Of a stretch of DNA of 64,000 bases, positions 1 to 64,000 are shown in pieces. The stretch lies in assembly GCA_964016885.1 (NCBI GenBank), contig OZ024740.1:166532001-166596000 (forward strand). The letters are read 5' to 3'. How positions within the stretch are numbered: position 1 is the first letter of the stretch; each line of letters opens with the position of its first letter. The translations under genes were made by a program, and so were the position numbers. This DNA is from Eledone cirrhosa. Its lineage: Eukaryota. The notes below the pieces were generated by a model. It was not told the DNA's origin and did no database searches. It saw only the letters and a list, made by a program, of their open reading frames with translations.

Positions 1-257
1 AGAAATAATCACAAAAGATTTGGTAATAAAAGAGCCGAAAGAAAATAAAATGTTTCCAGATAGCTGGAAAGGATAACTGTTCTACCTGTCTGACCAAAAA
101 GACGATAGTAGTAACATAGTACCTACAGTGGCAGTGATGGAAGGCACAAGGAGGGGAAATGAAAAGAACAGAACAATGTGTGAAAGTCGTTGCAAAAACG
201 ATAACCGTTGAACAATTATAGAGGAGAAAAACCCTCGTTAACTACTATTAGGCAACA

Positions 258-305
258 GAAGAAGAAGAAGAAGAAGAAGAAGAAGAAGAAGAAGAAGAAG
301 AAGAA
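258..305. repeat. (GAA)n microsatellite
   Basis: Pure GAA run visible in the sequence. Confidence 0.95.
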
Positions 306-989
306 AATATATATGTCGGTAGTGCTACTCTTCTAATTGCCAGGAAACCTCAGTTAATCGTAACACTATATGTGACATTTTAAATCTCTAATGTATATGC
401 ATTATTCTGCTTAACACTCCGTTGAAGTATTTTCCACCGGTTCTATTGTTGATATTCATAACCAAACTCACTATGCTTTCATTTTATTTGATGATCACAT
501 TGAATTTTATTCATTTAAGATGATATTGTTTATTTTTGAAGTTTCCCACAATCTCCATAACATAACGCGTAATGCCGATGTTTTATCTCCAAGGGTTTCA
601 ATTATTTTAAACGTTCAAATAAGAAAAGTAAACACATACCTTTTTTATGCAAACATGCTGGTGAATAAGCCAGGAGGTTATCCACAAACTGGTAACCTTG
701 TCGGAATGATGGCATCAAACGAAATCCGCTTAGAGGACTGAAGAAGAGGTAGTAGTGATAAACATAGCGATAAATTTGGTTTACCACCCAAACTGGAACA
801 AATGTCACAGGGCATATTGTATACTAAACATACATTATGGCTTGCTATCTAAGAAATCTGCGGTTTGGCTAATATTATTCAGAGTTTTAACTGCAAAGAC
901 AATCGCAGTTAATTTAAGTTCTAGAGAATAGCACCGTGAAGTACTCTCAAGCAATGCAATTCTATGTATGTATGCATAAAATTCTTCTA

Positions 990-2124
990 GATATTTCTCT
1001 GTCTATTAATTACTTTCACCACACCCTCTCTACTACCATCTTCATTAGACAAACAAACTCCCAATCTTACCTCGACTTCACCTCCTCCCATCCAACCCAC
1101 ACCAAATACTCCATTTCCTATTCCCAATTCTTCTGACTTCGTCGGCTCTGTAGCCAGGACGACGATTTCGAAACCAATTCCCTTCGCGTGGCTCCCTGTT
1201 CATCCAGCGTGGATATCCCCCCCCCCCCCTGATCAAAGCTGCTAACACCCGCGCCCGTGAAACAGACCGCAGAGGAGACTTCTCACCTCACTCCCGCGCC
1301 CAACACGCGTTCCTTTCTCTCTTACCTACCACCCCATCTCCATACCATTCCGCCGACATATCCTGCGTTCCTTCTGCATCTTCTCTTCTGACCCCGGCAC
1401 TTCTCGCTTTTTTCCAAACCCACCCACTACTGCTTTTAAGCGCGCCCGCGACCTCCGCGACTCCCTGGTTTGCAGTTCCTTCTCGTCCGCTCCCACGACT
1501 CCACCTGGCTCTCATCCTTGTTCCCGTTCCCGTTGCAGCACGTGTCCCTTCATTTCCACCCTCACCTACAGGCCCTAACTGGTTTTTCCGTATCCGCTAG
1601 CTGCACATCCACCCACGTTGTCTATGCCCTCCGGTATTCCCTTTGCGGGTCTTTGCATATCGGAGAAACGGTACGCCGTATGGCGGACCGTTTTGCCGAG
1701 CATTTGAGGGATATACGATTCGGTTTGGATACTCCTGTCGCCCGTCATTTCTGTTTTCCTGGTCATCCTTCCCTGCATCTTTCAGTCCTGGGTGTCCTTT
1801 TACATCATGGATCACAGGCTTCGCGCACCAGGACTGAACAAAGTCTGATTCACCTCCTTGGGTCCTATTCCCCACTTGGACACACCTCACCTCCCCAATT
1901 TCTCTAATACCCCGCCCATTATCACACCCATAGATTCCTATCGCTTTCTCTTGATCATTAAACTCTCTTACAACTAATATATGCCGACTATATATGCTCA
2001 CTCCACTTACACACATACACACCTTAATATTAACATACTTTTGCTCATAACTTCGTACTTACATACACCCACACTCTTTTACTCACATATGCACACATTT
2101 CTTCTTAGCTTCGTACGGACGTAT

Positions 2125-2195
<71 letters not shown>

Positions 2196-2460
2196 CTTAC
2201 GCACGTTCACAAATATAGTTCTTTTTACAAAATGTTTTTTTTTTTCCATTCAGGTAGACGCGTTCCATCAGCCACTTTTCTAAAAAATAAATCATACACA
2301 AAACGCCAGCACCATCAGTTTTGCAAGAGATTTTAACATGAATGGACCAGTTATTTTTATCTGACATTTTTTCCAATTCCAACCTGCTTATGAAGGACTA
2401 GCGTCTGAAACGTTAATACCCTCTTCCTGCTATATCAAGCGTTAAACTAATATATTCCTT
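990..2460 (+). mobile_element. Decayed Penelope-like element (Neptune-like), 3' part: RT thumb, GIY-YIG endonuclease and 3' UTR
   Basis: Thumb motif SYLDFTSSHPTHTKYSISYSQF. ORF 1470-1907 has CTSTHVVYAL..C..LHIGET.R....RFAEHLRDIR...EQSLIHLLG (GIY-YIG). Frameshifted. Degenerate HHR CTTATGA-AGGAC-TAGC-GTCT-GAAAC at 2387-2415. Confidence 0.85.
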
Positions 2461-2502
2461 CCATATAGTGTACCGATTGTGTTGTTATTTCTGTTTACCT
2501 TT

Positions 2503-2545
<43 letters not shown>

Positions 2546-2956
2546 TTCGGTGCGTCCGGTAGACTAACTCACTCGATATGCAAATTAGGCTGCTCAGCCG
2601 TTAATATGCATAAGGAAAGTATATACTTTCACACGTTCAACCATCTGACAGAATGGTATACGATGCTGAGGATAGCTAATAAGCTTGAAACTAGTACATC
2701 GTTCCTGTGTCAGTGTTGAACGAAAAGTTGACGATGGTTGCTTGAACACTGTACGGCGTAATTCGAGCTGTTTGTTGTTTACAAACAAACCGAGCATTAT
2801 AATATATGTTCGATATATATATGTGTGCATGTATGTATACATATACATACTACTGTACGTCTGTATACATATGTGTATGTACGTATACATACATTCTTAC
2901 ATTTAAGTACCAGCCGTAATAAGAGTGTGAATTGAAATTTCATTTCATTCTTTTCC

Positions 2957-2998
<42 letters not shown>

Positions 2999-3115
2999 AA
3001 AGAATTAATATATCTAGTAACATATATATACACACAGATGCATATCAATGCTAGCAAATATATAAGTTTTGTCTTAGTAACTTTGTGGTTCAATTCATGG
3101 GGTTGCGAAACAATA

Positions 3116-3701
<586 letters not shown>

Positions 3702-3736
3702 TGTCTGTGTGTGTGCGACAGAGAGAGTATGTGTGT

Positions 3737-5770
3737 CTATGTACGTATATATATATATCACTCTGATCACCTTGACCGACCAGTCTGTCGGGCGTCTATT
3801 CAGCGCCGCTGGTCACAGCACGCCGTCCATTCCTCTCTGGATCGTGCTTTCCTCATCCATATATTCTGTGATGACGTCCCTCACGCCGGACTTCTGTCTG
3901 GAGACTTCGCTCCTGATGTGCTCTCTCAACGAGATTCCTAGCATTGATCTAGCATTGATTCCTAGCATTGATCTAGCATTGATCTAGCATTGATTCCATC
4001 TCTCCATGGTTCTTTGAGCCGTTACCAACCTCTGCTCGTCTCTCTTCGTTGTAGCCCAAGTTTCACTGCCATAAAACATTGATGGTAAAACTGTGCTATT
4101 GAAGAGGTTGGCGCGGGTGGTCTTGTCCAACCTCCCCTTGAGCACATCTCTTAAGCCGTTGAACGCTTTCCATCCAGCCCTTATATCCGCGAGATCTCCC
4201 TCTCAATATCTCAGCGCATGTTCACTTCTTGTCCCAGGTAGACGTATTCCTTCACCTCCTCTATTTCATCACCGCCAACCACCATTCTACCTGTTGTTAC
4301 GTTGTTGGACCGCATGAACTTCGTTTTTATGCGGTTCATCTTGAGGCCTCCTGCAGAGCTTTTGATGTCGAGCTCCGCCAGAATGGTCTGAAGCTGATCC
4401 GTGGTTTCAGCGAGAGTACGATGTCATCAGCGAAACGGAGGTGGGTAAGTATCTCGCCGTTGATGTTGACGCCGCCTTGCCAGTCAATGGCTCTGATGAT
4501 CTGCTCGAGACACGCGGTGAAAAGTTTTGGAGAGATCGTATCTCCTTGCATCACTCCCTTCTCGACCGACACTCGTACGGGTGACGACAGCAGAGCTATG
4601 TCGGTGGTGCATCCGGAACTCGGCTCCCTAAGCAGATAAACGTATTGCGCCTCGACTCCTTGCCTTTGCAGCAAGTTTAGCACTGCGTTGATTTCGACGC
4701 TGTTGAAAGCCTTCTCGTAGTCTACGAACGCGACGCAAAGAGGCATCTTGTACTCTTTTGCTCGCTCAAGCAGTTGTGTCAGAGTAAATATGTGGTCCAT
4801 CGTGCTGTAGTTTTTTCCAGAAGCCGGCTTGCTCTCTCGGTTGCTGTTCGTCCAGATGTCGTGATAACCTGTTCACGATTATCTTCGTGAACAGCTTGTA
4901 CACGTGACACAGCAGGCATATGGGCGGGTAGTTCTACAGATCTTCTCTATCGCCATTCTTGCATAGCAGGATGGTATTTGACTCTTTCCACTGTGAGGGT
5001 ATTCTTCCCTCGTCCAGATAGTGTGTGAATCGCTCGGCGAGGATTTTCCAGAGCTGCTCTCCGCCTGACTTCCACATCTCCGATGATATGCCGTCTTTCC
5101 CTGGCGCCTTTCCACTTTTCATCATGCCAACGGCTCTTTCGACCTCACCGACAAGGATGGGTGGCACATTTTCTTCCTGTTGGAGTGACGGCAACGGCTG
5201 CCCATTCCCGGCTTGGAATAGAGCTTGGTGTAGAAGTCTTCGCAAACCTTTTGCACCTCACTCTTGTCGCTGACCAGTATTCCAGCTGTGATTTTAGGGT
5301 CGTCACCTCCGATCTGTACATTGTCATGTCCCTCTCGCATTTCTTGAGGCTCTTCTTTTTCTTTGCGGCCTTCAGGAGCTTCTCCATCCGGTATGCCTCG
5401 AAGCCTCTCTTCAGTTGTTGACGTATCACACTGCTGAGAAGGGAATATTCGAGGTGATCTTCAGATGTCCTCTTCATATTCTTCCTCTTCTCAAGCAACT
5501 TCATAGTTTCCTCCGAGACTCTTCCCTTCCGCTCCCTCGGGCACACACCCCTAGCCTTCCTCAAGCACTCCTTCAGTTTCCCTATCAGTGAGTCATAGTC
5601 AGCGTCTATGCCGTCTCCTTGACGCCACTTTTCCTGCATAATGGCTTCCTGCAGCTGCGCCTCGTTGAAGACCCGGACGCGTTCTCCCTTCGACGCCAAA
5701 TGCAGCGCCTTCTTCTCCCTCGTCCGGTCGATGACGACCCTCGCCCTCACCAGACGATGAACACTGCCAG
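3737..5770 (-). mobile_element. RTE-clade LINE, RT-containing body and 3' end (pseudogene)
   Basis: Frameshifted ORFs with KAPGKDG, FVDYEKAFNSV, GVMQGDTISPKLF and HLRFADDIVL. 3' tail CAAGGTGATCAGAGTGAT runs into (TA)n. Confidence 0.92.
3938..3997. repeat. Short tandem repeat CTAGCATTGAT(TC) x5 inside the RTE
   Basis: Visible directly in the sequence. Confidence 0.9.
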
Positions 5771-6547
5771 TGTGCAACCCGAATGACGAGAGGCTGCTAA
5801 AAATCACAGGTTCGCGAAGGCCGCCAAGGAACAGGACTAACCTTGCCATATGCACATACAACTGCAGGTCTTTGGCATGAGGGGGGGGGGACAGGGACTG
5901 AACCACCTAATGCAGGAGAAGAAGAAGATCAGGTGCGACGTGTTAGGGCTGTGCGAGATCCGCCAGAAGAAGGAGGCAAGTTCGCGATGGCAAGATGGAT
6001 GCGCCTTGAGTCTCGGGAAAGCAGCGGGTGCCAGATCGGTCGGAGGTATAGGGTTCATCGTAAGCAAGGAATGGGCTTCGAAGGTCGCTTCTTGCCAGTT
6101 CATATCGTCACGGATTCGTGTACTGAACGTGAACCTCTCAGGGAAGGCCACCCTCAAGATCGTCCAGACCTATGCTCCCACAAGTGCCAGCGACGACTAT
6201 GAGGTGGAAGAATTCTATCGCCAGCTAGACAAAGTGCTAGCTGTGAGATCCACTTACACCGTCGTGATGGGAGACTTCAACGCAAAGGTCGGATAGGGAC
6301 GGCAAGGGGAAGAGTATGTCGGAAGATTCGGCCTAGGAGACTGAAATGAGAGAGGAGAGCGTCTGGTCAACATGGTGGAGGCGAGAAGGCTCTACATCGG
6401 AAACAGCCTATTCAGGAAGAAGAAGGAGAAGAGATGGACCTGGGTATTGCCAAATTCTGAGCACCGAAACGAGATTGATGACATCTTGGTCGACAAGCGA
6501 CGCATACTACAGGACGTCTCCGTCATAACGTCATTCAACACTGGCAT
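5771..6547 (+). mobile_element. Inverted 5' segment (APE endonuclease) of the same RTE LINE
   Basis: ICTYNCR, DVLGLCEIR, GGIGFIV, QTYAPTS, VVMGDFNAKVG, WTW...NEIDDIL...SFNTG. Its natural continuation (S.HRLVRA) is on the minus strand from ~5770. Confidence 0.9.
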
Positions 6548-6654
6548 TGATATATATATATATATATAATGAAAAATTGAACAGGGACAGAACAGAGAGG
6601 CAGTACGATAAATGTTTATTAAATTCACGCTCAGGAGAGTGGGGGGTAGGTGGA

Positions 6655-6690
6655 GGACGACGTTTCGGGCATAAGCCCTTCTTCAGATGA
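6655..6690 (-). ncRNA. Minimal PLE-type hammerhead ribozyme in an orphan PLE 3' end (~6570-6790)
   Basis: Minus strand reads CTGAAGA-A-GGGC-TTAT-GCCC-GAAAC-GTC. No local stem I is obvious. Confidence 0.75.
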
Positions 6691-6821
6691 GAGTTCAAAA
6701 GGTGTGTAGGGGAGTGGTGGAGAGACATATAGCGAAAGGAAACGGTGCGAATGAAAAATTAACAAATAAAGACAAAAATATAATAAATAATAAATAAAAA
6801 TAAAGCATATATATATATATA

Positions 6822-7963
6822 TATATTCATTAGTTAAGCAAAACAAGACCACAAACTAAACAAGGAAGACATTAATAATAATGGCCGTTTACAATTGTTT
6901 CGCTACTCCATATAATATTTCTGGATCTAATGACTATATATCATTATTGATCTGGTTCAGTTGAAAATAATTAACATATTTAAAAACAGAGCAGCTCATC
7001 GGAATTTCAAAGTAATATAAATTAAGATAAGGAGAGAATGTTACATAATGTAATGTTCCATATATTGGTATTTCACTATGGTATACTGGTGTATCAATTG
7101 TCAGTCATTATCAAGCAGTATTCATCTGTCGAGGCTGCATTGTGTGAGATCTGCCTATGGGTAACAAGATGGCCGCCAATAGACATATTTACCTTACTAA
7201 TTAGAGGGTGGTTTCAGGGAAAGTAACTCCTCGAGAGATTAGAAATTGTGGCTAGTTTATAGTTAAGTGCTATTTTTTAAATTTTTTAATTGAGAAACAA
7301 TGTAGGGGAGGTAACTTATAATTATCTAAGTTAGTTATAGTTATTTAACTTATTAGCTACAAGTAAAAATGGGGCTAGATGTCTATGTTGTGTCAAATAT
7401 TTTGTTGGCGAAGGAATTAGCCCTTCGATGTTGACAGTTAATAGCTACCTCCTGCTTGATTATGGCTGACAATTAATACACCCAGGACACCATAGTTAAA
7501 TACCAATATATGGAACATTTCATAACGTAACATTCTCTCCTTATATTAATTTATATTCCTTTGAACTTCCGATGAGCCGCTCTGTTTATAAATATGTTAA
7601 TTATTTTCAACTGAACCAGATCAATAATGATATATAGTCATTTAATCCAGAAATATTATATGGAGTAGTGAAACAATTGTATCGGTAGAGGGTCGGATGC
7701 CATGCTTTGCAGCAAAGAGTTACGGCCGTGGCCATTCTGAGTTCAAATCACGCCGAGGTTTACTTTGCCTTTCCTCCTTACGGGGTCGATAAAACAAAGT
7801 ACCAGTAATACACTGGTTGATTGCTGGTCTTGTGCCAAAAGTAGAAACAATTATTATTATTATTCTCTACATTCCTTACATCAAACTAAAATATGTTGAC
7901 AATCTTTTAATAATGTCTTCCTTTTGAAATTTTTGGTCTTGTTTTGCTTAACTAATGAATATT
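6822..7963. repeat. Fold-back element, arms 6822-7118 / 7452-7963 (right arm interrupted by a SINE), each with a long-stem-II HHR
   Basis: Diverged reverse-complement arms. CCGATGA-GCTGCTCTGT...ATGGAGTAGC-GAAAC-AATT-GTA at 6890-7002(-), with a variant at 7569-7681(+). Confidence 0.82.
7681..7856 (+). mobile_element. tRNA-derived SINE with MESC/Meta-like core (Octopus type), 5'-truncated
   Basis: B-box GAGTTCAAATC and core CCTTACGGGGTCGATAAAACAAAGTACCAG. Matches the other copies in the window. Confidence 0.85.
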
Positions 7964-8142
7964 TCCAGCTCTGCGCGCCTGACTTCTGCATGAACCCAAC
8001 CACCTAGCTGCTTTCTACTGCATATTGTACATTGAGCACATGCCTTTACGCTTTAGCTTATAACTACTTCACCAATCTATTCTCTCCTATCTCCTCTCCT
8101 ATCTCAATCTCTCTCTTTAAGATTGGTTACTCTTGAACTGTG

Positions 8143-8179
<37 letters not shown>

Positions 8180-8427
8180 ATAATAATAAAATTGAAGACT
8201 AAAATCCAAAGAGGGCTCGGTAAGGAAAATATATATCAAATATATAAGAACCGTAGAGCAAATATTTATTAAAATAACAGATTAATGTTTAAGCAAAGAA
8301 TCGCTGCTTTCACCCTTAACGGGATCTTCTGAAACTAACAAAGTCAATCTGTAAACGCAGAACTAGATATTTCAAAAAACGGTGCAACCGGAGGAAGACA
8401 GGAAGACGATACTTTGGTTCGTGGTAG

Positions 8428-9069
8428 GTGGCCACACCATTAGCTAAGATCTTTCTTTCCCTTATTACGAAGCATTTTCCCCCCACACATAAATATAGTA
8501 AAATGTTTAATAGAAATACTATTAAAATTTCTTCTACGACTCCTAACCTTGCACATAACATCACAGATTCAAATTTAGCTAAACTACCTAGCCGTAGGAA
8601 CACGTGCAACCCTGTAGTTAGTACTAACTGTAATTGTAGGAATAGGGCTGATTGCCCCCTATCCGGGAAATGCCTCTCTAGTAACATTGTCTACAAATGT
8701 AAGGTTGTAACACCCACGTCCCGTAGGGCCTACATAGGGTTAACCGCCAATAGTTTCAAGCAGCGTCTTTACATGCATACCCATTCTTTTCGTTACCCTT
8801 TAAGAAGGAATATGACGTCACTTTCAGCTTATATCTGGAGTCTAAAAGACAACCACACCCAATATAAGTTACACTGGGAGATACTAGCTAGGGCTAGATC
8901 GTATAACGGAAATAAAAGACCATGTGACCTCTGCGCCGCTGAGGCCCTGGAAATACTCTACGCCACAGACCACATCTTAAACAAAAAATCTGAGGCAATT
9001 TCGGCTTGTAAACATAAATTGCACAAAACTTTCCTGTATTACAGCCCCACGTTATACCCTAACGGATAG
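8428..9069 (+). pseudogene. PLE C-terminal GIY-YIG endonuclease fragment (Hydra-like CxCx5CP linker)
   Basis: KHFPPTHKYSKMFNRN, CNCRNRADCPLSGKC, IVYKCKV...YIGLT..FKQR...H, CDLC..E, LNKKSE. Homologous to 53477-53995. Confidence 0.88.
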
Positions 9070-9997
9070 CACGATCTATACGTGGATATTTTACGTCTTG
9101 ATGTGGGAGCTAAGTATATGTTTTGTTTATTCCTTTACTTATTTGCATAGGTAAGTATATATTACCCGTATGTTTTGTGAAGGTATGCATACCTTCTCGT
9201 ACGTATATTTGACTGTTATGGCGTATAATTTTTACATATTCTGGTATTTAGGGTTTGGCTATGTGTATACGGGAGTTTTGCGTCCGCGTGAGTATGCAGG
9301 TTCGTACGTATGGTGGGTGTGTGTATATGTGTACTTCTTGTTTTAGTTGACTTACGTCTCCGAACATTCGTGTATTTATATGTAGTTATGCGTGTGCGCT
9401 TGTTATATACGTATTTATTTACTTATATACGTTTATATAATTATTTATTTATTTGTACATAAGCATACGCACACACACATATTTATATGTGCGTGGTTTT
9501 GTATACCTATGGTAAGGTTTTCCGTATGCTTGTGTATGTACGTATCTGTTTGCGTGTATGTATTTATTTGTTTCTATTACTTCTGTATTGTATTTATTTA
9601 CTTTGTTCTTAACTCTGTAGCGGAGATTCATTTGGTCTCCTAGTTAGAATTTTAGTCTACGATTTCTGTTATACCATTTACGTGGTTTTGTCTTTGCGTG
9701 CTATTGTTCTCCACGCTCCACATATGACTTATTATCTTCGTTTTTTCGTTCATTGCCAGAGAACGTCTCTATGCACCACCTAAGAGAACATTAGTCTACG
9801 ACCTCTTTTATACCATAAACGTGGTTTTGTCTTTGCGCGTAATTGTTTTTCACCGCTCCTATTAATGACGTATTATTCGTTTTTTCCCGTTCTTTGCCAG
9901 CGAACGTTTCCACGAACCAAAGTATCGTCTTCCTGTCTTCCTCCGGTTGCACCGTTTTTTGAAATATCTAGTTCTGCGTTTACAGATTGACTTTGTT

Positions 9998-10048
9998 AGT
10001 TTCAGAAGATCCCGTTAAGGGTGAAAGCAGCGATTCTTTGCTTAAACT
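9998..10048 (+). ncRNA. Type I hammerhead with variant core CAGAAGA (family G). Other copies: 8286-8336(-), 10283-10333(-), 20963-21013(-), 21320-21370(+), 27324-27374(+)
   Basis: AGTTT-CAGAAGA-TCCC-GTTAA-GGGT-GAAA-GCA-gcgattctt-TGC-TT-AAACT. Stems I, II and III all pair. Confidence 0.7.
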
Positions 10049-10230
10049 TTAATCTGTTATTTTAATAAATAAAAAAATATATGTATAAATTTTAGTACGG
10101 CATTAACGAAGCTTTAGCACACGGCCAAGCTAACGATTGCAAAATCGGTCTGTAGCGTTAGCACTCAGATGGGGAAAAGAACCCCAGAGTAATAACAATA
10201 GGTTCAGACAGCTTAGCAAATCAGATATGC

Positions 10231-10266
<36 letters not shown>

Positions 10267-10356
10267 TAAAATAACAGATTAAAGTTTAAGCAAAGAATCG
10301 CTGCTTTCACCCCTAACGGGATCTTCTGAAACTATATATATATGTATGATATATAG

Positions 10357-10458
<102 letters not shown>

Positions 10459-10486
10459 ATACATATGTATATTATATATATTTATA

Positions 10487-13400
10487 TTTAATAAAAGGAA
10501 TTCCATCTTTGTCTGATTTACCCGTTTTATTTACATTCCTTTAAGATTATAATGGTATTAGAATGAAATAGTATGATAGAATATTAAATGTTAAGTGTTA
10601 ATTGAACAAGTAGTTTCATGCTTTCGCAATCTCCAGGTTCATATTCAGTGGTGACAGTCATGTTTGCAATTTTCAACTGTAATGAGATGGCTAAAATCTG
10701 TGCCTTATATACAGTAAAAAGAGTCTAGAAAACGCTAAGTTTTGCAAACTGTATCTCAACCAATCGGTGTGTGGTTTCACTAGATTACTGAAGCTGATTG
10801 GTTTAGGCGTCACGGTTGGTTGAGCATGTCTAACGACTTCTATTTGACCCCATCCACAACATCAATAATTTTGCTATTTTTAGAAATGATGAAAATAGCA
10901 TTTTGTATGTTGTTTATCAAAAAATCTTCAGTAATCATCATCAACATCACTTTTATTATTATTATTATTATTGTTGTTGTAGGTAGTCGCGGTAGACAAC
11001 ATGGTCGTAGGCGTAGTCATAGTAGAAGTAATACCCCTAAGCATTATTATTGTTCATTTAGCTTGGGTTGGAATTTATCAATAAAATTCTTTTCTTTAAT
11101 TTTTCTCTTGATTTCACTTGGGCTGTGTAGATTGTAGAATGGAATATTATAAATATTTTCTGACCACATGTTGCTAGATGGTTACTCCGGGGTATCTGAC
11201 GGACATTTGGGTTTCTGATTTGCTGTCGGTGCACCCGTGCACGTTCTGAGATAGCATTTCTAGTTTGACCGACATATAGTTCTTCACAATTCGGGAATTT
11301 AATGCAGTAAATTAGATTTCTGTTTTGCAGGTCATATTTGCATTTTGGAATATTTTTCCAGTTTTTGTGTTCATATATTGAACAGTATGTATGAACTGAC
11401 ATGTGCCACATCGACTATCATTGCATTTAGATACAGTGAATCATTAGTCTTTGTTGTTAAGGTCAAACTTTGCCTTTGTTAGTAATTGCTTCAAATATTT
11501 CGGCTGTCTTTTACTAAGAATCAAAGCTCGGTCTGTGATTAAACCTTTTAATTCTTTACTTTGAGCAATGATCGGTAGGTTTGCTTTGGCAGTGTTGAAG
11601 ATATTCTGGTGACATGGGTTGTATGATATTATAAATGGTATGATAAGTTCTTGGTTTCTTCTTCCTTGGGTCGTCCTAATTTGTTGTATAGGTATTTTTA
11701 TAGCCCGCTGTATGCCATTTTCTATAAGTAGAGATGGGTATTGTTGTTTGAGCAAAAATTATCCCAGTTCTGTTACGCCTTTGTTCCTGTTATTTGTATC
11801 TTCTACAATGGTACACATTCTTCTGGTTAGGCAGTATGGGATGTTGCGTTTTGTATGAGGTGGATGGCACTACTTAAAATTCAGATATTGATGGGTGTCT
11901 GTGTGTTTATTATATACGAGGTGTGTCAGAAAAGTTCCAGGACTAATGGCACAACAGATTTATTTAAACCCAAACTTCACACTAAGAGTTTTCTCCTTCA
12001 AACTAATCACCCTGGAGTATGTAACTGTAATCTTAGCTCTCTGCAGCGATCCAACTTTTTTCCTCATAATTTTATATACATGTCCTCTGTTTCAGGTCGT
12101 CAAGCAATGAGCACAGAGCAACGATCAAACTTGAAGTTTCTGGTACGGTTGGGGAAAACTCCATCAGAAGCACTGGGTTTGCTGCAGCAAGTGCATGGAG
12201 ATCAGACGATGTCACATTCACGTGGTTTTGAGTGGTGCAAGAAGTTTAAAGAAGGACGCGATGACGTGGAAGATGACCCCAGGAGCGGAACGCCCTCAAC
12301 AACCAGGACTGAGGTCAACGTTGAGCGCGTCAGGCAGATGGTGCGTAGCGATCGTCGGCTGACTGTTCGACTGATGGCAAATGAGTTGGATATGAATCGA
12401 GTCAGCGTCTGGAAGATTCTCACTGAAGATTTGGACAGGCGGAAAGTCTGCGCGAAGATGGTGCCAAAACTGCTGAACGATGACCAGAAGGGTCGACGAT
12501 TGCAAGTGTGCCAGGACATCATCGAACGTCTTGAAACCAAACCAGGCTTGCTAGGGACAGTAATCACCGGTGATGAGTCATGGACTTTCGAGCACGACCC
12601 GGAAAAAAAAAACGCCAGAGCTTTCAGTGGAAGAAGAAAGCACCACAATCGAAGTCCAAAGTCAAGATCATGTTGAGCATATTCTTCGATGTGAGGGGGA
12701 TCGTTCCGTGAGAATTCTTGCCACAGGGCCAGACGATCAACCAACATGTCTACAAAGAGATACTGCAGCGTTTGCTTCGTTCAGTGCGTAAGAAGAGGCG
12801 AGAGTTGTGGCAGGACAACTCGTGGCTGCTTCACTATGACAACGCGCCTGCTCATAATGCCCTGAGCATCCGACAGTTCCTGGCCGAGAAGAACATCGCC
12901 GTGCTGGACCAACCTTCCTACTCCCCCGACCTGACTCTGTGTGATTTTTTCCTATTCCCAAGATCAAGGGGGTCATCAAAGGGACCCATTTTGAAGACAT
13001 GGACGACATCAAAAAGGCCGTGACGAAGGAACTGCGGAGGATCCCGGAAGAATCCTTCCAGGAGTACATGCAAGCGTGGCAGAAAAGGATAGAAAAGTGC
13101 ATTAGACTCCAGGGGGATTACTTTGAAGGAGAAAACTCTTAGTGTGAAATTTGGGTTTAAAATAAATAATTTGTGACATCAGTCCTGGAACTTTTCTGCC
13201 ACACCTCGTATATCCTTGGTAATGGTGGGGTGGTTTTTGATTACCATTATATCTAGGAATGGTAATTTGGTACTACTCATCTCTTTTGTAAATTGGAGAG
13301 ATGGGTATAAATTATTCAGGACGATATTGAACTCATCCAGTGTATCTAGAGATTCTGTCCAGATGATGAAACAGTCGTCAAGGTATCTCTTCCAAGATTT

Positions 13401-14760
13401 TTCAATGTACTTTCTAAATTCAGTGCTATATTTTTCCTCTGTGTCTTGGTAGATTTGTTGTTCTAAGTATCCTATTACAGAGTTCGTGTAAACGGGAACA
13501 TACTTCGTTCCTATTGCTGTGCCTATAATTTGGATGTAATTCTTTCCATTGAAGAAGAATGTGTTGTTTTCAGGAATAAGTCTGATTGCGTGTAATATAA
13601 ATGGCACTGTAAATCTGATGGGAATCACTTCTCTATCTTTTTCCACCCAGTATTTAACCGCCTTTATTCCTAAATCATATGCAATGTAGGGGTAAAGGCT
13701 TACCACATCAAAACTAAGTAGAAGTGAATTCGTTTCCGTTGTAATATTTTGAAGCCAGGTTGTTGATCTACTTCATGCTTTTGTGGTCTATATTTGACGG
13801 TATTTCATGGTAGAATGTTGTGTCTTTCAGTTGTTCCTCAACCAAATCTTTGTAGTATTCAGCATCCATTATAACAATTGCACCCCCTTTAGTTGCTTAT
13901 TTAATTATTATTGTTTTATCATTTTGTATACGTTTAAGTGCAGACATTTTCGATTTGTTAATGTTTGGCCTAAAATTAGTTTTACGTCTAAGAGGAAAAT
14001 TAGACAGGATATCAATGTATTGGTCGAGATAGTTATTTCTTCCTTTTGGCGGAGTGAAATTTGATTTATTCTTTACTAGTGATTCATCACTCTCGTTGCT
14101 TTTATGAGCGAAGAATTCTACAAGTCGTAATTTACGACATAATTCTTGGGTATCCTCCTTTAGTTCTTTGTGGTTGTCTGTTGGAGTCGGTGTGAATTTC
14201 AGTCCTTTTGACAGAATTTGCATTTCATCATTGTCAAGATCTCGTTTTGATAAATTAATTATTTTAGGATCTACATGTTCAATTGTTTTGGGTATGTTTC
14301 CTCCTGGAGTTTTTCTTTTTCAAGTTTTTGTTGTCCTGGCGTTAAAAAATGGATTTTTTCTCTGTGCAGGATTTATATTCCTGTTGGTGTTTGCTTGATG
14401 AACTTTTGGTCGTGATATTATACTTAGTTTCGTTATGTTTTTTGTCCTATTTTTGGTATTAAGTATATTATTTTTCCATTTCTTGTTAGCATTATTTTTA
14501 ACAATCTGGAAAAATGACCCAGGTTTGCTTTCAGGTTTAGATCCTTTTTTTTTCAGTTTCTTGTGGGTAATCTCTGTTGAGATCTTGAATGTGATCTGGT
14601 TATTCTACGGTTTTTTCCCCTTCCTTGTAGGTAGTCTCTGTTGAGATCTTGGGAATGATCTCCTGTTTTTTCTACTTCTCATGGTCTGATCAAAGGAATA
14701 TCTATCGTGTTTGTGCTTTTTGTTCATGTTCTGTGCGTTAGGGTGTTTTTGTAGATATAT
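10487..14760 (-). mobile_element. Near-full-length decayed Penelope-like element (Neptune-like), interrupted by a mariner
   Basis: ILSKGLKFTPTP (13897-14223). RT VSLYP..GTAIGT..WKRYLDDCF..LPFLDI (13179-13706), thumb (11444-11910), GIY-YIG LIYCIKF..LYVGQT..ERARVH (11058-11411). HHR at ~10597-10641(-): TGAAC-CTGGAGA-TTGC-GAAA-GCAT-GAAA..GTTCA. Confidence 0.9.
11917..13208 (+). mobile_element. Tc1/mariner (DD34D mariner) transposon, ~1.29 kb, with TIRs and TA target-site duplication; transposase 12107-13142 disrupted
   Basis: TA|CGAGGTGTGTCAGAAAAGTTCCAGGACT ... AGTCCTGGAACTTTTCTGCCACACCTCG|TA. Motifs VPKLL, ITGDESW, LHYDNAPAH, YSPDLTLCDFFLF. Frameshifts and a stop codon. Confidence 0.96.
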
Positions 14761-14905
14761 ATGATATATATATGATATATATATATATATGATATATATA
14801 TATATATATGATATGTATATATATGATATATATATATATATATATGTATGTATATGTATATGTATATATATATATATGATTTTAATTATAACACTACGGG
14901 CGCAT

Positions 14906-14981
14906 ATCTGTTTCAATTCTCACTCAGAATATTAGCAACTACTACAATCTCATAATATTCTGAGTGAGAAAACAAACAGAT
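14906..14981. repeat. Small hairpin with an 18-bp perfect inverted core
   Basis: TTCTCACTCAGAATATTA / TAATATTCTGAGTGAGAA, plus outer ATCTGTTT / AAACAGAT. Confidence 0.8.
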
Positions 14982-15272
14982 GATTCCCCTGAAGTTTAAA
15001 TCTTCAAATAGAATTATATAAACTCTGCACCTTAAATTCTTTATTGAACAGAGATCACCTCAGCTTTATAAGTGAGATTATGTGATATCTCCCGATCTCC
15101 TTCCCATGTCATCTTTTCGTGTACAACTTCACTATTTATTACTAATCTAATTCTACGTGCTACACCCGTACTTTCTTCGTTTAAATGACTGTTTAATTAC
15201 CAGCATGACAACTCACTCTCCCCCCCCTCTCTCTCTCTGTGTCTCACTCTCTCTCACTCTCTCTTTCTCTCG

Positions 15273-15311
<39 letters not shown>

Positions 15312-15397
15312 TACATACACATACATACGCAATTCGTATATCCGGTTTAAAATAGATACACTGTATCCTTGCATACAGAAAGGCGCGACGGTATAGA

Positions 15398-15715
15398 TTA
15401 ACACCAGGAAGAACATCCCGCAGTAGAACATTACCAAAAAATGGACTACAACATGTACCTAAAGCCTTTCATGGATGCTGCAAGGCTAACTACTGCTTTA
15501 TCGTGTAAAGTAATTTCGAAAAGTTTTAAATGAGCAGCGAGAAATGTCTCCGGTGCTTCTACTGGAATCCGCCAGATGGTGCTGGCCCTCAGCCTTTCAA
15601 TATTCATAGCTTGGCTTTCAAAATTCTTATTTATAAAACATACCGTATATATTTAGATATAGGAAATTCACATATAGGCATGAATATGAATACAGCTATA
15701 CCGAGGCAAAATTGA

Positions 15716-15779
<64 letters not shown>

Positions 15780-16097
15780 TCAATTTTGCCTCGGTATAGC
15801 TGTATTCATATTCATGCCTATATGTGAATTTCCTATATCTAAATATATACGGTATGTTTTATAAATAAGAATTTTGAAAGCCAAGCTATGAATATTGAAA
15901 GGCTGAGGGCCAGCACCATCTGGCGGATTCCAGTAGAAGCACCGGAGACATTTCTCGCTGCTCATTTAAAACTTTTCGAAATTACTTTACACGATAAAGC
16001 AGTAGTTAGCCTTGCAGCATCCATGAAAGGCTTTAGGTACATGTTGTAGTCCATTTTTTGGTAATGTTCTACTGCGGGATGTTCTTCCTGGTGTTAA
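15398..16097. repeat. 700-bp perfect palindrome centred on (TA)n
   Basis: Arms of ~320 bp appear identical, and the ORF track gives the same 61-aa peptide on both strands. Confidence 0.95.
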
Positions 16098-16268
16098 CGA
16101 AGGAAATGTGGTAAGGAACCAGGTGGACCATAACGCACCAAAGTACTCAATACTTGAGGTAGTAGAGTGGGTAATAGGAACCAGTAAGACCCCGACAGCT
16201 GAGCTCAAGCCGTTTAGAGAATTAGCCGTCGAAACGGCTTGAGCTCAGCTGTCGGGGTCTTACTGGTT

Positions 16269-16272
<4 letters not shown>
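16096..16272. repeat. Short repeat family ending in a hairpin (16175-16272). Other copies at 23791-23988 and partial at 26338-26450
   Basis: Shared CGAAGGAAATGTGGTAAGGAACC...GACCCCGAC.GCTGAGCTCAAGCCGTTT with reverse-complement arms. Confidence 0.85.
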
Positions 16273-16309
<37 letters not shown>

Positions 16310-17110
16310 TTCAGTTATTAGGAGTATTCCAAACCTTGGTAGAACAAGTTGTGAGGAAAGTTCTCAACATACGTTAAGGTGACTCGACAGGTTGGTAGGG
16401 ATTCTGTAGTGGAAACACGAACATCCGGAGTGGGATGAAAACGTGGGATGAAAACGTGCCCGTTGTGTAATAATGAGCTCTTCCATATTCTAAGCTCAAG
16501 CCACCAACTACTCAACAACAAAATTGAAAGGTCAATTTTTTGCCAGCATAAACTGAAAGCGAAATTCTCACACTTCAAACCTTCAACCAAATCCTAACAC
16601 TACCTATCTTTCTACCCTAAATAACAATTCTACACCCCTAAAAATAAACTATATATGAAATTTAATACTTTCTTCCTTCATCTGTTCTCTGGTAAGACTT
16701 TCGCCTGTCCACTTCCAAATGCCTCTTAAAATTCTACCTTCCATCTCTCTCCCTCTACTCATCACAACTTTTAGCACACATCCCTCCTCCCCCTCCCTAT
16801 ACAAATCCTCTCACACCACACTATCTCTTTCTCTTTCTCTCCCTTCCTCTATCCCTTTTCTCTCTCTCTCCCTCTCTTTTGCCCCTCTCTCTCTCTCTGT
16901 TCCTCTATCTTACACTACTACCCCTTATTTCATTTCCTAAGGTCATTCCAACTTTGTATTTTGAAAATTCGGATGCCACAGTATCTTTCTTGATTGCCTA
17001 TTATAACATAGTGTAGCAATAATGGACTGAAATTCTGGTGAAACAATTGTAAATACGTGGATTAAATTCTTTTGTAATTGTTTACCTTCGTCCTATTTCT
17101 CTTCTTTGCT

Positions 17111-17144
<34 letters not shown>

Positions 17145-18750
17145 TACATGCATGCTCGTACGCAAATCTAATGCTCTCACTACCAGAATGTATTGCAGTA
17201 GTTTATTTCATTTCAATCAGAGCTGACCAGCCTGTATACCAAAGCTATAAAGACATCATCGTAAATATAAACGATTTCTTTATCATTTTTCATAAAGATA
17301 TCTGAAAGAAACCAATTTCGCCATACACTGTACTATTGTTACAACCCGGCCACACTCACATGTAAAACATTATCTCTGACTAGATATTCTCTCTATTTTA
17401 GAGTTCAAATATGTTGAGATGTATTGGCTCGTCTTGTTGGCACTAACTAATCTAATTGTAGTGGCATTTCAAACTCAAACAAAGAGAGGGAACAACTAAT
17501 CATTCATTGTTTGCATTCTATAGATGTAGTATTATATTAAAAGAGAAATATAACATAGTGTGTGAAATATAACATAGTATATGCAGGTTACTTATGTTTA
17601 TGATTGTCTCAGAAATAAATGTAGTTGCATCGCTCTAATTTTGAATGATTATTGAAATAATTCTAATTATGCTTCATTCTGATTGGTCGATTCACGTTAT
17701 ATTCACGAGGGAGAGGGAATCTAAATTTCCCCTAATTACTTCGTAGTATATGCAATAATAATTCAAATTGAAATTAAACAATGGACTCTTAAATAATTTA
17801 TATATAAGTAATAAAGATTCGAAAACTCATAAAATTATAGTTAACATCTATTACGCTATCAACATTGACAACAACTAATCAATAGAGTTGATGGACGTGT
17901 TCAAGAATTGTAACTGTCGTGAAGAATGTAGAATCCCATTCATCTGGCTCTGAGGAAGGAGAACCAGAGAAATAATCCAGAGAAAATTGTTTTATATCAG
18001 GGATATGTCGCTATTATTTTGCTTTTATTTCTATATTCTATATTCATTTTATTCTTTTGTATAGTGATACATTTGCAATTTAGTTTACACTCTCATACTT
18101 AAATCATGTTAAATGTTAGACTACATGTCTAACGAATGTTTTATGAAGCAACTGCCTCCAGACTATGCAAATCCTAAATAAGCTACTTCTATTTGTTGTC
18201 TTTTCTCTCCATGAGAAATATATGTATGTGGAGTGTGGAGTAGATTTGGATGAGGTTTACTCTCCGTCAAAGTCTTCGTCATTGTGCAAGAAATGTGAAT
18301 GGTATACAGATGAATATAAGCAAAACTATTGATAATTTAGAATGCATTTCGTTATAGTGTCCAGAAACAAAATAATGTAGGAAGCAGACAAGAAATCTGA
18401 TGTAACACATGCTATAGTAGGAAAACATCAATATAATTATGAAAGTATATTATATGGTCATTATTTATTATCAACTGGGGTGCATATTCTAAAGAACTGT
18501 CACTCTTAATGTATAACACGAAATTGGATTCAGCAGTCATGTTTATGAGTTAAAATAGAAAATATTATACAGGCAAGACGTGTGGTTAGGAAATCCGCAT
18601 CGCAACTACATGGCTCCATATTTGATCGTAATTTACATCTCTTCAGGACATGTGTGTGTTTTCTAATATGGTTTCAAGTTATCCAGTCATTTGTGAGTGG
18701 GATTTTCTCAAGAACCCTCCCCCCCCTCTCTATCTCTCTCTCTCACTCAC

Positions 18751-18789
<39 letters not shown>

Positions 18790-18790
<1 letters not shown>

Positions 18791-19000
18791 TTGCAAGGTA
18801 TTTTATATGAAATCGTGTGTCGAAACAAATATTGTTATACTTGGGGAGGGTCATATTGTTATAATATTGCCAGAAATAATAACAGAGCACACTCACTGCT
18901 TAGTTTGGGTTGGTTTTTACTTCTGTATCTTTTATATCTTCATAGTTAATTTATTTGGCAATCAATGTTTATCATTGATTGACCAACGGTTAAAAATACA
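18790..19000 (+). repeat. Dispersed ~210-bp repeat next to (TA)n. Other copies at 36627-36845(+) and ~21505-21645(-)
   Basis: Shared TATGAAATCGTGTGTCGAAACA.ATATTGTTAT..TTGGGGAGGGTCATAT...CATTGA.TGACC. Probably a PLE end. Confidence 0.75.
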
Positions 19001-19136
19001 GATATATATAGTTTCCCATTTTATCTGTATCTCTCACTTCCTTTTACCCCCTCTAACAGTCACTCTCTCTGTTAGCCTCTTCCTCACACTTTCACTCACT
19101 CACTCTCTGCTACTCCCTCTCCTACCTCCTCCCGTT

Positions 19137-19386
19137 TGACCTGTGCGAGATTCTTTCCTCACACACACTTCGACCAGGTCCTATGGTCTTTATTCTCTCT
19201 CGTCTACGATTTCACAGAACTTATGTTCAACGATTTCAGGGACTTGACTCCTTCTTCTTCCCGTATGACCTATGCGAAATTCTTTCCTTACTCACATTTC
19301 GACCAGGTTTGATGGTATTTATTCTCTCTCGTCCACGATTTTACAGAACTTATGTTCATCGATTTCAGGGACTTGACTCCTTCTTC
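19137..19386. repeat. Diverged tandem duplication, ~129-bp unit
   Basis: TGACCT.TGCGA.ATTCTTTCCT...CGATTTCAGGGACTTGACTCCTTCTTC occurs twice. Confidence 0.85.
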
Positions 19387-19699
19387 CTCACTTTTCGTTG
19401 CATTACCATCTTTGATTGTTTACTGTGTCGCTCGTTCCCTCTATTTACGTGTCCCTACGACTTTCTTTAGCCGTTGCTCGCACCAACCAGAGGTATATGG
19501 TCTTTAAAGCGATGAAATACCAATGAAGGTTGGAAGATCACTGATGAAGGACTAAACTTATTCATATGTAACCCATTTGCAACCACGCAGCACGCCATGT
19601 TTTCATATATATATGTGAAACACTGGTGCCGAGGAAAGAGAACAAAGGAAAGCACGTCAGATCTGCAAACCCAAAAGTGTGAGCAGCCAGAGAACACCT

Positions 19700-20616
19700 G
19701 AAAGCTGCCAGGGACCAATTCTATGCTGATCCTACGGAGGAGAGGATGGAGACTGTGGAGATGATGAGGGAAGAGCTCTGTACCGCTTACACTGAGGTCA
19801 GAGAGGAGGCACTGATAGGGAAGATCAGAAGTGTGGAGAGAGCGGTTGATAGATCTGGATGTAAGGAGAGCTGGATGATCATCAACGAGATCACAGGGAG
19901 GAAGAAAAGGTGTTCGAGTCAGATCCAGGGAACGGGGCCCGAGGATAGGAAGAGGAAATGGCTAGACCATTTTAGGACCCTACTAGGAGAGCCACCCTCC
20001 ACAGCCCAGAGCACTGGGGAGATCAGGCGGTTGTTTGAGGAACTGGATGTTGAGACAGAGCCCTTCACCAGAGAGGAGCTTCAGAGAGCCAAGAAGAAGA
20101 TCAAGGAGGGCAAGGCTCATGGAGAAGATGGAGTGGCATCAGAGGTGATGAAGAGGTGTGATTTTGATGATATCATCCTGGGGTTCTGTAACGGGGCACT
20201 GGAGAAAGGAGTTGCCCCGAATCAGTGGAGGATCAGTAACATCGTCCCAGTGCCAAAGAAGGGAGATCTCTCTAACACCAACAACTACCGGGGGATCTCA
20301 CTGACGTCACTTGTGGCAAAGACCCTCAACAGGATGATTCTTAACAGGATCCAGCCTGAGATGGAGAAGAAGCTCAGGGACAACCAGAACGGCTTCAGAG
20401 AGGGTAGGTCAACCACCAATCACATCCTGATGCTGAGGAGGATATTAGAGGGAGCTAGAACAAAGTGCCTTCCTGCGGTCATGGTTTTCATTGACTTTAG
20501 GAAGGCCTTTGATTCTGTGGACCGTTACTGCCTGATGAAGATCTTACAGGCTTATAGAATCCCCAAGAGGATAGTGGACCTGATATCACTGCTCTACACC
20601 AACACCAAAGCCCAAG

Positions 20617-20620
<4 letters not shown>
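19700..20620 (+). mobile_element. LINE (RTE/RTE-X-like) internal RT fragment, truncated at (TA)n
   Basis: Open frame with KAHGEDGV, PVPKKGDL..NYRGISL, QNGFREGRST and FIDFRKAFDSV. Ends before the YADD motif. Confidence 0.9.
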
Positions 20621-20685
<65 letters not shown>

Positions 20686-20869
20686 TCAGAGCAAACAGCA
20701 CGGACACTCTATCTCAAAATTATTTTTGAAAAGCATTTAGAAATGCGCAACCGGTAAAAACTTAAAACCACAACTGAATACTAACCCATACAATCACTAA
20801 TACTCTTTTATTCCTAATTAAACCATTTTTCAACTGTGAACAATTTGTCAGCATTTTCTATTCCGTTTA

Positions 20870-20940
<71 letters not shown>

Positions 20941-20946
<6 letters not shown>

Positions 20947-21482
20947 TAAAATAACAGATTAAAGTTGAAGCAAAGAATCGCTGCTTTCACCCTTAACGGC
21001 ATCTTCTGAAACTAACAAAGTCAATCTGTGAACGCAGAAGTGAATATTTCAAAAAACGGAGGAAGACAGGAAGACGATACTTTGGTTCGTGGAAACGTTC
21101 CCTGGTAATGAACGGGAAAAAAACGAATATAAACGTCATTATTTGGAGCGGAGAAAAACAATTACACGCAAAGACAGAACCACGTTTATGGTATAAAAGA
21201 AGTCTTAGACTAATATTATCTTAGGTAGTTTCCACGAACCAAAGTATCGTGTTCCTGTCTTCCTCCGGTTGCAACGTTATTTGAAATATTCACTTCTGCG
21301 TTCACAGATTGACTTTGTTAGTTTCAGAAGATCCCGTTAAGGGTGAAAGCAGCGATTCTTTGCTTAAACTTTAATCTGTTATTTTAATAAATATTTGCTC
21401 TACGGTTCTTATGTATTTGATATATATTTATCCTTATCGAGCCCTCTTTGGATTTTAGACTTCAAATTTATTATTATTACTA
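20941..21482. mobile_element. Fold-back non-coding copy of the family G PLE end, between (TA)n tracts
   Basis: 20941-21227 is the reverse complement of ~9780-10068. 21229-21482 is the sense 3' end. Each arm carries an HHR. Confidence 0.88.
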
Positions 21483-21644
21483 TATATATATATAGTCTAT
21501 CAAAGTCCTTTCGTCATTTATAACTGTATGTTTAACCGATGGTCAATCAATGATAAACATTGATTGCCAAATAAATTAACTATGGAGATATAAAAGACAG
21601 AAGCGAAATCCAACCCAAACCAAAGTGAGTGGGTTCTATTATTA

Positions 21645-22251
21645 TTGGCAGTAGCGGTAGAGGGTCGGACGCCATGCTTTCCAGCATAGTTACGTCCCTT
21701 TACGATCTGATTTCAAATCCCGCAGACGTTGACTTTGCCTTTCATCCTTACGGGGTCGATAAAATAAAGTACCAGTAATGCACTGAATAATTGCTGGCCT
21801 TGTGCCTAAAGTAGAAACAATTATAATTATTAAACGATTAGGGCGGTGAATTGGCAGTATCGGTAGAGGGTCGGACGCCATGCTTTCCAGCATAGTTACG
21901 TCCCTTTACGATCTGATTTCAAATCCCGCCGAGGTTGACTTTGCCTTTCATCCTTACGGGGTCGATAAAATAAAGTACCAGTAATGCACTGGGTAATTGC
22001 TGGCCTTGTGCCTAAAGTAGAAACAATTATAATTATTAAACGATTAGGGCGGTGAATTGGCAGTATCGGTAGAGGGTTGGACGCCATGCTTTCTAGCATA
22101 GTTACGTCCCTTTACAGTCTAAGTTCAAATTCCGCCGAGGTTAACTTTCCCTTTCATCCTTATGGGGTCGATAAAATAAAGTACCAGTAATGTACTGGGT
22201 AATTGCTGGCCTTGTGTCTAAAGTAGAAACAATTATATTTATTAAACGATA
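21645..22251 (+). mobile_element. Head-to-tail trimer of the tRNA/MESC SINE, 206-bp period
   Basis: TTGGCAGTA(T/G)CGGTAGAGGG at 21645, 21851 and 22057. A-box, B-box and MESC-like core in each unit. Confidence 0.92.
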
Positions 22252-22304
22252 TATGTAACCTCAGCATCTTATTTCGTTATTTATATATATATATATATAT
22301 ATGC

Positions 22305-22373
<69 letters not shown>

Positions 22374-22889
22374 TGAATGGTTGGCTGTGTGTGGGTGGGT
22401 GTGTATGTATTTATATATGGCTTATTAAACCCACACGTGCTTTCTCTCAAAGTAAAAAAAAAATCGTTTCTTCCCTTTCTTACTCCAATCCCTCTTTCTA
22501 GTTCTGCTTTAACTATCATTCTTTCATTTGATGATGGACTAAAGACTGAAACGTTAAGGTTCATTTTCAACAATCCAACATTAAATGAATATATATCTTA
22601 ATTGTAATTAATTATTTTCATATGTGGTTTATCCGTCTATTTATCGCATGTATAAATGCGATTATGTAATTATTGAAATGAGGTAAATTCTAACCTACTG
22701 GTTTATGATTTATTTTAATACCAAATTATCTGGAGTACACAGACCAATATGTATGCGCCGACGAGTGCTCTATCATGTCAACAGTAGTCTCGGTTGACTA
22801 ACTAATAGAATATAGAGAGCTAGCATCTGCGGTGCTAAGGCACAAGCCGAAACCACTTGGTGCCACAGTCACGATTTTACATCTCTCAT

Positions 22890-23190
<301 letters not shown>

Positions 23191-23511
23191 ATATATATAT
23201 ATATATATAAATGTATGTGTAGGTATTTATATTCCCTCTGATAGTTTGTAAAATGTTTACATAGATCTATATGATATACATACCGACACACACATATATA
23301 TCCTAGAAACGATCGTAAAATAATGATTTTTTTAATATAAGGAACTGTTTCTTTAATTTTATTCATTGTTTTTATTAATTTATCTTGACTCTGTTTTCCT
23401 GTGATTTTTATCGAAAACATTTTTGAATACATCTTCTCTTTTCATGATATTTGGATTACATTGAGTTCTTCATACGGACTGGACACTACCGTATATTTTG
23501 GTAGATTTATC

Positions 23512-23555
<44 letters not shown>

Positions 23556-23573
23556 TCAATTATATTAAATAAA

Positions 23574-23630
23574 TTCTATTATATATATTTCAAAGGTACC
23601 AAAATTTTGGTACGCTATCATCAGATGAAA
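23574..23630 (-). ncRNA. Hammerhead-like motif
   Basis: CTGATGA-tagc-GTACCAA-aatt-TTGGTAC-cttt-GAAA-TATATATA. Stem I is weak. Confidence 0.5.
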
Positions 23631-23737
23631 TACGAAGTGTGTTTTATAAATGTTGATATAACCTAGGAAAATATACTTTAACGGTTTAAGTTTTCAAGTG
23701 TTGAATTGAATTCCCAACAAATTGAATATCCCTTCTG

Positions 23738-23793
<56 letters not shown>

Positions 23794-23987
23794 GAAGGAA
23801 ATGTGGTAAGGAACCAAGTGGAACATAATGCACCAAAGTACTCAATACTTAGGGTAGTAGAGTGGGTAATAGGAACGAGTAGGACCCCGACGGCTGAGCT
23901 CAAGCCGTTTCGACGGCTAATTCTTTTTAGTCCAGAATTAGCCGTCGAAACTGCTTGAGCTCAGCCGTCGGGGTCCTACTCGTTCCT

Positions 23988-24018
<31 letters not shown>

Positions 24019-26471
24019 AAGAGAGAGAGAGAGAGAGAGAGAGATGTATGAAAGTGTGTGCATACGCGCATGCGTGATAGAGTGCGTGTGTTGATGCGCA
24101 CATACAATAGTGATGTCTCTAATATTGCTGGTGTGCAATAATTGACACCATTGAAAGTTTAATCCTTATTGATATATTGATTACTGTCATTTAACATTTA
24201 ACAACGCTAGCTAAGGAGATCACTGTTTAAGAGGCACTACGATCATAAATGGTGGCCTATCTTTATTTACAAATATTAGACCTCATTACGAAATAACGCC
24301 TTTCTTTTTTTGAACAATAATGTGTATATAAGGGAGGCTGTGATGCTATTACTACGCAATCCATCATTGAGCAGACTAAGGAGTATGTAACCTAATGGCT
24401 CATGCAAATATAAATGCTTACAATAAACGACAGTAAAAGAAAAAACACCGGCTTCATAATTCCTTGTAATTCGAAAAATTATTCATGTATATTTATTTTT
24501 TTGTAATTTGCAAACCGTCGATATTTACTGGCTCCCTTGGACCTTCATTCGTCCATTGCATTTACGTTGAGCAAAGTGACCAAATAGTGTTTGTAAATTC
24601 TTTAAAGAAATATTATATAATGCTTTAAAAAGACCCGTTTCCTTCAAAATATTTATATCATTGACTGGTATACACGGCAAAATACACACACACACACATA
24701 TTCGTATAATGTATGACTTCTGTGTCAAAACGAAGGTATACTATAGAAGCTGACATTTTAGCAACACCACGGCTGGGATTCCTGTATATTGTTCTTCATG
24801 TGTCATTGCATGCTTATAATCAATAGTATTCCAACCGTGACCAATCCGTATTTATCCTTCGCATTTTGTATGTAGGCGCAGGTAATGTTCAGAATCATTT
24901 TCTTTAGAATGATATTGTGAATGTTTTTTGTTTACACAAAACCTCTTCCTATTGTTAGCATTGGTGTTGTTATTTAACCCCAAGGGTATCTATTATCAAA
25001 ACTGATGAGAACTTCAGAAGGTCGACACAAGGGTAGAAATATATAAATGGCAAAGAATGATAAATAAAACAAAACAATGTAATGCTATTTACCTAGCATA
25101 TTTTAATATGATATTTTAGGGTTATGACCCACTTTTCAAATGCAAAACAAAAAAGAAACACATGATGCGCTTCTTTATTTGCAGGTTATATATTTCTGCC
25201 ACATTGTACCGGCTTCCTGAAGTTTTCATCAATTATTACATACCTCACAATGATTTATATTAAATATTCTACATTGTTAAATCCAATTTATCATGACAAT
25301 TCGCTTTTTGTTTCTGACACGGTGTATCTCTGACTAACATAATGCAGCAGCGTATGCATTCATTGATATTTGGGTATTATTTCTAGGAGATCAAGTGAAG
25401 AGGTTGAGCCTAACTCAAGCGTTAGCTCATGTGCTATTTGCAGTGTGTAAACAGAAGCAGTACCAATTTGTGCACAACAGTTAATAGAGACTGAATTTTG
25501 CGTTACCACAAACTTTCCCCAGATAATTAATCGTAGTTTATGCTTCCCTTGGTATCATTGCACACATATCAGCTAATGAGGCATCATATCCACTAGGACA
25601 GAACACATCACTATTGATCTGCATTAATGTCAATATCCATTAATATGGCTCCATTTAGTCCCAATTACATAACTACTTAGTCAATAACTAACACTCGGGT
25701 AATATCTCATTTCTGTTCAGTTTTTTAATTGAAATCGTTTATTCTAGCACTCTCTTTCCTTGTCCCTATTCCACATTTGGGATTTAGTTTTGTTTCAGTT
25801 TCTCTCTTTAGTTAGTTGTCAATCATTTATTCCGAGCTTCGATCACATCTTTAGGGAGTTTCCTACAACTGGGAATGTCGTTATCGGAATTCTTTTTTTT
25901 CTTTGTAAAAAGACTTTAATATGTTGAGTCTTACCGAGAGAAATGCCTCTATTTCTCTATAAAATACCAAGTCCATACATATAAGCACATGCGTAATCCC
26001 TCTGCACATACATACACACACTAAATACAAACATGTACAAATATGTAAAAATATGCACGCATGTTTAATTTAATATGCAATTATGTATAACTGAGATGTT
26101 GGAGGGGTTTCCAAATATGCAAAATTGCAGCATTCACTTAGTTATAGAGAATGCATGAATCATTTTTTTGTTTTACTAAATACATAAATACATGAGAAAT
26201 AGCATTTCAAGATATAAATGTACATAATTATCTTTGTACAAAGGAACACACATACACACAGACACAGAGACATACCCCCCCACCACCACACACACACATA
26301 CACACACACAAACACACACATATATATAACAAATAAAGTATGGTAAGAAACCAGGTGGACTATAACGCACCAGAATACTTCATACTTAGGGTAGTAGAGT
26401 AGGTAATAAGAAAAGCGTCAGGACCCCGACGGCTGATCGCCGGCCGTTTTTTTGACAGCAAGATTCGAACT

Positions 26472-27545
26472 GTATATTACCCGTATGTTTTGTGAAGGTA
26501 TGTATACCTTCTCGTACGTATATTTGACTGTTATAGCGTATAATTTTTACATATTCTGGTATTTAGGGTTTGGCTATGTGTATACGGGAGTTTTGCGTCC
26601 GCGTGGTGTGCATGTTCGTACGTATGGTGGGTGTGTGTATATGTGTGCTTCTTGTTTTAGTTGACTTACGTCTCCGAACATTCGTGTATTTTTATGTAGG
26701 TATGCGTGTGCGCTTGTTATATACGTATTTATTTACTTATATACGTTTATATAATTATTTATTTATTTGTACACAAGCATACACACACACACATATTTAT
26801 ATGTGCGTGGTTTTGTATACCCATGGTAAGGTTTTGCGTATGCTTGTGTATGTACGTATCTGTTTGCGTGTATGTATTTATTTGTTCCTATTACTTCTGT
26901 ATTGTATTTATTTACTTTGTTCTTAACTCTGTAGCGGAGATTCATTTGGTCTCCTAGTTAGAATTTTAGTCTACGACTTCTGCTATTCCATTTACGTGGT
27001 TTTGTCTTTGCGAGCTATTGTTCTCCACGCTCCACATATGACTTATTATCTTCGTTTTTTCGTTCATTGCCAGAGAACGTCTCTATGCACCACCTAAGAG
27101 AACATTAGTCTACGACCTCTTTTATACCATAAACGTTGTTTTGTCTTTGCGCGTAATTGTTTTTCACCGCTCCTATTAATGACGTAGTATTCGTTTTTTC
27201 CCGTTCTTTGCCAGCGAACGTTACCACGAACCAAAGTATCGTTACCACAAACCAATTCCTGTCTTCCCCCGGTTGCAACGTTTTTTGAAATATCCAGTTC
27301 TGCGTTTACAGATTGACTTTGTTAGTTTCAGAAGATCCCGTTAAGGGTGAAAGCAGCGATTCTTTGCTTAAACTTTAATCTGTTATTTTAATAAATATAT
27401 ATATATATATTTATTAAAATAACAGATTAAAGTTTAAGCAAAATAAATATTTGCTCTACGGTTCTTATATATTTGATATATATTTATCCTTATCGAGCCC
27501 TCTTTGGATTTTAGTCTTCAAATTTATTATTATTACTATATATAT
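26472..27545 (+). mobile_element. Family G PLE 3' UTR copy (matches ~9155-10070) with a local (TA)-centred fold-back at ~27362-27442
   Basis: Near-identical sequence; the spurious ORFs 9392-9643 and 26706-26957 are almost the same. Confidence 0.9.
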
Positions 27546-27546
27546 A

Positions 27547-28162
27547 TGAAAAAATCGGGAGAAGAATACTGCAGGTTGCACATGGATAACATGTTATAAA
27601 AAGAGTCCCTCATCAGTGATTTGCCAACGATCATAGATATTTCATTGCATTAAAAATCATATACCTCACGTTGGTGCAATAATAACTAAATTAAGTTATT
27701 AGGACAATTAAAACGCGTAAAGCGAGTGAGACAAGTAACAACAAAGAGAAAAGCTAACCGTAGATAGGAAGGGGACAAGCTACATAGTTATTCTGTCAGC
27801 ATAAGCTGGGTGAATATATGAGCACGTAGAAAAAAGACCTTTCGAGATGAATCCAAATGTAAGAAAGAAGGAAATTGTTTTCGTCGCGAACGGGGTGAAG
27901 TGAGAAGGGGAGAAACAGTGAGTGAGTGAGTGGAAGTGTGAGGAAGAGGTCAGTAGAGAGAAAGTGTTAACTGACATGACAGAGGTGGCGAAAGAAAGTA
28001 AGAGAAACAGAGAGAACGATGGAGCAGTAAGAGAGAGAGAGAGAGAAAAAGAGAATCGCAGTTTAGGTAAATATATGTGAAAAAATAGGGAGAAGAATAC
28101 TGCAGGTTGCACATGGATAACATGTTGTAAAATGAGTCCCTCATCAGTGATTTGCCAACGAT
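27547..28162 (-). repeat. ~85-bp direct repeats (27547-27632 / 28077-28162) bracketing ~445 bp
   Basis: GGGAGAAGAATACTGCAGGTTGCACATGGATAACATGTT...GAGTCCCTCATCAGTGATTTGCCAACGAT occurs twice. Minus strand has CTGATGA but no GAAA. Confidence 0.8.
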
Positions 28163-28172
28163 ATATATATAG

Positions 28173-28512
28173 TTAAAGAAAGAAGAGTAACATGGTTGGC
28201 TGTACAATAAGGGCTTTATTTAAAGTACTGACGATTGTTTCGTTGATCAGGTTTGTCTAGAGTTTGCTAATCGCTTGAGCTTGCGTCAATCGATCTCCAA
28301 TACACTGTTTACCATTGTTTACCACTCGAGTGAAGTATTTTCATATCTACGTGCTCTGATGTGTTGACCAGTGGTAAACAATGATTGGAGATCGATTGAT
28401 GCAACCTCAAGCGATTAGCCAACTCTAGACACACCTGATCAACGAAACAATTGTCAGTACTTTAAATAAATCCATTATTGTATAGCCAACCACGTTACTC
28501 TTTTACTTTAAT
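28173..28512. repeat. Fold-back element (arms 28173-28325 / 28371-28512) with a long-loop HHR at 28351-28460(+)
   Basis: GTGCT-CTGATGT-GTTGACCAG...CTGATCAAC-GAAAC-AATT-GTC-AGTAC. Confidence 0.82.
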
Positions 28513-28796
28513 TATTATTACTCCGAGTATAATCTGCATAGACATTACCGTGATCTGGCTGCATAACTATAGAAACATCTTGTTGAGTCAAACAAAGCCG
28601 TACGTTAAAACTATCCACGACGCGGAGCACTCTGACCAGATTACTTATAACGATAACTTGTTTATCCCATATAAAAATATATATATATATATATATATAT
28701 AAATACATATATTTATTTACGTAGAGTTCGGAGCGTATATGCATAAACTTTCTTTGGTTTATTTTGCATATAAATACATATATACATTTAGCTATT

Positions 28797-28983
28797 ATTA
28801 GATAATTGTTTCTACTTTAGGCACAAGGCCAGCAATAACCCAGTGCATTACTGGTACTTTATTTTATCGACCCCGTAAGGATGAAAGGCAAAGTCAACCT
28901 CGGCGGGATTTGAACTCAGATCGTAAAGGGACGTAACTATGCTGGAAAGCATGGCGTCCGACCCTCTACCGATACTGCCAATC
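28797..28983 (-). mobile_element. tRNA/MESC SINE
   Basis: Reverse complement of the 21851 unit. Confidence 0.9.
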
Positions 28984-29224
28984 CATATTAGATAATGAAC
29001 GTGCATCGTTAAGTGTTTTGTGATACCACTACTTAATATTTTTGTAGTAAACGTCATTCACAGAAGAGTTAAGGAGACAGGTATAAACATGATATGACTC
29101 ATCAAGGCAAAACTAGTTCATTTCCAATCTTAACACATGCTGACTGATTGCCTGATAATTAAAGCTAATTCATTATTATTAGTAGTACTAATATCATTAT
29201 CGTTATCGACATCACTAATACTAC

Positions 29225-29318
29225 TTTTACTACTACTACTACTGGTGTTGCTACTACTACTACTACTACTACTACTACAACTGTTGCTGCTGCTGCTGCT
29301 CCTGCTGCTGCTGCTCTG

Positions 29319-29363
<45 letters not shown>

Positions 29364-29432
29364 TCACTACTATTGCTGCTGCTGGTTGTGCTCCTCCTCC
29401 TCCTCCTCCTCCTCCTCCTCCTCCTCCTCCTC

Positions 29433-29514
<82 letters not shown>

Positions 29515-29525
29515 CACTACTACTA
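29225..29525. repeat. Compound trinucleotide microsatellite (CTA/CTG/CTC)n
   Basis: Visible directly. A separate (TATG)n lies at 29888-29972. Confidence 0.95.
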
Positions 29526-30461
29526 AAAATAGTAACACTAATAATAATAATACTTCAATTTTGTCCGGAAACACAGGAGTACATTTAATGCATTTTGTAG
29601 GAAATTCGTGTAGCTCCTAAACGACGCATTTGGAAGTCATTAAGCTCCCTGTGGACTTCAAAAATATATTAAATTCTATTCAATTTAAAATAGTGTAGAA
29701 GGCGTCTCTTTGGCTAAAATGTATTTACTTGCGGAGAAGCAGATGCTTTTGCATTTTGAGTCGATTACTTCTGCCACTAGAAAACGATACCAACATTTTA
29801 TATGCAAGAGATTCATTGCGTTTTTTTTTTTAATTCTTCAGTTCATGTCATAAAAGGTAAATAATGGGCCTTGTCATAATTCATGACCGTATGTATGTAT
29901 GTATGTATGTATGTATGTATGTATGTATGTATGTATGTATGTATGTATGTATGTATGTATGTATGTATGTATGAATATATGCACACACAGATATATATAT
30001 ATATGTGTGTGTATATAAAATGTGTGTGTATGTGCCTTTAGTTATGAGACTATTTTACTGTTTTAAACAAGTTTCAACCCTCATGACACTTTTCAAGACT
30101 ATTGAATGACAATCGTTATGAGAGATGCATAAATAGTTTTGAAATTAACAAAGAGAAAAAAAAAGAAAAGAAATGATGGAATAAGCCACGTTTCAAGTGA
30201 GGAGACAGCAAATGAAATTATATCGAAGTTGAAGCACTAACTTAAGGTATTCGGATAAATGTATCTGGGATTGGTTAACTAAAATGTATGTCCTTTGATT
30301 TATGGACAATAATTATTTTTGAAGGTAACATGATGCATACCAAATTAACTGCAATGATAATATTAATATAACGTGTATATATTAGGAAAGACAAATAATC
30401 CATTTCACAAAACGCTCAAACGGGGGTTCATAAATTGTTGTTTGTATGAAACAATTTCGCC

Positions 30462-30705
30462 GCAGAAGGCTTAATCTTCCCGTTCCGCGGTGGCAAACCC
30501 CTCATCTGGGATGCCACTTGCACCGACACTTTCTGCAGCCGCAACCTGGTGCAATATGCGACTGGCCCAGGTTCTGCTGCACGTCGGGCTGAGGGGGCCA
30601 AACTCCTCAAATACCGGTCGCTCTCCGACAGTGGAGACTTCTGGTGTCCTCGATCCCAGAGCTACATCCTTACTCACCACCATAGGCGCTGAGCTGGCCA
30701 GCCGC
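30462..30705 (+). pseudogene. Restriction-like endonuclease relic of a CRE-like non-LTR retrotransposon
   Basis: Hand translation: EGLIFPFRGGKPLIWDATCTDTF...GSAARRAEGAKLLKYRSL, then a frameshift to VETSGVLDPRATSLLTTIG. Confidence 0.75.
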
Positions 30706-31446
30706 AGGCTTAAAAGATGTGTTGTAAAAACTTCTGTTAGAGGCGAGAAATACTGGGAAACATTAATCAAACGTAGTTTGCCAGAATTACTAAAACAAAG
30801 AGGTCAACAATTCAAAATAGGTAGTACATACACATCATCTAACTTGTTCATGTTTTTCAAACGACCTTTCAATATTCATGTTTCTACAATCAACGATTTT
30901 GCTTGTGAAAAAATAAAAAGATTGTATTGGCCACACATTCTTTTGCTGACAACGTATATAAAACTTAACAATGAGAAAATAAAATGTCTTACAATTTACT
31001 GAATGTGTCAAATTTTATACAAAAGGGCCGTTATCAAATTTAGTATATATATTCAGAATATATTTAGATGTAACATCGGTTACATAAGCAGCACATGATT
31101 TATGATTTATCTTGAAGCTTTCATCTATTTCGGTAATTCAAGAAAGCCAACTTCGAGTTTGACTTTCTCCATTAATCACGTTATTTAATTATGTTTGATA
31201 TTACAATGCAGTAAAGAACAATGATATATCATATATGTATCCCTATATATATACGCCATACAGTATAATATGTGACAACAATTTGATGAGGCAATGCATA
31301 TATAAACTGTTGAGCGTGATTTGTCTATTTGCATGTATACTTTTAGATGTTCATAGCTTAAAAATAAAAGTGTATATAACAGTTGATCTAAGATGTTTCT
31401 CCTTCTCTTTTTATCCAAACCTCTTGCAAAATCTGTCTAGCGATTC

Positions 31447-31660
31447 TTACCTGAAACATTCTAACCCATAGTATCGGAGCTGTGATCTGTCAATTCGGAA
31501 AAATAGAGGCTCTACAAGAAGTGAATGTGTAGCAAGTGCATGTCGGAGATCACTTTCTGTCGAGTTAAGTAACACCATACTATCTGCAAATTGAAGGCGA
31601 CTGATGTTACACCTCCCAGTCGCGAAACACTTCGAGCCCGGCTGCACATGTCAATGCTGT
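31447..31660 (-). pseudogene. Small RTE-like RT fragment
   Basis: CNISRLQFADSMVLLNSTESDLRHAL resembles the LFADD motif region. Confidence 0.55.
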
Positions 31661-32553
31661 TCTGGAAAAACCTTTTCTACCTTGTCTCCGTTGATTTTTT
31701 AAAAAACAGATTAGTCGTATATTTTATATATTGAGAGCCCAACACATCTTATATATCTTAAAACGTAATCTAATTTCTTTTGTAATGTAATGTTTTTTAA
31801 TGTATAAAGAAAATTATTTGTCACAGGAATGCCACCACTTATAATAACATTTCGTCGGAGATAGAGTTGCAAAATTTAATAACCGGTGTGTGGTGCCGGT
31901 GGGGTGTGCTAGCGTGTGTATGTGGGGGTAGGGGTGGGGCGGCCGGTGTTTTTAAAGGTTCTGGAAGACATATGCGGTTTGGGAGGGACGATTACTCGAG
32001 AGTATATATATATATACATACTCACACAAATATAGCTATGAAAAAGTAGAACAATAAATATAACAAAATAAATATAAATGATAATTGTAAAGCGGCAAAC
32101 CAAAGCAACGGGATCTGACCACTATCTGACCAACATACATGAATACAATACTAATCCCCTGTGGATGTCGGCTTTTGTTTCCCGCATATGTGAAGATAAT
32201 GACAAAGAAATTATATCAACGTTGAGAACAGTTGTAATGGACATTTGACAGAGGTTAATTTTGTCGGTGAATCAAATACAAGTGCTTGAAACGGCCAGAT
32301 AAAATAAATCTCCACGGCAAGCAGGAAGGGGCGTTATGGCATGAAAGGCGGACAGAAGCTATGCTTAAACAACGAGAAGTATTGAAGATAACGATTGATT
32401 GTGTACAAAGAAAGTAGTCGGATGTCTGCAGATGCTTCTAAGAAGAAGGAAGAGGAGGAGAAATTATTCCACTAATTCATTCACGTATGTGTGTATTTGG
32501 ACGTATTCGGTATTGTAGCACACGTAATTACGCAAATATTTCAACATATAAAC

Positions 32554-32594
32554 ACACTACCATACAAATAAATTCACACACACGCGAGTTCGCA

Positions 32595-32631
<37 letters not shown>

Positions 32632-32686
32632 TAGAGCATGCAATTATATATGTTAGTATGTATATATATTTACATGCATATATATA

Positions 32687-32738
<52 letters not shown>

Positions 32739-32848
32739 TGCGAACTTGCGTGTGTATGAATTTATTTGTATGGTAGTGTATATATATATATATAAATATG
32801 CTTGTAAATACATATACATACTAACATATATACTTGCATGCTCTAGTA
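32554..32848. repeat. Interleaved inverted repeats A-B-A'-B' separated by (TA)n
   Basis: A 32554-32598 pairs with A' 32735-32779. B 32629-32680 pairs with B' 32797-32848. Confidence 0.85.
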
Positions 32849-34643
32849 CACACACACACACTCAACCAGAAACGTCGTTTGTGATTATTGTTCAGAACCT
32901 ATGCCTTTGGAAAGTCTCTGCCAAGCAGCCATATTTCACTACCAGCTGTTTGAATGATGTAAAAACGTATTTTAGATGTGAAATCACAAGAGAAGTAGAT
33001 GATGTTCAGTATTATATAGACTGAAATCCACTTATTAACAAGCAATGCTGGAGCCAGTAGTGTCAATAACAGGTCGTTGTATGTTAAAACATGAAATTTC
33101 TCTAAGAATTAAATATGCAGAACAAAGCAATTAATTAAAGACTAGCAGTAAATAAACTGCTCTCTTACTGCAATAAGGATTTCCACATTTTCACAAGCCA
33201 TCTATTTTACGGATGTGTTGAGAAAATTGATTCTACCGAAGGAGTTAACCAACGTTAAATAAGAAAAGATCAAAACATTTCTAAGTTATAAACGACAATT
33301 TGTAAAGGTAACGCTACACAGACATATAGGAATCATCACAGCTGGTGGAGCCGATATACACATAAAAGAAAGAAAAATAGAAACTAACATGTTTACTCAT
33401 TACAGTAATAGTAAATCATGCTTGTCCACTCTCACATAATACTTCCAGTTACCTCCCTTCATTTCTGTAAGTAAAACAGTAATACATTGCTGCGTACATC
33501 TAGGAAACAGTTACAAGAAATCGCACTGTTTGATTTCTGAGATTTGCAAGGATTTTGCCAGAAGCACATCGAACAGTGTTTTATTAATCACACAGACACA
33601 CACACACATACTTTCTCGTTCTTTCTCTCTCACTTTCCATCCTTCTTTCTTTCTTTCTTTCTCTCTCATAAAATCTGCTCATTCTCCTTCTCTGTTTAAA
33701 TGTAGGCTAGTTATTTTTCTTTTCTATATCCGTGTAGTAAACGACCTTCTATGGCAAAGATCTTCCACAAATAGTAACAAACGAAAAGATACCGGTATTT
33801 GTTTGAAATCCTGACCTACAATATTTTGAGTATCGGCAAATTATGGATTGAGCTGGTAAGAACGCAACATGAATTTGAACGGTGACATTTTCTAAAAATA
33901 TTTCTTGTATTATCAGATGTGCCCTTGTTTTTATAACGATATAGAGTGATAAGCATACATATCTAGGCATGCATGCATGTATACATACAAGCATGCATAT
34001 ATACATACACACTACATATAAATATACGTAGATATATACATGCCCAAAGTTATATTAATTTGTTTGCGGATTGTGTATGTGAGTGTGCGTATGTGTGTGT
34101 TCTGATAAACATATACATCTATTTACTTAGATTTAAGTAGGCATAATTGGATTTAATTTGGTGAGATTGATGAAGTTAAATTTCCTCTTCAATTGTGTTG
34201 GTAACAGACTACTAGATGGAACACATCCATAAGGAAGAATTTCCACGGAGTCCATGTTCTAGAAAGAACCTATGTTTCTGAGAGATATCATATATGATAT
34301 CAGTGTGGTGAAGAAAAGCCATCCAAAATAATGATGAACACTTTATTGGGGGCCTCACATTAGCTATGTCAAATATAAGCAATGGCTGGGAGTAAACAGT
34401 TTTGATGATGGGTGAAAAGAAACGTTAGGATTGCCTTTTCCAATAGAGATTCCGAGAGATATTGAATTCTAGCAATTGAAGCACATCGTAAAACATCCAA
34501 AAGCATGATGGTGGTGTTTCCTGGAGATAATGATAAAGCTTCATGCTATGCGCACTGATTATATTATTTAGCTTTGAATATACACTCACACACATATACA
34601 TACCTATAGACACACACATATATATATATGTATTTATATATAC

Positions 34644-34682
<39 letters not shown>

Positions 34683-34821
34683 GCACATAAATTTCAATGT
34701 ATGTATGCATATATAACATATTTTATGTATATTTATTCAGTGAGCGACATAAACACATTCCGACATGAACGCTCACATATACACATATAGTCATACGAAT
34801 ATATATATCTATCTATCTATA

Positions 34822-34911
<90 letters not shown>

Positions 34912-34918
34912 CTATATC

Positions 34919-34959
<41 letters not shown>

Positions 34960-35197
34960 ATTCGTACGTGATTTAAAACCCTACGTGATTTGGATTAATT
35001 TCCTCTTGCTCCTGAAGTGTAAATATATATTGACTGCTTAAGCTGCAAAAAGGTACCCGAGAGAATTCAGGCTTTCTTGTTTATATGTAGAAGAAATTGA
35101 ATTGCATTTATTTATTTAGATGTGATATAGTCGCTCAAATCTATAGGTTGGCGAGCCAGCGTTGTATGTTTATACGTATCGGTATATATGAAAGTAT

Positions 35198-35297
<100 letters not shown>

Positions 35298-36373
35298 GCG
35301 TGTGTGTGTGTGTGCATGTAATCATATCCCTTTCTTTCTATATACACACACACAAATATATATATATATATATGTATGTATGTAAGTGTGTGCGTGTGTT
35401 TGTGTGTGTGTGTGTTTGCGCGTGTGTGTGTGTGTGTTTGTTTACGTGTATATGTGTATGTATCCGCATACATATATACGCACACACAGGCCTACATATA
35501 TATGCATATGTGCATTTGCATAAAATGTAATAAGTCTTCTTTTTACCAATGTGCTATGAACTTATTCATCGAAATTTTGCCACGTAAGGTTGAAGTAATT
35601 GCTGAAATATTTCTTAGATTTAATCATATATGTTCCTCATATATGCTTACATTCAGAAACTTACATTACATGTGTATCCAAGCATATTCATATAAAACAT
35701 ATTAACATTTACACATATTCACACAAACTGACAGGCTATATGCAGATACATAACACATGTATGTAAAAACATCCTGATTCTCTTACGCCTGCGAAACTGT
35801 CTACCTTGTTTTATATTCGCAGTATATCACACATAATGACTCCCTCTTTGGCAAATAAACAACAAAGAGCATTAACAGATTTGTAAACACATAAGCATGT
35901 ACACAGCTGCCCATGCAAGCATAAACACATACGAGTTCTCGCATATGAACAGTATATATGAGACAATAAATGGAGTATTCTCTGGGTTACTTGCTAGAAA
36001 TAGTAACTAAATCTCTCTTAAAACCACCTCAGTTACCCTCTTACTATATTAGCTTTATATCAAGGGGTAAACTTTCACAGTTAGAACTTTTTGAAAGGTT
36101 TGCGCTAGATTGAAACACAAAAGGTATGTGGATAAAGATAGCCAAATATATACACATAAAGCTCTACACATGCACTGGAAGATTGTGTTCTTAAATGCAA
36201 TATGCTTGGAAAAAAATGATATTTTTGCCAAGTTTAGAATGGCATTGCATATAGTTCTACTTAATCACACACACGCATACAAAATCAAAACATTTACACA
36301 AATGTTTGTGTAAATACACATGTATGCAAGGATACATGCATACATACACAGACACATACTCACTCACACGTGC

Positions 36374-36490
<117 letters not shown>

Positions 36491-36491
36491 C

Positions 36492-36524
<33 letters not shown>

Positions 36525-36542
36525 CATATATATTTATATATA

Positions 36543-36591
<49 letters not shown>

Positions 36592-36592
36592 T

Positions 36593-36626
<34 letters not shown>

Positions 36627-36879
36627 GTTTTGCGAGGTTTTTTATATGAAATCGTGTGTCGAAACAGATATTGTTATATTTGGGGAGGGTCATATTTGCG
36701 TAATATTGCCAGAATTAATAACAGAACACACTCACTGTTTGGTTGGTTTTCGCTTCTCGCTGTCTTTTATATATATATATCTGCGATCTAACTTACTCGG
36801 TCCTCAATGTTGCCATTGACTGACCGGCGGTCAAAAATAATACAGATACAATATAGACAAACACATATATATATAGTTT

Positions 36880-36920
36880 ACATAAATCTTTCGTTGCACA
36901 TCTGCAACATCGTCAGTGGT
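36880..36920 (-). ncRNA. Minimal hammerhead at the 3' end of the intact PLE
   Basis: CA-CTGACGA-T-GTTGCA-GATG-TGCAAC-GAAA-GATTTA-TG, ~270 nt downstream of the ORF stop on the same strand. Confidence 0.75.
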
Positions 36921-37188
36921 GTTATATTCATTGTTCCTCCTGTTGTGTTGTATGTCTACGCCATTTTTTTTGTTCAGTCTGTCTATATATTTATTTATTT
37001 ATTTGCGTGTTTGTTTATCTTATTTTATTTTGTCTTCTTTGCGCATGCGTTTGCGTGTGTGTATAGTGTTATGTGTGATGTGTGACTAGTGTGTATAGTG
37101 TTGTGTCTGCTGGGTGACAAGTGTGTGTTTATGTGCTTGTGTATGTATTTATTTATCTTATTTTATTTTATTTAATTTACTTATTTAT

Positions 37189-39990
37189 TTATACTTCTCT
37201 TAGGTCAGTGTTGTTTGTTTCGGTGTTGTTGTTGTTCCACTCATTCTTTCTGTTTAGCTTTGGTCTTCTAATTTCTATTTCACTGGCCTCTCTGATTTTC
37301 CTATCTGCTGGGTCATTCCTATGTTTAGATATTATTCTAATTTCTATGTTGTCTATGTTACCGTCATGATGTTGTCTAGCATGTTCGTATAGTACTGACC
37401 CGTTTTTTCGTCCTTTTAGTTCCCCCCAGTGTTGGTCTATCCTTTCACCTATGCTACGAGCTGTCTCACCTATGTATGTTGTTGTCGTGTTTCTGCAAGT
37501 ACCCTCTGTACATCTTATGCTATAGACTACGTTTCTAGTTTTACAGTTTATCCGGGGGTTCACCTTACATATGATACATTTCCTATTGGTACAGTGGGTT
37601 TTCTTAAAAGGGTAGGTTTTGCTGATCAGGGATTTTATGGTGGTTCCTGGCTTTTCTACCACCTTTATTTTTAAGTGGGTCTTTCTCAGGGCCTTTCTAC
37701 ACTGGTTAGCTAATTTCCCTCCAGGGGTGGCGTCCACAAACATGACACTCTGATATCTCTGGTTGTCGTACCATGATGTGGCCTTCCCAATCTTATGTCT
37801 AGCCCTATCTAAGCTATTCCATGATTTGCTCCTGTATAGTGGGCAAATTCCTTTCATGTCCAGTTCTATGAGGGTCTTATACTTTTCCATGGCTCCTTCG
37901 TATACTCTGACTCTGTCTCTTTGGTTGTAGCCAGAGAACTGCATGCGGTTGATGAAGTGTTGGATGTGTCCTTCCATTTCTGTTGGGTCGCACATGCTGG
38001 ACACATTCTTCATCACTCGTACCAAATCTGCGATCAGAATATTAAACTTAGCACTACTGGACATTGCTGAGTTTTTGAGTATCAGGTATTTGGAGGCCAT
38101 GGGTTTAGCATAGTGTGAGTGGAGAATTTGGGCTCTCTCGTCTATAGTGTTAATCCAGAGTTCTGTGTCTAATACAGGTAGTCTATTGTTAGGGTGTTTG
38201 GAAGGGAAGTCTATAGTTACAGTTATACTCTGGTGTATGGAATTAGCTATCTGCTGGATGCTTTCCATCGTGCTACGTTCTAAATCAAACTTGTTAGTGC
38301 TCTCTAGTGGGGGTGTTCTTATAACTATATTGATATCGTCTACATAACGAGAGTACATGATGAAGTCTATGGAGCTTTCATTAAGGAGATCTTTAAGTCT
38401 CCTTTCCCACCATACCATGAAAAGGTTGGCAACATCGCCAGCTATGCTGACGCCGATGGCTGCTCCCTCATTTTGGGTGTAGATTTTCTCATTGAACTTA
38501 AATATGTGGCCCTTTAGGGTAGTTTTGATACTAGCCCCTATTGCATGTGCGACCATTTTTCTTACCTGATCAGTGTTTTGGGGGGTCCGTATAGCTTTGG
38601 TCCACCCAATCCACCTTCCTATGGGAGTCTTTTTAGCCATTGAGGTTATGGTGGGGAGTCTACCTCTTATAGGTCTACTAGGGCAGAAACATCTAAGGTC
38701 ATGGCTGTCTAGGTAGTCAGTGTCGTAGGTAAGTCTAAGTAGGAGGCCCAGTTCGTCTGTGTCGACGTCGCAGATCTCCACCTCACTCTCAATGATCATC
38801 TCCACACATCTTTTCACAGCAAAATCAATGTTAATGGATGGGTACAGTGACACCACATCCATGCTGCCTATTATGCAGTTGGATAGGCTCCTGTTTTTGT
38901 TGCACTCACTGATTCTGCTGAGGAGGTCCTCTGTACTTTCACATACATCTGGGGACATCTTGATTATGGGGCGTATAACCATTGAGAGGAAGTAGGAGAT
39001 CCTGTAGTTGCTAGCTATATTAGCTCCGCATACAGGTCTTGTTGGTGGTCCTGTTGTCGGGTCGTCGACTGTCTTGTTGTCTTTGCGGAGCCCATACAAG
39101 GGTGGTATGCCATTGTTAGACGCCTGGAAGTTGTTGGCAGTGCGTCTGCTTGGCTTTAGGATGTCAGTCCACATCATCATGTGAGCGTTGAGGATTTTTT
39201 CTCTCCCATCGTGTGTTAGTTGTGCAACTTCGCTCGTGTTGGTGATGTGGGGTTGCATTGCCTCGATGTAGTTCGGCATGCTATCTATTGACATCCTACC
39301 AGACTTATCTGTGGGTAGACACACTACCTCACCATCCCTTGTGCGCTGCTTGAGGCTAACCAAGCCTTCTACAGGTTTTATCCCAAGTTGTTGGGCCTCT
39401 GGTCTGCTCTGTCTCATAGTGTACCTGTCTACTACTTGTCTAATCTTATTTCTAGCTATGGTGAACTGTGCCTCCGTCTCGTCATCTATTTGTTGTGGTA
39501 TGCAAACTCTTTTATTAAAGGGTAACCTCGTAGGACAGATATTACCCATCTTATATGTTTTGTCAGCTGGGTTGAAAAATAGTTTCTCTAAGGGGTTGTC
39601 GTTATTTCTATCGTCATAGTTATGTGTGTTGCTATTATTGTTATCATGGTGGTTGTTGTTGTTTCTATCATTAGCATTAATATTATTATTGTTATGATTG
39701 CTAGATGTATTGTTGTTTACTTCACCGTTATTGTTGTTGTTGTTACTGCTATTTCTACCATTGTGGTTGTTACTATTATTATGTTTCTTGTTTTTGTTGA
39801 TGTTGCTACATGTACTATTTCCATTATTACCACTGTGGTTATTGTTGTTGTTGTTGTTCGTATTGTTACCGTTATTACTACTGTGGTCACTGTTGCTGTG
39901 TCTGTGGTTAACGTTTCTATTATTATTATTATTGTGGTTGTTGTTGTTCTGTCTATCGTTAGTATTATTACCATTATCACTATTTCTCAT
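37189..39990 (-). CDS. Apparently intact Penelope-like RT + C-terminal GIY-YIG endonuclease ORF (~933 aa from the ATG at 39990), Neptune/Nematis-like, with an Asn-rich N-terminus
   Basis: [50 protein letters not shown], Cys linker, [35 protein letters not shown], with no stops. The ORF-track extension to 40419 is microsatellite read-through. Confidence 0.92.
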
Positions 39991-40000
39991 TTCCTGCCAT

Positions 40001-40105
40001 TGTATATATATATATATACATATGTATATATATATGTATTTATCTGTTTTACATATACGTGTATATATATATATATTTATGTATACATGCATACATTCAC
40101 GTATA

Positions 40106-40161
<56 letters not shown>

Positions 40162-40266
40162 TATACGTGAATGTATGCATGTATACATAAATATATATAT
40201 ATATACACGTATATGTAAAACAGATAAATACATATATATATACATATGTATATATATATATATACA
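40001..40266. repeat. ~266-bp perfect palindrome centred on (TA)n
   Basis: TATTTATCTGTTTTACATATACGTG...CATTCACGTA / TACGTGAATG...CACGTATATGTAAAACAGATAAATA. Confidence 0.92.
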
Positions 40267-40865
40267 TTCACGCGCACACACACACACGCACACACACTCA
40301 CACACGCACACACACACGCACATATATATAGGAGGTGCATACGCATACATACACGCAAAGCACACGCAGGCAATAAGATTAAGCAGGTCGTAAAACGTAC
40401 CAGTATAACATAAATACAATATAAAATGAAAAGAACACTAAATAAAACAATGTGATAGTTCTTACGAAGCATATGTATGCCTTTAGCAGTAGAAAGTTTC
40501 TGGATAGGAACCTCTTTGGGAAAGAAAACGAGGAGTAGTTTGAATACCAAGGGAAATATCATATATAGCCTGTAAGAACATTGCGGTCGTAAAGATCTCA
40601 AAATAAAGATGAAGGATTTCTGCATTATGTTTTGATATATGTATCATTCAGGTTGAGGCTTTCGCTTCGTTTATTGTTGTATGGCGACGAACATGGCGAC
40701 GACTATGACTTTGATGGTGATGGTAGTGTTGATGATTATGATCTAGACTGTGTGCTTCACTCGTAGAGGTATAAACATTTGCATGTAACGATGTCTCTCA
40801 TTTTCTCGTTCTTTCTCTCTATATATGTATACATACATATTATATATGTATGCGAGTGTGTGGGA

Positions 40866-40915
<50 letters not shown>

Positions 40916-40930
40916 CACACACACACACAC

Positions 40931-40987
<57 letters not shown>

Positions 40988-41083
40988 TACATATATATAT
41001 ATATATATGTACATATACCATATACATATATATATATATATATACATGCATACACACACACACCAACACACACACATATATGT

Positions 41084-41115
<32 letters not shown>

Positions 41116-41194
41116 TTAAATGAAAAGTATAGACATTATTATGAGCAAGAAGAAGCACACAGTATTTCGTAATAAGTGACTATAGCGTCAAAAC

Positions 41195-41277
<83 letters not shown>

Positions 41278-41739
41278 TATACATACATTTATACATATAT
41301 CACACACACACTCGCACACACAAACTTATATATGTCTGCTAACATACATACATGCGTATCTATAACCGTGCGTGTATATGTTTATGTGCGCGAGAATGTG
41401 TGTGTGTTTCTGTGTGTGTGTACGTACTATTTTGTGTACTTGTATAGCCTTCAGTACACCGGGGAATAGATTTATCTTGTTTCCTTTCTGGTCAATTGAC
41501 GCATGTTTCTATTAAATTATTCATTTTTGTTCTTCTAGTTAATACATGCCCCTTGTACAACACATACAACCATTCAACCCCTCTCTGCTTTATGGTCATT
41601 CTTCTGCTGCTGTTCTTAAAATTTTATTTCTCAACTTTTCTCTTTCTTATCCTAATCCTCATCTTCATCTCTTCCCTCACCACATATGATCCATTTTAAT
41701 TCTCCCCCTCCTTTCTACAGTCACCTCAATCGGCCATCA

Positions 41740-41831
41740 TTCTTCTTCTTCTTCTTCTTCTTCTTCTTCTTCTTCTATCGCTGCTGATTAAAAGATGTAG
41801 CAGCAGCAGTAGCAGTAGTAGCAGTAGTAGC

Positions 41832-41905
<74 letters not shown>

Positions 41906-41958
41906 CAGCAGTAGTAGTATTAGTAGTAATAGTAGCGGTAGCAGCAGCAGCAGCGGCG

Positions 41959-42008
<50 letters not shown>
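41740..42008. repeat. (TTC)n and (TAG/CAG)n microsatellites
   Basis: Visible directly. Confidence 0.95.
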
Positions 42009-42009
<1 letters not shown>

Positions 42010-45000
42010 TGTCTTCATAATCTTGAGAAAAAGTGCTTTTCTTTGGAGTTATGTTTGATGTTGTCTTAGAGAATAAATGTGCCGAGAAGGATTCGTGGGG
42101 CAAGTGCCGTATTTTAATAGAATGATGAAGATGTTTCTATCACTCTATTACACATTATTTGACATGATAGTAACTGTTCCTTTTATTCATTGGTAGTTAG
42201 CAAATACGTTAGAATGTTAATCCTTCAAATTTGCCAACGTTTTTCAAATCTGATCTAGCGAAATCTAATTTATCTATTGTCAAAAGAACGTTAGATTGAC
42301 AATCGCTATAGCCTCTAAAATAAAGTTTTGCCATATTTAGTAATGAACATCTTAGATCTAACTTTCAAACCATCCAGCGTCTATAACATGAAGTACCAAT
42401 CCTATTAACTTATTTGACTGATTTGTATTCAAATAATACACCCTAGATTTGATTTAAATATAAATCGAAGAGTAAGACTAGTATTTTTAAATCCATTCCT
42501 TATCACAGTTGTATCAGTAAAGTTTAAATGGGTCTGTTGTTTCATTTACACAAAAATTAAGGTAATATATGCATCATATATTGAGTTAGAAACTCAAAAT
42601 AGTCTTTTACAATTAAATAGCTGAAGGAAGGGAATCTTTCCGAGCCGTGTAATACATGAGATGAGATGAACACCGATACCAGTATACATGTGTTCGAATT
42701 GTAAATGACCAAGTTAGCTAGGTTGAAAAATACTAATTTAAAACAATATGGTTTGCCTGTATCGATTTAAAGTAATAAACCAATAAAAAGAACAAACCTA
42801 TATTGGGCAATCGCCCAGTACTGTTTTTTTTTTTTTTTTTTTGTCCGTATAAAGAGTTTATGTTAAAAATGTATTAATATATATATATATATATAAAATG
42901 TATGAATATTTTTTAAACTAATGTAACGTTACTTTTTCTTTGTCATAGCACAAAGAAAGCAATGTAAGAGATACTTCACAACCAAATATGTAGACAGAAT
43001 CAAGTAACTATAATGCCTATACATATCGGCGCATGCCGATACTCTTGCATCCAAATGTAGAAAACCTTCTTAAAAACCTGAGGACGTCGCACGTATAATC
43101 AGAGACTGAAAAATGAATTTCAGGTAAGTCCTCTCGATATGACAGCAGCAGAATCGAAAGCAATATTTTGAGAAATCAAGCAAATATTTCCAAAGGGTGA
43201 ATGTTTTTGTTTTTTTGTGTTCTAGAATACTGTAATATAATTCTAACACACCCCTTCTGTGATATAGATTATAATTATATATTTCAATATTTTATCAATC
43301 TAAAACTCTTTTTGTTATTGTTTCATATAGGAATGATGTACTTAATGATGTCCGCAAAACACTTTCAATTAATTGAAATTTGCATCATAGATTCAGAAAG
43401 AAAATAAATGTTTATTGGCAATGTTTAGGAGTGATAATTGGAAAATAATGAAAATTGACTTCACCGAAATTTGAATTTTCATGTTCAAAGGAAAGACCTT
43501 ACCGTTGTTAGCAAGGATGGTAATATATACTGATATTTCAAACATTTTCAAAGAAAAGTACATAACATTTGTAAATATTACATGTTGACTAATGATATTT
43601 CAAATTTGTTAGACCTCTTCAGCAATGTGTGGGCTTCTGAAGCCTTTTTGATTAGTGGATATTGAATTTCACATGTAGAGAAAGAGTTACAAACACTGTT
43701 TTCCCAGAATTATTTGCATCATTACAACAGCAGAACTTGGTATATAACTTAAGTATGGCTAGTGTATGCTTTTAAAAAATTCCTGTGGTAGGTTCTGTAC
43801 TGAAGTAAATACTCAACAAACTTACAATGCTTCTTTTCGTTGCCAACAATACATTCCTTTTAGTTTGCAATCGCACCAGAATAAAATATTTCTATAATTT
43901 TATTATCAGTTCAAAGGAACTATGAACCTAAAATTATGGCACACAGGGGAATCCGGTTTAGACGAGAAAATTACTCTAATCGATTGCATCTTAAACACTA
44001 TAGACTTGAATGCCAGACTGAACCATAATAGAAAATTCACATCAGTATGTCTTATTTATTACAGAAGAGAGTCGGTTTTCAGTGTGTGTGTGTGGATAAT
44101 GGTCTTTTTTTTACACACTGGAATCCATTCAAGTATAAAGCAATACGCACAGGAGAATGATTGTACAAACAAGCATCACAAAAGTTTCAGTGGATAACAA
44201 AGTCACTATGCTGCGAGCATGCCAGTTCATACAGACAAGGAGATTAAGGTAAATCAACCAGATATTATTGTTAAAAATTATCAGAAAAGTAACACAAAAC
44301 AAAGCGAAAAATGTAAAAATATACGTATGTCAATCCATAAATCGAATCAACGAACAACGATATATAACTAAAAGAAAGGAAGACATTTTCGAAATAGAAA
44401 GATCTACACATAAAGATAAACATGGTCTGCGATACAAGAAAAGAAACACCATAATAATAATTGTCTTGGGAATATTCAGTATATAGATATATTCAATATA
44501 CAAAGGATAGTACAATTTAGTACTTCTTACATATTAAGAAGTGTACTTTCATTACAATAGAAAATAAGAAAATCAAATCAACACACCATATGGTGTATAC
44601 TTATGTCCTCAATAGTGCAGGGAAAACACACAATAAAATAAGAATACTGAATAACGATCACAATTTATTCTAATTTTTACCAAGTTTTATGAAGGAAAAA
44701 GCAATGAAATCGATCCTATCACTTGAGTGGTATATTATTTCATCAACTATAGATATACTGAAATTTGCCATTAGATGTTACCTTTTTATAGAAGCGTCTA
44801 TTAAAACTGACAATGTTGAATAAAATCCATGTTTTAAGTGTTTTCAACACACGAATTGTTATTGTTCGGGCATTAAACTAGGAGAAGGAAACCTCCGATA
44901 TAAAGAGACTCTATGGCAGCCAATTTTGTTGACCCGTTTCTCTTTTTGGATACCCTTGTTCAGAGAGTGGGGTTCGTCCTGTGCAATGACTACTTCACTT

Positions 45001-45460
45001 AAAAATGCTATAAGCACAGGTATCATTTAATCTAAACGACTTTCACGTGTGTTCCCTTAGCGTGGCTTTTACTTTGTTCCTTTCGCTGCAGCATGTGAGT
45101 ACAGAAAAATGTAAGTCCTTAGATGGGCTAAAAATCATGTTCCTGCCATCCATGTATGAGAAAAAGTTCTAGGAATGCCAATTCTCGAATCCAAGGTGCG
45201 GCCATTATTGGAAAAGTCCGGCTTCCCTATTTAAGGCGGGATCGGGGTTGGGATATATAGATGTTGTCTGTAGTCGGGATTATGTGGGATGTCTTAGTTT
45301 TTATATGAAAATGTAGATCATGATTGGCGTTCTTTTCACAGATGTATTTTTTATGAGTTTGGATCCTATGGTCTTGTCCACTAGATGCTTTGTTTATTGT
45401 TGGCTTTCGATGATTGCTTGCGTTTGGTCTGGAAGTGTCTCCAATCGAACTTGCTTGTTT

Positions 45461-45505
<45 letters not shown>

Positions 45506-45535
45506 CACACACACCTATATATATATATATATATG

Positions 45536-45574
<39 letters not shown>

Positions 45575-45575
45575 C

Positions 45576-45631
<56 letters not shown>

Positions 45632-45699
45632 AACACATATATATATATACATATATATGTATGTATATATATATATATACATGCATGAATACATACAAA

Positions 45700-45740
<41 letters not shown>

Positions 45741-45980
45741 CCATATATATCTGTGTAAGTGTATAGTGTTTATATCCGTTCTATGTACCTGTTTAAATTA
45801 TGTGTCAATTTACTTAGTGTTTCAAGAAAATGAAAGCAATAACGTAGATACCAGACTGAAATATGTACTCGGTTACATATGACCGACTGACATCTTTGGA
45901 GGCGTGGCTCTAGCTTGTCCATAGTCCAATTACTAAAAACCGTAAAAAGTGATAAAGGAAACGCTATTAAAAAACACATG

Positions 45981-46047
<67 letters not shown>

Positions 46048-46301
46048 AGAAGCAAAACATTGGTTATTGTGATCCAGTTTTTGGTTAAGAAAGCCAGTTT
46101 AATGGATGGTTTCAACGTACGGTTTGGGGTAACTCCGCAAGTTTGTAAGAATTCCGTTCAATCTTCGAGTATAAAGTATAATAGAGAAAACACAGGTAAA
46201 CTATTTGCAGTATAGCAATATATGGTTGCACTTACCAATGAAACGGTCGTAAATACCTGGATAAAATCCTTCTCTTAATGTGTTTTCTCTTTTATACTGT
46301 A

Positions 46302-46333
<32 letters not shown>

Positions 46334-46380
46334 GATAGATAAATATACACGGGTGTGTATGATTTTGTATATAAGATTAT

Positions 46381-46608
46381 ATTAATAAGAGGAATTCCAA
46401 CTTTGTCAGATTTACTCGTTTTATTTACAATCCTTTAACATTTATAATGGTATTAAAATGAAATAGTATGATAGAATATTAAATGTTAAGTGTTAATTGA
46501 ACAAGTACTTTCATGCTTTCGCAATCTTCAGGTAAATAACGTGTGGTGACAGTCAAGTTTGCAATTTTCAACTGCTGTGTAAATCAGACAAAGTTGGAAT
46601 TCCTGTTA

Positions 46609-46616
<8 letters not shown>
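46381..46616 (-). mobile_element. Solo terminal fragment of the 10.5-14.8 kb PLE, with ~35-bp terminal inverted repeats and an HHR
   Basis: Matches 10487-10680. CTGAAGA-TTGC-GAAA-GCAT-GAAA-GTACTT at ~46498-46531(-). ATTAATAAGAGGAATTCCAACTTTGTC / GACAAAGTTGGAATTCCTGTTATTAAT. Confidence 0.85.
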
Positions 46617-46694
<78 letters not shown>

Positions 46695-48202
46695 AAATTT
46701 TTTCTAATCCGGAAAAAAAATTATTTTTGGATTTTGTGAAGAAAATAAATTTGTTGAAAGCACAAGTGAAGCCATTTTTTCTTCCCCCCTGTCTTTATAT
46801 ATATATATATACACATATATTGAAATGCCTCGGTGTTTTCTCATTTTCTTTGGTTCAGGTGTATTTCCCCGGAAAATTAGAAGTGGATGTCAAGGCTAAT
46901 TAATCCCCGCAGGACACACAGAATGAGACAGTATCAGGGGTCAGAAAAGAGCCAGCTGTATATTTAGAAAAAGAAAAAGGTTAAAGTGAAAACAATCAGA
47001 AACAATAGATGCTGGTCTGTGATTTGAGATTAGAAAGGGGCGTTTGATGGGTGATAGATGTGTAAAACAACGTATATCTATATGTGTGTGAGATTGTGTA
47101 TGTCATTTTCAGCAACGAGTCATTATGTGCGGGTTATAGCGCGTTTATATGTACGAGTGTGTGTACATGAGAAAACGTGTTCATGAGATTGTATGTATGT
47201 GAATGTGGATCTATGTATAGCTCTCTGTTAGTGTAAGTACTTTTGTGTCTACATGCCTGTCTCTGTATGTGAGTGTGTGTGCCCGTGTGTGAGAATGTTA
47301 GTGTGTCATATTAGTGATATTCCCGTGTCTATCTCTTAATGTAACATATTTTATTGTCACCCTCTATCTATATGTGTATATGTATGATTCTGTGAAGACA
47401 GCTTGCCAATTATATAGAAAGTGTAAGAGGAACTAAATTTTTTTGGCATGGACAGATAAATATATAGTTAGGGGAAGATTAAGGGATGGCGAGAGAAAGA
47501 CAGGTTGATGGGGATAAAAATATATAGTCAAATAATTACACACACGCAAACACACAGGTTTGTGTGTGCGTGCGTATATATGTATGTATGTGAGATTTTT
47601 ATGCCGTGGAGAGGGCATATGTCTACAGTTAACAATTGAAAACAGTAAAAGAATAAGTTACATTGCAAAACAAATAAAAAATCAATTATATATTATATAT
47701 TTTACATAAAGACAAATAGGGAAGTAGGACCATTAAAACGATACCAGACATATTCATTAAATGTTAAAAGAGAGATATAGAGACTACCTCAGTCTGAAAT
47801 GTGTGACAATTCTGTTTTTATAAATACATTTATTAGTTTCTGATTTAGAGTTATTTAGATAGCTAAATAGAAAAATTATTTCATTACATATTTAATTGTG
47901 CACTAAACTGCCGGTGTATACGTTAAATTTATATATGTACATATAGTGTACATAGTTAAACTATAGATATAACTGTAGATATAAATATATACAAATTGGG
48001 GATATATATGTGTAATCATATCAAATGTCCGTATTTCACTGTCGGTTTAAAAATCATGAATCGATTTTCGACCCATATTGTGATCCTCATCAGAGAAAAT
48101 GTGCATCAAACAATTACAAGGAAATACTTAACTGACTGCTCCCTGTCTATATTCTCTCTCCCTCTCTCTATATATATATACATACACATCACAGCACACA
48201 CG

Positions 48203-48300
<98 letters not shown>

Positions 48301-48820
48301 TATATATACACACATACACACACACCGGATCTCCATCTCTGAATATAGCGAATGGCTTAAAATGAATCAACCGTGACTACCACACAATATGACATCAATG
48401 ACATTCACCTCTCTCTGTGTGGCAGAAATCAGAAAATATACAATCACAAACCATGTATATTCTTCTTCTCCACCTCACCAGGCAGGTAATAGTAAGATTT
48501 ATTTTGACGTATTGCACATTAATTTATATTAAATCCTGTTCTTTTTCTCGCATAACAGAGTGAAAGAGAAAGGAAGGGAGATTCAGAACGACTAAACTTA
48601 CTATTTAAGTAGCTAAAAAGTGAGGGTATATAGAGAGTTAAAGGAAAAGAAATCATATACATTTGCGTCCCGCTGTTTACGTTCTTTATCCCTCTCGCAT
48701 GCTTTATCTCTATTCTCTCTATATATATACGCACGCGCACCCCCACCCCCGCACCCCCACACACCCACATACCCCCACCCCCACACACACACCCGCACCC
48801 CCACACACACACATACACAG

Positions 48821-48930
<110 letters not shown>

Positions 48931-48987
48931 GATCAATATATATTTAATACGTATTATGGTCACGTACCGCAATAAATGCTAAATGGA

Positions 48988-49550
48988 CCTTGATTCAGAT
49001 CATCAATTATTCAAATTTAAGATATACATGCAGAGAAAAAGGATCATATATCGTTTGAGAAAAACATAGCAATCTGTACACACATTTATAGAGCAAATAA
49101 TATTGAGGGAAAATATATATACTTTAAAACGGTAAAAAAGTCATTATTTTCCTTAAGCTGTTTCATAGACCAAAAGAACGAAGGAAAACCATCGACCTAA
49201 GTGATCAACTATCAATTTTAGTCAGGCACCGAATGACACGGTCTAATCATCAGAAGAATACTCTTCATATATACGCCACACTGTACAAAATATATGTCGA
49301 GAGCAGAGGATTTGTTTAAAATCTTTACTCCACGACCAGGTCAGATATAAATAGGACTGAACGTTGTAGGGACTAGAAAGAACCCCGAAATACCATTCAC
49401 AGTTGAAGCAACTCAACAAATTAATATGTGTGATGATCATGTTTCTCAATAAATAAGTTCCATGGACCTATGTGTTTCTCAAACGATATATGATTTTTGT
49501 CCCTCTACATATAACATTGGAATTTAAATAATTGCTGCTCTAAACCAAGC
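48988..49550. repeat. Old fold-back relic with diverged ~80-bp arms
   Basis: ATCATATATCGTTTGAGAAAAACATAG (~49043) versus CTATGTGTTTCTCAAACGATATATGAT (~49468). Confidence 0.65.
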
Positions 49551-49749
49551 TTCATAAGATGCAAATAATTCTATGCCTATCATTTTATGGCACGGTACTA
49601 TTTCAAACGAGTTCGGCGATTCAACGATGTACCAATTATTTCATCGTGGACAGGTGTTTAAAAATTGTCATACTCCCACCAAACTTCTCATTTAACAGTG
49701 ACCTAATTTAGAATGTTTGTGCGACCAGATCTCTTCATTATCTTTATAA

Positions 49750-49879
49750 TCCCTTTACGATCTGAGTTCAAATCCCGCCGAGGTTGACTTTGCCTTTCAT
49801 CCTTACGGGGTCGATAAAATAAAGAACCAGTAATGCAATGGGTAATTGCTGGCCTTGTGCCTAAAATAGAAACAATTAT
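49750..49879 (+). mobile_element. tRNA/MESC SINE, 5'-truncated
   Basis: Matches the SINE from the B-box onward. Confidence 0.88.
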
Positions 49880-50678
49880 CTTTATAATCTCATCTGTAAT
49901 GCAAAATGGAGAGAAATATCACATGAACTGCTTCGATATCAGAAACTGAAGGATTGTCATGAAATTATTGCTCGGGTGTTCCATGGTAAAAAATGAACTA
50001 CTGTCTCCTAAAATAATGAATAATAATTTAGTGGGTTTAGTGTTTGGATGATCACTATGTAATTGTAAGAATATGAAACCAGAAGAAGTTGATATAATTT
50101 CAGCTGAGCCACCTGATAAGCATGGCGATAAAGAGCTCTTTGAATCCACCAAGACACACTCTCCCATGACAACAATTCAACTTCACCCTGCATGCAAGAT
50201 AAAAAAATGCAACGACGTAAGACTCAGGTTGAAATCGATGAATACTTCCTTAGACAGGAGCAAGGAGGAAAGACATCAACCCTCGTATGTGGAGTTGATG
50301 AAGCTCACTTACATGTATGTTGAACTGTACGTTGTATTATTCTTTTCTGTTTTTCTATTCCCTCCTTTTTATATTTTTTCTTCTTTGGCTAAGCCCTCGT
50401 GGACTGTTCTCTCCCTTCTTTTTCAGTTGAACCACTTGGGTTAAGTTTTGAAATTTATTTGTCTAATTCAGCGAAAGGCATAACGTGTCCTGCCTTTGCT
50501 TCTAGCTGTTTTATTGCGTTCCTATGCACACTGGATTGAATAGTATCAAACTCAATGGATTGAAACTGTAGTGATTTCCAGAGGTTGACTGAAGAGATAA
50601 GGCTATCCGTTTTTCCATTCTCTTTTTTCTATTGCCTTTGGTCTCTGAGCCCACTTGTTTTGTTTATATATACACAAA

Positions 50679-50796
<118 letters not shown>

Positions 50797-50801
50797 CACA
50801 C

Positions 50802-50835
<34 letters not shown>

Positions 50836-51401
50836 TGAACCCGTCCACTGGACGGTTCAAGTAGCTTTCGATGTAGCTCATTAAACTAAACAAAGTAAAT
50901 TTGAATACATAGAAGAAAATCGTATTTTATGTAAACATAAAAACCTTAGGCACTATTCCAGCGAAATAATTAATATGTGAGCTCGGTGTCATCCATTATC
51001 CCATGTAACAACAGAAATCCAGTCTAGGTATAAATGTTTTGGACAACAGTAAAGCCTCTTGTTTCAAGTACAAAGAGTAAAGTAAAATCCGAATGAGCCG
51101 AATTGTAATAATCAAACTCCCAAAACAAAATTCTTGACAACATCAAAAATGAGTTCCTATTGTATTGTCTTACATAATGACGAAAATTGACACAAATAAC
51201 GGAAACTTTTTAATGTCTCCAAAGCCCCAATATCGATTTTTAAAAGCCTTTGTAGATCATGTACTGATTTTGTGCAATGAGAAGCTCTGTAAAAAATTTC
51301 AAAGAAATCGCATGAATTATTTAGAATATATGAGCCCGCATTAAAGATTGTCCACACACACATACATACACATACAGAAAACTACATTTTTATATATATA
51401 C

Positions 51402-51438
<37 letters not shown>

Positions 51439-51546
51439 AATGAAGTAATTCCATCGGAAAAGTCCAGGAAAAAAGAGTGCTCTATGTAAGCAACAGAGCT
51501 TAATTATTATTATTATTATGTAATAAACAACATAAGGCAATTATTC

Positions 51547-51600
51547 CATTTACCAGTGGTTTCTTAAAAGCAAAAGGTTTTGCTTTCAATCCTCAGAATG
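51547..51600 (-). ncRNA. Type I hammerhead with GUA triplet; identical copy at 55836-55889
   Basis: CATT-CTGAGGA-TTGAAAGCAAAA-CC-TTTTGCTTTTAA-GAAA-CC-ACT-GG-TA-AATG. Confidence 0.85.
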
Positions 51601-51812
51601 AAAAATCCTGGTTTGTTTATTGAATATGGATTCTAAAAACGAAAATGCAATCTATATGAAAGTGAGGCTGGAAAAGGGAGAAGGAAAGGAAAAATAAAAT
51701 AAAATAAAACTACACATGCAAACACACACAAAAAAACCCAAAAGCATACTTACACACACACACATATATACACATATAATTTGCACGCATACACATATAC
51801 ACATACACATAC

Positions 51813-51873
<61 letters not shown>

Positions 51874-51976
51874 CACATACATACACATATATATATATAA
51901 AGAGCGTACACCTACACACACATACACATATATATACACACACATATACACATACATATATTCATACATACACACG

Positions 51977-52012
<36 letters not shown>

Positions 52013-52034
52013 TATACATACACATGTACATATC

Positions 52035-52078
<44 letters not shown>

Positions 52079-52527
52079 CATATACACACACATACACATA
52101 TACATACACACACACACACATATGTGTGTGTACAAGCCTACACATACACACACACATATATATACACACACATATACATACATTCACACAAACATACAAC
52201 GTACATACATACATACACATACATGAATGCACTCCACTACATATTAACACACGCAAATAAATATAAGAAAAAAATATATATAAATAATATTAACAAATAT
52301 TTGACAGCGATACATGCCCCAGCTAACAGGACAGACACGCGTGGTAAGTAATACACACATAAGCGCATATACATACGTTCGAAATAGTAAACACATACAC
52401 ACACTCTCACACATAAATATACATATACAAATACATAAACACGTACATACACATACATACGCAAACACGTACACGTATACAATATAAACACACACATGTA
52501 TATGTAATTATATACACACACACACAC

Positions 52528-52572
<45 letters not shown>

Positions 52573-52852
52573 CAAAATATAAAAATATAAACGCACACAC
52601 ACATATAAATACGTAAACACACATATACATACATAGCTAAACAATTATACACATGCAAATACGTATATATCAAAAGAACGCACAACCAAATACAAACACA
52701 CACACATATATACACACACACACACCCACACACAAACCCACACATACATAAAAATAAATAAAAACACACGCAACATATACATACATACACATACATATAC
52801 ATATATACATATATACATATACATATATATATATACACATACATATACACAA

Positions 52853-52886
<34 letters not shown>

Positions 52887-53030
52887 ACGTACACATACAC
52901 ACATGCATACACATACACACACACATATACATGTGTGTATGTGTAAAGCTCAGTATTAGATAAGACAAATGAACCTTACATAAACGTATATATAGTAGTA
53001 AAGTAATAAAGCCATACAAGGCAATTAATC

Positions 53031-53084
53031 CATTCACCAGAGGTTTCTTAAAAGCAAAAAAAGTTTCCTTCAATCTTCAGAATG
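53031..53084 (-). ncRNA. Second, paralogous hammerhead with GUG triplet; identical copy at 57316-57369
   Basis: CATT-CTGAAGA-TTGAAGGAAAC..TTTGCTTTTAA-GAAA-CC-TCT-GG-TG-AATG. Confidence 0.75.
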
Positions 53085-53140
53085 AAATATACAAATATAT
53101 ACACACATACAGACACGCACACACACATATATATATATAC

Positions 53141-53175
<35 letters not shown>

Positions 53176-53476
53176 TACAGACATATATACATACACACAT
53201 ATACACACACATACATATACATACATACATACACATATATATACATACACAAACATACACGTACACATATACATATATACACACAAAAATACATACACAT
53301 ACACATAGGTATGTGAAGGGCAAAACAAAAAGAATATATGGGGTGGGGGGCCTAGAGGAGGTAAAAATATAAAGGGAGGTAAGGGAGAAAAAAATATTTT
53401 TAAAAAAAAACAAGAGTACAGAAGGTAGAAGCAGCAAAATAAAAGCCGTAGCAAAAGTAAAGAGCAGAGAAGGAGT

Positions 53477-55610
53477 TCAAGGCGGTTGATTTATCGTAGG
53501 AGTGTCAATCCAGTTACAGATCAGATGCGATTTCAGATGAGGACAGCATCTGAAGATCTCAGTCTTAGAGTTAAGGCAAGCGGAAGTGTCTCTCAAGTTT
53601 AGCAAAATCCTATACTTTTCTGTGGTACACAAAGAACAATTCTTTGTGCCCCTTTGGTACTCCCTCGAATGGTCTAATATAGACCAATCAATAGAGTACG
53701 GGATATTACTATCCTTGAGATCCCATACCTTACTTGCGAGGGCCGTTGATGTTCGTTTATCTGAGTGTTTAAAAGAAGCGACATGTGAGTAAAATCTGGT
53801 TTTAAACCTGTCCTGGGTCATACCGACATATCGCTCGCTTCTGGCTGGCTGGTTGTTGATAACTGGCGTTATTTTAGCCTCATAAACGACAGATTTTGTT
53901 TTACATTTACCCTGCAATGGGCATTCATCCGGCTTCCTGCAACTGCATCCTGGATTTATCCTCGTACGGTTTGAACTGGTGATTTTGGATTTCATGGATG
54001 GACAACAAGAGTAGCTGATCTTAACTACATTCCTATTAAAAATCTTATAATATCTATGAATAGGAGGAAAATGTTTGTCTAATAGTTCAAGGAATTTCCT
54101 TCCTACATTAGTTTTGACATTTAGAGAGAAGGGGGGTGTGAACCAAATAATCTTCCTTTTCCTGTTATTATGGTTAGTTTTAGGGGGGGGGAATAGGTAA
54201 ATAAGAAATATTTTCTGTAAAACCGCTGTTCTTAAGGGCTTTATTATAATAAGGGGCGGCTTTATTAAAAATGTCTATAGACGAAGATAAAGTAGAAATC
54301 CTACGGCTAATGTTAGGAATAAGATTATTAAAAACTATAGGGGGATGGCAAGACTCTTTGTGTATATACCTAAGATTTTCATTAGGTTTATGATAGGGTT
54401 TAAAAGAGGCAGTAAGTAGATCAAGATTAATATCAAGAAAGTTAGCATTAGTAAGGTTCGTATCTATAGTAATTTTAAGGTTAAGATTAGCAAAGGTACT
54501 AATTAAATCTTTACGGAATTTATCAAGATTATGGCCATTGGTGGTATGAGAAACTGCTAATCCGTCATCACGGTATAAACCGATATTATGGGACGGAAAT
54601 TTCTCTTTGAGTGTGTGGAGAAGGAATAATCCTACTAAGTCGCACACATCCGCACTGTCATAAGAACCCATTGCAACATCGAAAGAGTTTTCAGGGTTTG
54701 ACTTTTTAACCCAAATCTTATCATTAGTAAAAAGTAAAGTTTTTCTGGCATGAAAGATAATGTCCTCTTCTAATTTGGAGATATTAATGAAGGGTCTTGC
54801 AAAATCTAAGGCTTTAGTTAATAAGGAAACGGTAATAGAAGGGTAAAAATCGACAATATCAAATTGCGTAAATCTACACTTATTTTTACCTTGTATATTA
54901 TTGAACCAAGAAATAACAGAGGAAGTATTTAGCCACTGTGAAAGGACAGTGTTAGTTCTAATTTGGATAATTATTTTTCTTAAGATTTTCTTACTAGCAA
55001 GGCCAACCTCGGATTTAGCCGGGTTAATCAGTCTACAACTAGGTCGATTAGTAAAGTCCAATTTATGGTCTTTAAGGGTAATATATGCTTTACGCTTAGC
55101 TAAGCTTTCAATCCGGTTATCTATTTGTAAAGAACTAGCTAGTTCTTTAGCTTCTTTATTGATAGTATTGTAGCTATTATTATTAGTTAATTGATATTTA
55201 TTGGTAATACTATTAGTTAAAAGTTGGTTATACAAATTACTATTAACTTCAAAGAGGTTTTTGGTTTTATCAGAAAGAACAAAAGTGTTTGTAGAATTTC
55301 TAAAATTAGAGATATCGTGAGAAAGTTTAGTTTGAAAATTATTATTGTACTTACGAAATTTGATATCACTAATTAGATTAACGAGGTCTAATTCGAAGTT
55401 GGCCATGTCTTTAATTCTAGGTGGATATTTACGGGATTTAATGTCAAAATTATCTTTAGTATCAGCACTGAATAGTCCATCGTAAACCATTGCCTTCCAT
55501 CTCATTCTTTTAACGACTTGCTCGATTTTATCAATGAGGATTTTGGTGTATGTTGTGTTGGAAGGAGTGGGTATGTTTTTGATAGAATAATCCAAATCAT
55601 AAAGGTCCAT
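53477..55610 (-). CDS. PLE RT + GIY-YIG ORF (~710 aa) split by one extra C in a C9 run at ~54183-54191
   Basis: YSIKNIP..KRMRWKA, FDIVDFYPSI, AMGSYD, LYRDDGL, NFLDI. Removing one C gives ..IPPPKTNHNNRKRKIIWFTPPF..KHFPP..SYSCCPSMKSK, in frame with CSCRKPDECPLQGKC..VVYEA..YVGMT. Confidence 0.88.
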
Positions 55611-56101
55611 GGTGTATGTTGGTTAAATTCCTGAAAACTGTAGAGTGCTCAACTAATCGGGCTGGAAAGTGCCAATCGTATATGTAATATCGAATATGCT
55701 GCGATCAATCCCGGTTGGAGCTGTATAAATGAAGTAATTCCATCGGAAAAGTCCAGGAAAAAAGAGTGCTCTATGTAAGCAACAGAGCTTAATTATTATT
55801 ATTATTATGTAATAAACAACATAAGGCAATTATTCCATTTACCAGTGGTTTCTTAAAAGCAAAAGGTTTTGCTTTCAATCCTCAGAATGAAAAATCCTGG
55901 TTTGTTTATTGAATATGGATTCTAAAAACGAAAATGCAATCTATATGAAAGTGAGGCTGGAAAAGGGAGAAGGAAAGGAAAAATAAAATAAAATAAAACT
56001 ACACATGCAAACACACACAAAAAAACCCAAAAGCATACTTACACACACACACATATATACACATATAATTTGCACGCATACACATATACACATACACATA
56101 C

Positions 56102-56162
<61 letters not shown>

Positions 56163-56263
56163 CACATACATACACATATATATATATAAAGAGCGTACAC
56201 CTACACACACATACACATATATATACACACATATACACATACATATATTCATACATACACACG

Positions 56264-56299
<36 letters not shown>

Positions 56300-56321
56300 T
56301 ATACATACACATGTACATATC

Positions 56322-56363
<42 letters not shown>

Positions 56364-56812
56364 CATATACACACACATACACATATACATACACACACAC
56401 ACACATATGTGTGTGTACAAGCCTACACATACACACACACATATATATACACACACATATACATACATTCACACAAACATACAACGTACATACATACATA
56501 CACATACATGAATGCACTCCACTACATATTAACACACGCAAATAAATATAAGAAAAAAATATATATAAATAATATTAACAAATATTTGACAGCGATACAT
56601 GCCCCAGCTAACAGGACAGACACGCGTGGTAAGTAATACACACATAAGCGCATATACATACGTTCGAAATAGTAAACACATACACACACTCTCACACATA
56701 AATATACATATACAAATACATAAACACGTACATACACATACATACGCAAACACGTACACGTATACAATATAAACACACACATGTATATGTAATTATATAC
56801 ACACACACACAC

Positions 56813-56857
<45 letters not shown>

Positions 56858-57137
56858 CAAAATATAAAAATATAAACGCACACACACATATAAATACGTA
56901 AACACACATATACATACATAGCTAAACAATTATACACATGCAAATACGTATATATCAAAAGAACGCACAACCAAATACAAACACACACACATATATACAC
57001 ACACACACACCCACACACAAACCCACACATACATAAAAATAAATAAAAACACACGCAACATATACATACATACACATACATATACATATATACATATATA
57101 CATATACATATATATATATACACATACATATACACAA

Positions 57138-57171
<34 letters not shown>

Positions 57172-58033
57172 ACGTACACATACACACATGCATACACATA
57201 CACACACACATATACATGTGTGTATGTGTAAAGCTCAGTATTAGATAAGACAAATGAACCTTACATAAACGTATATATAGTAGTAAAGTAATAAAGCCAT
57301 ACAAGGCAATTAATCCATTCACCAGAGGTTTCTTAAAAGCAAAAAAAGTTTCCTTCAATCTTCAGAATGAAATATACAAATATATACACACATACAGACA
57401 CGCACACACACATATATATATATACATATATATATATATATGTACATATATATATATATATATATACAGACATATATACATACACACATATACACACACA
57501 TACATATACATACATACATACACATATATATACATACACAAACATACACGTACACATATACATATATACACACAAAAATACATACACATACACATAGGTA
57601 TGTGAAGGGCAAAACAAAAAGAATATATGGGGTGGGGGGCCTAGAGGAGGTAAAAATATAAAGGGAGGTAAGGGAGAAAAAAATATTTTTTAAAAAAAAC
57701 AAGAGTACAGAAGGTAGAAGCAGCAAAATAAAAGCCGTAGCAAAAGTAAAGAGCAGAGAAGGAGTTCAAGGCGGTTGATTTTATCGTAGGAGTGTCAATC
57801 CAGTTACAGATCAGATGCGATTTCAGATGAGGACAGCATCTGAAGATCTCAGTCTTAGAGTTAAGGCAAGCGGAAGTGTCTCTCAAGTTTAGCAAAATCC
57901 TATACTTTTCTGTGGTACACAAAGAACAATTCTTTGTGCCCCTTTGGTACTCCCTCGAATGGTCTAATATAGACCAATCAATAGAGTACGGGATATTACT
58001 ATCCTTGAGATCCCATACCTTACTTGCGAGGGC

Positions 58034-58946
58034 ACTTCAATTTATTATAATAAATTTATAAATTTAGGAATTTATAAATTTTCGGTTGGTTGGTTGGTTC
58101 CACAACCAGATGAGTGCTTATATTGTCAAAGTTTTTAGTCACACATTCTGTGACCTCTTCAGTGACTGGGGATTATTTTCTTTGTTTTTGTGCCTCTTCT
58201 TTGTTCTGTCCTACGCCATCTTGTTTTTGTGTGTGTGCTGTGTGCTTAGTTTGCGCATGTGTTACATCCGGGTGTCTGTGTGTGTTTATATTCGTTTATT
58301 TATTTGTTTATTTACATTTTACTGGTTGGTTTTTTGTTCTATGTGCGTGTGTGTTTTCATTTTGTCCTTAATTTTAAGTTGTGATGTTGCTGTTCCACTC
58401 ATGTTTTCTATTTAATTTTGGTTGGATTTCGTTTATGTTTATTGTCTCTGTGATTTGTCTAAACATTGCGTCTTTTCTGTGTGTAGATTCTACACACAGA
58501 AAAGACGCAATGTTTAGACAAATCACAGAGGCAATAAACATAAATGAACTCCAACCAAAATTAAATAGAAAACATGAATGGAATAGCAACATCACAACTT
58601 ACAATTAAGGACAAAATGAAAACACACACACACATAGAACAAACGACCAACCAGTAGCATGTAAATAAACAAATAAATAAACAAATATAAACACACACAG
58701 ACACCCGGATGTAACACATGCGCAAACTAAGCACGCAACACACACAAAAACAAGATGGCGTAGGACAGAACAAAGGAGAGGCACACAAAACAAAGAAAAT
58801 AATCCCCAGTCACTGAAGAGGTCACCGAATGTGTGACGAAAGAACTTTGACAATATAAACAATCATCTGGTTGTGGAACCAACCAACCAACCAACCGGAA
58901 ATTTATAAATTCCTAAATTTATAAATTTATTATAATAAATTGAAGT
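58034..58946. mobile_element. 913-bp palindrome built from a PLE 3' end (centre 58488), with an HHR at 58809-58851(+)
   Basis: Arms of ~455 bp with scattered mismatches. They encode RQITEAININELQPKLNRKHEWN, homologous to the C-terminus of the 37189 ORF. GTCA-CTGAAGA-G-GTCAC-cgaatgt-GTGAC-GAAA-GAACTT-TGAC. Confidence 0.92.
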
Positions 58947-60097
58947 TCCAACTGGTGCGTGTGTTTCTTATTGGCAACATGACCCTCCCAAAGTATAACA
59001 GTATCGGTTTGAACACACGTTTTCAGATAAAAAATCTTGCTAAACAAATTCAGAAATGATATATATATATATATATATACCCATACACATATATATAAAT
59101 AGATCTGTGTGTTTATGTGTGTGCATGTGTGTGTGTATATGTGGTTGTCGCTTTATAATTTAGTATTTTATGTGCGTTCCTTTTGCTCGAAAATATATTG
59201 ATATATACGACAACAAAGTAGGTGAAAAAGAAAATAGAAATATTACAAAAGAACGAAACGAATGACAAAAACACATGAAATAAAAGAAAGTAATGATAGA
59301 AAATGTAAAGTAAGAACATTCTCAACTAGTTTGAGAGAGCAGAATTTGTAACATAGTCAATTACAGCTTCCAAGTAAATTTTTTCTGACAGCAAAAAGAT
59401 TTATAGCAACCAGACCAACAGAGAGAGAATCTAAAGGAGAGGAAGCAAAGGTAAAACCGATATAATTCCTCAAATTTACAGACGAATGTTTTCTCGGCCA
59501 TATTTGTTTTAATCGTTGTTTTTGTCGTCGCCATATTTGTCATTGTTGTTGTAGCTTTAGCTTCATTTTTGATGTTGCTTTTGTTGTTGTTGATGATGCT
59601 GTTGTTGTAGTTATATGTTATTAGTCTTACAAGACAATAGCAAGCATTTTCTTTGATCCAACAAAAATGACACTGCATCCCCATATGAATTACGTAGTGT
59701 TTCTTTCAAAGTGTTCAAAGAAGACAGTTGAAATAATTTTTCATTTATTTTATATTATTTTATATATTCTTTTGTGATTATTTTATTTCACTTATTTCTT
59801 TATATATTCATGTTTAAATATATCAATGGCGGCATTTGTTTGAGCTCTTGATAGTAAATGAGAGTAAAATACCTTTGTGGGCAGGTGAATAATATGATAA
59901 TATATGGTGTGAGCGTGAATAACTGAAATATCAACACACATACAGTTACACACGCACACACACATACACACACACAGACACGCTCTCATACACACACCCA
60001 CACACACATACACACACATCCACATATATATATGTATATAATTATAGCAGCAAAATAGAAGAAAGATAACCAATCATAATAATGATTTCTTATATAG

Positions 60098-60298
60098 GGA
60101 TAATAAGGCTAGCAATGTTGGGGGAGGGAAAAGTCGATTAAATCGACCGCAGTACATGACTGGTACTTACGTAATTTTATCGACTCCGTAACGATGGAAG
60201 GCAGAGTTAACCTTGGCGGGATTTGAACTCAGATCTTAAATGGCCGTAACTCAATGCTGCAAAGCATGGCGTCCGGCCCTCTACCAATACTGCCAATC
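60098..60298 (-). mobile_element. tRNA/MESC SINE, older subfamily
   Basis: Reverse complement of the SINE with a different 3' tail (GGTCGATTTAATCGAC). Confidence 0.8.
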
Positions 60299-61426
60299 CA
60301 CCACCAAATAATAATTATAATAATCAGAAGAAGACGAAAATAAGTAGATGATGATGATGATGATAATGATGATGATGATGATGAGGAGGAGGAGGAGGAG
60401 GAGGAGAAGGAGAAGAAGAAGAAGAAGAAGAAGAAGAAGGAGGAGGGAAGTTTAAGTTGAAAACGACAATAAGAGAATATATAATACGACAACGAAGGAT
60501 AATTGGGAATTTTAGCATATATGCTTTGTTCAGTTTTTAAATAAGTGAATAATTGCACCCCAGCGGGAATCGAACCCGTATTAAAAAGGAATCTTGCGTG
60601 AAAGGTGCTAGTTGCAGTGAAAATAATGATAGCACTCTAGTAGTAAATTCTAGGAGAAATTCATGAGAGATTGATTGAATGATGTATTAAATTTCTAGAT
60701 TCTTATTTCCAAAAATAACTCGATTGTCAAAATTGGAATGCTTTTAATGCTAGGCATTGGCTACACGCGGATGTGAAGCCTCGCGAGTTGTAATGGCTCT
60801 TCTAGCGTCTCTCCTTCATCTTCCTCTGTTGAAATGCCATGTCTATTCAGTCCGCCGCGTTAGCGGGGCAGCCAGCGCGTGGGGACCTATTTGCTTACAA
60901 TAGTGAGAGATGGTGAGACCGGGAGAGACGGAGGCAGTGGTAGTTTGGTTCCATTGTGTTCAGACCTGGTATATACGTATATATTTACTTACCACACATC
61001 ATTAACTAACTAAGAACAATTGAAGAGTAACTGTACCTAGTTACAACTGGTTACTTACTACTGTCAGACATTTAAAGGTGATTACAGTAATGATATTGTT
61101 TATTAAAGGAAATTTCTGTTTATATATGAAAACTGAATTGGTTAAATTGTGGCTAAAGGTCATACAGTTTAAATGTTAAGAAATATGACGATATATCATT
61201 TGAAAGCTAGGGCAAATTTTTTCGATCAACCATATATTTATTTAATGAAATGTATTTCGAGATATATGTGTATGCGTATTTCTAAGAATATATCCATATA
61301 TGCATTTGTATGTATATATATGTATATATCTGCTTGCACAAATGGTCAAAAGGCAAGAAAAAGTTCATGTTTGATGACACTGATCTGTGAAATCCCAGTG
61401 TAACAAAACTCATTTTCTTTACAGAA

Positions 61427-61468
<42 letters not shown>

Positions 61469-61559
61469 GGTGTGGGATGAGTGTTTGTATGAGTCCTGGG
61501 TTCAATCAGGGGTAAGCAGAGTAAGTAAGGTACTGAATACGTTAGTATATTGTAAACAT

Positions 61560-61867
<308 letters not shown>

Positions 61868-62089
61868 ATGCGAAGAAATACCTATGATGGCTAGTAGATC
61901 ACTGATGATGGATAGCCCTGGCTTCTCTTTCTATTTTATATATATATATACTTTCTTTGAAATATTCTTGATGAGATTAAAATGTAATCGTGTGTTTAAA
62001 CGGATGTTGCTATAAATCTGTTGTGTCCTTATTTCTACCGTTCCCACTGATCATGGAACAGACAGGAAGAGAATGGTTAGGGCAGGGAG

Positions 62090-64000
62090 CAGGGCCGGAT
62101 TAAAACCTTTAGAGGCCCTAAGCACTAAAAATGTTGGTGCCCCCATACATTTGTAGATCAAAACATAAACAATAATATATGGTAAATTAAAGTTTTATTT
62201 ATTGAAATTTCAAAATACAGCAAAAGATAGAGAAAGAGAGAAAATCATTTCATTTATTGAATAATCTTTTCCTGCTTTTTTTTCTTGCAAAGACTTTGAT
62301 CAGATCTTCGTAACCAATCTTGCGTAACACATCTGCTTCTATACACAATAGGGATAATGCATCCAGCCTGTATTGTTGCATGGCTGTTCTGAAGGGATAT
62401 TTAATATATTTCAACCGCTGAGCAGTTAGTAACCATTAATATTAAAAACATACGAAAGGCTATGTCTACATTTGGAAAGGCACACTCAATATTGTCTTTT
62501 ACAATAATTTTATAAAGTTCACCATGATTAAATCTTGTTTTTACATTTTCTGTTCTACTCATCTTATTTCGCACATATAAATGAAACTGCTGAAGCTCAG
62601 CTGAGAAATTACTATTGAAGTCCTCTGAATAAGCATCGATCAACTTTTGACAGTACTGAGAATACCTTTCAATATTAGTATCTGATGGAGTGCCTATATT
62701 TGGCACATCACTAAGAAAAGAACATTTCTCTGCCATTTCTTTGTGTATCTCTCCTCTTCTTTCCATCTCAGCTGCAAGTTTGTCAACAGTTGTGTAAAAT
62801 GTGGTGATACGAAACTTATCCCTGGCATCTAAATAAACTTCTGCTGTATCTCCGTCATTGGCTACTTTTTTTCTAATACGTTTGCGAGTTGCAGTTGTCC
62901 TGTAATCAACATCTGGAAGAATTTCCTTGGCCGCTTTTTCATATCTTTCAAATTCATCTCGTGAGGTGTTCAGTTGGTCAGCTAATGATACATAGAGATC
63001 TGCACATGTCTTTAAGTTCGCAACCTCATTTTTAGAACTTTGCTTACTCTGTGAAAATTCTGCAAAATCTCATTCCAAAAAATCAACATAAAAACGAATT
63101 TTAGCTCTTGCATCTTATCAACAATATTATTTGCCTCCCTTCTAACGTCTCCCTTTTGTGATTGATCTTCAGCTATATATTCTAATGCCTCGGAAATCTC
63201 AGAGAACGATTTCAAGATTGCTGCGGTGCCATAGCAGGTGCTTCCCATCTTGTATCAGAGAGGGATTTCAAGACACATTCATTCTTAATACAATCTTTGA
63301 GAATTTTCCAATGGTTAGTGGAAGCGGAAAAAATTATAAAGTAACAGTACTGTAGAGAAAAAAATTTACCAGCCTCTTGACAGCAGACCGACCAACACGA
63401 TTTAATTAATGAGCTGCACAGGGCACATATATAGCAAACTTGTTTGTTTCTAAAAGTTGTTGCTGCATCCCCTTATATCGCCCAGACATGTTAGCAGCAT
63501 TGTCATAAGTATGACCCCTACATTTTGAAACATTTAACCCAGAAGCTTCACGTAAATGCAGCAGTACCTGGTTCGCCATATTCTCGCCAGTGTGGTTTTC
63601 TATTATGATGAAGGTTAAAATCGTTCAATAGGCTGTCCATCTTGTAAATACCTAAGTACAACACTCAATTGATCGCTATGTGATAAATCCGGTGTTGAAT
63701 CAACGTACAAACTAAAATAACCAGAAGATTTAACTTCGTTAATAATGAACTCCCGGACCTTTTGTGCCATTAGTTGAATAATTTCCTCGATAGTGGTTTT
63801 TGACATGTAAGAAGGATTTCCTTTTCCAGAATTTCGATATTTAGAAATGTGGCCTGCTAAAAATGGATCAAACTGGCTTATGAGTTCAAGCAGCCCTAAA
63901 AAATTCCAATTTTGCAACGATCTAAACTTCTCTTCACTTCCTCGAAAAGCAAGCCACATTAAGCTAACGTACAAATAGCAGCTACGAAACGCCTCAAAAC
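62090..64000 (-). mobile_element. Decayed hAT DNA transposon (Tip100/ZMYM1-like transposase), continuing beyond the window
   Basis: LAFRG..NFLGLL, YFSLYVDSTPDLSHSDQLSVVLRY, TYDNAANMSG, CAAH, LSDTRW, LMVTNCSA. Stops and frameshifts. Terminal CAGGGCCGGATT at 62090. Confidence 0.9.

What the first reader, a model, noticed from the sequence alone, without database searches (positions are those of the whole stretch)
51435..58033. Young Hydra-type PLE with giant pseudo-LTRs, each holding two hammerheads around 1.45 kb of microsatellite-like sequence
The 2.3-kb repeats are unusually long and almost identical. Each has a GUG-triplet HHR (predicted non-cleaving) and, ~1.48 kb downstream, a GUA-triplet HHR, with short ACC/GGT stem IIIs. 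Established: minimal PLE HHRs tend to act as dimers. Inference: the GUG copy could be a dedicated helper that completes a dimeric ribozyme, so that only one site per repeat is cut and a ~4.29-kb unit RNA is released.
Basis: partly seen in the sequence, partly recalled or inferred. Interest (0 to 1): 0.75.

Follow-up and report, generated by a model that had tools for sequence, protein, structure and literature searches.

The report
Penelope element with relic second hammerhead
This is a young, still-spreading jumping gene of the Penelope type whose long tail carries two self-cutting RNA motifs; the one predicted not to cut is likely a decaying leftover from a piece of the element that once inserted into its own tail, not a purpose-built helper.

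Summary
In detail: two 2.31-kb repeats (1 mismatch, 4 small indels) flank a Hydra-type RT-endonuclease ORF, each with a GUG and a GUA hammerhead motif 1.48 kb apart. The 'giant pLTR' is only one 5' truncation point of a 2-kb microsatellite-rich 3' UTR; sister copies show 0.3-4.0 kb. GUG is family-wide (580 matches), but genomic copies record its history. Relatives with one hammerhead and the long UTR exist. A ~115-nt copy of the element's own 3' end appears inside a TA tract of that UTR as an identical GUA copy, later GUG. Since then the upstream motif has lost its outer helix, its stem-III palindrome and about 9 kcal/mol of predicted fold. A 70-match sister lineage reads GUA again with a broken first stem-I pair. 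Constraint on the upstream motif is not significant; on the downstream one it is. All 130 copy ends run past the predicted cut. A dedicated helper is unlikely (~0.15) but not excluded: its catalytic core is still intact. The scan noted Hydra-type hammerhead ends in this genome before, not this two-motif family. No cleavage or RNA data.

The parts
51435..55723 (-). One full unit (4,289 nt) of a Hydra-type Penelope-like element
   Evidence: colinear full units in L052, L054-L060
55724..58033 (-). Upstream 5'-truncated partial copy (the 'pLTR'): 267 nt of ORF end plus the whole 3' UTR
   Evidence: length differs between tandems, 301-3,996 nt in 5 others
51435..53743 (-). Downstream counterpart of the repeat
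53477..55610 (-). RT + GIY-YIG ORF, 710 aa in intact copies; this copy has one extra base in the G run at 54183-54191
   Evidence: 1 mismatch and 1 gap column against the intact copy L052
51435..53476 (-). 2,042-nt microsatellite-rich 3' UTR, older than the second hammerhead
   Evidence: its islands are shared with single-hammerhead relatives L210, L215, L218 and traced across stages
53028..53087 (-). HHR1: GUG hammerhead motif (H17 = 53035), predicted non-cleaving; relic of a self-inserted 3' end
57313..57372 (-). HHR1 in the upstream partial copy (H17 = 57320)
51544..51603 (-). HHR2: GUA hammerhead motif, predicted cut 51551/51550, with an outer helix formed by its flanks
55833..55892 (-). 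HHR2 in the upstream partial copy, predicted cut 55840/55839
51604..53027 (-). Spacer, 65% dinucleotide runs; HHR1-HHR2 distance 580-6,424 nt among 114 copies
51435..51550 (-). 116-nt tail after the predicted cut; family copies end about 46 or 116-118 nt after the cut
51391..51434 (.). (TA)n target at the element's 3' end

Best explanation
This is a recently amplified Hydra-type Penelope-like retrotransposon with a 2-kb microsatellite-rich 3' UTR, whose upstream GUG hammerhead motif is likely a decaying relic of a ~115-nt piece of its own 3' end that inserted into a TA tract of its own UTR, while the downstream GUA motif is the conserved one that marks the element's end. Shown in the copies: single-hammerhead relatives with the long UTR; old copies with two identical GUA modules, the upstream one flanked by (TA)n; later GUG; then loss of the outer helix, the stem-III palindrome and use as an element end. 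Inferred: the endonuclease targets (TA)n, so the element's own UTR was a target; reverse transcription starts 46 or 116-118 nt after HHR2 on uncut or re-joined tandem RNA; variable 5' truncation of the more-than-unit copy sets the 'pLTR' length; GUG was neutral or mildly favoured because it removes an internal cut (G17 is predicted to pair with C3). If HHR2 cleaves as a dimer, its better predicted partner is another HHR2 one unit away.
For: Origin: in L083 the two modules are identical from just upstream of stem I to the short 3' end, and the upstream one has (TA)n on both sides. In 54 copies picked by the RT region alone and holding an ORF end (of 59 fetched), 34 have HHR1 = GUG, 9 have HHR1 = GUA, 5 have one hammerhead 1.2-2.1 kb after the stop, and 6 show none (L207 and L212 re-read by eye as GUG HHR1); 5 of those 6 begin the older UTR that lacks HHR1. 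An ORF-only tree of 95 copies gives the ladder single HHR, GUA+GUA, GUG, then two sister lineages with support 1.00. HHR1-context matches: 18 GUA, all with N7 = U/C, against 212 GUG. Decay: predicted active fold of HHR1 goes from -12.9 to -3.6 kcal/mol while HHR2 stays near -12 to -13; the HHR1-HHR2 dimer goes from -34.8 to -25.6 against -32.8 for HHR2-HHR2. The sister lineage has 70 of 70 matches with GUA and C opposite A at the first stem I pair. Selection: HHR2 has 0 of 45 structured positions changed from the first GUG stage to the window type (p = 0.002 against pooled neutral sites); HHR1 has 6 changes over both lineages against 6.6-8.7 expected (P = 0.24-0.50). The HHR1 module was an element end in 3 of 19 GUA modules (2 independent events) and 0 of 125 GUG modules. 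All 130 HHR2 modules extend at least 35 nt past the cut, in line with uncut RNA as template in Anolis Poseidon (PMC11167929).
Against: None of the 11 invariant core positions of HHR1 has changed in either lineage (1.6-2.1 expected, P = 0.12-0.20), while the free position N7 changed twice, U to G to A. On the path to the window alone HHR1 shows 2 of 45 changes, borderline low (p = 0.03-0.08). No amplified post-duplication lineage that has deleted HHR1 was seen among the 54 copies. N7 changed U to G in both motifs at about the same stage, which hints at exchange between them. Energies are nearest-neighbour estimates without tertiary contacts. The oldest nodes of the tree are weakly supported and the root is assumed.
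Confidence: 0.72

Rival explanations
1. HHR1 is a built-in helper: its catalytic half folds onto the GUA site of HHR2 as a double hammerhead, so that each unit is cut once.
For: Core intact, 0 of 11 changed. The enzyme half shows 1 of 34 changes on the path to the window (p = 0.053). GUG has persisted through about 16% synonymous divergence (25 of 153 fourfold sites). The double-hammerhead fold is nested and 9 kcal/mol better than two monomers in the oldest modules. PLE hammerheads need dimers (PMC4209133).
Against: Single-hammerhead relatives spread without it. The 70-match sister lineage has a C-A mismatch next to the cut that would also impair helping. The stem-III palindrome, described as needed for double hammerheads (PMC6466107, passages), is broken in HHR1 in both descendant lineages and kept in HHR2. 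HHR1-HHR2 is now 7 kcal/mol weaker than HHR2-HHR2. Spacing is unconstrained, 0.6-6.4 kb.
Confidence: 0.15
2. The inner fold of HHR1 is weakly kept as a second binding or folding site for the element's protein, with no catalytic role.
For: The Anolis PLE hammerhead cleaves only with protein (PMC11167929). Core and proximal stems are intact on the path to the window.
Against: The active-like fold is now 5.8 kcal/mol above the free fold. The flanks and the end function are lost. Constraint is not significant once the sister lineage is counted.
Confidence: 0.1
3. The repeat or the GUG is an assembly artefact or a private mutation of this locus.
For: The repeats are nearly identical and the ORF has a homopolymer frameshift.
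Against: 580 GUG matches, 232 of the exact window type; 30 of 30 loci carry both motifs; the partial-tandem layout recurs with other truncation points.
Confidence: 0.02

Closest known systems
Hydra clade of C-terminal EN+ PLEs, closest named family Hydra-1_Obim from Octopus bimaculoides (Craig et al. 2021, PMC8557442; Hydra section, passages, supplement parts)
   Same: RWK, DKT, CxCX5C linker, CxxC and CxH motifs, 3' hammerhead with an ACCA-N-UGGU stem III, (TA)n target. The ORF is colinear with Hydra-1_Obim from the first residue (compared by eye only).
   Different: 4.29-kb unit against 1.1-3.0 kb for the listed Hydra consensuses (Hydra-1_Obim 2,507 bp); 2-kb microsatellite UTR; two hammerhead motifs per unit, where File S2 lists one sense-strand motif per Hydra family, all with A, C or U at the cut; hammerhead sequence unlike that of Hydra-1_Obim, so a different family.
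Minimal dimer-type PLE hammerheads (Cervera and de la Pena 2014, PMC4209133, parts 1-2 of 4 read; Lunse et al. 2017 not held, seen only as cited in PMC6765202)
   Same: Type I topology, long stem II, very short stem III, palindromic in HHR2.
   Different: Here two non-identical motifs sit in one unit and one is NUG; published dimers are of like motifs. U-A rather than G-C follows the core.
Poseidon PAc of Anolis (Frangieh et al. 2024, PMC11167929, parts 1-2 of 4 read)
   Same: Partial tandems; two element ends downstream of the hammerhead (tail); copies run past the cut.
   Different: Tail here is about 70 nt (46 against 116-118) rather than 30-40; different clade; no biochemistry for this family.
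Terminons of bdelloid rotifers (PMC6431247, passages)
   Same: PLEs with hammerheads at the 3' end, in long chains.
   Different: Terminons are endonuclease-free, telomeric and multi-ORF.

Membership tests
Hydra-clade PLE | RWK motif near the N-terminus | tested here: met
   residue 37 of the intact copy L052
Hydra-clade PLE | DKG changed to DKT | tested here: met
   residue 114
Hydra-clade PLE | CxCX5C linker | tested here: met
   residues 555-563
Hydra-clade PLE | Single ORF, RT then C-terminal GIY-YIG endonuclease | tested here: met
   YRDD at 346, VVY at 574 and YVG at 594, placed as in the Hydra-1_Obim rows (by eye). No Pfam or PDB profile hit, so this rests on motifs.
Hydra-clade PLE | No CCHH motif; CxxC and CxH near the endonuclease end | tested here: met
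   no Cys between residues 574 and 594; CxxC at 658, CxH at 689. The usual place of the CC pair is recalled.
Hydra-clade PLE | Hammerhead at the 3' end and insertion into (TA)n | tested here: met
Hydra-clade PLE | Placement inside the Hydra clade in an RT tree | not tested
Hydra-clade PLE | Typical length under 3 kb (the paper says 'generally'; descriptive, not defining) | tested here: not met
   unit 4,289 nt; this is why it is filed as a variant
Cleaving hammerhead ribozyme (HHR2) | CUGANGA/GAAA core, three stems, NUH triplet | tested here: met
Cleaving hammerhead ribozyme (HHR1) | NUH triplet | tested here: not met
   GUG; rule from PMC9217987
Double hammerhead HHR1-HHR2 | Palindromic stem III/loop on both partners | tested here: not met
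   kept in HHR2; broken in HHR1 of the window lineage and of the sister lineage
Double hammerhead HHR1-HHR2 | Dimer fold favoured in the transcript | tested here: inconclusive
   -562.6 against -563.9 kcal/mol for two monomers, free fold -574.7
Double hammerhead HHR1-HHR2 | Cleavage depends on the partner | not testable with these tools
   needs an in vitro assay

The most novel reading that the evidence does not exclude
After a chance self-insertion, the upstream motif was kept as a catalytic half-ribozyme that cuts the downstream GUA site within one unit, a natural enzyme/substrate split of a double hammerhead; or its silencing in both surviving lineages marks selection against an internal cut, which would be indirect proof that PLE hammerheads cleave in vivo.
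Probability: 0.18. Interest if true: 0.7.

Novelty: new variant of a known kind. Interest (0 to 1): 0.36.

Why it matters
What PLE hammerheads do is open: Craig et al. call their function unclear, and in Anolis cleavage was not needed in vitro. This family holds a dated natural series (one hammerhead; two identical GUA; GUG plus GUA; a broken GUA plus GUA) on one master lineage, with intact 710-aa ORFs. That series allows a direct test of dimer dependence and of whether an internal cut costs anything. It also shows a way for a (TA)n-targeting element to remodel its own microsatellite-rich UTR. If the relic reading holds, the biology is ordinary PLE behaviour.

Tried and rejected
Rfam scan: only microRNA-type chance matches among the 150 listed, no hammerhead. 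Pfam and PDB sequence searches gave no RT or endonuclease hit. Unconstrained folds of the short motifs were no better than shuffles (z -1.45 and 0.25). Full-context folding could not separate monomers from the double hammerhead. Sequencing runs: no RNA holder listed; no reads were laid, so RNA ends and the frameshift are unchecked in reads. Lunse et al. 2017 was not held. My first origin model, 3' transduction of flanking DNA, was dropped when single-hammerhead relatives showed the same UTR islands. An apparent constraint on HHR1 (2 of 45) came from patterns that missed the sister lineage; (first 100 rows each) showed no GUA for the same reason, and the signal vanished with copies picked by the ORF. 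One search used too long a gap and its count of 2 is void. One fold script crashed and an IQ-TREE run timed out; FastTree was used. Searches for a published two-hammerhead PLE unit or self-insertion listed nothing on it; I read only the papers named. No protein database search or structure prediction was run, as neither bears on the hammerhead question.
Full report
Observation. The two repeats are real: 51435-53743 and 55724-58033, 2,309 and 2,310 nt, 1 mismatch and 4 small indels. They flank a minus-strand ORF from 55610 to 53477. A scan of both strands of the window found four good type I hammerhead motifs, all on the minus strand: GUG at 57320 and 53035 (HHR1), GUA at 55840 and 51551 (HHR2), plus one weak match at 43622. 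HHR1 and HHR2 lie 1,480-1,484 nt apart, across a spacer that is 65% dinucleotide runs. GUG breaks the NUH rule (PMC9217987, passages). This copy's ORF has one extra base in a homopolymer; it otherwise differs from an intact 710-aa copy by one base. The run is 8 long in 29 of 34 hits in fetched loci, 9 in 4 and 10 in 1, overlapping loci not removed; a sequencing error cannot be excluded.

Family. The protein has RWK, DKT, YRDD, CxCX5C, VVY/YVG, CxxC and CxH, the marks of the Hydra clade (PMC8557442, Hydra section). By eye it is colinear with Hydra-1_Obim (supplement), so the host is probably a cephalopod (inference). The genome is 3.0 Gb. All 40 scored of 960 candidates for the HHR1 region were identical to the window, at least 15 of 150 scored RT matches sit in 714-codon open frames, and window-type copies differ from their majority by 0.1%. 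The family is young and probably active. The motif pattern has 4,195 matches: 580 with G at the cut, 11 with C or U, so 3,604 with A; 232 are of the exact window type.

The pseudo-LTR. The repeat is the 2,042-nt 3' UTR plus 267 nt of ORF. In 5 other young tandems the upstream partial copy is 301, 788, 990, 3,566 or 3,996 nt. Its length is where reverse transcription stopped. What is unusual is the UTR: listed Hydra consensuses are 1.1-3.0 kb in all, with one sense-strand hammerhead each where one is listed.

History of the second hammerhead. I picked 59 copies by their RT match alone; 54 held an ORF end. Of these, 34 have HHR1 as GUG, 9 as GUA, 5 have a single hammerhead 1.2-2.1 kb after the stop (L218 has an interrupted junction), and 6 show none; 5 of the 6 begin an older UTR without HHR1. 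The single-hammerhead copies share the spacer islands and have about 0.8-0.9 kb of further UTR where dual copies have HHR1 (read by eye). In the old copy L083 the two modules are identical over about 115 nt, ending at the short 3' end, and HHR1 has (TA)n on both sides: the signature of a 5'-truncated copy inserted in the element's own UTR. HHR1-context matches number 18 with GUA, all N7 = U/C, and 212 with GUG. An ORF-only tree of 95 copies (copies with under 900-1,000 aligned bases and all but 4 window-type copies left out; rooted on the most diverged single-type copy) gives a ladder: single, GUA+GUA, GUG with N7 U, G, then A, then two sister lineages with support 1.00. Copy ages fall in the same order, 2.1% to 0.1%. 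One sister leads to the window. The other has 70 of 70 matches with GUA, a C opposite A at the first stem I pair, a stem II mismatch and a changed stem III loop.

Helper or relic. From the first GUG stage to the window type the lineage changed 25 of 153 fourfold sites and 78 of 624 sites in five UTR islands. HHR2 changed 0 of 45 structured positions (p = 0.002). HHR1 changed 2 of 45 (p = 0.03-0.08). Adding the sister lineage (4 more changes, counted by eye) gives 6 against 6.6-8.7 expected (P = 0.24-0.50); the 11 core positions remain unchanged against 1.6-2.1 expected (P = 0.12-0.20). So HHR2 is constrained, HHR1 is not shown to be, and a small constraint on its core is not excluded. The predicted active fold of HHR1 fell from -12.9 to -3.6 kcal/mol and is now 5.8 above its free fold; HHR2 stayed within about 1 kcal/mol of its free fold after the first stage and keeps an outer helix; the HHR1-HHR2 dimer fell from -34.8 to -25.6 while HHR2-HHR2 is -32.8 (3 of the picked copies skipped for mutated anchors). 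Double hammerheads are described as needing a palindromic stem III loop (PMC6466107, passages); HHR1 lost it in both lineages. In the full 1.77-kb context the two folds differ by 1.3 kcal/mol, which decides nothing. Spacing ranges from 580 to 6,424 nt in 114 copies. The HHR1 module ended the element in 3 of 19 GUA modules (2 independent events) and 0 of 125 GUG modules (the 30 loci were chosen with spacer-side sequence and so favour continuation).

Mechanism. All 130 HHR2 modules with enough flank run at least 35 nt past the predicted cut: 70 end within 55 nt (53 at 46), 51 at 106-120, 9 continue into the next unit. A linear RNA ending at the cut cannot be the template; uncut tandem RNA or a re-joined circle can. 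In Anolis Poseidon, reverse transcription starts at two internal sites after the hammerhead, cleavage needs protein and is dispensable (PMC11167929); circles were proposed in PMC4209133. Sixteen of 19 GUA-type HHR1 modules continue into the spacer, so an internal GUA motif did not stop full-length copying. The likely picture: (TA)n targeting let the element insert its own end into its UTR; the extra end worked for a while, was silenced and is eroding; HHR2 and its tail remain the functional end. Release of a 4,289-nt RNA is possible and untested.

Comparison and novelty. It meets the motif tests for the Hydra clade; the RT tree was not run. It differs in length and in carrying two motifs per unit. 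My searches listed no description of such a unit; Lunse et al. 2017 was not available and may bear on this. Earlier notes of this scan describe Hydra-type hammerhead ends in this genome but not this family. Verdict: a new variant of a known kind; the helper idea is unlikely but cheap to test. Interest 0.36.

Noticed in passing
window 58034-58955: A 922-nt fold-back element (92% self-complementary) directly abuts the PLE's 5' truncation point. Its arm at about 58810-58855 (+) holds a different minimal hammerhead motif (2-bp stem III, CUU triplet, read by eye), and the mirror arm has a broken GAAA. Probably the inverted 3' end of another PLE family.
   Followed up: partly
L070:6383-7525: Three further GUA modules in tandem, 360-400 nt apart, at the end of one copy: module duplication recurs.
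   Followed up: no
G000 C1:370509559 and 69 other places: Sister lineage whose upstream motif reads GUA but has a broken first stem I pair; the order of the two changes is unknown.
   Followed up: partly
L046, L063, L065, L125 (HHR2 stem I): Sub-lineage changes in HHR2 stem I keep pairing (A to G gives G-U; U to C gives C-G), unlike those in HHR1.
   Followed up: partly
HHR1 and HHR2, position N7: U to G in both motifs at about the same stage; a short conversion or parallel change.
   Followed up: no
G000 C2:99421870/99429723 and C2:380939775/380941011: Both arms of one insertion share an HHR1 core mutation, so donors with a broken HHR1 core may have transposed.
   Followed up: no
L180 about 5.0 kb and L207 about 3.4 kb after the stop: Related but distinct hammerhead ends with other stem II sequences: further families with the same stem III.
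   Followed up: no
window 62401-63472 (-): Broken reading frames that look like a hAT-type transposase (recalled resemblance, not tested).
   Followed up: no
window 50837-50862: Short perfect inverted repeat next to a TA run, possibly the end of another small element.
   Followed up: no
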